Program-made: the position numbers and the translations under genes
Assembly (NCBI GenBank): GCA_032249235.1
Contig: JAVVGF010000002.1
Span: forward strand, 32,001-96,000
Direction of reading: 5' to 3'
Length of the DNA stretch: 64,000 nucleotides
From: Thermoproteota archaeon
Lineage (GTDB): Archaea > Thermoproteota > Thermoprotei > Gearchaeales > Gearchaeaceae
The notes under the pieces: model-generated
What the model was told of the DNA's origin: nothing
Database searches by the model: none
Seen by the model: the letters and a program-made list of their open reading frames with translations, nothing else
Part shown: one piece after another, positions 1 to 64,000 of the stretch
How the letters are laid out: each line of letters opens with the position of its first letter
How positions within the stretch are numbered: the stretch's first letter is position 1

Positions 1-68
1 AATTAGGCTTAAAAGATGGAGATATTCTTGAATTAGAATTAATTCCCATTCAGCAATCCAGTTTTTAA
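1..68 (+). CDS. 3' end of a gene, probably CTP-dependent riboflavin kinase (partial)
   Basis: The frame from nt 3 reads LGLKDGDILELELIPIQQSSF*. LxLKDGD at the extreme C-terminus is typical of archaeal RibK and is also seen in AbrB-like folds. Confidence 0.45.
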   Translation, partial: LGLKDGDILELELIPIQQSSF

Positions 69-91
69 TTAATTAGATTTCATATTAATAC

Positions 92-1000
92 ATGAATAGA
101 ATAGAGTTGATAGAGAAAGAAATAAGAGAACAAGCTCATTCACTCAGGGAATTTTATGAGAAAATAAAAGAATTGTATTTTTCAATGTTGAATGCTTCAG
201 AAGTCATAGTTACTGGATGTGGAGATTCATATGCGGCTTCACTAATGTTAAACGAATTAGTTGGCGTAAGAGCCGAAGATCCATATGAACTGAGTCTTAA
301 AGAAATACATAATCCATTAGTTATAGTCTCGGTTTCAGGTAAAACTATAGCAAACATTAATTTAGCAGAAAAAGCCAAGAAGAAAGGTTTGAAGATTTAT
401 GTTATAACCGGCAATCCTGAAAGTAAACTAGCTAAGCTCGCAGATTATTTAATAGACATAGAATATAAGGAACCGATAGTTCTTCCTGGTACATTGAGTT
501 TTACAAAATCACTAATCGCTTTATATGTTACTTTCGGATTGAATGTCGATTTTTCAAAAATAAATGAAAAATTAATAGAAAAAGCTTTTGAAGAATTTGA
601 AGAAGCAAAAGGTGAAAGTTTCTTTATCATATCTTCACCATCGTATTTTCCTCTTTCAATTTATTGGAAAGCTAAGCTTATAGAAATGATAGGCTCAAAA
701 GTAATAGTTGAAAGATGCGAACAGTTCATGCATATGGATTTATTTGCATTAAGCGAAAACGATTCTGTTCTAATATTAGGAATCGAGGATAGAAGATGTA
801 GGTTATTATACGATAAAATAAAAAATTACATAACATATTGCAAGTATGAAGTATTTGGAGAAAAGAATCCTACGAACTTTTTGATAGGCTCGATATACGG
901 ACAAGTTTTAGCTTATAGTTTATTGAAAAAGAGAAATTTAAAGGATGTTCATTTCTCGATTTCGAGATTATTGAAAGTAAGCGACGAATTGATATACTAA
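92..1000 (+). CDS. SIS-domain sugar isomerase / GlmS-like phosphosugar-binding protein
   Basis: GCGDSY, VSVSGKT and ITGNPESKLAKLAD motifs; two SIS domains. Confidence 0.8.
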   Translation: MNRIELIEKEIREQAHSLREFYEKIKELYFSMLNASEVIVTGCGDSYAASLMLNELVGVRAEDPYELSLKEIHNPLVIVSVSGKTIANINLAEKAKKKGLKIYVITGNPESKLAKLADYLIDIEYKEPIVLPGTLSFTKSLIALYVTFGLNVDFSKINEKLIEKAFEEFEEAKGESFFIISSPSYFPLSIYWKAKLIEMIGSKVIVERCEQFMHMDLFALSENDSVLILGIEDRRCRLLYDKIKNYITYCKYEVFGEKNPTNFLIGSIYGQVLAYSLLKKRNLKDVHFSISRLLKVSDELIY

Positions 1001-1818
1001 TGGGCAGTAGTAATATCTATTAATCCTTTTCTTCTCGCAATTGTTTCGCAAGTTCTCAAAAGTAATAATGATACAATCAAGTATGCTATGCTCATTTCCA
1101 ACAAAATAATGAGTTCATTTGAAACACTTTCAAAGTAAAAACCTTGTAAAGCATACCTATTAATATCCATCCAATAACTAATAGGCAAGTATTTCGCTAC
1201 CTCATTTAAAGGATAGGGCAATAAATTAGCTGGAAATATTACGTTACCGAATAATAATAATGAACTAACTATCGATTCAACTGCTACCCAACCATAGTCT
1301 GTAGTGAAGATCAGGAAAGAAGCTACCATTAAACCGAGGACTATTATCCATACCATTCCTAGTAAATAGTTAGTTATTAAGAGTAACCAGTTAGGAACTA
1401 AACTGAATATAGGATAGTTTATTATTAGAGCACCAACAAAAAACGCTATCGATAAAGGTATTAAACCTTCGATGAACTTGTATAGACCACGACCTATAAG
1501 ATAAAATGCAAGATTGTTAGGGGTCAAATATACATATTTCAGCGATCTATAATGCTCTCTATCATCCCATAATGTATAAGCTACACCCATTATTCCGCTT
1601 CCTACAATGTTATAAAAAGCTTGTCCTACCAGTATAAAAAATCCAAGTTGAGGATTCGGTCTCACAGCAATAACTATGAAAAGCATTAGTAAGAGTGTAA
1701 AAGTTGGCCTTATGCTAATGTATAATAAGTAAACTGGAAGTCTTGTCCAGTTCGCTTCTATTTCGAAAGCTAACCAAATTAATACTCTTATTTTTCTGAT
1801 GGAATCGATTACTCCCAT
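997..1818 (-). CDS. ABC-2 type exporter permease
   Basis: About 6 TM segments, DREHxSL...TP motif, FP..LLP..L C-terminal motif; in an operon with an ABC ATPase. Confidence 0.85.
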   Translation of the reverse strand: MGVIDSIRKIRVLIWLAFEIEANWTRLPVYLLYISIRPTFTLLLMLFIVIAVRPNPQLGFFILVGQAFYNIVGSGIMGVAYTLWDDREHYRSLKYVYLTPNNLAFYLIGRGLYKFIEGLIPLSIAFFVGALIINYPIFSLVPNWLLLITNYLLGMVWIIVLGLMVASFLIFTTDYGWVAVESIVSSLLLFGNVIFPANLLPYPLNEVAKYLPISYWMDINRYALQGFYFESVSNELIILLEMSIAYLIVSLLLLRTCETIARRKGLIDITTAH

Positions 1819-2609
1819 TTCAAAGTTAGTGTACCTGTTATCTTTCCTTTTTCTTCCATTAATTTAATCATTTTGGTAGCAATGTAGAAGAATACTATTC
1901 CTAACATTAATAAAGAAAGATATATCCAAAGTATAGTTATAGGAGGATTGCCAAAGACCAACAATTGTCTCATGCCTTCTATGCCAAGTGCTAGAGGTAT
2001 AATCGAAACTAAAATTTGGATAGTAAACGGAAAGACTCTAATCGGAAAATAAACTCCTGAAAAGAAAAGTATAGGTTCTCCTAAAAGCTCATTCACTTTG
2101 CTTATTGATCTACCGAATCTCAAAAAAGATGAGGCAAATACCATGCCCAAAGAATATAGAGCGAAGAGTGTCAAGACAAATATAATAAAAGCTGGCAACG
2201 CTTGATTTACGTATATTTTAATGTTAAATAAATATACTGTAGCAAATAAAACGCCGAGAGCTCTTAAGGTCATATTAAAAGCTCCTCCAAGAGCCATACC
2301 TAGCAATATTCCAGTCATCGGTGCGCCACTTGCTATGTATAAGGGTAAGTTTCCTGTTTCCCTTTCCCAATACAGTTGAGAAGCCATACTCCACAATACG
2401 TTATACCAGAAAGCTATCATAGCACCGCCGATAGCTGCAATTGCCAAAAACTCATTCGGTGCATTTAAAGCTTTATAAGCAAACAAGATAGCAGAAATAC
2501 CCAACAAAGGTAAGATTATGTCTATAATTAAATGTGTAACGTCTCTATTCACACCTTTTATTCTTACATAAGCTCTAGCATATGCTGTTTTGAATATTTC
2601 TTTTATCAT
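1809..2609 (-). CDS. ABC-2 type exporter permease
   Basis: WERETGNL and FSGVYFPI motifs; multi-TM. Confidence 0.85.
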   Translation of the reverse strand: MIKEIFKTAYARAYVRIKGVNRDVTHLIIDIILPLLGISAILFAYKALNAPNEFLAIAAIGGAMIAFWYNVLWSMASQLYWERETGNLPLYIASGAPMTGILLGMALGGAFNMTLRALGVLFATVYLFNIKIYVNQALPAFIIFVLTLFALYSLGMVFASSFLRFGRSISKVNELLGEPILFFSGVYFPIRVFPFTIQILVSIIPLALGIEGMRQLLVFGNPPITILWIYLSLLMLGIVFFYIATKMIKLMEEKGKITGTLTLKWE

Positions 2610-3565
2610 CTCAATCTGCTACCAACTAAATATAAAAAGACATCTTCAAGATTAGGTTCCTCCTTACTTAGCGCTATAACTTTTATTCCTTTTTCCTTTA
2701 AAACGCTTAAAATATCAGCTATCGGTGATTCTTCTTCTACAACTATTCTTATTTTTGTAATGCCACTCGCAGGGTCATTATCTGAATATAACGATTTGAT
2801 TCCTTGAATCTTCTTTATTTCAGAGATTGATAAATCATCTATATAAAAGGTTTTGATCTCAAAGACATGCTCATTAGATACTAATTTTAGCAAGTTTTCA
2901 ACTGTATCAACTTTTATGATTTTACCTTTATGAATTATAGCTATTCTATCGCATAGTTCTTGTGCTTCGATCATGTAATGCGTTGTCAAAAGAATTGTTC
3001 TATCAGGATCTTTTCTTATCCAAGATTTAACATAATTTCTTATTTCTCTTGAGATCTCAACGTCTAGACCGACAGTAGGTTCGTCTAAAAACAATAACCT
3101 AGGATTGTTCAAAATACCTCTAACGAAATTATACTTCTGGAACATTCCTGAAGAAACCCTATTCAACTTTTTATCTGCAAAATCTTGCATTCCAAATTCC
3201 TCTATTAGTTCATTTACTATTTTCCATCCTTCTCTAACTCCATAACCATATAGCTGCGAAAAGAACCAAAGATTTTCTTTAACTTTCAAAATCCCATATC
3301 CTGGCCTTTCATCGCCTGCAACTATATTAATATGTTTCCTTATTTGCATGTAATCCTTCTTGACATCATAACCAAGAACATATGCATCGCCTGCTGAAGG
3401 AAGTAAGAGTGTTGCTAATATTTTAATCAATGTTGATTTCCCTGAACCATTTGGTCCTAGTAAACCAAATATCTCGTTTCTCCTTATAGTTATATTTACA
3501 TTATCTAGAGCAACAGTATTTCCAAAAACCCTTGTTAGATTGATTGTTCTTACTACTTCGTCCAC
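2606..3565 (-). CDS. ABC exporter ATP-binding protein (DrrA/CcmA-like, C-terminal DUF4162-like domain)
   Basis: Walker A GPNGSGKST, signature SSGM, Walker B LFLDEPT, TTH switch, EPNLEDVF tail. Confidence 0.92.
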   Translation of the reverse strand: MDEVVRTINLTRVFGNTVALDNVNITIRRNEIFGLLGPNGSGKSTLIKILATLLLPSAGDAYVLGYDVKKDYMQIRKHINIVAGDERPGYGILKVKENLWFFSQLYGYGVREGWKIVNELIEEFGMQDFADKKLNRVSSGMFQKYNFVRGILNNPRLLFLDEPTVGLDVEISREIRNYVKSWIRKDPDRTILLTTHYMIEAQELCDRIAIIHKGKIIKVDTVENLLKLVSNEHVFEIKTFYIDDLSISEIKKIQGIKSLYSDNDPASGITKIRIVVEEESPIADILSVLKEKGIKVIALSKEEPNLEDVFLYLVGSRLR

Positions 3566-3598
3566 GCTTTATTCTTAAAATCCAAACAAGATATAAAG

Positions 3599-4819
3599 TT
3601 ATGCTAATTCGAAAATGCTTTTCGGATTCGGCTTATTTGCTAAGAAATCTCCGTTAACATAAACGAGATTACCTCTTAAAATTGTCATTACAGGCTTACA
3701 ACATACTTCCCAACCTGAAAAAGGTGAGAACTTAGACATACTTATGAATTTTGTTGGATCGATTTTAAAGAAGTTATTCGTATTTACTACAGTTATATCT
3801 GCATAGTAGCCTTCTTTTATAACTCCTTTGTTTATTTTTAAGTATTTCGCTGGGTTTGAAGTAAAACAAGAAATCACCTTTCTTATATCTAATATTCCCT
3901 TTAAAGCGAAAGTTAAAAAAATGGGAATAACTATTTCAAGCGAAGGATATCCAGGTGGAGGATTTTCAGAAAGTTTTTCTTCAATACTATGGGGTGCATG
4001 ATCTGTAGCGATGAAATCAACTGAACCATTATTTATTGACTGAATAATAGCAATATTATCCTCTCTTGTCGATAATGGAGGTCTAACAGATAGTATAGCT
4101 TTATCATTTCTCGCATCTTCTCTTGATAAAAAAGTATGATGTGGAGTCACCTCAATATATATTCTTCTATTTTGTTTTCTTGCGTTATTTATTAAGCATA
4201 TTGATTCTTTTCTAGAAACATGAGCTATTCTAACATTCTCGCAATTGTTTGTATATTTCAAAACGAATTCTACAGCGCTTACTTCATCTTGACCGAATTG
4301 AGCATGAAATACAAGTCTATCTTTTTTTAAAAAATCGACATAATTAGGAAGAGAATATAAATCTTCTTCATAGAATTTAAAGCCAAAAGCAAAATTCCTA
4401 GCTTCTTCTATTTCTTTAGGATCTAAAGGCTTAGAATGCAAGCCGAAATCTACGAAAGATTTTTTCTTAAAATCCTCAAAACGCTTCTTTAGTAATTCAA
4501 GCTTATTTATTGGAGGATTAGTATTCGGCATATCCAAAACTGTAGTTATTCCACCTGCAATAGCTGCTTTAGATCCAGTTTCTATTGTTTCTTTATATGA
4601 TTGAAACCAATCTCTGAAATGAACATGCAAATCAATTCCAGCAGGTAATATTAGATGACCGCTACCGAATCTTATTGGTTTAGCATCATTAAATTCAATC
4701 CTTGATATCTTTTTTATTCGTTCATCCTCTATAAGTATTGCACATTCTAGAAAATCATTTTCTAGAAATGCTTTTCCTATTATTTGATAACGATTATTTT
4801 CCTTCGACAAGTTGTTCAA
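3599..4819 (-). CDS. pyrC: dihydroorotase
   Basis: DLHVHFRD, GGITTVLDMPNTNPP, EVTPHH, ATDHAPH; located in the pyr cluster. Confidence 0.93.
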   Translation of the reverse strand: MNNLSKENNRYQIIGKAFLENDFLECAILIEDERIKKISRIEFNDAKPIRFGSGHLILPAGIDLHVHFRDWFQSYKETIETGSKAAIAGGITTVLDMPNTNPPINKLELLKKRFEDFKKKSFVDFGLHSKPLDPKEIEEARNFAFGFKFYEEDLYSLPNYVDFLKKDRLVFHAQFGQDEVSAVEFVLKYTNNCENVRIAHVSRKESICLINNARKQNRRIYIEVTPHHTFLSREDARNDKAILSVRPPLSTREDNIAIIQSINNGSVDFIATDHAPHSIEEKLSENPPPGYPSLEIVIPIFLTFALKGILDIRKVISCFTSNPAKYLKINKGVIKEGYYADITVVNTNNFFKIDPTKFISMSKFSPFSGWEVCCKPVMTILRGNLVYVNGDFLANKPNPKSIFELA

Positions 4820-5282
4820 TTACTTCATTCTCATAAACATACCTATAGCAATACATGCATTGAAGCTTCAAAGGACTTTTCTCTATAACTTTAAACTTAG
4901 ATACAATAGGTTCATTTTGCTGCCTAGTAATGCATGTTGGATTTGGACATTTTAATATGCCCTCAACATATTCAGGTAAAACTACTTTGCTTTTTTCATA
5001 AACTTTATAATCTCTTATTACATTGATCGTAGCCATTGGAGCAATAAGAGCAAGTATACTAACTAAAGAAGGATCAAGCTCAAGGTTTTCTACTTTAATG
5101 ATATCTTTCACTCCTAATTTTTTACTTTTAACATTCATTGCAATCGTTAGAGTGTTCTCGACTTTTTTAGTAAGACCAAGTAACCTTAATACAACTAAAG
5201 CTTTACCGCTTGGAATATGATCGATTACCGTTCCGTTTCTTATCTTCGCTACTTTCATTTCAACCTCTTCCATGTTACTCAC
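4794..5282 (-). CDS. pyrI: aspartate carbamoyltransferase regulatory subunit
   Basis: IRNGTVIDHIP, KDIIKVE, CPNPTCIT...CMYC Zn site. Confidence 0.97.
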   Translation of the reverse strand: MSNMEEVEMKVAKIRNGTVIDHIPSGKALVVLRLLGLTKKVENTLTIAMNVKSKKLGVKDIIKVENLELDPSLVSILALIAPMATINVIRDYKVYEKSKVVLPEYVEGILKCPNPTCITRQQNEPIVSKFKVIEKSPLKLQCMYCYRYVYENEVIEQLVEGK

Positions 5283-6186
5283 CTCTAAGTATCAAACTCA
5301 ATATAGCCATTCGAACATAAATTCCATATTCTGCTTGTTTAAAATATGCTTGCATAGGCGTATTGTCTATTTCATAGCTCAATTCATCGACGCGCGGTAA
5401 GGGATGCATTACAATAAGATCTTTCTTAGAATTCTGTAAAACTTTCAAATCTACTTTGTATGATCCCTTAATTTTTTCATATTCAGCGATATCAGGAAAT
5501 CTTTCTTTCTGTATTCTTGTAACATAAAGTACATCGAGCTCGTGTATAACCTTTTCTAGACTACTCAGTTCTTCAAAATCTACTTTGGCTTCAATTAATT
5601 TATTTCTAACATCTTCTCTCATTGAAAGTTGAGGTGGTGAAATCGCATATATTTTGTTAGAATATTTAGCGATACCAAACATAAAGGAAACAGCAGCCCT
5701 ACCATATCTTAAATCTCCTAGTATGCCGATTTTTAGATCATCAAGCCTGCCTTTAAGTTTTCTTATCGTATAAAGGTCTATCATTGCTTGTGTTGGATGA
5801 TTAAGATAACCATCTCCTGCATTTATAACAGGATGCTTGCAAACATCTGCAGCAAACTTTGCAGTCCCTTCAATCGGACTCCTAATAACTAATAAATCAC
5901 TATATACATCCATCATATGAAGAGTATCATAGAGACTTTCTCCTTTTTTTATTGAAGAATATTCTGCAACTAAATTTATCACTTCAGCTCCTAATTTTTT
6001 AGCTGCTACTTCGAAGCTAATCCTTGTTCTTGTGCTGTATTCTAAAAAAATATTTCCTATTATCACTCCTTTTAACAAATTTGAAGGAATATTCTTTTCA
6101 AATTCCTCAGTTTTTTTAAATAATATTTCTAGATCTTCAATTGTAAAATCATCTATAGAGATTACATCCCTACCTTTCCAACCCAT
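5275..6186 (-). CDS. pyrB: aspartate carbamoyltransferase catalytic subunit
   Basis: STRTRISF, NAGDG..HPTQ, YVTRIQKER, MHPLPR. Confidence 0.97.
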   Translation of the reverse strand: MGWKGRDVISIDDFTIEDLEILFKKTEEFEKNIPSNLLKGVIIGNIFLEYSTRTRISFEVAAKKLGAEVINLVAEYSSIKKGESLYDTLHMMDVYSDLLVIRSPIEGTAKFAADVCKHPVINAGDGYLNHPTQAMIDLYTIRKLKGRLDDLKIGILGDLRYGRAAVSFMFGIAKYSNKIYAISPPQLSMREDVRNKLIEAKVDFEELSSLEKVIHELDVLYVTRIQKERFPDIAEYEKIKGSYKVDLKVLQNSKKDLIVMHPLPRVDELSYEIDNTPMQAYFKQAEYGIYVRMAILSLILRGE

Positions 6187-6209
6187 CGCTAAAATTATGT
6201 TTGTTAAAA

Positions 6210-6743
6210 TTAAAAACTTCTTGATAATAGATCTCTAAGTTTTAAGAGAGAATGCAAAGCAATGCCTTTGCTTTCTAAAGAATTACGAGCACCTTCTTCA
6301 CGATCAACGATAACAAAGGCGTCTTTTACAACAAATCCGTTTTCAATAAGTTTCTCTGCAGCATATAGAATACTTGAACCTGTGGTTGCTACATCATCTA
6401 TTATGATGATTTTACTCTCTTTGTTCAAATCTCCTTCAACGATTTTTGAAGTTCCATGACCTTTCTCTTCTTTTCTAACATAACATAAAGGTTTAGACAA
6501 TTCATATGCAATAAGCGATGCCCAAATAAGACCCCCTGTAGGAATGCCTGCTATAGCATCGAAATTCAAATTCTTGATTATAGATATTGATTCTTTGACT
6601 ATTTCTTTATAGACCTGAGGATGAGATATAACATTTCTCAAATCGATGTAAATGCTACTTCTTTTACCCGAAGATAAAATGAAATCGCCGTATTTTACTG
6701 CACCAAATTTAATTAATAGATCAGCTATTTTGCTCATGCTCAA
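6210..6743 (-). CDS. pyrE: orotate phosphoribosyltransferase
   Basis: FILSSG..S.IYIDLR, RKEEKGHG, IIDDVATTGSS PRPP motif. Confidence 0.95.
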   Translation of the reverse strand: MSMSKIADLLIKFGAVKYGDFILSSGKRSSIYIDLRNVISHPQVYKEIVKESISIIKNLNFDAIAGIPTGGLIWASLIAYELSKPLCYVRKEEKGHGTSKIVEGDLNKESKIIIIDDVATTGSSILYAAEKLIENGFVVKDAFVIVDREEGARNSLESKGIALHSLLKLRDLLSRSF

Positions 6744-7407
6744 TCATTTTGATTGCTTTCTTAATTTCTAATAAAGGATCAGATGATTTAAGTATAGCTC
6801 TTCCTATTATTTCAAAGTCTGCACCATTTTTTATAGCTGAACCATATGGCATACCTTGAGCACCTATTCCTGGAGAAAAAATCAACAAGCTAGTCATTTT
6901 CCTGACCTCTCTTAGTATATCAGGCTTTGTAGCTGGCGCTACTATCCCTGCTAAATTTAACTTATTAGAGATTTGAGTAAGCAATCTGAAATTTTCATTT
7001 AATAGATATGAACCTTCATTAGTCATGCATACAACAGCTATTGTTGGGATTTCATCATTCAATTCTTTAAGGACGTCTTCTCCTACAAAAGCATGCGCTA
7101 TTATAGCATCGAAACCAAAATCTTTCATCATCTTACCTATTTTCCTAGAAATATACGGAATGTCTGCAATTTTCAAATCTGCTATTAAAACTAGTTTATC
7201 GGAGAATTTTCTGCATAACTCTTTCGTTTCAATAGAAGAAGATATAATCGGTACGGCACCTATTTTTAAGCCTACCAAATAAGGTTCTAGCTGAGATAAT
7301 AAATTAAAATTTATCTCAGATTCATCAATAGCTAGTATAATTTTACTCTTTTTTGTTTTACTTATTTCACTAATTTTCTTAACAAAATAATTATTCATGT
7401 TTTCCAA
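6721..7407 (-). CDS. pyrF: orotidine-5'-phosphate decarboxylase
   Basis: DLKIADIP catalytic motif, SPGIGAQG, IIGRAI. Confidence 0.95.
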   Translation of the reverse strand: MENMNNYFVKKISEISKTKKSKIILAIDESEINFNLLSQLEPYLVGLKIGAVPIISSSIETKELCRKFSDKLVLIADLKIADIPYISRKIGKMMKDFGFDAIIAHAFVGEDVLKELNDEIPTIAVVCMTNEGSYLLNENFRLLTQISNKLNLAGIVAPATKPDILREVRKMTSLLIFSPGIGAQGMPYGSAIKNGADFEIIGRAILKSSDPLLEIKKAIKMIEHEQNS

Positions 7408-8644
7408 TTAAGAACTGAACAGGTATATATAACAAAAAGGCATCTCTTAATAAAACAATTAAATAAAATAAAATAATAACAATGTTTAATGAAAGAATAT
7501 TTAAAAAGTATAAAATAAGTATAATAGGATATTCTAATAATGATAAGATTTGCAATAAAATGATAAAAATTACATAATTATAGCTTGGTTTGAAAACAAC
7601 AAATAGCAATATCAATATATAAATTAAATACTGAGGAGAAAATCCAAATGAAAATACAAAAAATAGTGATAAAACGCTTATTAGAATTTCTTCAAAAGAT
7701 AAATTTTTTCTTCTTGCAAAATAAGAAAATATTAATATTGATGATAAAATTGTTATAAATGATAAAATTTTTATATATGATAACTGAAGAGGTACATAAT
7801 TTTGAAGTAAAGTTGGGTCTGGAGTTATTCCTATTATACCATATTTAATTAATTCAAGAGTTAAACTACTGCTGAAGAACTCATTAAATAAAGTTCCTAA
7901 GCTTATATCATTACCTATCAAGAATATACTTAGAAAGCCAAATACAGAACCCCATGCAGGTCTGCTCAATTGCCAATAATAACTCGAAAGAAAAAGTTCA
8001 GGATTTAGCAATAATATTATATTTAAAGAAAGTAAAAGCATTAATGAGTAAAATAAGAATTTCTTTTCCTTTTTATTTGGCATAAGAAAATATGATAAAA
8101 TAGCAAATATTGGAAATAATTTCAAAGATGTTCCTATAGATGTTAATAAACTAGATGAAAATATTTTTTTAATTTTAATGAAATAAATTGAAAAAAGAAG
8201 AATCATTACTATATAAGGATCGAAGATGAATTGGAGAGATATATACATGACTGGAATAGGAGAATATGCATATAACCATCTCATTATAGGTGTAAATTTA
8301 TATTTAGATTTTTTTAATAGAGTCCAAATAATAATTCCATTTATAATATCAGATAAAGAATTAAATAAAAAGAATAAAAATGAAAATGAAACATAGTCGT
8401 TGAATGTTATTGAATACATAAAATAAATTAAAAAATTGGTCAAGAACGGATAAGGAGTCCATATGCCATCCACTCTTGTATAGTTCATTAGTAAGGCTAT
8501 ATTGTACAACCAAGCAGTGAATACTGTAGCTAGTTCAAAAAATAAAAGGGGTATTAAAACCCTTGATATGAACAGCACTAATACATAAAACTTGAATTCA
8601 TGTTTTTGTAAATAATCAGGTAAGAGAGATTTTCCTATGAACAC
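7391..8644 (-). CDS. polytopic membrane protein, GT-C fold glycosyltransferase-like (GT87/DUF2029-like)
   Basis: About 10 TM segments; TPYP, FD, SLKLFP and FSPQY motifs resemble GT87-type mannosyltransferases; very AT-rich. Confidence 0.55.
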   Translation of the reverse strand: MFIGKSLLPDYLQKHEFKFYVLVLFISRVLIPLLFFELATVFTAWLYNIALLMNYTRVDGIWTPYPFLTNFLIYFMYSITFNDYVSFSFLFFLFNSLSDIINGIIIWTLLKKSKYKFTPIMRWLYAYSPIPVMYISLQFIFDPYIVMILLFSIYFIKIKKIFSSSLLTSIGTSLKLFPIFAILSYFLMPNKKEKKFLFYSLMLLLSLNIILLLNPELFLSSYYWQLSRPAWGSVFGFLSIFLIGNDISLGTLFNEFFSSSLTLELIKYGIIGITPDPTLLQNYVPLQLSYIKILSFITILSSILIFSYFARRKNLSFEEILISVLSLFFVFSFGFSPQYLIYILILLFVVFKPSYNYVIFIILLQILSLLEYPIILILYFLNILSLNIVIILFYLIVLLRDAFLLYIPVQFLIGKHE

Positions 8645-8727
8645 AATATGATGGATAAATTTATCTTTATAACTTTTTCTGTTACTCTTAAATGCTTTTT
8701 AAACCAATATGACTAATAACTCATGAA

Positions 8728-10593
8728 ATGCACATAATAGTTTGCACTAAACAAGTTCCAGATTCGACAGATATGAGAATAGATCCTAAAACAAATAATT
8801 TAATAAGAGAAGGTGTACCTTCAATAACCAACCCGCCTGATTTGCATGCTACAGAGGAAGCTTTGAGAATTAAAGAGAAATACGGAGCAATAGTTACTGC
8901 TTTAACGATGGGACCATTACAAGCAGAAAGCACATTAAGGGAATTATTAGCTATGGGAGTCGATTACGCTTATCACATTTCAGATAGAGCATTAGCTGGC
9001 TCTGATACACTAGCGACATCTTATACTTTATGGAAGGGAATAAAGAAAATATGTGAAATTCACGGTCCATTCACTTTAATATTTTTTGGAAGACAAGCAA
9101 TTGATGGAGAAACAGGGCAAGTTGGTCCTGGTGTTGCTGCAAGATTTGGTATACCGATTATTACATATACAATCAAAATTGAAGAGCTGAATTTAGAAAA
9201 AGGATACATTATCGGAGTGAGAAAAGTATACGATGGCTTAGAGAAAGTAAAAGCAACTTTACCAGCTGCGTTAAGCATAACTGAAGAAGCGAATACACCA
9301 AGAATACCTACTATCGACGATATTATAAGAGCATACAAAGCAAAGATAACTAAATGGAATAAAAATGATTTGAATCTTGAAGATGATAAAATAGGTCTTA
9401 AAGGTTCGCCTACATGGATTAAGAGAGTATTTCCTCCTCCTCCTAGAAAGAAAGGTCAAATATTTGATGGAAGGGGAAGAGAAAGAGAAGCTGTAAAGTG
9501 GTTAATAGACCAATTGTTAAAGCTAAATGCTTTTGGAGAAAAGATTGCTGAAACTTATGAAGAACCTAAACCATTACCTATAGCTTTTGATAAAACGAAG
9601 AGATTTGGCGAAGTTTGGAGTGTTGTAGAGCATAGATATGGAAAAGCAGATCCTGTTTCATGGGAATTGTTAGGTGAAGCAAGAAGATTATCAAGATTAT
9701 TAGGAGTGAAATGTGGTGCAGTAATAGTAGGTTATCAAGTAACTGATTTAATTGATGAAGCAGCAAGCTATGGAGCAGATAAGATATACTACGTAGATTC
9801 TCCAATATTAAAGGATTACAGAACAGAACCATATTCAATAGTTTTGACAGAACTTTGTTTAAAGTATAAGCCAGATATCCTTTTAATGTCAGGCACGCAA
9901 AATGGAAGAGATTGTGCAGGTTATGTTGCAACCCTTATTCCAACAGGATTGGTTGCAGATGTGACTCAAATGGATATAGATCCTGCAACAGGTATGTTAT
10001 TAGCAACTAGACCAGATTTTGGCGGTAATGAAATGTCTACTATAGTATGTCCTAATCATAAACCCCAAATGGCTACGATTAGACCAAAGGTTTTCAAAAT
10101 ACCTCCTAAAAGGCTAAATCCTGAAGTTGAAGTGATAAAGGAAGATATTCAAATCGATATTTCAAGAATACACACTGAACTCTTGGAGTTTAAACCTAGA
10201 GAAAAATTAAAATTAGAAGAAGCAAATATCATAGTTAGCTTTGGCAAAGGTCTTGGATCGCCAAAAAATATTCATTATATTGAAGAATTAGCTAAAGTAT
10301 TAAATGCAGAAATAGGCGCTACGAGGGCAGTTGTTTATTCAGGATGGATATCTAAAGATAGACAGATAGGTCAAACAGGATTAACAGTAAGACCTAGGCT
10401 ATATTTTGCTATTGGAATATCGGGTGCAATACAACACGTTGTAGGAATTCAAAATTCTGACATAATCGTAGCTATTAATATAGATCCAGAAGCACCTATA
10501 TTTAACGTTGCAGATTACGGAATAATAGGTGATTTGTTTAAAATTGTTCCTATTTTGACTGAAGAATTAAGCAAGGTGGTTAAGATTGCCTGA
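8728..10593 (+). CDS. fused electron transfer flavoprotein beta+alpha (FixA-FixB fusion)
   Basis: The N half has [30 protein letters not shown] and GSPT (EtfB). The C half has RPDFGG, QIGQTG and GISGAIQH (EtfA). Confidence 0.93.
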
Positions 10594-11875
10594 AAAATTT
10601 GACGTTGTAATTGTAGGCGCAGGTCCTGCAGGTATTTCTGCAGCAATAACTACTGCAAGAGCAAAACTAAATACTGTCGTAATAGAGAGAGGAGGCATTC
10701 CTGGAGAAAAGAACATGTTCGGAGGTGTGATTTTTAGACATGCCTTTGAAAAATTAATACCTGATTTCGTTAAAACAGCACCTTTAGAAAGAAAAGTAAT
10801 AGAATATCAGTATTGGATACTTACAGATACTGGGCATATAAAAATAGTGTATAGAGATGAAAGATTAGCTAAAAATCCTAGTGGTTACACAGCATTGAGA
10901 GCTAAATTCGATCCATGGTATGCCAAAAAAGCTGAAGAAGCAGGGGCAATGATAATAACTAGAACGCAAGCATTAAAGCCAATAGTGAAAGAAGGAAAAG
11001 TTATAGGGGTAGAAACAGATCGCGGCGAAGTTTATGGCAATATAGTAATCGCAGCAGACGGAGCAAACTCATTATTAGCTAAAGAACTAGGTTTACATGA
11101 AGAATGGAAACCATACGAAATGGTCTTAGGAGTTAAGGAAGTTATAGAAGTAGGTAGAGTAAAAATTGAAGAGACATTCAAACTGGGAATGGATGAGGGT
11201 ATTGCAGTAACCATAATTGGAGGACCTTTAAAGGGTATGACAGGAGGAGGATTCTTATATACCAATAGAGAAACTTTATCTGTAGGAGTTGGAGCATTAT
11301 TGAGCGATATAGTAAGAACGAAGAAAAGACCTAATGATTTGTTAGAGGAATTTAAGAGACATCCTTCTATTTATCCTTTCATAAAAGACAGCACATTGAA
11401 AGAATATGCTGCTCATTTAATACCTGAAGGAGGTTATCATTCAATTCCTAAACTATATACAAACGGATTCATGGTAGCTGGCGATGCGGCTATGCTTGTT
11501 AATGTCGTAGGATGGGAAGGAACAAACTTCGCAGTTGAATCAGGTATACATGCAGGTGAAACCGCAATCGAAGCCCATAAGCTTAAAGACTTCAGTATAA
11601 ATGTGTTAAGAAACTATGAAATGAAATTAAGAAACTGCTTTGTTTTGAGAGATTTGAGAAAGTTTAGAAGAGTACCATTATTATTAAGGAGTAACAAAGC
11701 CCTATTCAGTGTTTATCCTGATATTCTCAATGACTTACTTCATATTTGGCACACAGTAGATGGTATTCCTAAAGAAATCAAATTAAAACAAATGAGAAAC
11801 ACAGTTTTACAAAGAAGAAATATACTTCAATTGTTAAAGGATGTTATTGACATAACAAGAGCTTTATTTCTCTGA
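10586..11875 (+). CDS. fixC: FixC/EtfC flavoprotein, ETF:quinone oxidoreductase flavin subunit
   Basis: [33 protein letters not shown]; lies between etf and fixX. Confidence 0.9.
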
Positions 11876-11908
11876 AAAGCTTAACATTAAATACTCCATA
11901 TTATAAAT

Positions 11909-12208
11909 TTGTTTGTGCAACAAGCAAAACCTAGCATGAAAGTAGAGGCTAAATTATTCCTTGCTAGATACAAAAGGGATGACGTCTCACATTTAGTAAT
12001 ATTGGATAATCAGAAATGCTTAAAATGTAAGGATAAACCCTGCATTATTGTTTGTCCTGCAGATGTATATCATTGGGAAGAAGATAGGTTAATAGTTTCA
12101 TACGACAATTGTGTTGAATGTGGTTCTTGCAGAATTGTATGTCCATATTCAAATATTTCATTCAGATATCCTAGATGGGGTAAAGGCATAGGATATAGAT
12201 ACGGATAG
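11909..12208 (+). CDS. fixX: FixX ferredoxin-like protein
   Basis: C..C..KPC...CPA and CVECGSCRIVCP; YPRWGKG.YRYG tail. The true start may be slightly downstream. Confidence 0.92.
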   Translation: MFVQQAKPSMKVEAKLFLARYKRDDVSHLVILDNQKCLKCKDKPCIIVCPADVYHWEEDRLIVSYDNCVECGSCRIVCPYSNISFRYPRWGKGIGYRYG

Positions 12209-12238
12209 GCTTATCTATATCGTAATGATTCATTATTT

Positions 12239-13171
12239 ATGAAAATATCAATTATAGGTTCTGGAAGATTAGGTAGCACAACAGCTTTTGAATTAATAAA
12301 TAGAGAATTAGCTAGCGAGATAGTATTAGTAGATATCATACCCAATCTTCCCCAAGGAGAAGCGATGGATTTAAATCAAATGAGTGCAGAAAAAGGTAAA
12401 AATACAATTGTATATGGCTCGAATGATTATAAAGATATCAAAGACTCATCGATTGTAATAATCACCGCAGGTGTTGCGAGGAAGCCTGGAATGACAAGAA
12501 TGGATTTATTGAAAACGAATGCACCTATAGTTAGAGATGTTACGAAAGAAATAGTAAAGTATGCAAAAGATTCCATAGTAATAGTGGTTACAAATCCTAT
12601 GGATGTAATGACTTATGTTGCACTCAAAACTAGCAACTTCGAAAGAAATAGAGTTATGGGTATGGGGGGCCAATTGGATTCAGCTAGATATAGAGAAATA
12701 CTCAGCCAAATGCTTAATGTTTCAAGATCTGTGGTAAAAGCATTAGTTATAGGAGAGCATGGCGAAACCATGTTTCCAATCCCTAGATTCTCATTCGTAG
12801 GTTACAAAAGAGTCTCGGAAATACTAGATTCAGAGAAAATAAAAGAAGCTGAAGAAAAGACGAGAAAAATAGCTGCAGAAGTGATCGCTCTAAAAGGAGC
12901 AACAGTATTTGCACCAATAAGTTGTATTGCTACATTGGTAGAGAATATAGTTAAAGACAAAAGAGAAATATTGCCTGTTTCTGCATATTTGCAAGGAGAA
13001 TATGGAGTGAAAGATGTATGTATAGGAGTACCAGCAATAATAGGAAGAAACGGAATTGAAAGAATTATTGAATTGGATCTAAATGAAGAAGAAAAATCAA
13101 GATTTAATACAAGCGTTAATACAATAAGGAAAGCAATCGATGAAATATTATCACTGAAGATTATCGAATAA
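12239..13171 (+). CDS. mdh: malate dehydrogenase (LDH-like)
   Basis: GSGRLG, TAGVARKPGMTRMDL, NPMD, LDSAR, GEHG. Confidence 0.93.
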   Translation: MKISIIGSGRLGSTTAFELINRELASEIVLVDIIPNLPQGEAMDLNQMSAEKGKNTIVYGSNDYKDIKDSSIVIITAGVARKPGMTRMDLLKTNAPIVRDVTKEIVKYAKDSIVIVVTNPMDVMTYVALKTSNFERNRVMGMGGQLDSARYREILSQMLNVSRSVVKALVIGEHGETMFPIPRFSFVGYKRVSEILDSEKIKEAEEKTRKIAAEVIALKGATVFAPISCIATLVENIVKDKREILPVSAYLQGEYGVKDVCIGVPAIIGRNGIERIIELDLNEEEKSRFNTSVNTIRKAIDEILSLKIIE

Positions 13172-13203
13172 AGAATAAATTTTTCGTAATTATTTTTTTA
13201 ATC

Positions 13204-13869
13204 ATGCCTTTCGAATATAAAGGAATTAACATATCTTGGCTAGGACATGATAGTTTTAGGATAAAATTCCAAGGTAAAGTAATATATATAGATCCATACA
13301 ATTTAAAAAAGAGCTATGAGCCAGCTGATGTCATATGTGTTTCGCATAACCACTTCGATCACTTAAGCTACAATGACTTAAAAAAATTAGTTGTTGATAA
13401 GACAGTCTTAATAGGAGCACAGGAATGTAAGGATGAATTTGATAAGTTTAAGAAGAATAAAAAAATCTACTTGTTGCCTGGTCAGGAGATAGAAGTAGAA
13501 GGTATAAAAATAAAAGCAGTCCCTGCATACAACATTAATAAATTTAGAAGCCCTGGAGTGGTATTTCATCCTAAAAATGATAATAAAATAGGATTTGTTC
13601 TAAACTTAGGTGGTGTAACTATTTACCATGCAGGTGATACTGATAATATACCAGAAGTCAAAGGTCTCAAACCTGATATTGCCCTATTACCTGTTAGTGG
13701 AACATATGTTATGACCAAAGAAGAAGCAGTCCAAGCTGTTAAAGATATCATGCCTAAAATCGCTATTCCAATGCATTATGGAACAATTGTAGGAACAGAA
13801 CAAGATGCTGTTTATTTCAAAAATAATGCACCTAAAGAAGTAGAAGTTCACATCCTTCAACCCGAATAA
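13204..13869 (+). CDS. metallo-beta-lactamase fold hydrolase (UPF0173-like)
   Basis: WLGH, SHNHFDH, YHAGDT, PMHYG. Confidence 0.88.
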   Translation: MPFEYKGINISWLGHDSFRIKFQGKVIYIDPYNLKKSYEPADVICVSHNHFDHLSYNDLKKLVVDKTVLIGAQECKDEFDKFKKNKKIYLLPGQEIEVEGIKIKAVPAYNINKFRSPGVVFHPKNDNKIGFVLNLGGVTIYHAGDTDNIPEVKGLKPDIALLPVSGTYVMTKEEAVQAVKDIMPKIAIPMHYGTIVGTEQDAVYFKNNAPKEVEVHILQPE

Positions 13870-14828
13870 GAAAATATTTTTTCTATATGTTCATTAGATA
13901 AATTTCTACCCGTCAATATTGCAACTACATTACTTCCTTTTTCTAATTTATGATTCAATAAATAGGATATTGCTGCACCTGCGCTCGGCTCGACTAATAT
14001 TCTTTCTTTTTCGAATAGTAATTTAGTAGCCTTGATTATTTCTTCATCACTCACCAGAGCTACTTCATCGATTTTATCTTTAACAATCTTGAATACTAAA
14101 TCTCCTATTCTTCTCACAGCCAAACCTTCAGCTACAGTATTAGTTCCTTTTGTTGTGATTATTTCTCCAGCTTTCAATGCGCTGTATAATGATGGATTTC
14201 CTTCAGGTTGAATACCAATAATCTTAGTTTTTTTACTCATTTCTTTAATTACGAAAGAAATACCAGCAATTAAGCCACCACCTCCTACAGGTATGAGAAG
14301 ATAATCTATATTCTTTAGTTGCTCTATCAATTCTAACCCAATTGTTGCCTGTCCTTCAATTATTCTTAAGTCATCAAAAGCATGAATGAAAAGCCCATTC
14401 CTTTCTTTTGCATACTCTTTCGCGAAAATTGCAGCTTGATCAGAATATTCTCCTTTATAAATGATTTCTCCGCCATAAGATTGTATTAAAGACAACTTAT
14501 ATGGTGTTGCTACTTTAGGTGCAAAAATGACAGCTTTTTTATTTAATTTCTTCGCTAAATAAGCCACTGCAATCCCATGATTTCCACTTGATGCTGTCAC
14601 TAAAAGATCTCCTTCAAAACCGTTTTCGATTTCATATAATGCTTTGTTTGAAGCACCCCTTATCTTAAAAGATCCTACTTCTTGGATGAATTCACATTTT
14701 AAATACAGGTTTATGTCAAACAATTGAGAAAGAATATTACTTTTAATTAAAGGCGTCTCGATAGCGAGTTTAGATATTCTTTTTTTCGCTTTAAAGATAT
14801 CCTCAAGCTTTAAAATAGATTCATTCAT
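13857..14828 (-). CDS. threonine/serine dehydratase (PLP-dependent, no regulatory domain)
   Basis: GSFKIRGA PLP lysine, SSGNHG, PVGGGGL, VEPS. Confidence 0.88.
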   Translation of the reverse strand: MNESILKLEDIFKAKKRISKLAIETPLIKSNILSQLFDINLYLKCEFIQEVGSFKIRGASNKALYEIENGFEGDLLVTASSGNHGIAVAYLAKKLNKKAVIFAPKVATPYKLSLIQSYGGEIIYKGEYSDQAAIFAKEYAKERNGLFIHAFDDLRIIEGQATIGLELIEQLKNIDYLLIPVGGGGLIAGISFVIKEMSKKTKIIGIQPEGNPSLYSALKAGEIITTKGTNTVAEGLAVRRIGDLVFKIVKDKIDEVALVSDEEIIKATKLLFEKERILVEPSAGAAISYLLNHKLEKGSNVVAILTGRNLSNEHIEKIFSYSG

Positions 14829-14844
14829 TAAGAATAATTAGGAT

Positions 14845-15135
14845 ATGCACATAGAAAAACGCTCAGATATAAGTGCGAGAAAAGTTAAGCTACCAGAAGA
14901 AGAAATACTTCCAGTAATAGAGAGATATTTAAAGAGAATAGAAATGATGCACGAAAAAGGAAGTTTTAGGAAATTAATCGTTCCTTTAGGAAAGCAAAAC
15001 ATTGAAATTCTGAGCAAATTAGCTAAGGAGAAGCTTGGAATCGAGATAGAATATATACCCGTCAATAGCGCTGAAAATCTTTACGCTATTTCCCCTAAGA
15101 AACAGATCGAATCAAAGAGGAAATTTCTTCTTTAA
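14845..15135 (+). CDS. hypothetical protein
   Basis: 96-aa ORF with host-like codon usage filling the gap between two genes; no recognised motif. Confidence 0.5.
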   Translation: MHIEKRSDISARKVKLPEEEILPVIERYLKRIEMMHEKGSFRKLIVPLGKQNIEILSKLAKEKLGIEIEYIPVNSAENLYAISPKKQIESKRKFLL

Positions 15136-15631
15136 TCTTCAATATTAAAGTTCTGAGATTTTCATAACTTTCCTTGTATTTCCTCAATTCTTCTACTTCT
15201 TTTTTATAATTTTCTAAACGGTCTCTCATTGTATTAATTTCAGCTTCATAGTTTTTCCTTTGTTCTTCTATAATTTTATCTAATTTTTGAAGTTGTTCAC
15301 CAAGTCTTCTTATTTCCTCTTCATATTTCTTCTTAATTTGCTCTTCAGAAACATATCTTATGATTTTAAGATCGCTAAAGATTAGTTTATTATTATTTTT
15401 ATCATATTGGACTTTTACAGTTAATCTTATAGGATCTGCCTTATCAATCTTGAGCTCTTCTACTATTTTACCATAAAGGGATTTATTAAAATCCGCGACA
15501 TCTCGAATTATTACTTCTGAAGGTGCTATCTTTTTCAATATCGCTAATGCTGTCCTTCTAACCTTATCTGCAAATATAGCTGCAGGAATAACACCTGTGT
15601 TTATTTCATATACCTCACTTATCTCGCTCAC
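15095..15631 (-). CDS. DUF2258 / ThermoDBP-related protein (ThermoDBP-RP1-like nucleic-acid-binding protein)
   Basis: NTG.....ADKVRR.....A.FN..LY..I..ELKIDK.D.IR pattern followed by a C-terminal coiled coil. Confidence 0.75.
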   Translation of the reverse strand: MSEISEVYEINTGVIPAAIFADKVRRTALAILKKIAPSEVIIRDVADFNKSLYGKIVEELKIDKADPIRLTVKVQYDKNNNKLIFSDLKIIRYVSEEQIKKKYEEEIRRLGEQLQKLDKIIEEQRKNYEAEINTMRDRLENYKKEVEELRKYKESYENLRTLILKIKEEISSLIRSVS

Positions 15632-15645
15632 AATATATTATAAAA

Positions 15646-16476
15646 TTAAATTTTTAATAATTTTCTTGCATTTTGAAAAAATATTTTTTTAATTGTTTCC
15701 TCCTTTAAATTTATCTGTTTAAGTTCTTCAATTATCCTACTAGGATTTAACATTGGATAGTCACTACCGAATAATACTTTATCTTGAATTAGAGAGTCAG
15801 CATATTTAAAAACAATACTAGGTATATATTTCGGAGACCATCCGCTTATATCTATGTAAACATTTGCTTTATGATAAGCAACAGCTAGCGCTTCCTCATA
15901 CCAAGGCCATCCAAAATGGGCCATGATGAAATCAACGTTATCGAACTTTGAAGCAACGTTATCAATATATATAGGTCTTCCTAAATCTAGCATTATTCCT
16001 CCGCCTCCTCTATTTCCAGCTCCTATTCCTGTTATTCCAGTATGAATCACTATTGGCAATTCTTTTCTTGAAGCATATTCATATATTTTATTCAAAATTT
16101 CATCATCAGGTTTTATTCCTAACAACTGAGGATGAATCTTTATTCCTTTTAAGCCTAAAACTTCAATAGCATACTTTAAATCTTCAATCGGATTTTGCAA
16201 GCTAAAACCTGCGAAACCTATAAATAAGTCTTCGTCAGCCTTCATTATTTCCTTTATATGCTCGTTCGGAATTGAACCATAGCCTGGAAGTGTTGAAAAT
16301 AAAGGCAACAATACTGCTTTCGTTATTCCTTGCTTCTTCAAATCTTCTATAAATTCATTGATTGCTAGAATTTTTGATTTAGACCTGAAATAATTTACTG
16401 TTGTTTCATAATACTTACCTAAGGCATTTACAAATTCTTTAGTGGGAGGATGAACGTGGAAATCTATTATTTCCAT
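15646..16476 (-). CDS. amidohydrolase family 2 protein
   Basis: IDFHVH, GIKIHP, IHTG, MAHFGWPW, LFGSDYP. Confidence 0.88.
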   Translation of the reverse strand: MEIIDFHVHPPTKEFVNALGKYYETTVNYFRSKSKILAINEFIEDLKKQGITKAVLLPLFSTLPGYGSIPNEHIKEIMKADEDLFIGFAGFSLQNPIEDLKYAIEVLGLKGIKIHPQLLGIKPDDEILNKIYEYASRKELPIVIHTGITGIGAGNRGGGGIMLDLGRPIYIDNVASKFDNVDFIMAHFGWPWYEEALAVAYHKANVYIDISGWSPKYIPSIVFKYADSLIQDKVLFGSDYPMLNPSRIIEELKQINLKEETIKKIFFQNARKLLKI

Positions 16477-17069
16477 TAGATAAATTCAATATTTTCTGAT
16501 TTAGTCAATATACCTTTGTATAAGAAATCGATTTGCCTCAAAGCTAAATAATAATCGAAATCATTTAAAGCAGATATCGCATCGATAGGAACTATTACTT
16601 TATACCATCTCAAAGCTGCGCTACCTGCGGTGTGCAAAACACAGATATTCGCTACCGTTCCAGTTATAACAGTATTCTTTATGTTATGTATTCTTAGTAC
16701 ATGATCTAAAGATGTTCCATAAAAAGCATCATATCTTAACTTCTTAATTAGAATGTCTCCTTCTTTAGGTTTTAATTCATCCAATATTTCTGCACCCCAA
16801 GTATTTTGAACAGCATGTTCTCCCCAAATAGCGAATTCTGGATCATTTTTCATATGCCAATCTTGAGTATAAACTATTAAGACATTCTTCATCCTTGCTT
16901 TTTCTATTAGTTTTTTTATTACTGGGATTGTATTCAATGAGCTAGGTACAAATAGCTTACCTTTAGGATGTGAAAAGTCGTTTTGCATATCAACGATGAT
17001 CAAAGCAGTAGACTTGCTTTCTAAATCTACTTTCTCAGCTATTTTATAAGCAGGAACCTCTAAATTCAT
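16476..17069 (-). CDS. isochorismatase/nicotinamidase family cysteine hydrolase
   Basis: IVDMQNDF, K.RYDAF.GT, GTVANICV triad. Confidence 0.9.
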   Translation of the reverse strand: MNLEVPAYKIAEKVDLESKSTALIIVDMQNDFSHPKGKLFVPSSLNTIPVIKKLIEKARMKNVLIVYTQDWHMKNDPEFAIWGEHAVQNTWGAEILDELKPKEGDILIKKLRYDAFYGTSLDHVLRIHNIKNTVITGTVANICVLHTAGSAALRWYKVIVPIDAISALNDFDYYLALRQIDFLYKGILTKSENIEFI

Positions 17070-17105
17070 GATTAACTATTAAATAAAGAATGATAAAAAA
17101 TTAAT

Positions 17106-18563
17106 TTAACAGTAAGTAGGATTGATGTTGCCTAGTTTACAATAATTTGAAAATGGTTCGACAGAAAATATTGTTGTTGGAACAGTGTAATTAGATCCTT
17201 GATACTGATATTGAACACCCGTTTCATCATACCTAATAACCATACTTTGAGGTGAAGATGAGCTTACATGAAGGTAGAAAATTGAATCCACATAAGATAG
17301 ATTTGATGTTTGCCAGATAAGATCTATGTTAGGTAATATGGGAGCTAAAGCGGAAGCCACTTCAGGAGCTACAGCAGCAATTAAGAGGGCGACAGGTATG
17401 CTGATTGTTAATGATGGTAACTCGCTTTGTTCAATTTGTGTCCCGTGAATATATATTAGTTGTCCTGGACTCAACGTTCCATAATATTTCGAATAAGCAT
17501 CATTAAAAGGTATGAAATTACCTGATGTAGCGTAAAGATTAGGAGCTTTTGAATTTCCAGATTGCAATACTTCTAAGCCTGTTTGGAAAAGTTGATATGA
17601 ATATCCAAAAGGGACTGCTCCCCACCAAGGCACCATAAGAAATTCAGTATAATTTGCAAGAGCTAATTGACCTTTTTCGTAAATCATGACTTTTGAAGGA
17701 TAATTACTAAGTGCAGTACCAAAACCTATATACGAATTTACGGAAACTGAACTGCTAGATATTGTCATTGACGGTCCTGGAATTGAGTAGGATGTGCTCC
17801 CGGATTCATCTTCAAAGGCTTCTGAAATATCTATTTGAAAAGTTGTTTGAGAAGACGAAATGATATAAACATTAATAGATCCATCAATGTAATTCTGATA
17901 ACCTTGACTATATACCGAACTTGCATCTGCTTCCATTAAAGGTATGATCCCAAATGAATTGCTAGAAGGATAATATGTAACTGAATTCAAATTGTAACAG
18001 GTATATACATATTTATATGTATCTTTACAGTAGTAGTTTGGTACGCTAGAGCTAGTAGTTGTTGTTATCGTTTGATCTGAACTCTTGAATTCTTTTTGAA
18101 TTCTTGTTAAATTAAAGACTTTAGGTTGATTGAAAACAATTGCTTTTGAAATGCTATATCCATTCAATATTTTAATAGGATCATATTCAACAGTGAAACT
18201 TTGGCTATATATAATCGTTGAGCCACTAACATTTTTTGAATAGCTTGCAAATCCAATCAAAGAAGGATGGATTAAGCTACCATATTCATTAGCCCATGCT
18301 TTAGCTGCTTCTTTAATCGAAGAAGCTGGAATTGATAAAAATTGGTTTAAAATTCCATGATAAATTTCCTTAAAAATTGTTCCATTTTCTGAAGGATAAA
18401 AAATATAAAGTTGAACAAAAACGTTTTTAATTAAATTAGCATTTTTATCAAAAAAAGCAAGTGTTATAGATTGATTATTTATGTTCACAGAATACATCCA
18501 TAACATAGGTGTTATTATTGAAACGAGCAAAATTGCTAGTAATTTTTTCTGCATAAGAAACAT
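17106..18563 (-). CDS. secreted/surface hypothetical protein (S/T/N/Y-rich)
   Basis: N-terminal signal peptide, TTTTSSS linker, several NxS/T sequons, internal hydrophobic segment. Confidence 0.7.
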   Translation of the reverse strand: MFLMQKKLLAILLVSIITPMLWMYSVNINNQSITLAFFDKNANLIKNVFVQLYIFYPSENGTIFKEIYHGILNQFLSIPASSIKEAAKAWANEYGSLIHPSLIGFASYSKNVSGSTIIYSQSFTVEYDPIKILNGYSISKAIVFNQPKVFNLTRIQKEFKSSDQTITTTTSSSVPNYYCKDTYKYVYTCYNLNSVTYYPSSNSFGIIPLMEADASSVYSQGYQNYIDGSINVYIISSSQTTFQIDISEAFEDESGSTSYSIPGPSMTISSSSVSVNSYIGFGTALSNYPSKVMIYEKGQLALANYTEFLMVPWWGAVPFGYSYQLFQTGLEVLQSGNSKAPNLYATSGNFIPFNDAYSKYYGTLSPGQLIYIHGTQIEQSELPSLTISIPVALLIAAVAPEVASALAPILPNIDLIWQTSNLSYVDSIFYLHVSSSSPQSMVIRYDETGVQYQYQGSNYTVPTTIFSVEPFSNYCKLGNINPTYC

Positions 18564-18609
18564 ATGATATACAAGTATATAAATTTTTCTCGCATGCTAC
18601 AAACAGTAG

Positions 18610-19020
18610 AATTATGGTTTTAAAAAGGCTTCTTTTCACCTAAAATCATTAATAAGAAAGTTTAGAAAAACCTATTGAGCACACAATTACAGAGATTAAA
18701 GACTGCCTTTAAGGACGGTATGAATAGCCTTAAATATTTATTATAAAAATTTTAGGAATTTCAGCGACGCTCCTCCTAGGCTCTAGAGAGCTTGATGGGA
18801 ATTAAGAAGAAGCGATCAGCGTTGCTCTTTAGTGAAGGATTCTTAATAGAATCAAGATTTTGGCTTGGCAATTTTCTTGTTAAAGGTTACTTTTAGGACT
18901 CGATGATATGCGGAAGCTCTGAGCTATAATTCCAGCAAATGGGATATGTAGCCACGAATCGATGCTTTGAATCAATGAATCTCTCTAAAAGGCGACCTCG
19001 CTTTTCTATGAAGGGGTCAG
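18610..19020 (+). mobile_element. degenerate, internally deleted IS200/IS605 (tnpB) remnant
   Basis: Non-coding stretch richer in GC than its flanks. The 3' part (CAAATG..ATGTA...CGAATCGATGC...GAA...TGAA...ACCTCGC...GGGGTCAG) resembles the tnpB 3' end/right end of Sulfolobales-type IS605 elements as recalled. It contains a hairpin GACCTC...GGGGTC and ends in TCAG at 19020. The left boundary is approximate. Confidence 0.5.
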
Positions 19021-19088
19021 AATAGATACCGAGGTAATACGATTTTGCGATAAAGTCACAATCAAAACTTACTTTTTAAAAGTTTGTC

Positions 19089-19346
19089 ATGCCTCTTATG
19101 AAAATTTACCAAGTAGAAGCTGGGATGATAAATGTATCGATAATAGCTACGGTAAAAGATCAGGAAACTGTTCAAAATGGAAAATATAAAACGATATTAG
19201 AAGATGGTACTGGCAAAATCACAATGCTGCTAAACGAGAAATTGACGATAGGAACTGTTCTGAAAGTCGAGAAAGCATATGCCTATAAGTATAGAGGACA
19301 ACTCTGTATTACGCTCATGAAAAAAGGAAAGATTAGAAAGTACTAA
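19089..19346 (+). CDS. minimal single OB-fold protein, crenarchaeal SSB-like
   Basis: NVSIIATV, LEDGTGKI, GTVLKVEKAY..YRGQL align with Sulfolobus SSB (VNVTVRV, GDETGRV, GQVVKIENAW..FKGQV); no acidic tail. Confidence 0.7.
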   Translation: MPLMKIYQVEAGMINVSIIATVKDQETVQNGKYKTILEDGTGKITMLLNEKLTIGTVLKVEKAYAYKYRGQLCITLMKKGKIRKY

Positions 19347-19383
19347 TGATATTGTAATTGATTAAAAAGATTCTTTAACTTTC

Positions 19384-19405
19384 TTTTTGCATGATCGTGC
19401 AAAAA
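19384..19405. promoter_or_regulatory. imperfect 22-bp palindrome (possible operator or terminator hairpin)
   Basis: TTTTTGCA-TGATCG-TGCAAAAA in the intergenic region between the SSB-like gene and the Zn-ribbon/rgy genes. Confidence 0.35.
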
Positions 19406-19528
19406 AAGGTTAGATACGCTAATTAGATGCTTTCAATCATGCATGCCTATAATTAATTAATCCATTGCAAAGGCTTTTTTTGAATAGAATGATCAAAAAT
19501 TGCTTTTAAATAAGGTGAGAGTTTCCCT

Positions 19529-19774
19529 ATGCCTTGCATAATAAAATGCTCAACATGTGGTTTCAAGTTTTTCAACGATAAAGAGGATATAACTTCACCT
19601 GCAGATATATTGAGAAGATATTCATTCAAATGCCCAAGTTGTCTGAGTAAACTAACGTTTGATTACAGGAAAATTAGCATATCCATAGCTACAGATATCC
19701 ACGCATATAGAAGACCTGGCATTTCAATGAGAACGCTAAGAATTAAGAGTATTCGAGAAAGGATTCTTGAATAA
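19529..19774 (+). CDS. small Zn-ribbon protein
   Basis: CSTC...SP.DILRRY..KCPSC; basic tail. Confidence 0.75.
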   Translation: MPCIIKCSTCGFKFFNDKEDITSPADILRRYSFKCPSCLSKLTFDYRKISISIATDIHAYRRPGISMRTLRIKSIRERILE

Positions 19775-19812
19775 ATAAACTTTTAATAACCTTTGTATTT
19801 TAAACATTCTTA

Positions 19813-22800
19813 GTGCAATTCATTTACAAAGCGTTATGCCCCAATGATGGAAATGATATAATTTCGAGTAGACTTGAGAAGGGGCTTGTTTGTGAAAAAT
19901 GTCTTCCTGAATCTTATGCTCATTCTATTCAATCGCATGAAGAACTCATTAAATATTTAGAAGAAAGAAATCTGCTAGAAGGCAAACTTAAAGATTATGA
20001 AGAGTTAGAAGCTAAACTAAGAGAATTTGAAGAATTTTCAAAAGTAGTATATGAAAGCCTAACACCAGCACAAAGGAGCTGGTTCATGAAAGCTTCTAGA
20101 AGTGAAAGTTTTGCAATTACTTATCCTACAGGTTTAGGTAAGACTTCCTTTGGAGTTCTCCTAGCTCTTTACACAATTTATAAGGATAATGGAAAGAAAG
20201 TCTTCTTCATAGTACCGACTAAGTTATTGGTTTCAAGACTTTCAGAAAGACTTCAAGAAATTGCTGAGAAAAAAGATTTGAAACTAAAAATCCTAAAATC
20301 AGGAGAGAAAAAAGAGGATATAATCAACTCATTAAGAAATAGAGAATTTAATATAGCTGTTTTCACACCAAAATTCCTTATTTATAATAAAGACGTATTG
20401 AACAGTAAAGAATATACAGGAATCGCAGATCTGATATTCGTCGATGATGTTGATGCATTACTTAAAAGCTCTAAAGCTATCGATATAGTCCTAAATTTAT
20501 TAGGTTTCGAAGAATCAATTCAGGCTAAGCTTAGAAAGATAATTAAAAGAACCTCTAGAGAGGATACGGAAGCGAAAACTAAAGTGCTAGAGGAGATAGA
20601 AGCATATAAGAAACAAAGAAAGATTGGCCAATTGATTTTCTCAAGCGCAACTACACGGTATACTTCCTCTAGGCTAAGATTATTGAGATACTTATTAAAC
20701 TTTGAACCTGGCTCATCATTAGAAGTTTTCAGAAACATTAAAGAAGTTTATAAGTTCACTAAAAATGAAATTAATGACTGCATTAATATTGTAAAGAAGA
20801 TAGGAGAAGGCGGATTAATTTTCGTTTCAACAGATAAACCCTCTGATTATCTTGAAAAAATAGCTAGTAAACTTGAGGAAGAAGGTATTAAATGTGAAAT
20901 AGTTTCTGGAAAAACAAACGCTAAAAAAATCATAGAAAAATTCGAAAAAGGTGAAGTAAAAGTCTTGATTGGTAATGCAATTTTCTATGGACCTTTGGTT
21001 AGAGGAATAGATATGCCAGCAAAAGTAAAATATGCCTTATTTGTTGGTGTGCCTAAATTTAAATTCTCATTTAGAATATTTGAAAGAAATCCTCTAAGAA
21101 CTCTTTGGCTAGCAAGTTTAGTTGTTAACTTCGTAGAAGATTTCAATACAAGAAGAGCTATACTAGAGACGGCTAATAAATTGAAAAACGAAACACAAAA
21201 ATTCACACCAGAAGCCTTGAGAGCTTTAGCACATATCGAGAAAGTTGAAACTCAAATGCGCATATTTAAGTTGACTAAAGAACTATATGAGTTGCTTAAA
21301 GAAACATTAAAAGATGAAAACCTTGTAAGAAAGCTAGAAGAAAAAAATAGACTTAAAGTCCTTGAAGAAAAAGGAGAAAAATTCTTTTTAATTCCTGACT
21401 CCTTAACTTACATTCAAGCTTCAGGAAGGACGAGTAGGCTATACTATGGCGGAATAACAACAGGCTTATCGATAATACTTGTTGATGATAAAAATATATT
21501 CGAAGGATTGAAATTCCAATTGAATTTAAGAAGTGAACTTTTCAAATTTATAAATTATAAAGAATTTGAAAAAGAAAAAGAAAAAATCCTTGAATTAATA
21601 CGAATAGAAAGAGAAGCTATAGAGAAAAGAGATTTAAAGAAATTGAAAGAGCTCAAGAAGCTTGAACTAAAAACTGCTTTATTTGTTGTAGAATCTCCAA
21701 CAAAGGCAAGAACTATATCTTCATTTTTTGGTAAACCTGTGGTCAGACTTGTTAAAGGGTTGAGAGTTTACGAATGTGTTTCAGATAGATACATCCTTTA
21801 TATTACTGCAACAAGGGGCCATATATTTGATCTTGTTTACACACATGACCCCAATAATGGGTATTATTATGGTGTATTGAAAAAAGATGGTTACATACCT
21901 ATATACAATACAATAAAGAAATGCAACAATTGCGGTGCCCAATTTAATGAATATCTAAAAGAAAAAGGAAAATGCAATTATTGTGGAAGTGATAAAATAG
22001 ATGATCAAATTAAAACTGTAGAAGCTCTTCAAGAATTAGCACAGGAATGTGACTTGGTAATAATAGCTACAGATCCTGATTCTGAAGGAGAAAAAATAGC
22101 GAAAGATGTTTATTTGGCTGTTAAGCCTTTCGCTAAAGAAATTAAAAGAGCTGAAATGCATGAAATAACTTTAAGGGCTTTCTTAGATGCCTTAGATAAT
22201 TTAAGAGATGTAAATGATAAACTTGTTGAAGCTCAAGTACTAAGAAGAATAGGTGATAGATGGGTAGGATTTAGTTTAAGCAACGTAGTTCAACAAGAAT
22301 TTAAACGAAGAACTTTGGGTATAGGAAGAGTACAAGGACCTGTATTACATTGGATAGTAAAGAATTATGAAAAAAGTAAAAAAGAAAAGAAAAAAATTGC
22401 TGTATTTCATACTAAAATAAATGATATAAGATTAAGAATAATATCAAAAAGCATAGATATTAAGAAAAGGAACTTAAAAAATATACTTAAAAATATAAAA
22501 ATAAAAGTATCTAAAATTAAAAAGAAACAAGAACTAATAAGACCTCCAGTTCCCTTCTCTACTACTGAATTATTGACATATGCAATACCTCGAATAAAGG
22601 CTTCATCAGACAAAATCATGAAATTAGCTCAAGATCTATTTGAAGCAGGCTTGATAACATATCATAGAACTGATAGCCATTATATTAGTTATGTTGGATT
22701 CGAAATAGCAAAAAGGTATCTTGAAGAAAAGAACCTTATTGAATTACATAAACAGCGTCAATATGGTGAAAAAGCTACACATGAATGCATTAGACCAACT

Positions 22801-23502
22801 AGACCGTTAGATAGAACAGAATTAGAAAGCGCTATTGCTACAGGACAAATCAGGATACCTATACAATTAACTCCCCAGCATTATCAGCTATATGACTTAA
22901 TATTTAGGGTTTTTATAGCATCACAAATGGAAGAGGCAAAAACAATTACGTATGAAATTTCATTCGAATCATTAAAGGTGCCAATCAATGGTGAAATGAA
23001 AGAAATAAAGCTTAAGCCAATCAAGTTAAATATCAAAGCAGATGAGAATAGCTTCGCAAAGATTTATTCGATACCGACTTATCCTCAATTGGAAAACATC
23101 AAAAAAGGTGATGTATTTGAGGTTGAAGACGTTCAGCTAATTAAGAAGAAAAAAGCACTATTTACAGAAGAGGAAATCATAAGTAAAATGAAAAAAGAAG
23201 GTATAGGGAGGCCTTCTACATACGCTATAATTATTAAAAAATTAATAGAGCATGGTTATGTTTTTAAATCACCTAATAAACAAGCCTTGATTCCTACTAA
23301 AACAGGTATAGAACTAATAAAGAAACTTAATAAAGAATACAAATGGGTTACAGATGTAAAATTAACACGGGAATTTGAAGAAACTATGGATCGTATAGAA
23401 AAAGGAGAACTTAATAAAGTAGAGATAACAAAAAAACTTGATGAATTCTTTGAAAGATTTTATGAATTGAAAAGGCCGACACCAATAGTTATACCTTCTT
23501 AG
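19813..23502 (+). CDS. rgy: reverse gyrase
   Basis: N-terminal Zn finger, SF2 helicase-like domain (PTGLGKT, DDVD, RGIDMP, QASGRTSR), topo IA domain (VESPTKA, TDPDSEGE, GRVQ, ITYHRTDS, GIGRPSTYA). Confidence 0.98.
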   Translation: MQFIYKALCPNDGNDIISSRLEKGLVCEKCLPESYAHSIQSHEELIKYLEERNLLEGKLKDYEELEAKLREFEEFSKVVYESLTPAQRSWFMKASRSESFAITYPTGLGKTSFGVLLALYTIYKDNGKKVFFIVPTKLLVSRLSERLQEIAEKKDLKLKILKSGEKKEDIINSLRNREFNIAVFTPKFLIYNKDVLNSKEYTGIADLIFVDDVDALLKSSKAIDIVLNLLGFEESIQAKLRKIIKRTSREDTEAKTKVLEEIEAYKKQRKIGQLIFSSATTRYTSSRLRLLRYLLNFEPGSSLEVFRNIKEVYKFTKNEINDCINIVKKIGEGGLIFVSTDKPSDYLEKIASKLEEEGIKCEIVSGKTNAKKIIEKFEKGEVKVLIGNAIFYGPLVRGIDMPAKVKYALFVGVPKFKFSFRIFERNPLRTLWLASLVVNFVEDFNTRRAILETANKLKNETQKFTPEALRALAHIEKVETQMRIFKLTKELYELLKETLKDENLVRKLEEKNRLKVLEEKGEKFFLIPDSLTYIQASGRTSRLYYGGITTGLSIILVDDKNIFEGLKFQLNLRSELFKFINYKEFEKEKEKILELIRIEREAIEKRDLKKLKELKKLELKTALFVVESPTKARTISSFFGKPVVRLVKGLRVYECVSDRYILYITATRGHIFDLVYTHDPNNGYYYGVLKKDGYIPIYNTIKKCNNCGAQFNEYLKEKGKCNYCGSDKIDDQIKTVEALQELAQECDLVIIATDPDSEGEKIAKDVYLAVKPFAKEIKRAEMHEITLRAFLDALDNLRDVNDKLVEAQVLRRIGDRWVGFSLSNVVQQEFKRRTLGIGRVQGPVLHWIVKNYEKSKKEKKKIAVFHTKINDIRLRIISKSIDIKKRNLKNILKNIKIKVSKIKKKQELIRPPVPFSTTELLTYAIPRIKASSDKIMKLAQDLFEAGLITYHRTDSHYISYVGFEIAKRYLEEKNLIELHKQRQYGEKATHECIRPTRPLDRTELESAIATGQIRIPIQLTPQHYQLYDLIFRVFIASQMEEAKTITYEISFESLKVPINGEMKEIKLKPIKLNIKADENSFAKIYSIPTYPQLENIKKGDVFEVEDVQLIKKKKALFTEEEIISKMKKEGIGRPSTYAIIIKKLIEHGYVFKSPNKQALIPTKTGIELIKKLNKEYKWVTDVKLTREFEETMDRIEKGELNKVEITKKLDEFFERFYELKRPTPIVIPS

Positions 23503-23503
23503 C

Positions 23504-25903
23504 ATGACGCTTGCGGTATTCCTTGCTGGTGGAGAAGGTACAAGATTAAGACCTTTAACTGTTTCTAAGCCAAAGCCTTTAGTAAAAGTACTTAACATTC
23601 CTGTGCTTACTTATAATTTAATCAGAATAAAGAATATCGGAATTAAAGAAGTAAAAATCACACTACATTACCTTCCTCAACTAATTATATCTGAATATGG
23701 AGATGGTACAAGTTTAGGTTTAAACATCGAATATTCTGTAGAAGAAAGACCATTAGGTACTGCAGGAGGTGTAAGAGAAGCTGTAGGAAATACCAATGAT
23801 AAAATCATTGTAGTAAGCGGTGATTTGATAACAGATTTCAATCTAAAAGAAATGCTGGAATTTCACAATAAAAGAGGTAGCCTTATGACCATTGCTCTCG
23901 GCTATTCTGAAGAACCTTACCAGTTTGGCATTGCTAAGCTAAATGAAGAAGGTAGAATAGTTAGATATCTCGAAAAGCCATCGCCTACTGAAGTATTCAG
24001 CAACTATATAAATGCAGGTATGTATATTTTAGAACCTGAAGTTCTCAAATATATACCCAAGTCTAGCGAATTTGATTTCAGCAGAGATTTGATACCTATT
24101 CTATTATCCAAAGGCGAACCAATATATGGATTCTACTCAAAATGCTATTGGAGAGACATAGGAACAATTGAACAATATTTGCAATGCAATCATGAATTGC
24201 TTAAAAGAGGATCTCATGAATTATATGAAATTGCAATAAAAAATCAAAAAATAAGAAAAGATATACCAAATTTGATCGAACCTTCTTTAGTTAATGAGGG
24301 GGCTGTAATTAAGGAAGGAGCGAAAATAGGACCATTTACAATAATAGATGAAGAAGTAATAATAGGCAATAATTCGATTATTAGTGGAAGCGTTATAAGC
24401 AAAGGAGCATACATAGGTGAAAGATGTTCAATAATATCAAGTATAATAGATAAATATGCTAAGATTCATGATAAGACAACTATATTCGAGAATTGCGTGA
24501 TAGGAGAAAGAACGATAATCGGTAGAGGAACGGAAATCAGGCCTAACGTAAGAATATGGCCTGATAAATACGTTGATGAAAATATGATAATTACATCGAA
24601 TATTGTAACTGCAAGCAAAATATTTAGATCAATGTTCAATCAGGGACTTATTCGTTTAACATTAAATTCTGAAATAACGCCTGAATATGCTGCGAAGTTT
24701 GGTAAAACCATAGCTAATATTATTAAAAGCGGGGAATTGATTTCTATTGCTTCCAGTTCTAAAAAAATATTAGAGTTGATTGGCTTACCTATGATTTCTG
24801 GAGCAATTTCTGCAGGAAATAATGTTGCGAATTTGGGAATTTTACCAATGAGTGTGGCAAGACTAGCTAATCAATCCTCTAAATCAAAATTCGGCATATA
24901 TCTATTGTTAAATGAAAGGAATTCGGCTGAAGTTATTCTACACCTATTTGATGAAATGGGCTCGAACATTGATGAAAAAACAGAAAAGAAAATAGAAAAT
25001 TTATTTTATAGAGAAGAATTCAGATCAGTTGATATAAAAAATATTGGAAATTTTGTTAATATTGATATAAATTATATAGTAGAGTATTATGTTAGAGTTT
25101 TAAAAAAGTTATTTGGAAATGATCTCGATAATGAGGTATATTTCATTTTGGAAAGAGGAGAGGAACTATTAAATTTCCTTTCAATACTTAAAAAAACAAG
25201 TTTTAATATATCTTTTGTAAATGATTTCAAAAAAATTCATAAATTAAAAAAAGATAGTCTAATTGTGAAAAGCGATAATAGCTTCAGTAGTTTAAATTTA
25301 CTCAATCATGAGGGAGAAATTATCAATTCAGGAAAAAGAATTTTACTTGAACTTTATTCTATTAGAGAAAACCTTGACAAAAGAACCCTAATAGCACCGA
25401 AATTTTTATGTGATGAAGCAGTGAGATATCTTCAAGGTTTAGGATTTGAAATTGTTCAAAAAAATTTAATATTTAGAGATTATAGTAGAAATTTAACAAG
25501 TAAAGATGTTATCATCCTTGAACCTTTTCATGCTATAGGTATTTCTCCTATTCCTTATTTCGATGCAATAGCTTCTTCGATTTCAATTAGCAAATTGTTA
25601 ATAAAAAAGAATTATACGCTAAAAGATGCACTAGAAATGCTTCCTGAACATTTCATCGTTTATGAATTTGAGGAAGCACCACTTGAAAAGATATCAAAAA
25701 TTATCGCTGAATTAGGAAAAGAGGAAGATATTGAAAATGCAGGAAACTCTGCAATTATTAATGACGAAGCGAGATGTCTGATTCAACCCTCTATTTTCGC
25801 AGCAGGATTTGATATCATATCTTCTTCAACAAGTTATGAAAAAGCCTTAAAGTTTGCAACAATTGCGAAGAAGTATATAAATAAAATAAGGAATAAAATT
25901 TAG
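23504..25903 (+). CDS. NDP-sugar pyrophosphorylase (mannose-1-phosphate guanylyltransferase-like) fused to left-handed beta-helix and degenerate PGM/PMM domains
   Basis: LAGGEGTRLRPLT..KPKPL, EERPLGTAG, EKP, WRDIGT, hexapeptide repeats, then a PMM-like N-domain (EITPEYAAKFG) without a recognisable TASHNP catalytic loop. Confidence 0.82.
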   Translation: MTLAVFLAGGEGTRLRPLTVSKPKPLVKVLNIPVLTYNLIRIKNIGIKEVKITLHYLPQLIISEYGDGTSLGLNIEYSVEERPLGTAGGVREAVGNTNDKIIVVSGDLITDFNLKEMLEFHNKRGSLMTIALGYSEEPYQFGIAKLNEEGRIVRYLEKPSPTEVFSNYINAGMYILEPEVLKYIPKSSEFDFSRDLIPILLSKGEPIYGFYSKCYWRDIGTIEQYLQCNHELLKRGSHELYEIAIKNQKIRKDIPNLIEPSLVNEGAVIKEGAKIGPFTIIDEEVIIGNNSIISGSVISKGAYIGERCSIISSIIDKYAKIHDKTTIFENCVIGERTIIGRGTEIRPNVRIWPDKYVDENMIITSNIVTASKIFRSMFNQGLIRLTLNSEITPEYAAKFGKTIANIIKSGELISIASSSKKILELIGLPMISGAISAGNNVANLGILPMSVARLANQSSKSKFGIYLLLNERNSAEVILHLFDEMGSNIDEKTEKKIENLFYREEFRSVDIKNIGNFVNIDINYIVEYYVRVLKKLFGNDLDNEVYFILERGEELLNFLSILKKTSFNISFVNDFKKIHKLKKDSLIVKSDNSFSSLNLLNHEGEIINSGKRILLELYSIRENLDKRTLIAPKFLCDEAVRYLQGLGFEIVQKNLIFRDYSRNLTSKDVIILEPFHAIGISPIPYFDAIASSISISKLLIKKNYTLKDALEMLPEHFIVYEFEEAPLEKISKIIAELGKEEDIENAGNSAIINDEARCLIQPSIFAAGFDIISSSTSYEKALKFATIAKKYINKIRNKI

Positions 25904-25904
25904 A

Positions 25905-25960
25905 GCCAATGATGAAAAGGTTTCCACATGACTTGTGATTATTCCAGGGGTAGCTGAGGA
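25905..25960 (+). ncRNA. box C/D methylation guide sRNA
   Basis: C box ATGATGA (25909-25915), 12-nt guide, D' ATGA (25928-25931), C' GTGATTA (25935-25941), 12-nt guide, D box CTGA (25954-25957), then a T-run. Confidence 0.8.
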
Positions 25961-26014
25961 TTTTTTATAAGTAAATTTATAAGGCAATTTTTCATTTTTT
26001 ATTAAAGGTTATCA

Positions 26015-26503
26015 ATGCAAAAATTAAAAACCCTCAATAAGAGGGTAAACGTATACGTTGCGGATTCTCTTCTTTGTAAAGGCAAAGGGTTATTTTCGGC
26101 AAAGAGTTTTCAAAAAGAAGAGCTCGTTTATGAATTTGAAGGTGAATATATAAAAGGAGATCTTTCAAACATCTCAAATCCTTATGTATTACAGCTCGAT
26201 GTAGGTTTGTACTTTTTACCTTTTAATGAAGGAAAATATCTTAACCATTCCTGTGAACCGAATTGCAAAATTGTATGGGAAAATAATAGAGTTCTATTAA
26301 TTGCTATAAAAGATATTAAAAAAGATGAAGAACTGTCTTATAATTATAATACTACTGAATTTGACATGGGACCTGATTGGTTTATATGTTCTTGTGGATC
26401 AAATAGTTGTTATAAAGTTATAAAGGGCTTTAAATACTTAAGTAAAGAACAAAAATACAAAATTAAAGATTTAATTTTGCCTTATTTATATAGATTTTTA
26501 TAG
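26015..26503 (+). CDS. SET-domain protein-lysine methyltransferase with post-SET
   Basis: KGKGLF (GxG), YLNHSCEPN, EELSYNY, post-SET CSCGSNSC. Confidence 0.92.
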   Translation: MQKLKTLNKRVNVYVADSLLCKGKGLFSAKSFQKEELVYEFEGEYIKGDLSNISNPYVLQLDVGLYFLPFNEGKYLNHSCEPNCKIVWENNRVLLIAIKDIKKDEELSYNYNTTEFDMGPDWFICSCGSNSCYKVIKGFKYLSKEQKYKIKDLILPYLYRFL

Positions 26504-26563
26504 CATATTTTTTTATACATTTTAATATTTAGATTTATAAATAGGATAACTTATTTTCACGAC

Positions 26564-27181
26564 GTGAATAAGAGGATTTACATTATTATTGGTGCAATTA
26601 TTATAGCTGCAATTGTGGTTCTGATGGTATATATTCAGTCTCAGCAAAGCCCTAAACTTGTTGGCACGACTGTTTTCAATCCACCTTTAAACACTTCAGA
26701 TTTTATCTTATATGATACAAACGGAAATAAAATAGAGCTGAATCAACTTTATGGAAAGGTAATAGCGATGTCTTTTGTATACAGAAATTGTCCAGATGTA
26801 TGCCCTATCATAATGAGGTATTTTAAACAAGTTGCAGATGAACTCAATAAAGAAGGATACAAAGGAAAATATATAATGCTACTTATATCAGTTGATCCTG
26901 ACAGAGATGCAATACAAGCTAAAAGTTTTATGGAAGAAATGGGTATGCCAGATGATGTACACTATCTAGTTTCACCAAAAGAAGAATTGCAAAATGTATG
27001 GAAGGCTTATGGCGTATTTGTAGAAATACCTACTAATAAGACAGGAAATTATACTGTTACTCATACAGCAATCACATATGTAATAGATAAACAATTAAGG
27101 ATAAGAGTAGCTTTTGGACACCCAGGATTTTGGTCGCCAAACGATTTATTACAAGATATGATAATATTAATCAAGGAATGA
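26564..27181 (+). CDS. SCO1/SenC copper chaperone
   Basis: N-terminal TM anchor, CPDVC (CxxxC), ISVDPDRD, YTVTH copper ligand. Confidence 0.92.
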   Translation: MNKRIYIIIGAIIIAAIVVLMVYIQSQQSPKLVGTTVFNPPLNTSDFILYDTNGNKIELNQLYGKVIAMSFVYRNCPDVCPIIMRYFKQVADELNKEGYKGKYIMLLISVDPDRDAIQAKSFMEEMGMPDDVHYLVSPKEELQNVWKAYGVFVEIPTNKTGNYTVTHTAITYVIDKQLRIRVAFGHPGFWSPNDLLQDMIILIKE

Positions 27182-27804
27182 GAATTTCAAAACTTATTAA
27201 AAATAAAATTTTTGTTATAAGCTTCTTCATTACTATTATTTCCTATATAGTCTCATTAACAGTGATACAATGGATTTTAAGTCAACATCCACCTTCAAGT
27301 TTTGGCTTATTCAGCAGACCTGATTCGACTAAATTCATACCAAGCTATAATGATATTGTAATCATTTGGATAGCTTCGAAACAAACAGTAGCTGGCCAAT
27401 CTAATTTTGAATGGCTCACAACTATTACTTTAACATCTTTCCTCTTGCTTATTTTACTTGCCTTCATTTCTTCTATCAACATATCTCTTGCAGGTCAATT
27501 AAACATCGCAAAGAAAACCGCAACATGCGGAGCATTCACAAGCATAGCTGGCTTATCCTTAGCTACTTCTGCTATTTCTGCATGCCCAGCTTGCGGAACA
27601 GCTGCTACATTTACAATAGTACAAGCAATAATGGTTGGTTTAACAGGCTCTGCTATAGGAGCTTCAACTTTGTTTGTTAATATAAGTAATGCAATCCTAA
27701 TTTCAGCAATAATAATAAATTTGATACTCACATATGTATTGCTAAGGAAAATAAAGAAAGAAGAAATACTTAATATTAAATGGAAACCTATTATAAAGAA
27801 GTAA
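27178..27804 (+). CDS. Cys-containing membrane protein (CPAC motif)
   Basis: 4-5 TM segments with C...CPAC. The ATG at 27178 overlaps the SCO stop and is preferred to the ORF-track start at 27130. Confidence 0.65.
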   Translation: MRISKLIKNKIFVISFFITIISYIVSLTVIQWILSQHPPSSFGLFSRPDSTKFIPSYNDIVIIWIASKQTVAGQSNFEWLTTITLTSFLLLILLAFISSINISLAGQLNIAKKTATCGAFTSIAGLSLATSAISACPACGTAATFTIVQAIMVGLTGSAIGASTLFVNISNAILISAIIINLILTYVLLRKIKKEEILNIKWKPIIKK

Positions 27805-28307
27805 AAGTTGAAATTAAGATTGGCGATTTATTAGAAGAAAATGCTGAGGCAATAGTGAATCCTGCAAATTCATTAATGATAATGGGTGGAGGTGTAGCTG
27901 GAGCTATAAAAAATAAAGGTGGAAAAGAAATCGAAGAAGAAGCTTTGAAATATGCTCCAGTTCCAATAGGAAAAGCTATAGTAACTGGTGCAGGAAAGTT
28001 AAAAAGTAAATACGTTATTCATTCGCCTACAATGGAAAGACCTGCAATGCTGACTACCAAAGATAAAGTATATAATGCAACTAAAGCAGCATTAGAAGCA
28101 GCACATATAAAAAATATAAAAACCATAGCTTTTCCTGCAATGGGAACTGGAGTAGGAGGGTTATCTTTTAAAGAAGCTTCAGAAGCAATGATTAAAGCGA
28201 TTAAAGATGTGATAGATTCAGGTATAAAATTTGAAAGGATCAGCATAATTCTTAGAGAAAAAGAAGCCTATGACGAATTTAGTAAGGCTATTAAAATTTT
28301 GAAATGA
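27780..28307 (+). CDS. macrodomain ADP-ribose-binding protein (Af1521/MacroD-like)
   Basis: GDL, AIVNPANS..MGGGVAGAI, VIHSPT, AFPAMGTGVGG. Confidence 0.93.
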   Translation: METYYKEVKVEIKIGDLLEENAEAIVNPANSLMIMGGGVAGAIKNKGGKEIEEEALKYAPVPIGKAIVTGAGKLKSKYVIHSPTMERPAMLTTKDKVYNATKAALEAAHIKNIKTIAFPAMGTGVGGLSFKEASEAMIKAIKDVIDSGIKFERISIILREKEAYDEFSKAIKILK

Positions 28308-29332
28308 AAGCAGTATTGATTTTTGGAAAGCTTGATGCTAGAGTTGTTGATGTAGATATACCTAAAATATCTGCTGATGAAATAAGGGTTAAATTACTTG
28401 AATGCGGAATTTGCGGGACTGATATAGAAAAATATGAAGGAGATTTTTTAACACCTCCTATTTTAGGGCATGAAACTGTTGGAATAATAGATGAAGTTGG
28501 AGAAGATATTAAAGAATTCAAAAAAGGACAGCGCGTATTTGTTCATCATCATGTACCCTGTAGAGTCTGTTATTATTGCCTTAAAGGGGATTTCACTTTA
28601 TGCGAACAGTTTATAAAATTTAATCTAGATCCTAGCGGCTTGGCAGAATATTTTAGAGTACCTAGCGAAATAGTAAGAAAGAAAGGAGTTTTCGCATTAA
28701 GCGATAAAATAAGCGATGATAGAGCTACATTTATCGAGCCATTGGCTTGCTGTATAAGGGCTCTTAATAAAATCAAGCCAGAAATAGGAGAAAACGTAGC
28801 AATTTTCGGTGGTGGGCCTGCAGGTTTACTTCATTTGTTATTATTAAATAAAGTATATGGAGCAAGAGTTGCAGTCGTTGAAATTAATGAAAAACGCTTA
28901 GAATTTGCTCAAAAAGTTGGTGCTGAAATATTAATTAACCCTTTAAAACATGACACGGTTGAAGAATTAAAAAAATGGTCTTATGGAAGAGGCGTCGATG
29001 TTGCAATCGTAGCTACAGGTAATGTTGAGGCAGTTAAACAAGCTTTGAAATCTTTAAGAAGAGGAGGAAAGCTATGTTTATTTGGAAGTCCTAAAAAAGG
29101 AACTGAAATAATCTTAGATTTAAGCTATGTTTTTATAAACGAGATCAAGATAATACCTTCCTATTCTACTACCGAATTCGAAATTATGCAATCTATATCT
29201 TTATTGGAAAGAAGCATAATCGAACCTGAGATACTAATATCACATAAATTCAAGCTAGAAGAAGCTGTAGAAGCATTGGAAAAAACAAGAAAAGGTGAAA
29301 CGATTAAGGCTGTGATTGTGAATACTAAATAA
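28304..29332 (+). CDS. Zn-dependent MDR alcohol/polyol dehydrogenase
   Basis: CGICGTD, GHE, CRVCYYC..C, EPLAC, GGGPAG. Confidence 0.9.
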   Translation: MKAVLIFGKLDARVVDVDIPKISADEIRVKLLECGICGTDIEKYEGDFLTPPILGHETVGIIDEVGEDIKEFKKGQRVFVHHHVPCRVCYYCLKGDFTLCEQFIKFNLDPSGLAEYFRVPSEIVRKKGVFALSDKISDDRATFIEPLACCIRALNKIKPEIGENVAIFGGGPAGLLHLLLLNKVYGARVAVVEINEKRLEFAQKVGAEILINPLKHDTVEELKKWSYGRGVDVAIVATGNVEAVKQALKSLRRGGKLCLFGSPKKGTEIILDLSYVFINEIKIIPSYSTTEFEIMQSISLLERSIIEPEILISHKFKLEEAVEALEKTRKGETIKAVIVNTK

Positions 29333-30611
29333 GTACTGAATCTACGAGCTCTTCAAGATTTTCTTCTGAACTTGTTAAAACTTTATCAAAGCTTACGATA
29401 ACAAAATCTAAGCCTAATTCTTGAGCGTATCGATAGACTTCTAATAATTCTTGTTTTGTAGGATATCTAGCAATTTCTGCATATCTCTTATCATATTTTG
29501 AAGATAATGGATTGCAGAAATTATCAGGATGATATTGATACATAATATTGACTAAAACATCTGGCATGTTTTCGTTTATCCATTTCAAAACAGGTTTTGA
29601 GCAACATTCTACATGGTTTGGCATGATTAAATGTCTTATTACCATATTGTCTCCCCATTCATATACTAATTTATGATTTCTAGAAACAGTTTCGAAATAC
29701 CAAGGAGTTCGTGACAACTTTATAGCGCAATTATTATTACCGAATTTGAAATCAGGTAAGTAAATATCTACAATTTCTCTTAATAATTTCATAAGCTTAT
29801 CGCTCATGAAGAAATTTGAGTTCCACAAGATGGGGGCGTTGAATTCGTTGTTATAATAAGCATTTCGAGGATCCATTTTATAAATGAAGAAATCTGAATA
29901 TGCATTCAGAATATAATTTAGATCCCTTTGGGAAGGTTTCAATTCGCATAGTTCTCTTATTGCTTCAATTATTGTATGAAAATGAATAGTTGGTTCACCT
30001 CCTACAAGATTTATATTATGACATCCTTCCATTCTTAGTTGCCACATCATTAAAGCTAATTGCCTAGGTGTTATAGGAATTCCATTGAATCTATCTGTAC
30101 TAATATCGCCATTTTGACAAAAAGCACAGCGCATATTACAACTCGTGAAGAATATCGTGCCAGAGCCCATTGTGCCACGAAAAACTAATTCCTCTCCTCT
30201 ATGATGAAAATAGCTACTTACTCTGGAAATATCTTCTAATTGACATGTTCCCAGCTTTTCGCCTTTTGTTCTATCTACTCTACAATTCCATCTACAAAAT
30301 TCGCAATGCTTTAAAAGACGCTTGGCTAATTCAACTTTAAGATCAAGAAAGTTAGGACGGGCAACAGGTATATTTTCGATTTTAACTTCTTCATTCTTTA
30401 CCTTTTGAAATAAATCAAGGAATTCTTCAGAAAGTCTATCATGTTCTTTCCATAATTCATCTTCATCAGAATTTCTAAGAACTAAAGAACAAGGAATACG
30501 TCTGCAAATCAAATATTTTGCAGGCTTCTTATTTATAGAAACCTCATAATACCAATTTAATTTCCTTCTTATATTCTCATATGACCAAACCCAAAGTTTT
30601 TCAAAACTCAT
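29325..30611 (-). CDS. PflX-like radical SAM protein
   Basis: CNMRCAFC, SGTIFF, GCHNIN.VGGEPT, YLPDFKFGN, IRHL.MPNH.ECC. Confidence 0.88.
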   Translation of the reverse strand: MSFEKLWVWSYENIRRKLNWYYEVSINKKPAKYLICRRIPCSLVLRNSDEDELWKEHDRLSEEFLDLFQKVKNEEVKIENIPVARPNFLDLKVELAKRLLKHCEFCRWNCRVDRTKGEKLGTCQLEDISRVSSYFHHRGEELVFRGTMGSGTIFFTSCNMRCAFCQNGDISTDRFNGIPITPRQLALMMWQLRMEGCHNINLVGGEPTIHFHTIIEAIRELCELKPSQRDLNYILNAYSDFFIYKMDPRNAYYNNEFNAPILWNSNFFMSDKLMKLLREIVDIYLPDFKFGNNNCAIKLSRTPWYFETVSRNHKLVYEWGDNMVIRHLIMPNHVECCSKPVLKWINENMPDVLVNIMYQYHPDNFCNPLSSKYDKRYAEIARYPTKQELLEVYRYAQELGLDFVIVSFDKVLTSSEENLEELVDSVLI

Positions 30612-30625
30612 CTAATAATACAATG

Positions 30626-30931
30626 TTACAAAAGACCTTTATTTCTTAATATTTCATCCAATTTTTTAGCATCTCTACAAATAATATGCAAAGTTGTGTT
30701 CTCTTTTATGTCCAAGTCTCTGATTCTTTTACTATCGTCTATTTCCCTGTTTTTATAGATTATTTTGAAAAGTTCTGGATGATCTGAAAGTTTATATTTT
30801 TCTAATATACGCTTTTTTAAATTAAAGATACTTTCGTTAGGATCGATTTCTAAATTTACAATTTTTTTATTAAAGATAGAAAAAGAAATTGTTTCTTTAA
30901 AAATAAAAGTCTCGTTTATTCTTATTTTCAC
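30626..30931 (-). CDS. eukaryote-type ubiquitin-like (beta-grasp) protein lacking a C-terminal GG
   Basis: KIVNLEIDPNESIFNLKKRI...FKIIYKNREIDDSKRIRDLDIKENTTLHII aligns with ubiquitin [20 protein letters not shown]...[30 protein letters not shown]. Its start overlaps the htpX stop. Confidence 0.85.
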   Translation of the reverse strand: MKIRINETFIFKETISFSIFNKKIVNLEIDPNESIFNLKKRILEKYKLSDHPELFKIIYKNREIDDSKRIRDLDIKENTTLHIICRDAKKLDEILRNKGLL

Positions 30932-31806
30932 ATTATATAAATGCCCATTTCCTTAGCTATTTGTTTTAGTCTTTCTATTCTTTTCTTAGTTGAAGGATGT
31001 GTTGAGAACCATTCAATAACATCCTCAGCAGTGATGCCCTTTCTAAAAGGATTTGCTATCCATAGAGATGCCGTTGTTTGTGGAGCATCCAACCTTGCTC
31101 CAGACATTATGTAGTTTTCTATTTTAGTTAGAGCTGAAATTAAATCTTGAGGTTTGCCAGTCAATTTTGCAGAAGTATAATCAGCAAGATATTCTCTAGC
31201 TCTAGATATTGCTAATTGAATCAAAGATGCTGTAAACGGTGCAAGAATATAAGTTGCTAGCGCTAGCGCTACTTCACCTCCATTCCTACCTCTTGCTAAT
31301 ACTACTAAGAACAAGAAATATGCCAACCAGGTGATTGCTGAAGCAATAGCAGCAGCAATCGTAGCAACTAGCACGTCTCTATTAACAACATGTCCTATTT
31401 CATGACCGAATACAGCTTCCAATTCGTCATCATTCATTATTGTTAACAAACCCGTAGTAGCTGCTACAACAGCATGACCGGGACCTCTTCCTGTAGCAAA
31501 AGCATTGGGTTGAGGTGCATTAACGATAGCCACTTTTGGCTTCTTTATTCCTGCTTTCGCAGCAACTCTTTCAACGATTCTATGCAATCTAGGAGCTTCA
31601 GCTTCGCTTACTATTCTTGCTCCAGCACTGTAAAGTACAAGCTTATCTGATATAAAGTAGAAAATAATATTGAGTATTAAGGACATTATGAGGAAAGCAA
31701 AAGCTACTGCAATACCTCCAATCAGGTAACCTATACCTATTAATATCGCTCCTAATAATGCCATTAAAAGAACCGTTTTAACATAAATCTTCAATGCATA
31801 TGCCAT
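30928..31806 (-). CDS. htpX: M48 zinc metalloprotease HtpX
   Basis: PNAFATG, HEIGH (HExxH), SRAREYLAD, FSTHP; TM segments. Confidence 0.95.
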   Translation of the reverse strand: MAYALKIYVKTVLLMALLGAILIGIGYLIGGIAVAFAFLIMSLILNIIFYFISDKLVLYSAGARIVSEAEAPRLHRIVERVAAKAGIKKPKVAIVNAPQPNAFATGRGPGHAVVAATTGLLTIMNDDELEAVFGHEIGHVVNRDVLVATIAAAIASAITWLAYFLFLVVLARGRNGGEVALALATYILAPFTASLIQLAISRAREYLADYTSAKLTGKPQDLISALTKIENYIMSGARLDAPQTTASLWIANPFRKGITAEDVIEWFSTHPSTKKRIERLKQIAKEMGIYIM

Positions 31807-31877
31807 TTCGATTATTAATTTAAAGAAGCTTATTTTTAAACTTTTAGTCAGACTTAAATTTATTGAAGAAGTAATAA

Positions 31878-32324
31878 GTGATGGTGGCTGTTCCTAAATT
31901 GATGCCTGATGAAATCATTTCAAGAGCAGTATATCCTATGATAAGAGCAATGATTGCTAAGCGCCTTGTTGAGAGATATCATTTTAATCAAAAAGAAGTC
32001 GCAAATATTTTGGGCGTTACACAAGCAGCAATAAGTTATTACCTATCTGATAAAAGAGCTATAATGAAGCAATTCTTTGAAAATGAAGAAATAAAAGAAA
32101 TGGTAAATAAGCTGACTGACGATTTTGTAAGTAATAAGATAGGGAAAGATGACTTGGTTATAGGAATAGTTAGAATAGTAAATTACATTACGAAAACAAG
32201 AGCTTTATGCTCCATTCATCAATTCTATGAGAAAGATTTGAGAATTAATGAGTGTAATGTTTGTTCAGAAAGATTTTCAGCTACTTCTGATTTGATAAAA
32301 ATTCTACGTAGAAATGGAGGGTGA
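31878..32324 (+). CDS. HTH transcriptional regulator (COG2522-like)
   Basis: P.IRA.IA..L......QKEVANILGVTQAAISYY...KR; C-terminal C..H...C..C. Confidence 0.85.
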   Translation: MMVAVPKLMPDEIISRAVYPMIRAMIAKRLVERYHFNQKEVANILGVTQAAISYYLSDKRAIMKQFFENEEIKEMVNKLTDDFVSNKIGKDDLVIGIVRIVNYITKTRALCSIHQFYEKDLRINECNVCSERFSATSDLIKILRRNGG

Positions 32325-32448
32325 AAAAATTAAATCATTTTGCCCCTATTGCCATAAGGTAACAGAAAAAGAAAAAATTGGAGTAGAAGGTGTTTGGGCA
32401 GTTTATAGATGCGTAGTTTGTAAAAATGTAGTTCTCTTACCGCCATAA
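32314..32448 (+). CDS. 44-aa Zn-ribbon microprotein (below the ORF-track cutoff)
   Basis: MEGEKIKSFCPYCHKVTEKEKIGVEGVWAVYRCVVCKNVVLLPP*; two CxxC pairs; the start overlaps the upstream gene end. Confidence 0.7.
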   Translation: MEGEKIKSFCPYCHKVTEKEKIGVEGVWAVYRCVVCKNVVLLPP

Positions 32449-32467
32449 TAAGATTCAATCCATATAG

Positions 32468-33596
32468 ATGAAAACTATAGAATTCCTCCTATTTTTTTAT
32501 AATTCTAACTTTTATTGCAGCACAAGCTACTCTAGCTCAAACTTGCCAAGATCTAATTTTAAACATCGGTAAAATAGTAAAATTAGATAACAAATAAGAT
32601 TTGATTTTTTGCAAAATTGAACTAAAAAGCGATTCCAGCTTAATTATTAGATCATCAAGTCTTAGAGTTAATGGAAACATATCATTGTATAATAATGCAA
32701 AACTTACAATAATTAATTCTTCAATCATAATATTAGGAAAGTTTACTTCAATAAATGGATATATAAATATCAATGAAACGAATATAAATGACAAAATTTT
32801 TTGAAAGGAAAAACAAAATTGCTTGCTAGTAATCTTTATACCAATATCTCGAATATAAATATAGAAGATAGTTCAATAGCTTTATAAGTACCATTCAGGA
32901 AGTGAAGTATATAAATAATCTTAATAAAACAACGATTGAAATCTATGGAACTTCTGCTGTGCTAGCCAATTCAAATTTCAACCTAAAAGAATCCGTTCTT
33001 TACTTCATGACTTCAAGCGAATATCCTAAAGCTAAAATAGTGATGAGAAGTTATGAAAACAAAATAGGGATTCTTTCGAACTTCACCTTGAGCAATCTAC
33101 CTTCTTATAAATATATTCATGTTAAAAATTCTAGCAAATGATGGGACTACTGTTTATTCAGTTAAAGATTTAGAAATACATACAAACATACCTCTAAAGA
33201 AACCTCCAAAACCAAACTTATCAATAAACTCAAGTTATTATCCCATTCTTACATGGAACGATCTGAATAATTTAACTATGCCCATTTTAGGTTATTATAT
33301 ATAGAGGAGACTCGCCAAATAACCTCGAAAAAATTGCAACTGTTGATGCAAACCAAACTTCTTTTACAGATATCAACATTTCTTATGGTTCAACTTATTA
33401 TTTTGCTGTATCAGCTTATAATGAAGCAGGAGAAGGCGAAATTTCTAACATAGCAAGTATTACAATATTATATTCTTCAGATATAAAGAGGGAAGAATTT
33501 ATCACAAATACATGGTTGCCTGCAATTGCTATTCTCTCAATATTGATATTCTTAGCTGGCTATTTACTAAAAGTAGTCAAAGAAAAAAGAGCTTAG
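32468..33596 (+). pseudogene. disrupted secreted/membrane-anchored surface protein with fibronectin type III domain
   Basis: Signal peptide broken at a T7 run, several in-frame stops and frameshifts. The 3' part reads ...SFTDINISYGSTYYFAVSAYNEAGEG (FN3), then a TM helix and KEKRA*. Confidence 0.75.
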
Positions 33597-33937
33597 ACAG
33601 AAAAGGAGGAACCGCAACTACAAGAATATACTGCATTCGGATTATCTATTTTGAAACCTGAAGCCATTAAGGTTTCAACATAATCTACACTTGCACCTTT
33701 TAAGTACTTAGCACTATATTTATCGATTATAATTTTTACGCCTTCAACTTGATATACGTAATCGTCATCCGTTTCAGTATCGAAAGTCATTCCATAAGAG
33801 AAGCCTGCACAGCCTCCACTTGCAATATATATTCTTAAACCTAGGTTTGGATCATTTTCCTCTTTTAAAAACTCCTTTACCTTATCGATTGCTTTCTTTG
33901 TAAACGTAACAATTGGTTCTTGGATTTCTACTGCCAT
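33593..33937 (-). CDS. A-type Fe-S carrier (ErpA/IscA/HesB)
   Basis: GGCAGFSY, FKIDNPNA, CSCGSSF. Confidence 0.95.
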   Translation of the reverse strand: MAVEIQEPIVTFTKKAIDKVKEFLKEENDPNLGLRIYIASGGCAGFSYGMTFDTETDDDYVYQVEGVKIIIDKYSAKYLKGASVDYVETLMASGFKIDNPNAVYSCSCGSSFSV

Positions 33938-33975
33938 TGCTTATAGAGTAATTAAAGAGTTATTTATATTTTTCT

Positions 33976-35115
33976 TTAGATGACCTCTTTACCTACATAT
34001 ACCCTGTTTTTCCAAATTATTCCTCTCTTAAATCTATAATAAGAATAAATTATAATGAATAGGATAAACGTTATAGGTAAAAAATAAATTAAACTATAAA
34101 TTGGATTAACATCAAGTTTATAATACATAACACCAAACCTAAATAAATAAAAAATATATAGAATTTCTGAAAAAGGAAAATAAAGCATTTTTTGATAAGT
34201 AAATAGATTATAAATATCGCTCATTAACATCACAAATGGAAATAAATATATCACAATCAATGCAAAAATAGCTAATAACATATATAAAATGTTAGCTTTC
34301 AATCCAATATAAAAATTCTTACCCCAACCTTCTAAGAGTTCACCAAATGAATCATACATTCTAACGCTAAATAAATTTAATGAATTATATAATCTCGTTT
34401 CATATCCTTCCTTTTTTAAAATTTTTGCCATATTAAAATCTTCTATTATCTTATTTTTTACAGCTAGATGACCACCTATTTTTTCATAAACATCTCTTTT
34501 AAATAACATATATTGTCCATTTCCAAATATTCCATATTTACTTTTTTTATTGAAATAAGGAGCTAAGTTTATAACAAAAATAAATTGTCCTATAATTGGT
34601 AATAACATCTTAATAAATTTACTCTTCATATATAAAGACGGTATTAAAGTTATAAAATCAAGTTTTTCTTCTTTCATTTTAGTTATTGCTGTTCTAAGCA
34701 AAGTTTTATCATGAATGGTATCTGCGTCTGTGAAAAGCAAATACTCGCCATTAGAGTATTTATAACCTATATAACATGCCCAGTTTTTACCAACCCATCC
34801 ATCTGGTAAAGGAGGCTCTTGGATTATTTTTAATTTGTCTTTGTATTCTTTTAGAATATCTCCTGTTCCATCATTCGATTCTCCATAAACAACTATTATT
34901 TCTTTGTTCTTATAATCTAAATTTATAATAGAATCTAATGACTCTTTAAGTTTGTTTGCCTCATTTTTTACAGGTATAATTATAGATACAAGTGGTTCAT
35001 CATCTAATTTAGAGTTTACTTTTAAAGAAGGTAATATCTTAAATAAATATAGTTGTGCAAGATTTATTAAAATCAAAATTATAGTATAGATAATTAATAA
35101 TATTTCTAAAATCAT
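33976..35115 (-). CDS. family 2 membrane glycosyltransferase (CrtQ/HpnB-like)
   Basis: IIPVKNE, PDGWVGKNWAC, FTDAD, GNGQY, IEDF, RMY; TM segments at both ends. Confidence 0.85.
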   Translation of the reverse strand: MILEILLIIYTIILILINLAQLYLFKILPSLKVNSKLDDEPLVSIIIPVKNEANKLKESLDSIINLDYKNKEIIVVYGESNDGTGDILKEYKDKLKIIQEPPLPDGWVGKNWACYIGYKYSNGEYLLFTDADTIHDKTLLRTAITKMKEEKLDFITLIPSLYMKSKFIKMLLPIIGQFIFVINLAPYFNKKSKYGIFGNGQYMLFKRDVYEKIGGHLAVKNKIIEDFNMAKILKKEGYETRLYNSLNLFSVRMYDSFGELLEGWGKNFYIGLKANILYMLLAIFALIVIYLFPFVMLMSDIYNLFTYQKMLYFPFSEILYIFYLFRFGVMYYKLDVNPIYSLIYFLPITFILFIIIYSYYRFKRGIIWKNRVYVGKEVI

Positions 35116-35119
35116 TCAT

Positions 35120-36178
35120 TTAGCTAAAAAATACTGGCAAGAAGCGCATTTTAGTGACGTTTTTACTAAGCTTGCCTACGATGGGTATTTTGTAACCACA
35201 GAATTTACATCTGTTTTGATCATCTAAATTCCAAGCTAATATATCATATGAATAGCGCTTTATAACTACTTTTCCACAGCCTGGACAATAGGTATTCTCG
35301 TAAGGATGTCCAGGAACGTTACCAATGTATACATACCTCATACCTTCTTGCTTAGCTACTTCATAATGTTTCTCTAATGTTTCAATAGGCGTATACGGCA
35401 AGTGCATTAACTTGTAATCAGGATGAAATCTCAAGAAATGTATAGGAGTATCTGGACCAAGATTATCATAAATCCACCTTACAAGCTTTCTTGCCGCTTC
35501 TAAATCATCACCTATTTCAGGAATTACAAGATCAGTTATTTCAATATGTATGTTTGTTTTTTTCAGTTCTAGTAATGATTCAAATATAGGTTCAGGACCA
35601 GGGACTATTATATATTTTTGCATGAATTTCTTTTCACCATTACCTTTGAAATCAACGGTTATTGCATCAAGAAAGTTTCTCAACATCGATATAGCTTCAG
35701 GAGTTAAATATCCATTTGATACAAAAGTATTGAATAAACCATGCTTTCTTGCTAAAACTCCTACATCATGAGCAAATTCTATAAAAATTGTTGGCTCATT
35801 GTATGTATAAGTCACACCGTCGCATTTTGTTTTCAAAGCCATCTCAACAACTTCTTCAGGCGTAACATCTACTCCTTCAACTTTTCTCCTTTGGCTAATA
35901 TCAAAATTTTGACAATATTGACACATCCAATTACAACCTGTTGTTGCTATAGATAAAACTTTTGAACCAGGATAGAAATGAACCAAAGGTTTCTTTTCTA
36001 TAGGATCAATATGACTAGCGATTATTTTGCCATATACCATGAGATATAATTTACCATCTATATTTTGCCTAATGCCGCATAAGCCTATCAAACCTTTAGG
36101 AATGTTACAATATCTAGCACATGCAGTGCATCTTACACGATCGTTTGGTAATTTTTCATATAGGACAGCTTCTTTCAT
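35120..36178 (-). CDS. AmmeMemoRadiSam-system radical SAM enzyme
   Basis: [54 protein letters not shown]...CKFC. Confidence 0.9.
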
Positions 36179-36258
36179 TCCCCAACTTATATTGATTCAA
36201 CGTTTATATTAACGTTATTTTATATTAAACTTTAAATCTTCATACTTATTCTATTTAT

Positions 36259-37449
36259 ATGCCAAAAACTCACTTAGAGATAGGTCAGGAATTAGATATC
36301 TTCACTATAACCGAAGAAGGAGGCTCAGGACTTCCTCTTTTCAAACCAAAAGGTTTCATTCTAAGAGAGGAATTGATAAAATTAATGCGAGAAATTAACT
36401 CGAAATTAGGTTATCAAGAAGTTTGGACTCCTCATTTATTCAAGTTAGATTTATGGAAGATTTCAGGCCATTTGAGGAAGTATAAAGATAGAATGTTCAT
36501 CTTGAGGACAAAAGATGAAAGATATGCCGTTAAACCAATGAATTGTCCAGGACATTGTTTGTTGTACAAAAGCGAGGTAAGAAGCTATAGAGATTTACCA
36601 GTTAGATATTCTGAATTTGGAACTGTTTATAGAAACGAACAATCTGGAGAACTTGTAGGCTTATTAAGAGTTAGAGCGATAACGCAAGATGATGGACATG
36701 CTTTCATAAGAGAGGATCAAATTGAAGAGGAGGTAAATGCGATAATAAAAAGCGCATTAGAAGTATTGTCCATCTTCGAAATGAAAGATTTTAAGATAAA
36801 ACTTTCTACAAGGCCTGATCAATATATTGGTAGCATAAAACTTTGGGATAAGGCTACTAAAGCGTTGAAAAATTGTTTAGATAAGAACAAGTTAGATTAT
36901 GAAGTAAAAGAAAAAGAAGGAGCATTCTATGGACCTAAAATAGATATTGATGCAAAGGATTCGTTAGGAAGATATTGGCAATGCACCACTATTCAACTCG
37001 ACTTCAATTTACCAAGAAGATTCAAGCTAACTTATATAAATAAGGAAGGAAAACCAGAAATACCTGTAATGATACATAGAGCCATATTAGGTTCTCTTGA
37101 AAGATTCATCGGCGTTCTTCTTGAACATTATCAAGGTAAATTACCATTTTGGTGCTCGCCAGAGCAAATAAGGATTCTTCCTATATCTGAGAAATTTTTA
37201 GATTATGCAAGAAGTGTAAAAGAAAAACTATCAAACTTTAGAGTAGAGATTGACGATAGCAATAATACTTTAGAGAAAAAGATTTTCAATGCTATAAAAA
37301 TGAAAGTGCCTTACATGATAATATTAGGCAAAAAAGAATTGGAAAACAACACGATCACCGTAAGAGATAGAGAAGGAAAACAACTCAGCGATATTAAACT
37401 TGAAGAATTCATTGATATAATTAAGGAAAAAGTTATTTTCAGGAAATAG
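36259..37449 (+). CDS. thrS: threonyl-tRNA synthetase, catalytic and anticodon domains only (no N-terminal editing domain)
   Basis: KPMNCPGH, YRNEQSGEL.GLLRVR, GAFYGPKID, QLDF, HRAILGSLERF; 396 aa. Confidence 0.93.
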   Translation: MPKTHLEIGQELDIFTITEEGGSGLPLFKPKGFILREELIKLMREINSKLGYQEVWTPHLFKLDLWKISGHLRKYKDRMFILRTKDERYAVKPMNCPGHCLLYKSEVRSYRDLPVRYSEFGTVYRNEQSGELVGLLRVRAITQDDGHAFIREDQIEEEVNAIIKSALEVLSIFEMKDFKIKLSTRPDQYIGSIKLWDKATKALKNCLDKNKLDYEVKEKEGAFYGPKIDIDAKDSLGRYWQCTTIQLDFNLPRRFKLTYINKEGKPEIPVMIHRAILGSLERFIGVLLEHYQGKLPFWCSPEQIRILPISEKFLDYARSVKEKLSNFRVEIDDSNNTLEKKIFNAIKMKVPYMIILGKKELENNTITVRDREGKQLSDIKLEEFIDIIKEKVIFRK

Positions 37450-37479
37450 TTTTTAACGTAAGTTTCTAATTATAGACAA

Positions 37480-38628
37480 ATGAAAGATGTAGCGATTATA
37501 GGCATAGGTTATTACGGTTTTGCTCCAACGACCAATGAAGTATCATTTAGAGAAGGTAGCTTCATAGCAGCAAGCAGAGCTTATAGCGAATGTAATGTAG
37601 ATCCCAGAAAAGATGTAGATAGCTTCATAGCCTGTGAAGAAGATTATAACGAAGGAATAGCTATAAGCAACGAATTTAGCGTTGATCAGTTAGGAGCAGT
37701 ATTGAAGCCTGTTTCAACTGTCACTAGTGAAAGTTTAATTGCATTAGCTAGCGGATATCTTCAAATAAAATCAGGTCTTTGTGATATAGTCGTTGTAGAA
37801 AGTCATTCAAAGGCTAGCAATATAAGCAGTTATGAGAAAATTTTAGAATTATCCTTAGATCCAATATATGAAAGATTCTTGAACGTTCATCCATATTATC
37901 TTGCATCACTAGAAGCTAGGTATTACATGGAAAAAAGAGGGTTAAGATACGAAGATTTAGCTCTCGTAATTAAAAAGAATAAAGAAAATGGCTTGAACAA
38001 TCCAAGAGGAAGTTATAGTTCAAAAGTTGATATAGAAGCAATATCCAAGAGCAATAAAATATTTGATCCTTTATCAATTCACGATATTGCACCGCTTACT
38101 GATGCGTTCTTAGTTGTAGTATTAGCTTCAAGAGAAAAGGCTGAAGAACTTAGCAAGAGGCCGATTTGGATTGAAGGAATTTATTGGTGTACAGAAAGTG
38201 TTTGGTATACTTTGAGAAGTTTAGATTCCTTGAAGGCTTTGGAAAAGGCAGCAGAAAGACTTTATGAAAAAACAGGAATAAATCCTAAACAAATTGATTT
38301 TGCAGAAATAGATGACAGGTTCAGTTATAGAGAATTAATGCATTTAGAAGCACTTAAAATTTCGAACAAGTATGAATTAGTCAAAGATTTGAGACAAGGT
38401 AGATTCAATATAAATGGAGATTTACCTATTAATCCTAGTGGCGGATATCTCTCTACAGGCGTACCATTAGATGCAGGAGGGCTTGCGAAGGTTTATGAAG
38501 CAGTCCTTCAACTAAGAAATGAAGCTGGAAAGAATCAGTTAAAAGATGCTAAAAGAGCTTTAATAATGAGTTGGAGAGGCATAACTACATCTACATATGG
38601 CGTTTGTATATTAAGTAATAGTGGTTAG
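37480..38628 (+). CDS. thiolase-fold protein (archaeal acetyl-CoA acetyltransferase-like, no canonical Cys)
   Basis: Thiolase fold motifs (VAIIGIG, AP.TD, FAEIDDRF, INPSGG, Q.R.EAG..Q). Confidence 0.85.
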   Translation: MKDVAIIGIGYYGFAPTTNEVSFREGSFIAASRAYSECNVDPRKDVDSFIACEEDYNEGIAISNEFSVDQLGAVLKPVSTVTSESLIALASGYLQIKSGLCDIVVVESHSKASNISSYEKILELSLDPIYERFLNVHPYYLASLEARYYMEKRGLRYEDLALVIKKNKENGLNNPRGSYSSKVDIEAISKSNKIFDPLSIHDIAPLTDAFLVVVLASREKAEELSKRPIWIEGIYWCTESVWYTLRSLDSLKALEKAAERLYEKTGINPKQIDFAEIDDRFSYRELMHLEALKISNKYELVKDLRQGRFNINGDLPINPSGGYLSTGVPLDAGGLAKVYEAVLQLRNEAGKNQLKDAKRALIMSWRGITTSTYGVCILSNSG

Positions 38629-38630
38629 GC

Positions 38631-39812
38631 ATGAAGACAAATATTAACATAAAGAATAGAGTGGCGATAGTAGGAGCTGGTATGACGCTATTCAGAAGAA
38701 GATTAAAAGAAACACCTCAAGAATTAGCTTTTGAAGCAAGTAAAGCAGCATTAGATTCAGCAGGATTAGAAGCAAAAGATATTGAAGCGGTAGTTGTAGG
38801 CTCAGCGCCTGATGCCTTCGATGGTTTTCACATGAAAGGAGAACACTTAAGTGATGGTTCTTTAGCTTATTTGAAACCTTTTAAACGTGTATTTGTAGGC
38901 GGAGCTACTGGTGTATTTACTGCAATTGCTGCATGGTGGCATGTAGCTTCCGGATTGTTCGATGTTGTCCTTGCAGTAGCGGAAGAAAAGATGAGTGATG
39001 CAAGACCTCATCCGCAAGCCATGTTCAAATACATATGGGATCCAATCATAGAAAGACCATTAAATCCAAACTTAATTTGGATTTTTGCAATGGAGATGCA
39101 CAGATATATGTATAAATATAATATCAAGAAAGAAGACATTGCACTTGTAGCTGTTAAAAATAAAAGGAATGCTTTAGATCATCCTGCTGCTCAAGCGGCA
39201 GCAAATATAACTGTTGAAGATGTTTTGAAAAGTGAAGTATTAGTTTGGCCTGTGCAAAAACTTGATATAAGCCCTGTTTCAGATGGAGCGGCTGCAATAG
39301 TATTAGCAAGTGAAAGAGTTGCTAAAAAAATTACTGATTCACCGGTATGGATAGAAGGTGTTGGATGGAATTTAGATTCAACACATTGGACTTCAAGAGA
39401 ACTAGCCTATCCTAGATATTTGGAAGAAGCAGGAAAAATGGCATATAAGTTAGCTGGCATAGATAATCCTAGAAAGCAGTTAGACTTCGCTGAAGTTTAT
39501 GACCCATTCGATTATAAAGAATTACATCATATGGAAGGTTTGCAATTAGCTGAAAAAGGTCAAGCGCCAATATTGACTAGAGAAGGAGTTACACAAAGAG
39601 ATGGAGATTTACCTATATGTCCAAGCGGAGGTCTATTAGGCGTAGGAAATCCTATAGCTGCAGCAGGTATGATGAAAGTTTGCGAATTATTCTGGCAACT
39701 TAGATATGAAGCAGGTAAAAGACAAGTTAGAATAAGAAGAGGATATGGCTTGGCCCAAGCCTGGGGTGACTTGATGCAGGTTAGCACTGTTATTATAGCA
39801 AAGAGTGGTTGA
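38631..39812 (+). CDS. thiolase-fold protein (SCP-x/Ltp2-like)
   Basis: SPVSDGAAA, AEVYDPF, PSGGLLGVGNP, QAWG. Confidence 0.88.
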   Translation: MKTNINIKNRVAIVGAGMTLFRRRLKETPQELAFEASKAALDSAGLEAKDIEAVVVGSAPDAFDGFHMKGEHLSDGSLAYLKPFKRVFVGGATGVFTAIAAWWHVASGLFDVVLAVAEEKMSDARPHPQAMFKYIWDPIIERPLNPNLIWIFAMEMHRYMYKYNIKKEDIALVAVKNKRNALDHPAAQAAANITVEDVLKSEVLVWPVQKLDISPVSDGAAAIVLASERVAKKITDSPVWIEGVGWNLDSTHWTSRELAYPRYLEEAGKMAYKLAGIDNPRKQLDFAEVYDPFDYKELHHMEGLQLAEKGQAPILTREGVTQRDGDLPICPSGGLLGVGNPIAAAGMMKVCELFWQLRYEAGKRQVRIRRGYGLAQAWGDLMQVSTVIIAKSG

Positions 39813-40314
39813 AATGCAGAAGGTTTATAATAGTAAGGCTGTTGGTATAGAAGAAGAAAAGCGAATACTTTCAATATATTATAAGCCATACGTTCGCTAT
39901 GAATTTTCTGCAGGTCAAGCACTGAGCAGGTTCCTTCTGGAACTTAAAAATGGAAAGATTATAGGAAGGAAATGTAATAAATGTAACAGGATTCTCGTTC
40001 CACCAAGAATGTATTGTGAGCAATGCTTTAGATTCACGGATGAATGGGTATATGTGAGAGATGAAGGATTTGTTGTAACTGCAGTGGTTAGTTACATAAC
40101 TTACGATGCAAGAAAAGCAGAGAAACCTGAAGTTGTAGGTGTAATAGAACTTCTTGACGCACCAGGGCAAGGAATATTCCATAGAATAAACGTTGACCAA
40201 CAGGAAGTAATTAATAGGGAAATATTCGGAAAAAGAGTTAAAGCGGTATGGAAAGACGAAAAAGAAAGAAAAGGAGATATTAACGATATATTATATTTTG
40301 AACCTATTAAATAA
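39805..40314 (+). CDS. DUF35 Zn-ribbon/OB-fold protein
   Basis: GKIIGRKCNKC..ILVPPR.YCEQC followed by an OB fold ending ...G.I.DI.YF.P. Confidence 0.9.
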   Translation: MVEMQKVYNSKAVGIEEEKRILSIYYKPYVRYEFSAGQALSRFLLELKNGKIIGRKCNKCNRILVPPRMYCEQCFRFTDEWVYVRDEGFVVTAVVSYITYDARKAEKPEVVGVIELLDAPGQGIFHRINVDQQEVINREIFGKRVKAVWKDEKERKGDINDILYFEPIK

Positions 40315-40317
40315 GAC

Positions 40318-40785
40318 ATGGAAAACAGAATAGAGAAACTTTTAAACTATCCAGGTGATATGGAAGCGGAAGCATATGTTTACACTGCAGGCGAGCTAGG
40401 CGAGAAATTTTTAATGAGTTTGAGAGATGAAGGAAAAATTAAAGCGGCTTTTTGTAGCTATTGCGAGAAATTATTCTTACCAGTACGATCTTTCTGTATT
40501 TTTTGCGGTAAAGAAGTAAATATTTTGAGAGATATTGAACAAGAAGGATACATAGAATCGTTCACAAAAGTTAAATTAGATAGCTCAGGTAATGAGATTA
40601 AAGAACCTTTCTATTTAGCTTATATAAAATTTAAGGGGGTGGAGGGCGGCTTATTACATAAATTAGGAGAAGTAAAAGAAGAATTGAAGATTGGCATGAA
40701 AGTGATTCCAGTTTTTAAAGAAAAATCACAAAGAAGAGGTAGTTTAGAAGATATAGCTTATTTTAAACCAATCAGTAACTCTTAA
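40318..40785 (+). CDS. DUF35 Zn-ribbon/OB-fold protein
   Basis: CSYC..LFLP.RSFCIFC; GMKV.PVF...RRGSLEDI.YF.P. Confidence 0.9.
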   Translation: MENRIEKLLNYPGDMEAEAYVYTAGELGEKFLMSLRDEGKIKAAFCSYCEKLFLPVRSFCIFCGKEVNILRDIEQEGYIESFTKVKLDSSGNEIKEPFYLAYIKFKGVEGGLLHKLGEVKEELKIGMKVIPVFKEKSQRRGSLEDIAYFKPISNS

Positions 40786-41893
40786 ACTGTTCGTACCATA
40801 ATTCATATTTTTTGATCATTTCTACTGTAATTGATGGCTTTCGTCTATTTATGGCATTCAAGAAATCTTCAGTAGTAGGTTGCCTAAGTTTCGAATGAAT
40901 GCCTTTTTGTTCAAAAACTTCTCTTACAAGCATGTTCTGCACATTTACGCATATATCTTTAATATCGTTAGCGCTATATCCTTCAGTCATACTTGCCAGT
41001 TTTTCATAATCCAAGTTTAGCGGATTTAAAGGTTTGGCATAGAATTTGAATAATTCTATGCGAGTTTTATAATCAGGAGGAGGAACATACAATCTTAATT
41101 GAAATCTCCTTATGAAGGCATAATCCAAAAGCCAAGGTTTGTTTGTGGCTGCTATCAAATAAATTCTTCTTCGGACATTTTTTTCCATTAATCCGTCCAT
41201 TTCTTTAAGGAATTGATTTCTAAGCCTTATTTCTCCACCTACTTCATAATTTGAGATCCCAAATACCGAATCGGCTTCATCTATAAATATTATCACTACT
41301 TTGTTTTCGCTTTCGTATTTCCTAGCCATATTGAACAATCTCGCCACATTTTTCTCAGATTCTCCTAGCCATTTGGAAAATAATGAAGCAGAGTCTACAT
41401 TGAAGAATACAGATTTTATCTCATTAGCAATAGCTGCACATAATAGCGTTTTTCCGCATCCTGGAGGACCATAAAGCAATATATTTCTAGGCCAACCTAG
41501 AGGAAACAAATCTGGTCTTTTTGAAGGATATATTATTGCCTCCATGAGCGCTCTTTTAGTTTCTTCTAAACCTATTACGTCTTCCCACTTAACATTGGGT
41601 GCTTCTGTTAAAATTAAATTATATAAAGAATCAGATACAGAATATTCAGCATTCCCTTCTAAAAGTTGCGTAAGTTCATTTATTTTAGCTTGGCATCGTG
41701 CAATTCTATCAAGATAAAGACTATTAAGTCTATAATTGGGATCTAGTTCAATTAGCTTCGATAGGCAGTTTATTGCGTCTTGGTATTTCTCTATTGCTTT
41801 TCGGTAATTTCCATTCCTTTCATAATTTATTGCTTCATTAATTAATTTCGCTGCTTCATTTTGGAGATAAGCTGCTGTTGAATTGAAAGACAT
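40772..41893 (-). CDS. cdvC: CdvC / Vps4 AAA+ ATPase with MIT domain
   Basis: N-terminal MIT, RPDLFPLGWPR, GPPGCGKT, SKWLGESEK pore loop, IFIDE, ATNKPW.LD..FIRRF. Confidence 0.95.
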   Translation of the reverse strand: MSFNSTAAYLQNEAAKLINEAINYERNGNYRKAIEKYQDAINCLSKLIELDPNYRLNSLYLDRIARCQAKINELTQLLEGNAEYSVSDSLYNLILTEAPNVKWEDVIGLEETKRALMEAIIYPSKRPDLFPLGWPRNILLYGPPGCGKTLLCAAIANEIKSVFFNVDSASLFSKWLGESEKNVARLFNMARKYESENKVVIIFIDEADSVFGISNYEVGGEIRLRNQFLKEMDGLMEKNVRRRIYLIAATNKPWLLDYAFIRRFQLRLYVPPPDYKTRIELFKFYAKPLNPLNLDYEKLASMTEGYSANDIKDICVNVQNMLVREVFEQKGIHSKLRQPTTEDFLNAINRRKPSITVEMIKKYELWYEQFKSY

Positions 41894-41896
41894 AGT

Positions 41897-42676
41897 TCAC
41901 TTTATTCTTTGAAGTTTTCCTTGTTTAATTAAATCATCAATGACTTGATTCAACTTTGATTGTGGAATACCTAATTCTTCACTACATCTTTTTAGGTCTA
42001 TCCTCCCTTTATTTTCAATTACATATCTCAATAGCTTATCCTCTAAGCTAGTTATTTCTGAGCTATTGTGCTTTGTAGCAACATATCCTGTCCCATATCC
42101 TTCTGCTTCCATCAATCTTAAGCTTGAAAGTTTCTTTTCTTGATTGGCTAAAGGTATCTCGGGTAATTTCTTTGCAATGCTAGATGAAGCGATTTCAGCT
42201 GCCTCCCTTAATATTGCTTCAGCTTCTTCACTCATTGAAACTTCATAAACATTATTATCAGGATAGTAAATTCTAAGATTTTCTATATTATTCACCAATT
42301 CATCCATTTCGCTACCCAACATCGGAGATACTTTGCTAGCTTCATCTTTTATTGAAGTAATCATTCTTGGAATAGGAGAGATTGCTTTAGCGAACTCATC
42401 TAGGCTTAGTATAGTTTCAGCTCGCAATATAAATGACTCTAACGCAAGAATAATATTCTCAATATTATTTTGCAACCTTCTTATTTCTGCGATTTCATTA
42501 GCTAAAATCTTAGCCATTTCGTTCTGAGGAGCCAGCTTTAATTTTTCAAAAAGAATACTTTCTCTGCTTTTTAGTTTTTGTTTTATGAAAAGTAATCTTG
42601 AATGATGAGCTTTAACAAGCGCTAATACATTTGAGAGTTTTTCCTTTAATGATGGCTCTCTTTTGAATATCTTCAT
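41897..42676 (-). CDS. cdvB: CdvB, ESCRT-III protein with C-terminal winged helix
   Basis: Snf7 core (LANEIAEIRR, EAEAILREA), MIM2-like KLPEIP, C-terminal wH (LLRYVIEN.G.ID...CSEELG). Confidence 0.88.
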   Translation of the reverse strand: MKIFKREPSLKEKLSNVLALVKAHHSRLLFIKQKLKSRESILFEKLKLAPQNEMAKILANEIAEIRRLQNNIENIILALESFILRAETILSLDEFAKAISPIPRMITSIKDEASKVSPMLGSEMDELVNNIENLRIYYPDNNVYEVSMSEEAEAILREAAEIASSSIAKKLPEIPLANQEKKLSSLRLMEAEGYGTGYVATKHNSSEITSLEDKLLRYVIENKGRIDLKRCSEELGIPQSKLNQVIDDLIKQGKLQRIK

Positions 42677-42681
42677 AAAAC

Positions 42682-43311
42682 TTAAGATACTATTTTTACT
42701 TCTATAATGCTACTCTTATCAATATTATTTATTTGATTTAATATGTCATTTAAATAATTTATCTCTTTAGAAATTCTATTCTTCGTAGATAATAAATGCT
42801 CTAATTTGCTTTCATAATTTGATTTATCTATATTGTTCTCTATATATGATAATTTTAGTTCTATGATTGATTCATCTACTTTAGTTTGTAAATTGTTTAA
42901 ATACTCAAATCTAGATAAAATTTCATTTTTTAAAATTTCAAGCTCATTAAGAAGTTCTTTTAGAGATTGTTCGGTCTTGCTTTTTATTTGAGCAAATACT
43001 TCTTTATTAACATTGTCATCGTAAAATTTATTTATTGATTCTATTCTTGTATGTACATATTTTATCTTTTTTTCTATATTCCTATATTTATAATAAATAT
43101 TACCAAAAAGTTTAAAGGTATCTTCGCTGACTTTTTCAATTCTATCGATTGAAACTTCATGAATGTCAATAGCGCTTCGAATTAAAACTGTTTTAACTTC
43201 GCCTATACCATCAGTAGTATAACCAACTAATACACCTAGTGTTTCGTCGAATTCATTTATTATTCGCGAGCCAATATACTTAGAAAACTCGTTAGAATAC
43301 ATGCTATACAT
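42682..43311 (-). CDS. cdvA: CdvA cell division protein
   Basis: PRC-barrel-like N-terminus (YIG..I..EF...LG.LVG), coiled coil, C-terminal IEVKIV ESCRT-III-binding-like peptide; upstream of cdvB-cdvC. Confidence 0.82.
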   Translation of the reverse strand: MYSMYSNEFSKYIGSRIINEFDETLGVLVGYTTDGIGEVKTVLIRSAIDIHEVSIDRIEKVSEDTFKLFGNIYYKYRNIEKKIKYVHTRIESINKFYDDNVNKEVFAQIKSKTEQSLKELLNELEILKNEILSRFEYLNNLQTKVDESIIELKLSYIENNIDKSNYESKLEHLLSTKNRISKEINYLNDILNQINNIDKSSIIEVKIVS

Positions 43312-43948
43312 TAGTCTTTTCTACTTCGCTCGATGTTGTGGGTATTTCAGCAAAAGTTTTTCTAAGTTCTCTTTCTACCATGATTCTAGCTTCGTTTAAT
43401 ATTCTTTCTGCTTCTTCGCTTCCAGCTTCAAATACGAATTGCGAAGATGGAGGATGACCAACCTCTGTTAACATATTTCCTATTACGTTACCAACTTGAG
43501 ACAATTCTCTTTCAGCTTCAGGTAATACACCGCTAAGCCATGATCTTACGCTACCTATGACTCTTAGAGCAGGTGCAAGCGTTACAGCTACATCTCCTAC
43601 ATCCTTAATCAATTCAAGTCGCATTCGAACTGCTTGTAATGCATATTTGCTATGTAATATCACTTTTTCTAACTTCCTAATACCTGCAAGCTCGTTAGCA
43701 TAAACTTTTACTCTACTCATATCTCTTCTCAAGTAGAAGTTCACTAAGTATTCGAATAGTCTTCTATCCCTTTCATATAACCTATTGTATATTTGATCAA
43801 TTCTACTTGTTTGTATATCTAATATTCTACAAACATAGTCGATTCGCTCTTTAATTGGGGATTGTGGATATATTGCGTCTTTTATTCGTTCGCTAAAAGA
43901 CTTTTGGGCAGCTTTATAATCCCAATCCCTCATAAATGTTTCTGACAT
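43304..43948 (-). CDS. ESCRT-III paralog (CdvB1/B2-like, no wH)
   Basis: RD..LFE, YANELA.IRK, GDVAVTLAPA, PEAE.EL, EEAERILNEA. Confidence 0.9.
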   Translation of the reverse strand: MSETFMRDWDYKAAQKSFSERIKDAIYPQSPIKERIDYVCRILDIQTSRIDQIYNRLYERDRRLFEYLVNFYLRRDMSRVKVYANELAGIRKLEKVILHSKYALQAVRMRLELIKDVGDVAVTLAPALRVIGSVRSWLSGVLPEAERELSQVGNVIGNMLTEVGHPPSSQFVFEAGSEEAERILNEARIMVERELRKTFAEIPTTSSEVEKTNV

Positions 43949-44040
43949 TCCTTTGATAGTTAGTTTGTTAAAATAAAAAAGAAATCTCCTTATGGAAAAT
44001 GACAGATAAATTAAAAAATTTTGGAAAAATTTTATGGAAA

Positions 44041-45324
44041 CTAAGGATAAACTCTAAAAGGTGTCCTTGGAAATGGAACAGTATTCCTTATATGATTTAC
44101 GCCAGTTATCCACTTTACGATTCTTTCAAGTCCTAAACCAAAGCCTGCATGAGGAACACTTCCATATCTTCTTAGATCAATATACCACTTATAATCTTCT
44201 GGATTGAGATTGTATTCCTTCAATCTCTTTAACAAAAGATCCAAATGATGTATTCTTTGACCACCAGTAGTTATTTCACCTTCACCAGGAGCATACAAAT
44301 CTGAGCTTAAAGTTAAATTCTCATCATCAGGATGCGGCATATGATAAAACGCTCTAGTTGATTTAGGAAAGAACATAACGAAGGCGGGCCTATCGATACT
44401 GTTTGCTATCACTTTCTCAGCTTCAGCACCGAAATCATCGCCGAAATTCATCCTAATCCCGTTTTTGTTGACCAATTCTACTGCTTGAGCGTAAGTCATT
44501 CTTATAAAAGGACGTTTAGGCTTTTCAATTGTTCTTCCTAATATTTCTAAATCTTTACTGCTTTCATCGATTACTTTTTCAACAATGTAACTTACCAAAT
44601 CTTCTTCATAATTCATGATATCCTCATGGGTGGCAAATGCTACCTCAGCTTCAATATGCCAAAATTCAGTTAGATGTTTTCTTGTTTTAGATTTTTCAGC
44701 TCTAAACGAAGGTTGAATGGTATATACTTTTTCGAAACCAAATATTGCAGCCTCAAGATAAAGTTGAGAACTTTGAGTTAAATGAACAGTTTTTCCAAAA
44801 TAATTTACATCAAATAAAGTTGCTCCTCCTTCGCATGCGGCAAGAACAAAGCTGGGGCAATGTACCAAATGGAAACCATTCCTTCTAAACCATTCTTCAG
44901 CAGCCTCTACAACTTTTTCTCTAATTCTCAATATTGCTTGAAACTTTTCTCTTCTCAAATATAAATGTCTATGATCTAACAGGAATTTTACACCTACACC
45001 TTTCTTTATTGGATATTCTTCGCTTTTACCGATTATTTCTAGGCTTTCACATAAAATCTCTACCCCTTTAGGAGCTCTAGGATCCTTTTTTACATATCCC
45101 TCAATACTTATTGAGGCTTCTCTCTTTAGTTCATCAACAATTGTATCAAAACTAGGATGCTTTAGTTCATGTTTCTTTATTGTAACTTGAACAATACCTG
45201 TGCCATCTCTTAAATCAATGAAAGCAAGTCCTCCTTGTATTCTAGCATTATATATCCATCCTCTTAATCTAACTTTTTTTCCTTCTTCTAGCGCAAATAC
45301 TTCTTCAACTTTGTTAAAGCTCAT
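44041..45324 (-). CDS. asnS: asparaginyl-tRNA synthetase
   Basis: OB anticodon domain, CEGG.TLF, QSSQLYLE, FRAEKS.TR.HL.EFW, DLRRYGSVPHAGFGLGLER. Confidence 0.9.
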   Translation of the reverse strand: MSFNKVEEVFALEEGKKVRLRGWIYNARIQGGLAFIDLRDGTGIVQVTIKKHELKHPSFDTIVDELKREASISIEGYVKKDPRAPKGVEILCESLEIIGKSEEYPIKKGVGVKFLLDHRHLYLRREKFQAILRIREKVVEAAEEWFRRNGFHLVHCPSFVLAACEGGATLFDVNYFGKTVHLTQSSQLYLEAAIFGFEKVYTIQPSFRAEKSKTRKHLTEFWHIEAEVAFATHEDIMNYEEDLVSYIVEKVIDESSKDLEILGRTIEKPKRPFIRMTYAQAVELVNKNGIRMNFGDDFGAEAEKVIANSIDRPAFVMFFPKSTRAFYHMPHPDDENLTLSSDLYAPGEGEITTGGQRIHHLDLLLKRLKEYNLNPEDYKWYIDLRRYGSVPHAGFGLGLERIVKWITGVNHIRNTVPFPRTPFRVYP

Positions 45325-45344
45325 TGTATAAAATTGTTTAAGTA

Positions 45345-46034
45345 TTACATTTCTATAAGTCTTTTTGCAATTTCTATAAATCCTTTGTAATATCCCTCAT
45401 TTGAAACCAGTTTAGCTTTTTCTTTTAGCTTTCCATACGAATTTGAAAGCGCAATAGGAAAATCTACAAATTCAAATATATCAATATCGACCTCGCTATC
45501 TCCAATGGCATAACTTTCACAACTTTTTAAATTTAATTTTTCCAATAACAACTTTGCTGCAGAAGCCTTTGATATATGTCTTTGATTTATTATCAAAGAA
45601 TAACCAGTATCTAATATTTTCACATCCAGTTGAGGATTTGAGAGTATGAAATCTTTTATGTTATTAATTATTCTAGAATCATTTACTTTCATCAATGCTT
45701 GATCTGATAACCTAATCGGATTGCTCCAATGTTCAATAACTTGAGGAAAATTTTGCTTTATAGCGTTCAATGCTTTAATTGCAATTTGTTTATCTGCAAG
45801 AATAGTTAAGTTCTTCCCATTATCTATGACGCCTCCATTTTCTGCAATAATGTAATCAAAAATATCAAAGTATCTATTAAGAATTCTTACTGTATAGTAA
45901 GCATTCGCAGAACATGCTATAACAATGAAATTGCTCCTTCTTAGCTCTCTTATTTTTTCAATTGAAGAAAAAGGCAACAATCCTAATTCATCAGTTATAG
46001 TGCCGTCGATGTCTAGAAACAATACTTTATTCAT
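45345..46034 (-). CDS. HAD-superfamily phosphatase (archaeal phosphoglycolate phosphatase-like)
   Basis: DIDGTITD, AENGG, SK, GDSEVD. Confidence 0.87.
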   Translation of the reverse strand: MNKVLFLDIDGTITDELGLLPFSSIEKIRELRRSNFIVIACSANAYYTVRILNRYFDIFDYIIAENGGVIDNGKNLTILADKQIAIKALNAIKQNFPQVIEHWSNPIRLSDQALMKVNDSRIINNIKDFILSNPQLDVKILDTGYSLIINQRHISKASAAKLLLEKLNLKSCESYAIGDSEVDIDIFEFVDFPIALSNSYGKLKEKAKLVSNEGYYKGFIEIAKRLIEM

Positions 46035-46863
46035 TAGCTAATGCATCATAGCATAACTTGAAAATTTCCTTATTTAAATGCTTCAAAACAGGTCTGTTTT
46101 TCTTAGAGCCAATAAGCTCGTCTAGATAAATTTTAAAGGTTATGAAATCTTCTTCGTAATATTTACAGTTTGCAATTACTTCACCGCGTGAAGTATAAGC
46201 AAAGCTACCTCCCCAAAAGTTCACTCCTTCTTGAACTCCTGTCATATTTACGTATATTACATTAATTGTATTCTCTAAAGCTCTCGCTTTCAAAATAGTT
46301 TCAAAATAAGGTCTGCTAGGATTTGGTGAAGCAGAAATGTTAATAATCGTGTGACAACCTTTTATTGCTAAATACCTATTCAATTCAGGAAAGAAAGCAT
46401 CAAAACAGATTGTTAGCCCAAATCTTCCAAATTCAGTATCTACGAAAACAGGTTTTGATCCGTTTCTGAAATATTTTTGTTCTTCAAACATCCTATAAGT
46501 CGGTAGATAAATTTTTCTATAAACTTCATGATCGCCATTAGGTTTAATCCAAACTGCTGAATTATATATAATTTCAGAATAAGGTGATGCACGCTCAGGC
46601 ATCCCAAAAATTACATGTAAAGAATTTTGAATAGCAGATTCTTTTATTATATTGAAGCTTTTACCTGGTACAGTCTCAGCAAGCTCATATACTAAATCTC
46701 TTATGTAATACCCTGTTAGGGATAATTCAGGAAAAATAACCATATTGCATCCTTCATCCTTAGCCCTCTTGATACCTTTTAGTATCTTATCTAGATTTAG
46801 CTCAACATTACCTAGAACTGGAGAGATTTGAGCTAGGGCTATTTTCATTGAATTCATGTTCAT
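46027..46863 (-). CDS. carbon-nitrogen hydrolase (nitrilase superfamily)
   Basis: FPEL, YRK.YLP, ICFD catalytic E-K-C; F.GGS. Confidence 0.9.
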   Translation of the reverse strand: MNMNSMKIALAQISPVLGNVELNLDKILKGIKRAKDEGCNMVIFPELSLTGYYIRDLVYELAETVPGKSFNIIKESAIQNSLHVIFGMPERASPYSEIIYNSAVWIKPNGDHEVYRKIYLPTYRMFEEQKYFRNGSKPVFVDTEFGRFGLTICFDAFFPELNRYLAIKGCHTIINISASPNPSRPYFETILKARALENTINVIYVNMTGVQEGVNFWGGSFAYTSRGEVIANCKYYEEDFITFKIYLDELIGSKKNRPVLKHLNKEIFKLCYDALANE

Positions 46864-46898
46864 ATTTCATTTATTAATCATCATCTAATAATAACTTA

Positions 46899-47720
46899 AT
46901 GATAAGCTTGCCTAAATTGAATTATGAAGATGTATTAAAACAGATTTCAAATTTCTTATTTAGAGCACTTGAAAATGCGAAAGCTGAAGGTTACGTTGTA
47001 GGTGTTAGTGGAGGAATAGATTCTTCAGTTTCTGCAACATTAGCAGCTAGAAGCTTAGGAAATAAAGTTAAAGCTTTGATTATGCCTGAAGAAGGAATAA
47101 CACCTATAGAAGATATTAAAGATGCGAAAGAGCTTTGTGAATCATTAAATATTGAATATAAAATAATTCCGATAAATCAAATAAAAGAATCATATTTAAA
47201 AAATCTAGGTTTTTCAAGTAACATTAAAGCTATAGGTAATCTCAGTGCAAGAATAAGGATGAGTATTCTTTATTATTTTGCGAATTCATACAATTTATTA
47301 GTTCTAGGCACAGGCGATAAAAGCGAAATATTAATTGGGTACTTCACTAAATATGGAGATGGAGGAGTTGATGTATTACCTATAGGCGATTTGTACAAAA
47401 CACAAGTTAGAGAACTAGGAAGATATCTAGGTTTGAGTGAAAGAATAGTTAACAAAAAGAGCAGTCCAAGGCTTTGGGCAGGTCAGGAAGCTGAAAGTGA
47501 ATTAGGAATCTCATATGAATTATTAGATAAGATACTTTATGGCTTAGTAGAATTAGAATTAGACTCGCAAAGTATTGCAAATAGATTGAATATAGATATA
47601 GAAACAGTTAGGAGAATAAAAGAAATAATTAAGAGTAATGAACATAAAAGAAAAGGCCCAATAATATGCCAGATAAATTTAAAGGCTGTAGGAGTAGGTT
47701 TTAAACTTCCTGCCATTTAA
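46899..47720 (+). CDS. nadE: NAD+ synthetase (single-domain)
   Basis: GVSGGIDSS, GN.SARIRM, KSE..IGYFTKYGDG, DLYKTQV, SP.LW.GQ, HKR. Confidence 0.95.
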   Translation: MISLPKLNYEDVLKQISNFLFRALENAKAEGYVVGVSGGIDSSVSATLAARSLGNKVKALIMPEEGITPIEDIKDAKELCESLNIEYKIIPINQIKESYLKNLGFSSNIKAIGNLSARIRMSILYYFANSYNLLVLGTGDKSEILIGYFTKYGDGGVDVLPIGDLYKTQVRELGRYLGLSERIVNKKSSPRLWAGQEAESELGISYELLDKILYGLVELELDSQSIANRLNIDIETVRRIKEIIKSNEHKRKGPIICQINLKAVGVGFKLPAI

Positions 47721-47752
47721 AGTTAAATACTAAACAGATGAAATCGATTTAA

Positions 47753-48838
47753 GTGAACAAAGCAATAATAGGTTTTGTTAAAACAGATTTTAAAGATAAA
47801 ATACTCTATAGGATAAAGCTCGATGAATTTAATAAGATAGCTAAAGCTTTAGGATACGAAGTTGTAGATGAGATAATTCAAACAAATTCGAAAATTGATA
47901 GTAGTTATGTTTTTGGTAAAGGTAAAATTGAAGAGTTAAAATTTTTAATAAATGAATATGGAGTAGATAGTTTATTAATTTATAATGTTTTAAATAGCAT
48001 GCAAAAAATAAATTTAGAAGATTATTTAAATGTAAAAGTTTTGGATAGGTATGATTTAATATTAGAGATTTTTGAACTTAATGCAGGAGATTCAATTTCA
48101 AAGTTTCAAATAGAACTAGCAAGAATAGAGAGAATGATTCCTTATGTAAGAAAAAGAGCTTCAATCATGTATTTTAGAGATAGACCTGGACCTAGAAGTT
48201 TGGGTGAGTATGCTTATCATAAAACAATAGCTCAACTAACTTCAAGAAAAAAACGAATAAAAGAAAAATTGGAAAAATATAGACTCTTCAAAAAAATTCA
48301 AAGAGAAAAAAGAAAGGAGCTAAATATACCTATCGTAGCTCTATGCGGTTTTTATGGAGCTGGTAAAACAACGCTTTTCAATGCTTTAACGAATTTAAAT
48401 AAAGAAGTTAAAGGAATACCCTTCACTACATTATCTAGTAAGAATTACATGATTAAAAGAGAGGGAAAAAGTTTAATCATAATGGATACGATTGGATTTG
48501 CATTCGATATAGATCCATTGATAATAAAGAGCTTCGAGGTTACTTTAGAAGATCTAAAAGAGGCGAATTTAAATTTACTAGTATTAGATGCAAGTGATGA
48601 TGAAATTGTTTTTGAAGAAAAAATAAAAACAAATCTAAATATTTTACGAGAATTAGAAATAGAAGATAAAAAAATAATTCCAATATTAAATAAAACAGAT
48701 TTAATAGATAAAGAAGATTTAATGAATAAAATCAAAATAACTAAAAATTATTTTGTCAATGAAAGTATCCATATATCAGCATATTATAAATATAACTTAG
48801 ATATGTTAATTAAAAAAATCTTAAATTTTATATCTTGA
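47753..48838 (+). CDS. hflX: HflX-family ribosome-associated GTPase
   Basis: G.GK.EEL, DR..LILEIF, Q.ELA, G1 GFYGAGKTT, DTIGF, NKTD, ISA. Confidence 0.85.
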   Translation: MNKAIIGFVKTDFKDKILYRIKLDEFNKIAKALGYEVVDEIIQTNSKIDSSYVFGKGKIEELKFLINEYGVDSLLIYNVLNSMQKINLEDYLNVKVLDRYDLILEIFELNAGDSISKFQIELARIERMIPYVRKRASIMYFRDRPGPRSLGEYAYHKTIAQLTSRKKRIKEKLEKYRLFKKIQREKRKELNIPIVALCGFYGAGKTTLFNALTNLNKEVKGIPFTTLSSKNYMIKREGKSLIIMDTIGFAFDIDPLIIKSFEVTLEDLKEANLNLLVLDASDDEIVFEEKIKTNLNILRELEIEDKKIIPILNKTDLIDKEDLMNKIKITKNYFVNESIHISAYYKYNLDMLIKKILNFIS

Positions 48839-49408
48839 TTATTCTATTTTTATTTTCTTTCCTTCTTTAGCCTCTCCTTTCTTCTTAAGAACTACTTCAA
48901 GAACGCCATTAGAATAAGTTGCTTTGGCGCTGTCAGGCTCAACATCTGCACCTAAAAGTACTTCTTTATAATATTTTCTTTTGCCCGTAGTACTAATTTT
49001 AAGCTTATTGCCGTCTACGACTTCAATGTTAATTTCCTCTTTGGAAGCCCCTGGAACTTCAGCAATAACTCTAATTTTATCTTGTTCTTCTATTACATCC
49101 ACAAGTGGTTCTCGCTCTTCCGTGACCTCAATAGGCTTAATCCCTCCACGAGGTCTTACATTTCCAAATTCTCTAATTATCGGTTTTCCATCAGGACCTA
49201 TAGTTATTGAATAACCATATACAAACGGTCCAAACTCTCTGATAGTTTTTGATCCTACTTTCTTTTCACGAACAAGATCTCTTGGAAAGAATTCGAAATC
49301 TCTTTCCATTTCTTTTAAAGCTTCTTCAAACCATTTTTCAATTTCCTTAAACAGATCATCAAAATATCTTCTTCTTCTCCACCAAAAAGGAAATTCTTCA
49401 TCAGACAT
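48839..49408 (-). CDS. archaeal small heat shock protein Hsp20
   Basis: GPFVYGYSITIGPDGKP.IREFGNV, EREPLVDV, A.Y.NGVLEV, C-terminal IxI motif. Confidence 0.95.
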   Translation of the reverse strand: MSDEEFPFWWRRRRYFDDLFKEIEKWFEEALKEMERDFEFFPRDLVREKKVGSKTIREFGPFVYGYSITIGPDGKPIIREFGNVRPRGGIKPIEVTEEREPLVDVIEEQDKIRVIAEVPGASKEEINIEVVDGNKLKISTTGKRKYYKEVLLGADVEPDSAKATYSNGVLEVVLKKKGEAKEGKKIKIE

Positions 49409-49457
49409 AATTTAAAAATAAGATCAACATTTATTTAAAAATTGCTGAATTTTTAAT

Positions 49458-50474
49458 TCATTTTTCAGCCAATAATTTTTCAAAATTCACTGGAGGCTTT
49501 CTATTAATTTTTAATTCGGAAATAGCTTGAGTGATTATAGGAAGAGCTATAGTAGCATCGCAATAACATGTAACCTTTTTTGCTTTTGCTGAAATCTTAC
49601 CCCAGCTAACTGCTTCTTCTAAAGTACATCCTGAAAGTCCTCCCCATTGCGGGCTATCAGTTGTTATTTGAATCGCATATTCATGAGGTTTGCTACGAGC
49701 ATTTATTCCAAATACAGGAGCTAAATAAGTAGATATTTGAACAAAATCTTTAGGCACACCGCCTCCAATATATAATACACCAGTTTTCTTGCTGTATGCT
49801 AAAATTTTTGTCAATTCCTCTAAATCAAGCGTTGCATCAATAGTTATCAATTTACCTTTTTTTCTTTTTAATCTAACAAGAGCTATACCGTAAGCACTAT
49901 CTGCTATTGCAGGTGAATAAATCGGTATTTTTTTTACATAAGAAGCATGCACAATGCTATGAATTCCCTTACCATCTAAATATCGACCAAATTCCCATAA
50001 AAAGGATCTTGATGAATAAATTTTCTTATCATCAATCGTATCAGCAAATTCTTCAATTAACCTCTCCATTCTTCTATAATCTTCTTCACTAGCATAGACA
50101 TCATAGAATCTGTCTATTTTATATTCATAAAGTTCAGCATCGTCAACAAAAGGAGAACCTTTCCAATATGAAGCCCCAATGCATTCATATATGTCTTCTG
50201 AAATATTCGCACCTGTTGAGACTAAAACGTCTATGTAGTTATTTAAAATTAACCATCTGACTATTTTCCACATTCCTGCAGTACTCATAGAACCTGCCAG
50301 ACCCATAATTATAGTCGTATCTTCATCTTGAAGCATTGTTTTATAAACTTCAAAAGCTTCTCCTAATTTCCTTCCTTGATATGCAGTGTCCTTGATTTCG
50401 TTCAAAAGTTCAGATATCTTTCTTTCTTTTATTTCGAGAGTTCTAACTTTTTCGATAAAATAAGGATTTTCCAT
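49458..50474 (-). CDS. dys: deoxyhypusine synthase
   Basis: STGAN, IGGGVPK, GGLSGCT..EAVSWGK, DATIALP. Confidence 0.92.
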   Translation of the reverse strand: MENPYFIEKVRTLEIKERKISELLNEIKDTAYQGRKLGEAFEVYKTMLQDEDTTIIMGLAGSMSTAGMWKIVRWLILNNYIDVLVSTGANISEDIYECIGASYWKGSPFVDDAELYEYKIDRFYDVYASEEDYRRMERLIEEFADTIDDKKIYSSRSFLWEFGRYLDGKGIHSIVHASYVKKIPIYSPAIADSAYGIALVRLKRKKGKLITIDATLDLEELTKILAYSKKTGVLYIGGGVPKDFVQISTYLAPVFGINARSKPHEYAIQITTDSPQWGGLSGCTLEEAVSWGKISAKAKKVTCYCDATIALPIITQAISELKINRKPPVNFEKLLAEK

Positions 50475-50504
50475 TGAGCTAATTTAAAGAGGTTAGATAA
50501 AAAA

Positions 50505-51167
50505 TTAGCTTATCCTTCTAATAGATTTATAAATTATATATGCTACGATCAGACTTATCGTTGCTTGAAGAGCGTTAAAAGGAGCTTCTAATATAGCAAC
50601 GTATTTCAAGATGAAAAATTCATAAAGATAGTATCCTACAACCATTTCGATTCCTCCTAGAATCATTGAATAAATTGCAATTAGCTCATCATTATTCTTC
50701 GCAATATTTCCTGAAATACCAGTAATAAAGAAAGCAATTCCAATTATCGAAAATGCAATCAAAGAATTTCTTTGATCGCTATCCAAACTAAAGTTAAACA
50801 GACCAAATACAGAGAAAGTTAACGCAGCTAATCCAATAATGATAACAAGTATGGAGAATAATTTTATTTTATTCCTAAAATTATAAAAAACTATACCAAC
50901 CAACAAACCTTCTATACCCTTTATGAAAAAAGTTCCAGGTGCAAAATGTGGAGAGCCTAATGCTATATCAGATAAACTTGAACCGATTGAACCTGCAATA
51001 AAGCCTACAAGAGGTCCGTAAAGTAAACCTGCAAGAAAAATTACTGCATCACCTACATTTAAATAGCCGCCAGGTACAGGAGTCTTTATAAAACTTCCAG
51101 TTACATATGTCACTACAAATGTTAATGCAGCAAATATTCCTGAAAGAGTTATCCTTTTTGTTTCCAT
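50505..51167 (-). CDS. ECF transporter S component
   Basis: GYLNVGD, G...GS.GS.LSD, PGTF.IKG.EG, PFNALQ. Confidence 0.85.
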   Translation of the reverse strand: METKRITLSGIFAALTFVVTYVTGSFIKTPVPGGYLNVGDAVIFLAGLLYGPLVGFIAGSIGSSLSDIALGSPHFAPGTFFIKGIEGLLVGIVFYNFRNKIKLFSILVIIIGLAALTFSVFGLFNFSLDSDQRNSLIAFSIIGIAFFITGISGNIAKNNDELIAIYSMILGGIEMVVGYYLYEFFILKYVAILEAPFNALQATISLIVAYIIYKSIRRIS

Positions 51168-51403
51168 CGAAATGAAATTTTTTGAGTTTAAAATATAAAG
51201 GTTTTCCTATATATTGGTAGATATCAATTTTACCACGCCTTAAGTTATTTTCAACCCTTGAGTAATGAGCTCATGCTAGACTTTAGAAAGGAATTTAATT
51301 AATAAATAACTCGATTATATAATTATTTGAAATTCCTTATCAATAAGAGAATTAGAATGTCTAAAAACAAAGTCACAAAGATTTAAATTAATAATCTAAG
51401 AAG

Positions 51404-52063
51404 ATGCTTATGGATTTGTCTGATTTATTTAGGAACTTTATCGAACAAATAATTGGTCTAGGTTATGTAGGAATTTTCCTAATCTCACTTATAGCGAGCT
51501 CAATTCCTTTTCTTCCATTACCTTATTTGATATTGGTGGTATTAACTGCGAGCCAATATGATTACTTAGATTTATTCATTTATTGCTTAATGGCTGGATT
51601 AGGAGGATCGATAGGAAAATTGACAACATATTATCTAGGAAGAACTACAAATCTTGCTTTAAGTGAGGAAAAAAAGAAACAGCTTGAATTCTTTAGGAAA
51701 ATAACTAGAAAATATGGCACAATCGGAGTTTTCATATTCGCCATAACTCCTTTACCAGATGATATTTTATATTTTCCTTTAGGTGTAGGAAAGTTTGATT
51801 TTAAAAGATTCTTCTTTGCCAATATGCTAGGTAAGATTTTACTTGTAATGATTGTAGGATTTCTATCAAAAACTTATTACAATATAGCTAAAGATATAGC
51901 TGGAGAAAGTTTAAATTTTCAAGTGACAATCATCGCAATAATTTTTGCAATAATCCTTACTATTTTGCTACTTAAAATAAATTGGTATAATACATACACA
52001 ATACTAGAAAAAGAAGGAGTGAAAGGCCTCGTAAAGAATTTTAGAAAAGTTTTTAAGCGCTAG
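51404..52063 (+). CDS. VTT/DedA (SNARE-associated) domain membrane protein
   Basis: PFLPLPY, G.G..IGK..TY.LGR, FA.TPLPDD. Confidence 0.87.
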   Translation: MLMDLSDLFRNFIEQIIGLGYVGIFLISLIASSIPFLPLPYLILVVLTASQYDYLDLFIYCLMAGLGGSIGKLTTYYLGRTTNLALSEEKKKQLEFFRKITRKYGTIGVFIFAITPLPDDILYFPLGVGKFDFKRFFFANMLGKILLVMIVGFLSKTYYNIAKDIAGESLNFQVTIIAIIFAIILTILLLKINWYNTYTILEKEGVKGLVKNFRKVFKR

Positions 52064-52140
52064 GGGTGGGATTCGAACCCACACGGGCGTTACGCCCACT
52101 GGTTTTCGAGACCAGCGCGTTACCACTCCGCCACCCTAGC
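52058..52140 (-). tRNA. tRNA-Ser(CGA), intron-less, CCA not encoded
   Basis: GCTAGGG/CCCTAGC acceptor stem, anticodon arm CTGGT-CT-CGA-AA-ACCAG, long variable arm GGGCG-TAA-CGCCC, T arm GTGGG-TTCGAAT-CCCAC, G discriminator. Confidence 0.97.
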
Positions 52141-52148
52141 ACCAGAAA

Positions 52149-52601
52149 TTATTTTGATAAAAGAGGTTTAAATTTTTGTAAGAAGACTTCAATAGTTACC
52201 ATTATTTTAGAATCCCTTTTAGAGATGATCCTTATAAAAGAACGATCAAAGTCTGCAGCTGCTTTATTTGCTTTAATAGCAAGCGTTCTATCATCGATAT
52301 AATCGCTTTTCCTCACCACAATACTCCTATTATTAGATAACAAAAGCTTGCTCGAACCATGTGCTAATACTTCTTCATGAATTCCTTGGCATTCAAGCGT
52401 AATCTTTACTAAGGATTCATCATTTTTTATTATCTTAACAACTTCTGCATCTAGATCTGAACAAGCTTTTTCTGATTTAATAGCTATTATGCAATCACCC
52501 CTTTCAGTTAAGTATTCATCCTTTGTTATTTCAAAAGTTTTCTTATGCGATGCTTTGATTAATTCATGACCCCAAGCTATGAATGAGGTCTTAGCATACA
52601 T
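52149..52601 (-). CDS. DUF371 family protein
   Basis: GH..IKA.H..TFEITKD.YLT.RGDCII, V.RKS.YIDDRT..I.A.KAA.D. Confidence 0.9.
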   Translation of the reverse strand: MYAKTSFIAWGHELIKASHKKTFEITKDEYLTERGDCIIAIKSEKACSDLDAEVVKIIKNDESLVKITLECQGIHEEVLAHGSSKLLLSNNRSIVVRKSDYIDDRTLAIKANKAAADFDRSFIRIISKRDSKIMVTIEVFLQKFKPLLSK

Positions 52602-52635
52602 TTAAAATTTATTAAATATTGAATTTAAAAAACAT

Positions 52636-53217
52636 GTGGAAAAATTCTATGTTATTACATGGAACCAGCTATATCGAGATGTAATAAAGTTATGCTCTTT
52701 AATAAAACAAGATAATTATAAGCCTGATATATTAGTAGCTTTAGCTAGAGGAGGATGGGTGATTGCAAGAATCGTTTCGGATATGCTTGAAATTGACCAA
52801 ATAACAGACATGCATGTCTCTTTTTATACAGACATTAATAGAACAAAAAAAGAACCAATAATCCTAGAGGATTTAGGTAAGGATGTTTCAGATAAAAGAG
52901 TTCTAGTTATTGATGATGTAAGCGATACAGGTGAATCGCTCATAAAAGTATTGGGATATCTTAAAGAGAAAAGACCATTGGAAATCAAAACTGCAACTGT
53001 TTACATAAAACCATGGACAAAATATGTTCCTCATTATTATGTCAAAGAATTTGATGGATGGATAATATATCCTTACGAAATAAAGGAAACAATAAAAAAG
53101 CTTTGGAATAGATGGATTAAAGAAGGAATGAAAGAAGAAGAAATAATAGAGAAACTGCAATCGATTAAGTTACCTAAATGGCAAATCAAATTAGTATTGA
53201 AAGATATCAAAAGTTGA
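52636..53217 (+). CDS. type I phosphoribosyltransferase (purine PRT-like)
   Basis: ARGG, VLVIDDVSDTGESL, KPW...P.YY, WI.YP.E. Confidence 0.9.
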   Translation: MEKFYVITWNQLYRDVIKLCSLIKQDNYKPDILVALARGGWVIARIVSDMLEIDQITDMHVSFYTDINRTKKEPIILEDLGKDVSDKRVLVIDDVSDTGESLIKVLGYLKEKRPLEIKTATVYIKPWTKYVPHYYVKEFDGWIIYPYEIKETIKKLWNRWIKEGMKEEEIIEKLQSIKLPKWQIKLVLKDIKS

Positions 53218-54514
53218 TTATTAAATCCTCAAAAGCCTTTTCAAATTTTTTAATGATTTCATCTTCATTTTCTTTCGCTAGCCTATAATCGAATACTGAG
53301 ATTTCTCCATTTACAATGACATATTTTGCTTTCATACCAGAGCATGAATATACAAGATGATTTATAATATGTTGCCCATCATCAGAAATGAGCGGTTTCA
53401 TTCGAATTTCATTTAAATCATATAAAGCAAGATCTGCTACGTAGCTTTTTTCGATCAAGCCAATCTTTATTTCAGGATAAAAGATTTTATATGCTTCATA
53501 AGTAGCAAGTCTGAAGATATCTTTTGAAGATAAAACTGAAGGATCTTTATGCATATACTTTTGTAACAAAGAAGAAAATTTCATCATTTCGAAAGGATCT
53601 AAAGAATTGTTACTTGCTGGGCCGTCGGTACCTAAACAACATCTAATACCTTCATTGATAAGACGTCTTAAATCAGCCGTTGAACCTGATGCTAGTTTGA
53701 GATTAGAAATTGTGTTTTGAACTATAGCTACTTTTCCTTTTTTCATCAACTCATATTCTTTTTCACTAAACCAATTACCATGAGCATAAACGCACCTTTC
53801 ATTACACAACCCTACTTTGTCTAACAATTCAACCTCTCTCATCCCATATCTTTCAATGCATTGATTTTGTTCTTCCATCGTCTCAGCAACATGTATTTGA
53901 ACTAAAGAATTATACTCTTGGGAATATTCAGCTATAATTTCTAGTAATTCTCTTGAACATGTATATGTAGCATGAGGCCCAAAACTAGATTTTATAAGTT
54001 TAGAATTTAATGAAATTAAGCGTTTATGCATATCCAAAGCTATTTTGGCTTTTTTATCTGTTTCACTTTTATCAAAGAAATCAAAAATTCCTTCGCATAA
54101 AACACCTCTAAAGTTCAATTCTATGAATGCCTTCGCTACATAGTCCATATTAAAATACATATCAGCACAACCTGAGAAACCGCTTTTCAACATTTCCATT
54201 GCAGAGAATTTTGCCCCAATATACATATGTTCAGCATTCAACCTTTTTTCTAAAGGCCACACCTTTTCTTCTAGCCATTTATGTAAAGGCAGATCCTCGG
54301 CAATACCTCGAAATAAGCTCATTGGAGAGTGTGTATGCCCATTGAAGAAACACGGAATTACGAGAAGATTCTTGCAATCTATACTTATACCGCTTGTAGA
54401 TAATCCTTCGCCTATTTCTTCAATCTTTCCTTCTCTAATCAAGATGTCTTTGTTTTTTCTTAGACACACGGCATCTAATATCAGCTTGCAATTTTTAAGG
54501 AGAATTTCTTCCAT
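53207..54514 (-). CDS. MTA/SAH deaminase-like amidohydrolase
   Basis: NGHTHSPM..FRG..ED..L..WL, DMYF, PHATYTC, HVAET, SNLKLASG, LGTDGPASNN. Confidence 0.87.
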   Translation of the reverse strand: MEEILLKNCKLILDAVCLRKNKDILIREGKIEEIGEGLSTSGISIDCKNLLVIPCFFNGHTHSPMSLFRGIAEDLPLHKWLEEKVWPLEKRLNAEHMYIGAKFSAMEMLKSGFSGCADMYFNMDYVAKAFIELNFRGVLCEGIFDFFDKSETDKKAKIALDMHKRLISLNSKLIKSSFGPHATYTCSRELLEIIAEYSQEYNSLVQIHVAETMEEQNQCIERYGMREVELLDKVGLCNERCVYAHGNWFSEKEYELMKKGKVAIVQNTISNLKLASGSTADLRRLINEGIRCCLGTDGPASNNSLDPFEMMKFSSLLQKYMHKDPSVLSSKDIFRLATYEAYKIFYPEIKIGLIEKSYVADLALYDLNEIRMKPLISDDGQHIINHLVYSCSGMKAKYVIVNGEISVFDYRLAKENEDEIIKKFEKAFEDLIINF

Positions 54515-54578
54515 ATTTCAAAAGATATTGAGTAATTAAAAAACTAAAGTAATATAAAAGTAATTCGATTAATTCTCG

Positions 54579-55871
54579 ATGAATCTAAATGAAATATATG
54601 CTACGTTGAAATTAATTAAAGAACATAACAGGTGGAGAAGAAAAGAATGTATTAACCTAATAGCTTCTGAGAATATAACATCGCCTCTTGTAGATGCTGT
54701 TTATCTAAGTGATGCAATGCATAGATATGCCGAAGGAACACCTTTCAAAAGATTTTATCAAGGAACGAAATTCATCGATGAAATTGAAGAAAAAACTAAT
54801 CAAGTACTAGGAGAATTGTTCAATGCCAAATTCGTTGATGTTAGACCTATATCTGGAACAACTGCTAACGGTGCTGCTTTTTATGCTTTAGCAAACAGAG
54901 GAGATAAAGCGCTTGTATTGCCTGTATATGCAGGATCACATGTAAGTCATACGAAATTTGGAATTTTAGGAGCATTAGGGATAATCGAGGAAGAAATGCC
55001 TTTCAATGGAGAAGACATGGTCATCGATGTTGAGAATACAAAAAAGAAGATAAGAGAAATAAAGCCTAAGATAGTCATACTCGGTGGTACAGTAATACTG
55101 TTCAGACATCCTGTTAAAGAATTAATAGAAGTAGTAGAAGAAAATGGAGGATACATAATCTATGATGCCGCTCATGTACTAGGACTAATCGCAGGTAATA
55201 GATTCCAAAATCCTGTTCTTGAAGGAGCACATCTAGTTACGAGTTCAACACATAAGACTTTTCCAGGTCCTCAAGGAGGTGTAGTTTTCTCAAATGATGA
55301 AGAAGTCTTTAAAAGATTTAAGAAAGTAATCTTTCCAGTATTTGTATCGAACCATCATTTGCATAGACTCGCAGCCACTTTAATCACAGCTTATGAAATG
55401 AAATATTTCGGCGAAGAATATGCATCGAACATAATAAAAAATGCAAAAACTTTAGCTGAAGAACTTCATGCTTATGGATTTAAAGTATTGGGTGAGAAAA
55501 ACGGTTTCACTGAAACTCATCAAGTAGTATTGAATGTAAAAGAATTTGGTGGAGGAACATATGTTGCTGAGTATCTAGAAAAATGCAATATTATAACCAA
55601 TAAGAACATGATACCTGGAGATACGCCAGAAATGGTCAGGAATCCATCTGGACTTAGATTAGGTGTTCAGGAAATGACAAGATTAGGAATGGGAGCTAGC
55701 GAAATGAAATATATTGCAGAATTGTTCTATAAAGCATTAATTAGAAAAACATCTATTGAAGAGATTAAACAAACTGTTTTAGAATTTAGAAAGAACTACC
55801 AAGAAGTAAAGTATGCATTCAATATAGATTTAAAGTCGTTTGCAGAAGAATATTTACCAATTCTAAGCTAA
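54579..55871 (+). CDS. glyA: serine hydroxymethyltransferase
   Basis: LIASEN, YAEG, YDAAH..GLIAG, STHKTFPGPQGG, PSGLRLG. Confidence 0.97.
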   Translation: MNLNEIYATLKLIKEHNRWRRKECINLIASENITSPLVDAVYLSDAMHRYAEGTPFKRFYQGTKFIDEIEEKTNQVLGELFNAKFVDVRPISGTTANGAAFYALANRGDKALVLPVYAGSHVSHTKFGILGALGIIEEEMPFNGEDMVIDVENTKKKIREIKPKIVILGGTVILFRHPVKELIEVVEENGGYIIYDAAHVLGLIAGNRFQNPVLEGAHLVTSSTHKTFPGPQGGVVFSNDEEVFKRFKKVIFPVFVSNHHLHRLAATLITAYEMKYFGEEYASNIIKNAKTLAEELHAYGFKVLGEKNGFTETHQVVLNVKEFGGGTYVAEYLEKCNIITNKNMIPGDTPEMVRNPSGLRLGVQEMTRLGMGASEMKYIAELFYKALIRKTSIEEIKQTVLEFRKNYQEVKYAFNIDLKSFAEEYLPILS

Positions 55872-56837
55872 AATTCGAAGATATTGGTCTTCAATTTCTC
55901 TAACACCATAAGCAAGCCTAAAATATTCATCATCTTTTTCTCTATATTTTTGAAGTATTGCCTTAATTTGAACCTTGTCTCCTTCTTCAAATGCATCCAA
56001 ATAATAATTCTCAAATATAACTAATTCTTTTATTTCATATTTTGTTTCATAAGGTTTAATTTTATATCTAAGTGGATAAAAATAAGGATCTAGTTTCTCA
56101 ATAATCTCGACTTTAGTTTCTATGATTCCTAGATTTTTTATCTTAACTTCATCATAACTTATTTTAACTTCATCAAATTTTAATACAGGATTAATAGAAA
56201 AATGTCTATTCTTATATATGCATTTATTCCATTTTCTTTTCGAAATTATACTATATGACTTTTTATCTAATCCTTTTATGATTTCTGAATCTTTTATTAA
56301 AAATTCCTTTCTTTCTTTTAGAAAATCTTTTATCTTTTCTACATTGTTTTTACCATAAACTACAATATCTATATCAGAATATATGACATTGTATATTCCT
56401 ACCAACAATGTTCCTGTCAAACCGAATTCGTATTTAGGTATGTTAGCATTATTAGAAAGTAAGTCTAAGATTTCGTATGCGCGTTTAGCCAACGAGTTCT
56501 CTCTTGTTAGATAGTCGAATCCTTTTGAAGTTAAAAATATTTTATCGATCTCTTTATGAGCTATCAAAGGAAGAATAGAATCCATATTGGTATCATATCT
56601 TAGATACTTTGAATAATATTTAGATAAGGTTCTTCGAAGTTCTGAGCTACTATATTCCTTTAAGGCCCTATCGTAATATGAATGATCCCTCCAAATTGTT
56701 GCATAATCGACTTTGACGTATCTAGGAATTGCTATTACATAATCTTTAGGATGCAAGTATCCTATAACTTGGGAAAAGATATTACCGCATTTTATAAAAT
56801 CTTTATCCCTTAATAAACCGTTCATAGATCCTAGCAT
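55863..56837 (-). CDS. pol-beta superfamily nucleotidyltransferase (COG1665-like)
   Basis: V.GY.HP, GLTGT.LVG....SDIDIVVYG, C-terminal OB-like region. Confidence 0.75.
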   Translation of the reverse strand: MLGSMNGLLRDKDFIKCGNIFSQVIGYLHPKDYVIAIPRYVKVDYATIWRDHSYYDRALKEYSSSELRRTLSKYYSKYLRYDTNMDSILPLIAHKEIDKIFLTSKGFDYLTRENSLAKRAYEILDLLSNNANIPKYEFGLTGTLLVGIYNVIYSDIDIVVYGKNNVEKIKDFLKERKEFLIKDSEIIKGLDKKSYSIISKRKWNKCIYKNRHFSINPVLKFDEVKISYDEVKIKNLGIIETKVEIIEKLDPYFYPLRYKIKPYETKYEIKELVIFENYYLDAFEEGDKVQIKAILQKYREKDDEYFRLAYGVREIEDQYLRILA

Positions 56838-57699
56838 TTAAATAATATGTGGCTGAATTCCAATCTCTATCATCTTTTTCTAACAAACCTCTTTCAAACA
56901 TATCTCTGCAAGATTCTTTAACATCCATAGATTTAACTCTAATTTTATCTAATAAAGCGATCCTTGAAACAAGAGAGCCTAGTGTTTGTGGCCCAAAAAT
57001 TGCCAAGTGCCTAAATATTGCAGCTTCTAAAGCATCGCCTAACTTTATCGCTTCAAATATATCAAAATCATAAATCTCTACTCGGAAGTCAATAGTTTCA
57101 TCGCTAGTAATTAAAAATAACAAGGCTTCTAAATTCGATTTAAATCCTCTATAAGTGAGAGGTAAATTTGAAAGATCAAAATTTATATGTGCTTTATTTT
57201 GCTCGATAACATAATCCATCTCTTTTTCAAAAATTATATTCGAATTATTATTTATATTCTCTTTAATTAAAAATTTTATAGTCTTTATGTTTTTATCTTT
57301 TATAGGTTTTATAGATACTCGCGTTTTGTTATTTCTTATTATTTTAATTATTTTATCTTTATTTATTTCAACTTCAAAATTTATTTTCAGAGGATACGAT
57401 ACAATTTTTATAGTTTTTTCAAAAACTTTTGTCTTTTTCTTATAAGCTTCGATAGTCCATTTTATAGAAGTATTCTTTCCCTCATAACTAGGTCTTGCAT
57501 TGAAAGGTATGTAAAACGTTAATTTCTTTCCTTTTTCCCATTTATACCATATGTCCAGTAAGGGATAAATTAAACCATTGCTTAAGGTTTCATATGAATG
57601 AATAGATATCAAATCGCAGCTAATATTAAAAACACTAAAAGCAGAATTATTAAAAGCGTAATTTAGATTCAAGAATTCTCCTTGTCCAAAAGTATGCAT
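56803..57699 (-). CDS. hypothetical protein, probable arrestin-like beta-sandwich x2 plus winged helix
   Basis: FYIPFNARPSYEGKNTSIKWTIEA and FDLSNLPLTYRG resemble the arrestin/Vps26/SpoOM LP.S(F/Y).G motif; helical C-terminus with L.ERGLLEK wing. Confidence 0.5.
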   Translation of the reverse strand: MHTFGQGEFLNLNYAFNNSAFSVFNISCDLISIHSYETLSNGLIYPLLDIWYKWEKGKKLTFYIPFNARPSYEGKNTSIKWTIEAYKKKTKVFEKTIKIVSYPLKINFEVEINKDKIIKIIRNNKTRVSIKPIKDKNIKTIKFLIKENINNNSNIIFEKEMDYVIEQNKAHINFDLSNLPLTYRGFKSNLEALLFLITSDETIDFRVEIYDFDIFEAIKLGDALEAAIFRHLAIFGPQTLGSLVSRIALLDKIRVKSMDVKESCRDMFERGLLEKDDRDWNSATYYLNARIYERFIKG

Positions 57700-57748
57700 T
57701 AAAATAAAGATGAAACACTGTTATATATTTCTTCTTTAATTATTTCTT

Positions 57749-58105
57749 ATGAGTGAAGCTCGAAGAAAAGCTTACATAAAAGATATAATCGAGCTAATAG
57801 ATGAGAATGAGAACTTAAATGTTAAGCTTTCTTTCTATTCAGATTTAACAGTCAATAATTTAATGAAGAAAGCATATAGTTTATGGGAGAATGGGGGTGG
57901 CAAAGGAATACCGCTCGATTATCTAAGCGATGAAGAACTTGAGGAATTACATATACGAGCGATACATTATTATCAAAACCCTATAGGATTTTCTTATACT
58001 GATATGGTGAAAGGAATTAATATAGAAGAAAGGAAGATCAATAAAGAAGGAATCGGGAGTAAATTTACTAAGGTTCTAAGAAGATTATTCTTTGCTTCTT
58101 CTTAA
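57749..58105 (+). CDS. hypothetical protein
   Basis: 118-aa ORF with host-like codon usage, divergent from the previous gene; basic amphipathic C-terminus. Confidence 0.65.
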   Translation: MSEARRKAYIKDIIELIDENENLNVKLSFYSDLTVNNLMKKAYSLWENGGGKGIPLDYLSDEELEELHIRAIHYYQNPIGFSYTDMVKGINIEERKINKEGIGSKFTKVLRRLFFASS

Positions 58106-59157
58106 AGAGGTTTAATATTCTTTTGAATCTCTTCCCGAACTATTTCTTGATACGGCTTATTGCCGCTATATAAATGACAAGCAACGAAATGATTTGGTTT
58201 AACCTCGACTAATTGAGGTTCTACCTTTTTGCATATATCCATTACGTAAGGACATCTGGGATGGAATCTACAACCGGGAGGAATAAATACTGAGCTAGGT
58301 ATTTCTCCTATTATCTTTATTTCCTTCAATTTAAATCTCAGCTCTGGATTCGGTTCAGGTACTGCAGCTACTAGTGCTTGCGTATACGGATGCAAAGGAT
58401 CTTCAATAACCTCATCAGAACTTCCCAATTCGATAATTTTTCCTAAATACATCACAGCGATTCTGTCGGCAATATATCTAGCTGTAGAGAGATCATGAGT
58501 AATATACAAATATGTTAGATTATACTTTTCTTTTAGAGAACGCATCAATTCAAGGATTTCAGCCCTAATCGATACATCAAGCATTGATACAGGTTCATCT
58601 GCAACTATAAACTTTGGTCTTAGGATTAATGCTCTTGCAATAGCAACTCTTTGTCTCTGACCTCCACTTAATTGATGAGGAAATCGCCATGTGAATTCTT
58701 CAGGAGGGATTAGACGAACATCTTCCAATATTTTCGCGACGAGCTCTTTTCTTTCTTCTTCACTTTTCGTTATCCTATGTATTATCAATGGTTCTTCAAG
58801 AGAAGCACCTATTGTAAATCTAGGGTCCAATGAACTGTAGGGATCTTGAAATATCATCTGTGCTTGTCTTCTGAAAACTTTTAAAGGGTATCCCATTAAA
58901 TCTTTCAAAGGTATTCCACCGAAGTAGATCTCCCCCGAAGTAACGTCGATTAGTTTTAGCAATAATCTCCCCGTTGTTGTTTTACCACTACCTGATTCGC
59001 CCACCAATGCAAAAGTCTCTCCTTGATAAATTGAGAAATCAATAATGTCAACAGCTCTTGAATAAATAATAGGAAATCTTTGTAGAGCTCCCTTTACTCC
59101 TCTAGGTAAAGGAAACCATTTAGCTAATCTATATGCCAGTACGAGAGGTTTATTCAT
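58102..59157 (-). CDS. oppF: oligopeptide/dipeptide ABC transporter ATPase (OppF/DppF)
   Basis: GESGSGKTT, FQDPYSSL, LSGGQRQR, DEPVSMLD, HPYT, CRFHPRC..C..C Fe-S tail. Confidence 0.92.
   Translation of the reverse strand: MNKPLVLAYRLAKWFPLPRGVKGALQRFPIIYSRAVDIIDFSIYQGETFALVGESGSGKTTTGRLLLKLIDVTSGEIYFGGIPLKDLMGYPLKVFRRQAQMIFQDPYSSLDPRFTIGASLEEPLIIHRITKSEEERKELVAKILEDVRLIPPEEFTWRFPHQLSGGQRQRVAIARALILRPKFIVADEPVSMLDVSIRAEILELMRSLKEKYNLTYLYITHDLSTARYIADRIAVMYLGKIIELGSSDEVIEDPLHPYTQALVAAVPEPNPELRFKLKEIKIIGEIPSSVFIPPGCRFHPRCPYVMDICKKVEPQLVEVKPNHFVACHLYSGNKPYQEIVREEIQKNIKPL
58167..58282. repeat. 116-bp perfect direct repeat, copy 1 (3' end of oppF)
   Basis: Identical base by base to 59187-59302. 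Confidence 0.95.
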
Positions 59158-59163
59158 AGTAGT

Positions 59164-60153
59164 TCACTTATTTGTTTTTGCTTCATTATATAAATGACAA
59201 GCAACGAAATGATTTGGTTTAACCTCGACTAATTGAGGTTCTACCTTTTTGCATATATCCATTACGTAAGGACATCTGGGATGGAATCTACAACCGGGAG
59301 GAGGATTTCTTAAATCAGGAGGTACACCAGGAATGAACTCTAATTTTTCAATTTTCTCTCTCAGTCTAGGTATACTCTTTAATAACTTTTGAGTATATGG
59401 ATGCAAGGGTTCTTTATATAAGTCAAGAGATTTTGCTACTTCAACGATTTTCCCTGCATACATTATGGCTACTTTATCAGCTAGCTCCGCTATTATGCTC
59501 AAATCGTGAGATATTAATATCATTGAGGTTCCATATTTGGATTGAAGTTGTTTTAAGAGATTCAATATTTGAGCTTGTACTATTACATCTAATGCTGTTG
59601 TAGGTTCATCAGCAATCAAGAGCTTAGGTTTTAATAATAAAGCCATCGCTATAACAATTCTTTGTTTTTGTCCCCCGCTTAATTCATGAGGATAACGTTT
59701 AAGAATAGCAGGGTCAAGTGCAACTGATTTAAGATGCTCACTCATAATACTCTTTGCTTCATTGAAGCTAATATCCATATGATATTTGAATACTTCATAA
59801 AGTTGCTCTTCAATCGTATAAACTGGAGTCAACGCTTGCATCGCACCTTGAAAGACCATTGCAATCTTTTTCATTCTATATTCTTTTCTAAAAGTTTCAT
59901 TGTCAATTTCTAAGATATTTGTTCCTTCAAAGATTATTTTTCCATCTACTATCATTCCAGGAGGAGGAACAAGCCTAATAATTGAGTAGGCTAACGTACT
60001 CTTACCACAACCAGACTCGCCTGCTATACCCAAGACTTCGCCTTTATCAACAAATAAAGAGACATCATCGACGGCTTTTACAATACCCCTTGTAGTAAAG
60101 AAATAAGTCTTGAGATTTCTTATCTCTAACATCCTCGCCTTCATCTTATCCAT
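59164..60153 (-). CDS. oppD: oligopeptide/dipeptide ABC transporter ATPase (OppD/DppD)
   Basis: GESGCGKST, FQGAM.AL.P, YPHELSGGQ.QR, DEPTTALD, HPYT, Fe-S tail. Confidence 0.92.
   Translation of the reverse strand: MDKMKARMLEIRNLKTYFFTTRGIVKAVDDVSLFVDKGEVLGIAGESGCGKSTLAYSIIRLVPPPGMIVDGKIIFEGTNILEIDNETFRKEYRMKKIAMVFQGAMQALTPVYTIEEQLYEVFKYHMDISFNEAKSIMSEHLKSVALDPAILKRYPHELSGGQKQRIVIAMALLLKPKLLIADEPTTALDVIVQAQILNLLKQLQSKYGTSMILISHDLSIIAELADKVAIMYAGKIVEVAKSLDLYKEPLHPYTQKLLKSIPRLREKIEKLEFIPGVPPDLRNPPPGCRFHPRCPYVMDICKKVEPQLVEVKPNHFVACHLYNEAKTNK
59187..59302. repeat. 116-bp perfect direct repeat, copy 2 (3' end of oppD)
   Basis: Identical to 58167-58282; offset 1020 bp. Confidence 0.95.
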
Positions 60154-60244
60154 AGAGAATTACCTATTTATATTTTGGGACAATAGTTAACGAACCTATA
60201 AGGTGTAATTAAGATTATTGCTCTTGTAATTTAAATAATATATC

Positions 60245-61171
60245 ATGAAAATGATGGAAAAACTTCTGCAAGAATTACAAACATTGGATTTAAACCGATT
60301 CAATGAATTGCTTCAAGAAGTTTCTAATCAATTGGAAAAAGAAAGACTTTTGAAGAAACTTGATGGGCTATTTGTTAATGAAGATTTAGTATATTGTACA
60401 TCTTCATCTATCGAACGCTGTATAATCATCGGTGATATTCATGGAGATTTGGATACCTTATTGGAAATTGCTGAAAGGATTGACATTGAAAAAATTAAAG
60501 AACAAAAAGCTGTTGTTGTCTTTTTGGGAGATTATGGAGATAGAGGCGAAAAATCGCTCGAAGTTTACTATCTTTTATTCAAATTGAAAACAATACTTAA
60601 AGAGAAAATCGTTTTACTAAGGGGTAATCATGAAGGGCCCGATGATCTGCTTGCACAACCACATGATTTACCTTTATTCTTCATAGAAAGATATGGGCAA
60701 GAAGGTTATACTTTTTACTTAAGAATAAAAAAGTTATTCGAGAAATTCTATTTGGCTTTCGTAGTATTAAACAAGCTAATTGCTTTACATGGTGGAATTC
60801 CTAGCAATGCTTTATCATTAGAGGATATAGCAATCGCAAGAAAAATTCATCCGAAAAAGAGGCTTCTAGAAGAAATACTTTGGAATGATCCGATGGATGA
60901 ATATGGTATAAGAGAATCATATAGAGGAGCAGGAAAATTATTCGGTCCAGATATAACAGAAAACTTTCTTAAAAGAAACAATCTACTAGTTGTTATAAGA
61001 GGTCATGAACCCGCTAGATTTGGATACTTCTTGTCACATAATGGAAAGGTTGTTACTGTTTTTTCCAGAAAAGGCGCACCTTATTTCAACGAGAAAGCAG
61101 CATATCTTGATATAAATTTAAATAAATTAGATTCCCACGAAGATATAAGCAAATTTATAATAAATATTTAA
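60245..61171 (+). CDS. PPP-family Ser/Thr protein phosphatase
   Basis: GDIHG, GDYGDRG, RGNHE, HGG, LWNDP, RGAG..FG, IRGHE, TVFS. Confidence 0.92.
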   Translation: MKMMEKLLQELQTLDLNRFNELLQEVSNQLEKERLLKKLDGLFVNEDLVYCTSSSIERCIIIGDIHGDLDTLLEIAERIDIEKIKEQKAVVVFLGDYGDRGEKSLEVYYLLFKLKTILKEKIVLLRGNHEGPDDLLAQPHDLPLFFIERYGQEGYTFYLRIKKLFEKFYLAFVVLNKLIALHGGIPSNALSLEDIAIARKIHPKKRLLEEILWNDPMDEYGIRESYRGAGKLFGPDITENFLKRNNLLVVIRGHEPARFGYFLSHNGKVVTVFSRKGAPYFNEKAAYLDINLNKLDSHEDISKFIINI

Positions 61172-62033
61172 AAGAATCCCTAGCAAATTTATATAAAAAA
61201 AGTTGAGCATATCCTCCATAATTTTTAAATATTTCATTAAGTACATCTCTAATTTTATAGTAATTCTTTTTGAGCTTTTCAAGAGATATGTAGTTGAAAT
61301 AATCCTTATAAAAGAGAACTAGTATCTTTGTGATCCATGTATCAATTGGTATACTTTCAAATCTAGAATAACTATATAATGATACACAGCTAGCCGTCTT
61401 TATTCCTACACCCTTTATTTTCATCAAACTTTTTTCCAAATCTATAGTAGGCATTTTACTTAGTTCTTCTAATTCCTCATCGTTTTCAAATTTTTTTGAA
61501 AATGATATAATATAGCTGGATCTGAAGCCATATCCAATTTTTCTTAATTGCTTTTCATTTATTTTTTTCAATTCAGCAAAATTAGGATAATCGTATATCA
61601 GAAAATCTCCCAATTTTAGTTTCCTCTTTGAGAATTTAGAAAGTTTTTCAAGCATTTGATTAGCTCGCTTTATATTATTAAAACTGACACTGAGATAGGA
61701 AACTAAGCATTCTCTTTTATTTTGCTTCAATACCCTCAATCCTTTATATTTATGATAAAGATCGTTAACAAGCGGATCTTCACAGATTGCATTTTTAATT
61801 TCTTCATAATTATGATCTAATCCTAGAAATTCTTTTAATTTGGTTTCATCGATATTTCCTTCTATTTTATAATTAAGAAGATTTCCTTCATACTTCAACG
61901 CAACGATGCTACCATAACACACTCCTATCCAATATGAACTATACTTTTTCCATCTAAAGATTTGACCTGATGAGAAAGTATGATCTAAATTAAATTCATC
62001 CTTTTCTATTTTAATGAAGCCTTTTATCATCAA
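61155..62033 (-). CDS. 8-oxoguanine DNA glycosylase, Ogg1 type
   Basis: L..T..SGQ.FRW N-domain, GLR.L.Q, NNI.R, GFR, HhH KGVGIKTA.C, PIDTW, GYAQ..L. Confidence 0.87.
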   Translation of the reverse strand: MMIKGFIKIEKDEFNLDHTFSSGQIFRWKKYSSYWIGVCYGSIVALKYEGNLLNYKIEGNIDETKLKEFLGLDHNYEEIKNAICEDPLVNDLYHKYKGLRVLKQNKRECLVSYLSVSFNNIKRANQMLEKLSKFSKRKLKLGDFLIYDYPNFAELKKINEKQLRKIGYGFRSSYIISFSKKFENDEELEELSKMPTIDLEKSLMKIKGVGIKTASCVSLYSYSRFESIPIDTWITKILVLFYKDYFNYISLEKLKKNYYKIRDVLNEIFKNYGGYAQLFLYKFARDSFKYLL

Positions 62034-62075
62034 ACTTTTTTAGTTGTTTGTGATAATATAATAATTGTAATTTAA

Positions 62076-62948
62076 ATGGGGCAACGTAGCCAACTTATTT
62101 ATATAAGAACGTTACTTATTGTTTCAATCATTGCTTACTTGAGCATGGCAATTATAGGCATTTATATTTCTCTAAGAACAAGTAGCAGTGCACTCTTAGC
62201 AGATTCGTTGGATTCTTTAATTAATATGCTAATTACCCTCATTGTTTTCATAGGTGTATTATATGCGGATAGACTTTCTGAAGAAAATGCCAATTTGAAT
62301 TATTTCAAAATTGAAGTCTTGAGCGCATTTACAGTCGCTATTATCGCTATCCTTTTAGCTGGCTACATAGTTTATACTTCAATAAATAGATTTCACGTAG
62401 GATATATTATTAAGGAAGGTGAAATTGGTGTTTTGAGTGCTATTAGCTTCGGAATAATTTCATTAATAATTACTGTAAAGAAGTACGAATATGCTAAAAA
62501 ATATGGCTTGCTTTCTTTAAAAATAGATTCAACGAATTCAATAAAAGATACAATAGGATCATTCTTTGCAGCTTTAGGTATATATCTTTCAACACTTACT
62601 TTTACTATATTCGATACTATTTTTGCTGTCATAATAGCTGCATTTCTGGCTACAGCTAGTATACCTGTGATAAGGGAAAGCACATTAATATTGATAGATG
62701 TATATAATAATCCTCAACTCAAACAAAAAATTATAGAACTTGCTAAAGGCTTTCCACATATTACAAGGATTTTATCAGTAAACTTTAGAAGAATGGGGTA
62801 CAAAATAGCAGTAGAAATAGAATTGGAAGTAGATGGCGATATTCCAGTAGAAGACTTGCATGAAATATCAAAGAATTATGAAGAAAAGATTAAAAGTAGA
62901 TTTCCTAATATAGCGAAAGTATTAATAGCGGTTAAGGCTGTAAGCTAA
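62076..62948 (+). CDS. cation diffusion facilitator transporter
   Basis: S.ALLADS.D, K.E.L, D...S..D, 6 TM segments plus a cytoplasmic dimerisation domain. Confidence 0.88.
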   Translation: MGQRSQLIYIRTLLIVSIIAYLSMAIIGIYISLRTSSSALLADSLDSLINMLITLIVFIGVLYADRLSEENANLNYFKIEVLSAFTVAIIAILLAGYIVYTSINRFHVGYIIKEGEIGVLSAISFGIISLIITVKKYEYAKKYGLLSLKIDSTNSIKDTIGSFFAALGIYLSTLTFTIFDTIFAVIIAAFLATASIPVIRESTLILIDVYNNPQLKQKIIELAKGFPHITRILSVNFRRMGYKIAVEIELEVDGDIPVEDLHEISKNYEEKIKSRFPNIAKVLIAVKAVS

Positions 62949-62951
62949 TTG

Positions 62952-63353
62952 ATGCCTTTTGAAATTGAATTTCCAGTAGACTGGGTTGATACGGATGCTT
63001 TAGGTATTGTTCATTTCACAAATTATTTCAGATATTTCGAAAGAGCGGAAACCGAATTCTTAAGAAAAGCTGGATTAGATTACAATGAGATTTTTAAAAG
63101 AGGATTTGCAATACCAAGGGTCGAAGCAAAATGTAAATATTACAAACCGTTAAGGTTTGGCGATATAGTCAAAGTTCAGCTCAAAATAGGAGAAATAGGC
63201 GAAAAGCATTTCAAGTATGAATTCCAAATCTTCAATAACAATAAAGAATTAGTTGCTGAAGGATATGTTGTCGTTGTATGCATAGATAAAACTAGCTTTA
63301 AATCAACTAAGTTACCAGAATCTTTTGTTGAAAAACTAAAGACCCTCCTGTAA
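62952..63353 (+). CDS. hotdog-fold acyl-CoA thioesterase (YbgC/4HBT family)
   Basis: DTDALGIVHF.NY.RYFE.AE, Y.KPLRFGD. Confidence 0.9.
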   Translation: MPFEIEFPVDWVDTDALGIVHFTNYFRYFERAETEFLRKAGLDYNEIFKRGFAIPRVEAKCKYYKPLRFGDIVKVQLKIGEIGEKHFKYEFQIFNNNKELVAEGYVVVVCIDKTSFKSTKLPESFVEKLKTLL

Positions 63354-63385
63354 CACTTAAAAGTTTTTAAGAAGTCATTATTCTT

Positions 63386-64000
63386 ATGGTTGAAAAATTT
63401 GTTTATACTTTTGAGGAAGCCGATCATAGAAATAAAAAACTCTTTGGAGGTAAAGGAGCAAGTTTAATTTTAATGACTAAATTGGGGTTTGATGTACCTG
63501 CAGGAATTATAATTCCTACCACTGTATGTAAAGAGTATTATAAAAACGGAAGAAAGCTGCCAGATAACTTAATGAAAGAAGTAATTGAGGGGATGAAATA
63601 CATAGAAAATAAAATGGGTAAGAAGTTCGGAGACCCAAGCAATCCATTATTAGTTTCAGTAAGATCAGGTGCAGCTATATCGATGCCAGGAATGATGGAT
63701 ACAGTTCTAAATTTAGGTATGAATGATGAAATCGCTGAATCGTTAGCTAGATTGTACTCTGAGAGGTTTGCTTATGATGCATATAGGAGATTCCTAAGCA
63801 TGTTCGGAAAAATAGTACTAAAAGTGGATGAAAAATTGTTTTCTGAAAAATTAGAAGAGTACAAAAATAGATTTGGAGTAAAATATGATAGTGAACTGCC
63901 AGCAGAAGCCCTGAAACTTCTTTGCGAAGAATACAAAGAAATAATTATTAGAGAAGTTTCTAAGAATTTAAATCTAAGCACTGAGGAAATCAAAGAAATC
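63386..64000 (+). CDS. ppdK: pyruvate phosphate dikinase (5' part, runs off the window)
   Basis: MVEKFVYTFEEA...LFGGKGASL..MT.LG..VP.G, PLLVSVRSGAAISMPGMMDTVLNLG, FAYDAYRRF. Absent from the ORF track because it is truncated. Confidence 0.93.
   Translation, partial: MVEKFVYTFEEADHRNKKLFGGKGASLILMTKLGFDVPAGIIIPTTVCKEYYKNGRKLPDNLMKEVIEGMKYIENKMGKKFGDPSNPLLVSVRSGAAISMPGMMDTVLNLGMNDEIAESLARLYSERFAYDAYRRFLSMFGKIVLKVDEKLFSEKLEEYKNRFGVKYDSELPAEALKLLCEEYKEIIIREVSKNLNLSTEEIKEI

Follow-up and report, generated by a model that had tools for sequence, protein, structure and literature searches.

Archaeal members of the ubiquitin family PF00240 described so far are, in the portions available of the reports concerned, parts of full operons that encode ubiquitin, E1, E2, RING and JAB proteins (PMC3082918, PMC5654768, PMC6043591); the Caldiarchaeum-type JAB-Ub-E2-E1 operons were described by Nunoura 2011 (PMC3082918). 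Elsewhere among prokaryotes, BfUbb of Bacteroides fragilis is 63% identical to ubiquitin, carries a signal sequence and is secreted, according to the sections available of three reports, to act as an antibacterial toxin against a periplasmic PPIase (PMC6194340, PMC5705921, PMC11467351). In this study, we describe a stand-alone ubiquitin-family protein without a C-terminal GG, here called UBL, from a Thermoproteota archaeon. Its gene lies in a window of 64,000 nucleotides, the whole stretch of DNA that was analysed, and overlaps the gene of the membrane zinc metalloprotease HtpX. Full-text literature searches returned no report of an archaeal ubiquitin without GG that is tied to a membrane protease.

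The UBL gene (30626..30931, minus strand) corresponds to the 101-aa open reading frame of the original prediction, which is present in the list of open reading frames, and it begins with GTG. UBL is a genuine member of the ubiquitin family. It matches PF00240 at 45.7 bits (E 5.4e-12; cut-off 25.4 bits), PF00240 is a precomputed annotation of all 11 full-length UBL relatives, and phmmer against PDB sequences matches UBL to mono-ubiquitin with an E value of 7.7e-8, placing residues 21-86 of the query on ubiquitin 9-72. The sulfur-carrier families of the ThiS/MoaD/SAMP/Urm1 type, PF02597 and PF09138, were absent from the six Pfam families listed at E <= 0.1. The AlphaFold2 model of UBL (pLDDT 88.6) was compared with known structures by Foldseek and VIA, and the best matches were ubiquitin and UBL domains. 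The first-ranked PDB entry in Foldseek was 2gbj_B (E 7.6e-8, TM 0.68/0.80), a mutant ubiquitin whose 9-10 loop carries an insertion, the same loop that is enlarged in UBL, and the PDB matches listed were ubiquitin, ubiquitin variants or ubiquitin fusions; VIA gave a top Z of 11.6 with an rmsd of 1.8 over 77 residues. ThiS, MoaD and Urm1 were not among the best 50 VIA matches or the Foldseek matches listed, although a family is not excluded merely by its absence there. The PF00240 match, the PDB ubiquitin match and the structural matches therefore agree with the early impression, gained by eye, that the protein resembles ubiquitin and not the ThiS/MoaD type.

Several features set the UBL family apart on this common fold. 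In the model, beta1 comprises residues 2-6 and is followed by an inserted loop (residues 7-23), so that the beta1-beta2 loop is enlarged by ~16 residues relative to ubiquitin. The motif NETFIF (residues 6-11; 30899..30916, minus strand), read from the alignment, the AlphaFold2 model and the translation, stands at the start of this insertion, and its residues E7 to F11 (ETFIF) are unchanged in 9/9 aligned UBL sequences. Just past the last strand, at the position of ubiquitin L71, is an invariant Cys85 (30677..30679, minus strand), the sole Cys of UBL, which is also kept in the further UBL clusters P0153-P0159. Where ubiquitin has LRGG, the model and the alignment show a C-terminal helix (residues 88-98, AKKLDEILRNK; 30638..30670, minus strand) that is basic, amphipathic and conserved, with L95 and R96 invariant. 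Equivalents of the L8/I44/H68/V70 interaction patch of ubiquitin could be located as F20, I58, H82 and I84, as originally proposed, but the H68 equivalent is not a fixed feature of the family, in which H, Y, M and R all occur at this position. The pI is basic (9.0-9.6), and the N-terminus, judged from its sequence, does not look like a signal peptide.

The absence of diglycine, a central claim of the original prediction, extends to the whole family: the tails of all 11 full-length clusters are free of GG and have no conserved Gly at any position. The lone Gly of the UBL tail, at position -3, occurs only in genus g1; in g2 it is shifted, and other members have Asn or Arg in its place. Counted by cluster, Gly99 is Asn or Arg in 6/11. 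Since this Gly is not conserved, C-terminal clipping at it, which had been offered as an alternative, is unsupported. A search for conjugation genes in four carrier genomes (89-95% complete) found neither E2 (PF00179) nor JAB (PF01398) in any of the four, whereas both were found in the control genome G143, and Prok-JAB was not found in the genome of the window. The latter genome does have a single ThiF-type E1, and its gene overlaps the stop of its own, separate 88-aa partner, a ThiS-family protein that ends in GG and matches ThiS (43.5 bits) and Urm1 (24.6 bits). With no C-terminal glycines, and no E2 or JAB found in the four carriers, UBL has probably lost the capacity for usual conjugation. 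One could still envisage UBL as a precursor that loses its tail to HtpX or a different protease and is then, in its mature form, conjugated non-canonically. A protease gene is indeed translationally coupled to the UBL gene, and Caldiarchaeum-type ubiquitins bear short post-GG extensions that are cut off by a JAB protease, according to the part available of one report (PMC6043591). The UBL tail is, however, a conserved helix with invariant residues and no conserved Gly, E2 and JAB were not found in 4/4 carriers searched, and the only E1 of the UBL genome is already paired with a GG protein of its own, so that we rank this reading last and regard it as very improbable.

Upstream of the UBL gene lies htpX (30928..31806, minus strand), which encodes a 292-aa membrane zinc metalloprotease of family M48 with the motif HEIGH at residues 135-139. 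The protein matches PF01435 at 145.1 bits (cut-off 20.3), and H135, E136 and H139 are invariant across 30 sequences. Against NCBIfam, its best matches were all HtpX models, at scores below the equivalog cut-offs (274.7 bits vs 369), and no M48 gene other than htpX was found in the UBL genome. The htpX stop and the UBL start share 4 nt, in the string ATGTGA; the overlap had been predicted correctly, and the start codon within it is GTG instead of the ATG first assigned. Conservation of the linkage in relatives is clear, as the two genes overlap, by 1-8 nt, in 8/8 carrier genomes from three genera and in 3/3 metagenome loci, at least one of which duplicates a genome. These counts are not independent, because the eight carriers represent only three genera of one family. 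The sole genome of this family without UBL, G001, has no htpX at the syntenic site either, and a 294-bp gap there, between the ADH gene and the regulator gene, holds no remnant of htpX or UBL; htpX and UBL were thus apparently lost together, although G001 is only 67% complete and both genes could therefore sit in the unassembled part. HtpX itself does not need UBL, since orthologues of 52-58% identity occur without a downstream UBL in three genomes of families f3 and f4. Two junctions, that of UBL with the downstream gene and that of htpX with UBL, are spanned by RNA-library contigs (30487-30747 and 30888-31773), which is a weak hint, given that the library may contain DNA and that a contig over two genes is not proof of a single transcript. 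No RNA contig covered 30748-30887 (run X10), and nothing was concluded from this gap. The overlap of the genes speaks for co-expression and not for binding.

The distribution of UBL is narrow. It occurs in 8/9 genomes of a single GTDB family of hot-spring Thermoproteota (f1), the carriers representing only three of its genera, and in 0/111 other genomes of the same class, and only 11 full-length clusters were found among 5.8 billion proteins. The family is thus very small and is known only from hot-spring MAGs. Among the 150 matches listed in a search of protein representatives, almost all were polyubiquitins and the only orthologues were P0001 and P0129, which makes this search uninformative on distant single-domain relatives. 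A search for longer, fused forms found a single poly-UBL protein, P0095, and in no case UBL fused to HtpX, which is weak evidence, and a scan of viral contigs found no UBL relative. One metagenome match (L098) was rejected as a UBL locus, being an unrelated 2472-aa open reading frame. UBL is single-copy in its genome. A further PF00240 match there, at 22 bits, lies within a 211-aa open reading frame; given its sub-cut-off score and, by eye, its likeness to a formyltransferase, we took this candidate second ubiquitin to be spurious.

Downstream of UBL, after 14 nt as originally noted, begins a gene for a 428-aa radical-SAM enzyme (29325..30611, minus strand) with matches to PF04055 (45.5 bits) and Fer4_12 (28.6 bits). 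The radical-SAM core CX3CX2C is present as CNMRCAFC at residue 158, and a further Cys cluster, CEFCRWNC, stands at residue 103. The name PflX could not be confirmed: only the generic Radical_SAM and Fer4_12 domains were recognised, all 13 NCBIfam matches were far below cut-off, and neither Pfam nor NCBIfam has a model specific for PflX/COG1313. The protein had no sequence relative in the PDB, and a literature search returned no paper holding both 'PflX' and 'radical SAM'. Nor does the gene behave as a constant member of the operon, as had been assumed, since it is directly 3' of UBL in only 5/8 carriers. It is present in 10/12 genomes of the order, with other contexts in family f2 and in G002, and no homologue was found in G003 or G005; we conclude that it is a variable neighbour and not a constant part of the HtpX-UBL system. 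The 14-nt spacing, the adjacency in those five genomes, the single invariant Cys of UBL and the extra Cys cluster of the enzyme would all suit a role of UBL as substrate or partner of the enzyme, for example with Cys85 or the tail being modified, but the two genes do not always occur together: G003 (95% complete) keeps UBL with no radical-SAM homologue found, in G002 the enzyme gene is on another contig than UBL, and G001 and all three f2 genomes have the enzyme and no UBL. We therefore regard this partnership as very unlikely.

On the other side of htpX, and divergent from it, is a gene for a 148-aa helix-turn-helix regulator (31878..32324, plus strand), assigned from weak HTH Pfam matches and synteny, which is found upstream of htpX in 8/8 carrier genomes. 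The regulator has an invariant C-x2-H-x11-C-x2-C motif in the alignment and an all-helical model (pLDDT 80), for which a fold search gave no match at E <= 0.001. The intergenic region between the two genes (71 bp, 31807..31877), AT-rich as read from its sequence, is presumed to hold divergent promoters. Alignment of this region with those of relatives revealed no conserved operator, and a sigma-70 promoter/terminator scan, which does not apply to archaea, returned 16 sites vs 15.5 expected.

That UBL is always encoded overlapping htpX suggests that it is probably a helper subunit of HtpX, and the specific form of this idea, in which UBL is a non-conjugated, non-covalent accessory subunit of the protease, has in our judgement about an even chance of being correct. 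In this model, UBL would be a stand-alone, non-covalent ubiquitin-like module working with a membrane zinc protease. Since htpX and UBL are translationally coupled, both proteins would be made together; HtpX is a membrane protein whose active site faces the cytoplasm, and the soluble, basic UBL would dock on that side of the protease. Likely contacts are the enlarged beta1-beta2 loop (ETFIF), the I44-like hydrophobic patch, Cys85 and the amphipathic C-terminal helix. As to the outcome, we infer that binding would either gate or inhibit HtpX or recruit substrates or an unfoldase to it.

Complex prediction lends weak support to physical binding. With alignments of 30 rows for HtpX and nine for UBL, the pair scored 0.45 (runs 0.48, 0.45 and 0.45), graded as 'weak support', and the best of three controls scored 0.00; the runs agreed in at least 65% of contacts, with a partner pLDDT of at least 81. 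In calibration, the mark was reached by 58/80 solved complexes and 2/110 mismatched pairs, counts that apply only roughly here because custom alignments were used for HtpX-UBL. With scores of 0.60 or under, it was reached by only seven of those 80 complexes and by both passing mismatches. The value of 0.45 falls in a band where wrong predictions outnumber right ones unless the pairing was already probable, and no interface was reported. Of the adaptor proposed originally, the lack of GG, the failure to find E2 and JAB in 4/4 carriers searched and the linkage to htpX in 8/8 carriers are upheld. Another explanation is that UBL is non-conjugated and only co-regulated with htpX, for example as part of a stress operon that the divergent regulator controls, and binds some other partner. 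That partner may be a Cdc48-like ATPase, the proteasome or PAN, or a chaperone, bound in the manner of Rad23/Dsk2-type UBL domains or Hub1. The missing GG, E2 and JAB fit this explanation equally well, the genome contains two Cdc48-like genes (FtsH was not found), the UBLs of Rad23, Dsk2, parkin and Hub1 are among the structural matches (Z 9.9-11.5), and the complex prediction with HtpX was no more than weak. Mere co-regulation, however, would not need eight stop/start overlaps in eight genomes together with an apparent joint loss in G001, and nothing speaks positively for another partner, HtpX being the sole partner put to complex prediction. We consider this explanation unlikely, though it has the most to commend it among the competitors of an accessory subunit of HtpX.

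A bolder extension of the accessory-subunit model, which we think improbable, treats HtpX-UBL as a minimal archaeal equivalent of the quality control that eukaryotes exert on membrane proteins, with a never-conjugated ubiquitin fold serving as a built-in ubiquitin signal on a membrane protease. UBL might then gate the zinc site through its invariant Cys or the ETFIF loop or, alternatively, bring in a Cdc48-like unfoldase that would extract membrane proteins after they are clipped, and the pair could stand in for FtsH in an organism without FtsH. In a comparison of two groups, the UBL family profile gives eukaryotic ubiquitin units (25.3-25.9 bits, three units) higher scores than operon-type ubiquitins from the same phylum as UBL (7.5-16.0 bits, 25 sequences). 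On this bolder reading, the greater likeness of UBL to eukaryotic ubiquitin than to those operon ubiquitins would point to either of two origins, an ancient non-covalent use of ubiquitin or acquisition from a eukaryote-like donor with later re-purposing.

If UBL binds HtpX, it would be the first prokaryotic ubiquitin fold to act as a non-covalent protease accessory, would provide a simple two-protein system for ubiquitin-fold function without conjugation, and would offer a new handle on the control of HtpX, whose regulation is poorly understood. The reach of the finding is limited by the size of the family and its hot-spring MAG origin, and experiments would depend on heterologous expression.

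Compared with known systems, UBL is of the same family and fold as eukaryotic ubiquitin, to which it aligns over ubiquitin 9-72 at ~27% identity; the shared features include a TLH motif ahead of the last strand and residues equivalent to I44 and V70. It differs in the conserved helix that replaces LRGG, the ~16-residue beta1-beta2 insertion, the basic pI, its archaeal and single-copy nature, and a genome in which no E2 or JAB was found. PF00240 matches occur in 69 of 401 sampled Thermoproteota genomes, and the Caldiarchaeum-type ubiquitin is likewise an archaeal PF00240 protein of the same phylum. In 5/5 operon-type loci inspected (of 30 fetched), however, ubiquitin has ...TRTVGG at its end, whether or not a short extension follows, and lies between JAB, E2 and E1 genes, an arrangement confirmed with Pfam at one locus (L064); UBL has neither this end nor these neighbours and is only distantly similar. 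As far as the available parts of the BfUbb reports go, BfUbb and UBL are both eukaryote-type ubiquitins in prokaryotes that lost the C-terminal glycines and carry a Cys near the C-terminus, and BfUbb has taken on a non-conjugation role; UBL differs from it in its ~27% identity to ubiquitin, an N-terminus that does not resemble a signal peptide, its archaeal host and its coupling to htpX. Hub1/UBL5 and the UBL domains of Rad23, Dsk2 and parkin have a ubiquitin fold with no usable GG and bind non-covalently, in roles in splicing or proteasome delivery, those of Rad23, Dsk2 and parkin, but not Hub1, being domains of larger proteins. To our knowledge, no non-conjugated eukaryotic UBL is paired with an M48 protease, and the comparison with Hub1, Rad23, Dsk2 and parkin illustrates how UBL may work and not to which family it belongs.

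The ubiquitin-like protein (UBL) is encoded by a 101-aa ORF (30626-30931, minus strand) in a closely packed trio of minus-strand genes, between htpX (30928-31806; 292 aa), which encodes an M48 membrane protease, and a radical-SAM gene (29325-30611; 428 aa). The original prediction described this ORF as a eukaryote-type ubiquitin-fold protein without diglycine, and this description holds up apart from small corrections. The UBL start does overlap the htpX stop, by 4 nt (ATGTGA), with GTG and not ATG as the start codon, and the radical-SAM gene begins 14 nt past the UBL ORF, the spacing first described. A gene encoding a 148-aa helix-turn-helix regulator (31878-32324, plus strand) is divergent to htpX. 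Beyond it, a large surface-protein gene (32878-33593, plus strand) appears cut short and frameshifted in the present genome (G000), since its remnants match residues 391-629 only, over three reading frames; in relatives the protein is ~630 aa, with many N-x-S/T sites and a C-terminal TM helix, and the gene is intact in G004, G005 and G006. The G000 assembly comprises 1.43 Mb in 18 contigs (completeness 91%, G+C 31.7%), and its DNA is also present in hot-spring metagenomes from three studies (runs X5-X9), besides possible source samples.

The likeness of UBL to ubiquitin is genuine. Its best Pfam match is PF00240 (ubiquitin; 45.7 bits, cut-off 25.4; E 5.4e-12), followed by Rad60-SLD, and the six families listed include neither ThiS nor Urm1. 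By phmmer against PDB sequences, residues 21-86 align to residues 9-72 of mono-ubiquitin (E 7.7e-8). An AlphaFold2 model, with nine family members as input (pLDDT 88.6), drew Foldseek matches from the PDB of which all those listed are ubiquitin, its variants or its fusions, headed by 2gbj_B, a mutant ubiquitin whose insertion lies between residues 9 and 10 (E 7.6e-8). In an independent structure scan of 48,161 representative chains, the best match was again a ubiquitin variant (Z 11.6, rmsd 1.8 over 77 residues), with domains of parkin, ISG15, Fubi, Rad23, Dsk2, SUMO and Hub1 at the next ranks, and ESM Atlas neighbours fall in PF00240 or Rad60-SLD clusters. These data uphold the earlier view that UBL resembles ubiquitin and not ThiS or Urm1. 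The label 'eukaryote-type' is also fair within a comparison of eukaryotic and Thermoproteota sequences, since the family profile scores three eukaryotic ubiquitin units (25.3-25.9 bits) above 25 operon ubiquitins of its own phylum (7.5-16.0 bits). One public source names P0003, a protein identical in sequence to the UBL of the related genome G003 (L014 5998-6303), 'ubiquitin-like protein [Geobacterales bacterium]'; this probably reflects a mislabelled MAG, because genomes with the UBL family are titled Thermoproteota archaeon.

UBL nevertheless differs from ubiquitin in several respects. In the model, beta1 (residues 2-6) is followed by an inserted beta1-beta2 loop (residues 7-23) that begins with E-T-F-I-F, invariant in the family alignment; an invariant Cys85, the sole cysteine of the protein, occupies the position of Ub L71 past the last strand; and a helix (residues 88-98), in which L95 and R96 are invariant, replaces LRGG. 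Proteins of the family are basic (pI 9.0-9.6). Of the interaction patch recognized earlier, the equivalents of I44 and V70 remain hydrophobic, whereas the equivalent of H68 is H, Y, M or R. As predicted, no family member has GG. A lone Gly stands third from the end in genus g1 only, is shifted in genus g2, and is replaced by Asn or Arg elsewhere. It had been proposed that UBL is clipped at this residue, and a precursor that is processed and then conjugated would be one explanation of the tail; since the Gly is not kept, being missing from 6 of the 11 full-length clusters, we consider this explanation very improbable.

Conjugation genes had been reported as lacking from the window, and for E2 and JAB this extends to the genome level. 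Neither E2 (PF00179) nor JAB (PF01398) was found in any of four carrier genomes (G000, G002, G003 and G008; 89-95% complete), while the same search recovered both in the control genome G143, and a search of G000 for Prok-JAB found none. The single ThiF-type E1 of G000 is encoded in a cluster (contig C3, L003 67-3470) together with genes for a PLP-dependent enzyme (PF00291), for an 88-aa protein of the ThiS family whose last residues are VTGG, and for a fourth product of 312 aa; the genes for the PLP enzyme, the 88-aa protein and the E1 overlap or abut in that order. The 88-aa protein is of ThiS/Urm1 type, and the arrangement is that of a prokaryotic sulfur-carrier or SAMP-type system, which has a GG partner of its own and is separate from UBL.

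Among 5.8 billion proteins, only 15 match the UBL family at E <= 1e-5, which makes it very small; 11 of them are full-length (101-105 aa) and four are fragments. Among GTDB species genomes, UBL occurs in 8/12 of the order and 8/120 of the class; all eight carriers belong to one family, f1 (8 of its 9 genomes, three genera), and none of the 111 remaining genomes of the class has it. The GC3 of the UBL gene (0.218) equals that of the genome (0.233 +/- 0.032 over 958 long ORFs) and thus gives no sign of recent transfer.

The predicted linkage to htpX is conserved in relatives. In each of the eight carriers, htpX and UBL share nucleotides at their stop/start junction: 4 in genera g1 and g2, 8 in G007 and G008, and 1 in G006. 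A divergent regulator gene sits upstream of htpX in every one of them, and three metagenome loci have the same gene order, at least one of them duplicating G003. In G001, the sole f1 genome without UBL, the flanks are retained (macro, ADH, a 294-bp gap, regulator, surface protein), and the non-coding gap (contig C54, L108 1207-1500) lies exactly at the position of htpX and UBL in sister genomes, with no remnant of either; the two genes look to have been lost together in this genome, although its completeness is only 67%. Three genomes from families f3 and f4 encode close HtpX orthologues (52-58% identity) with neither a UBL nor such a regulator next to them. The radical-SAM gene, presented earlier as an operon member, directly follows UBL in 5/8 carriers; an ADH gene comes next in G003 and G002, and the contig ends there in G005. 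It is present in 10/12 genomes of the order, on a separate contig in G002 and in unrelated contexts in family f2, whereas searches of G003 and G005 did not find it. Therefore, what stays constant is the set of regulator, htpX and UBL, next to which the radical-SAM gene comes and goes. That UBL is a substrate of the radical-SAM enzyme, as direct adjacency in those five carriers might suggest, we regard as very improbable. As for the regulator, an invariant C111-x2-H114-x11-C126-x2-C129 follows its HTH and could serve in sensing metals or redox state; family relatives occur in 104/120 genomes of the class, and its all-helical model has no PDB match at E <= 0.001.

G000 has one M48 gene, the htpX of this locus, two Cdc48-like genes, located at C5:25653 and C1:311766, and no FtsH-type M41 domain, on which grounds we read UBL as an accessory of HtpX. 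Prediction of the HtpX-UBL complex, from custom alignments of 30 and 9 rows, respectively, returned 'weak support' (score 0.45; runs 0.48, 0.45 and 0.45, against 0.00 for the best of three controls), with at least 65% of contacts shared between runs and partner pLDDT of at least 81. In calibration, 58/80 solved complexes and 2/110 mismatched pairs met the mark; with a score of <=0.60, the mark was met by only seven of those 80 complexes, along with both passing mismatches. These counts are rough with custom alignments, and a pass in this range is wrong more often than right unless the pairing is likely beforehand. The output gave no interface. With gene overlap and joint loss as the prior, we take the score as making binding modestly more likely. 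The rival reading, that UBL is non-conjugated but binds some partner besides HtpX, is unlikely. We consider it an even call that UBL is a non-conjugated ubiquitin-fold accessory docking on the cytoplasmic face of HtpX. Its effect might be on the zinc site, which it could gate or inhibit via Cys85 or the ETFIF loop, or it might recruit substrates or an unfoldase. The original interpretation is partly supported: a ubiquitin-type protein that lacks diglycine and is linked to htpX stands, but clipping at the lone Gly and a constant radical-SAM partner are not supported. Contigs from a hot-spring metatranscriptome library (X10) give a weak hint of expression, one (30487-30747) bridging the UBL/radical-SAM junction and another stretch (30888-31773) running from most of htpX into the first 44 nt of UBL; contigs of an RNA library alone establish neither transcription nor a single transcript. 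Over this second stretch, one 916-nt X10 contig is circularly permuted, 30888 being joined back to 31773 ('goes back 886'), a join absent from the three DNA runs; it could reflect misassembly or a circular RNA of most of htpX and the first 44 nt of UBL.

UBL is of interest for how ubiquitin signalling evolved, and the case for it draws so far on comparative genomics plus a single, weak structure prediction. The literature surveyed on HtpX with ubiquitin-like proteins in archaea (including PMC3082918) gave no link between the two, and that on archaeal ubiquitin, diglycine, beta-grasp and non-conjugated archaeal ubiquitin (including PMC2948915 and PMC11354881) describes known conjugation systems only. 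Canonical ubiquitin operons are common in a sample of the phylum, where 69/401 genomes have a PF00240 match. Many genomes among loci L035-L064 carry a second such match in an ORF of ~400 aa, 1.5-2 kb downstream, perhaps a ubiquitin-like domain inside E1. The canonical operon order, JAB, ubiquitin ending in ...TRTVGG, E2 and E1, was seen in all five loci inspected of 30 fetched, and a Pfam check of one (L064) agreed. Unlike these operon ubiquitins of Thermoproteota, which end in GG amid JAB, E2 and E1, UBL lacks GG, and no E2 or JAB was found in the four carriers searched. The closest precedent in the literature covered is BfUbb of Bacteroides fragilis, which is like UBL a prokaryotic ubiquitin without GG, and is a secreted toxin (PMC6194340).
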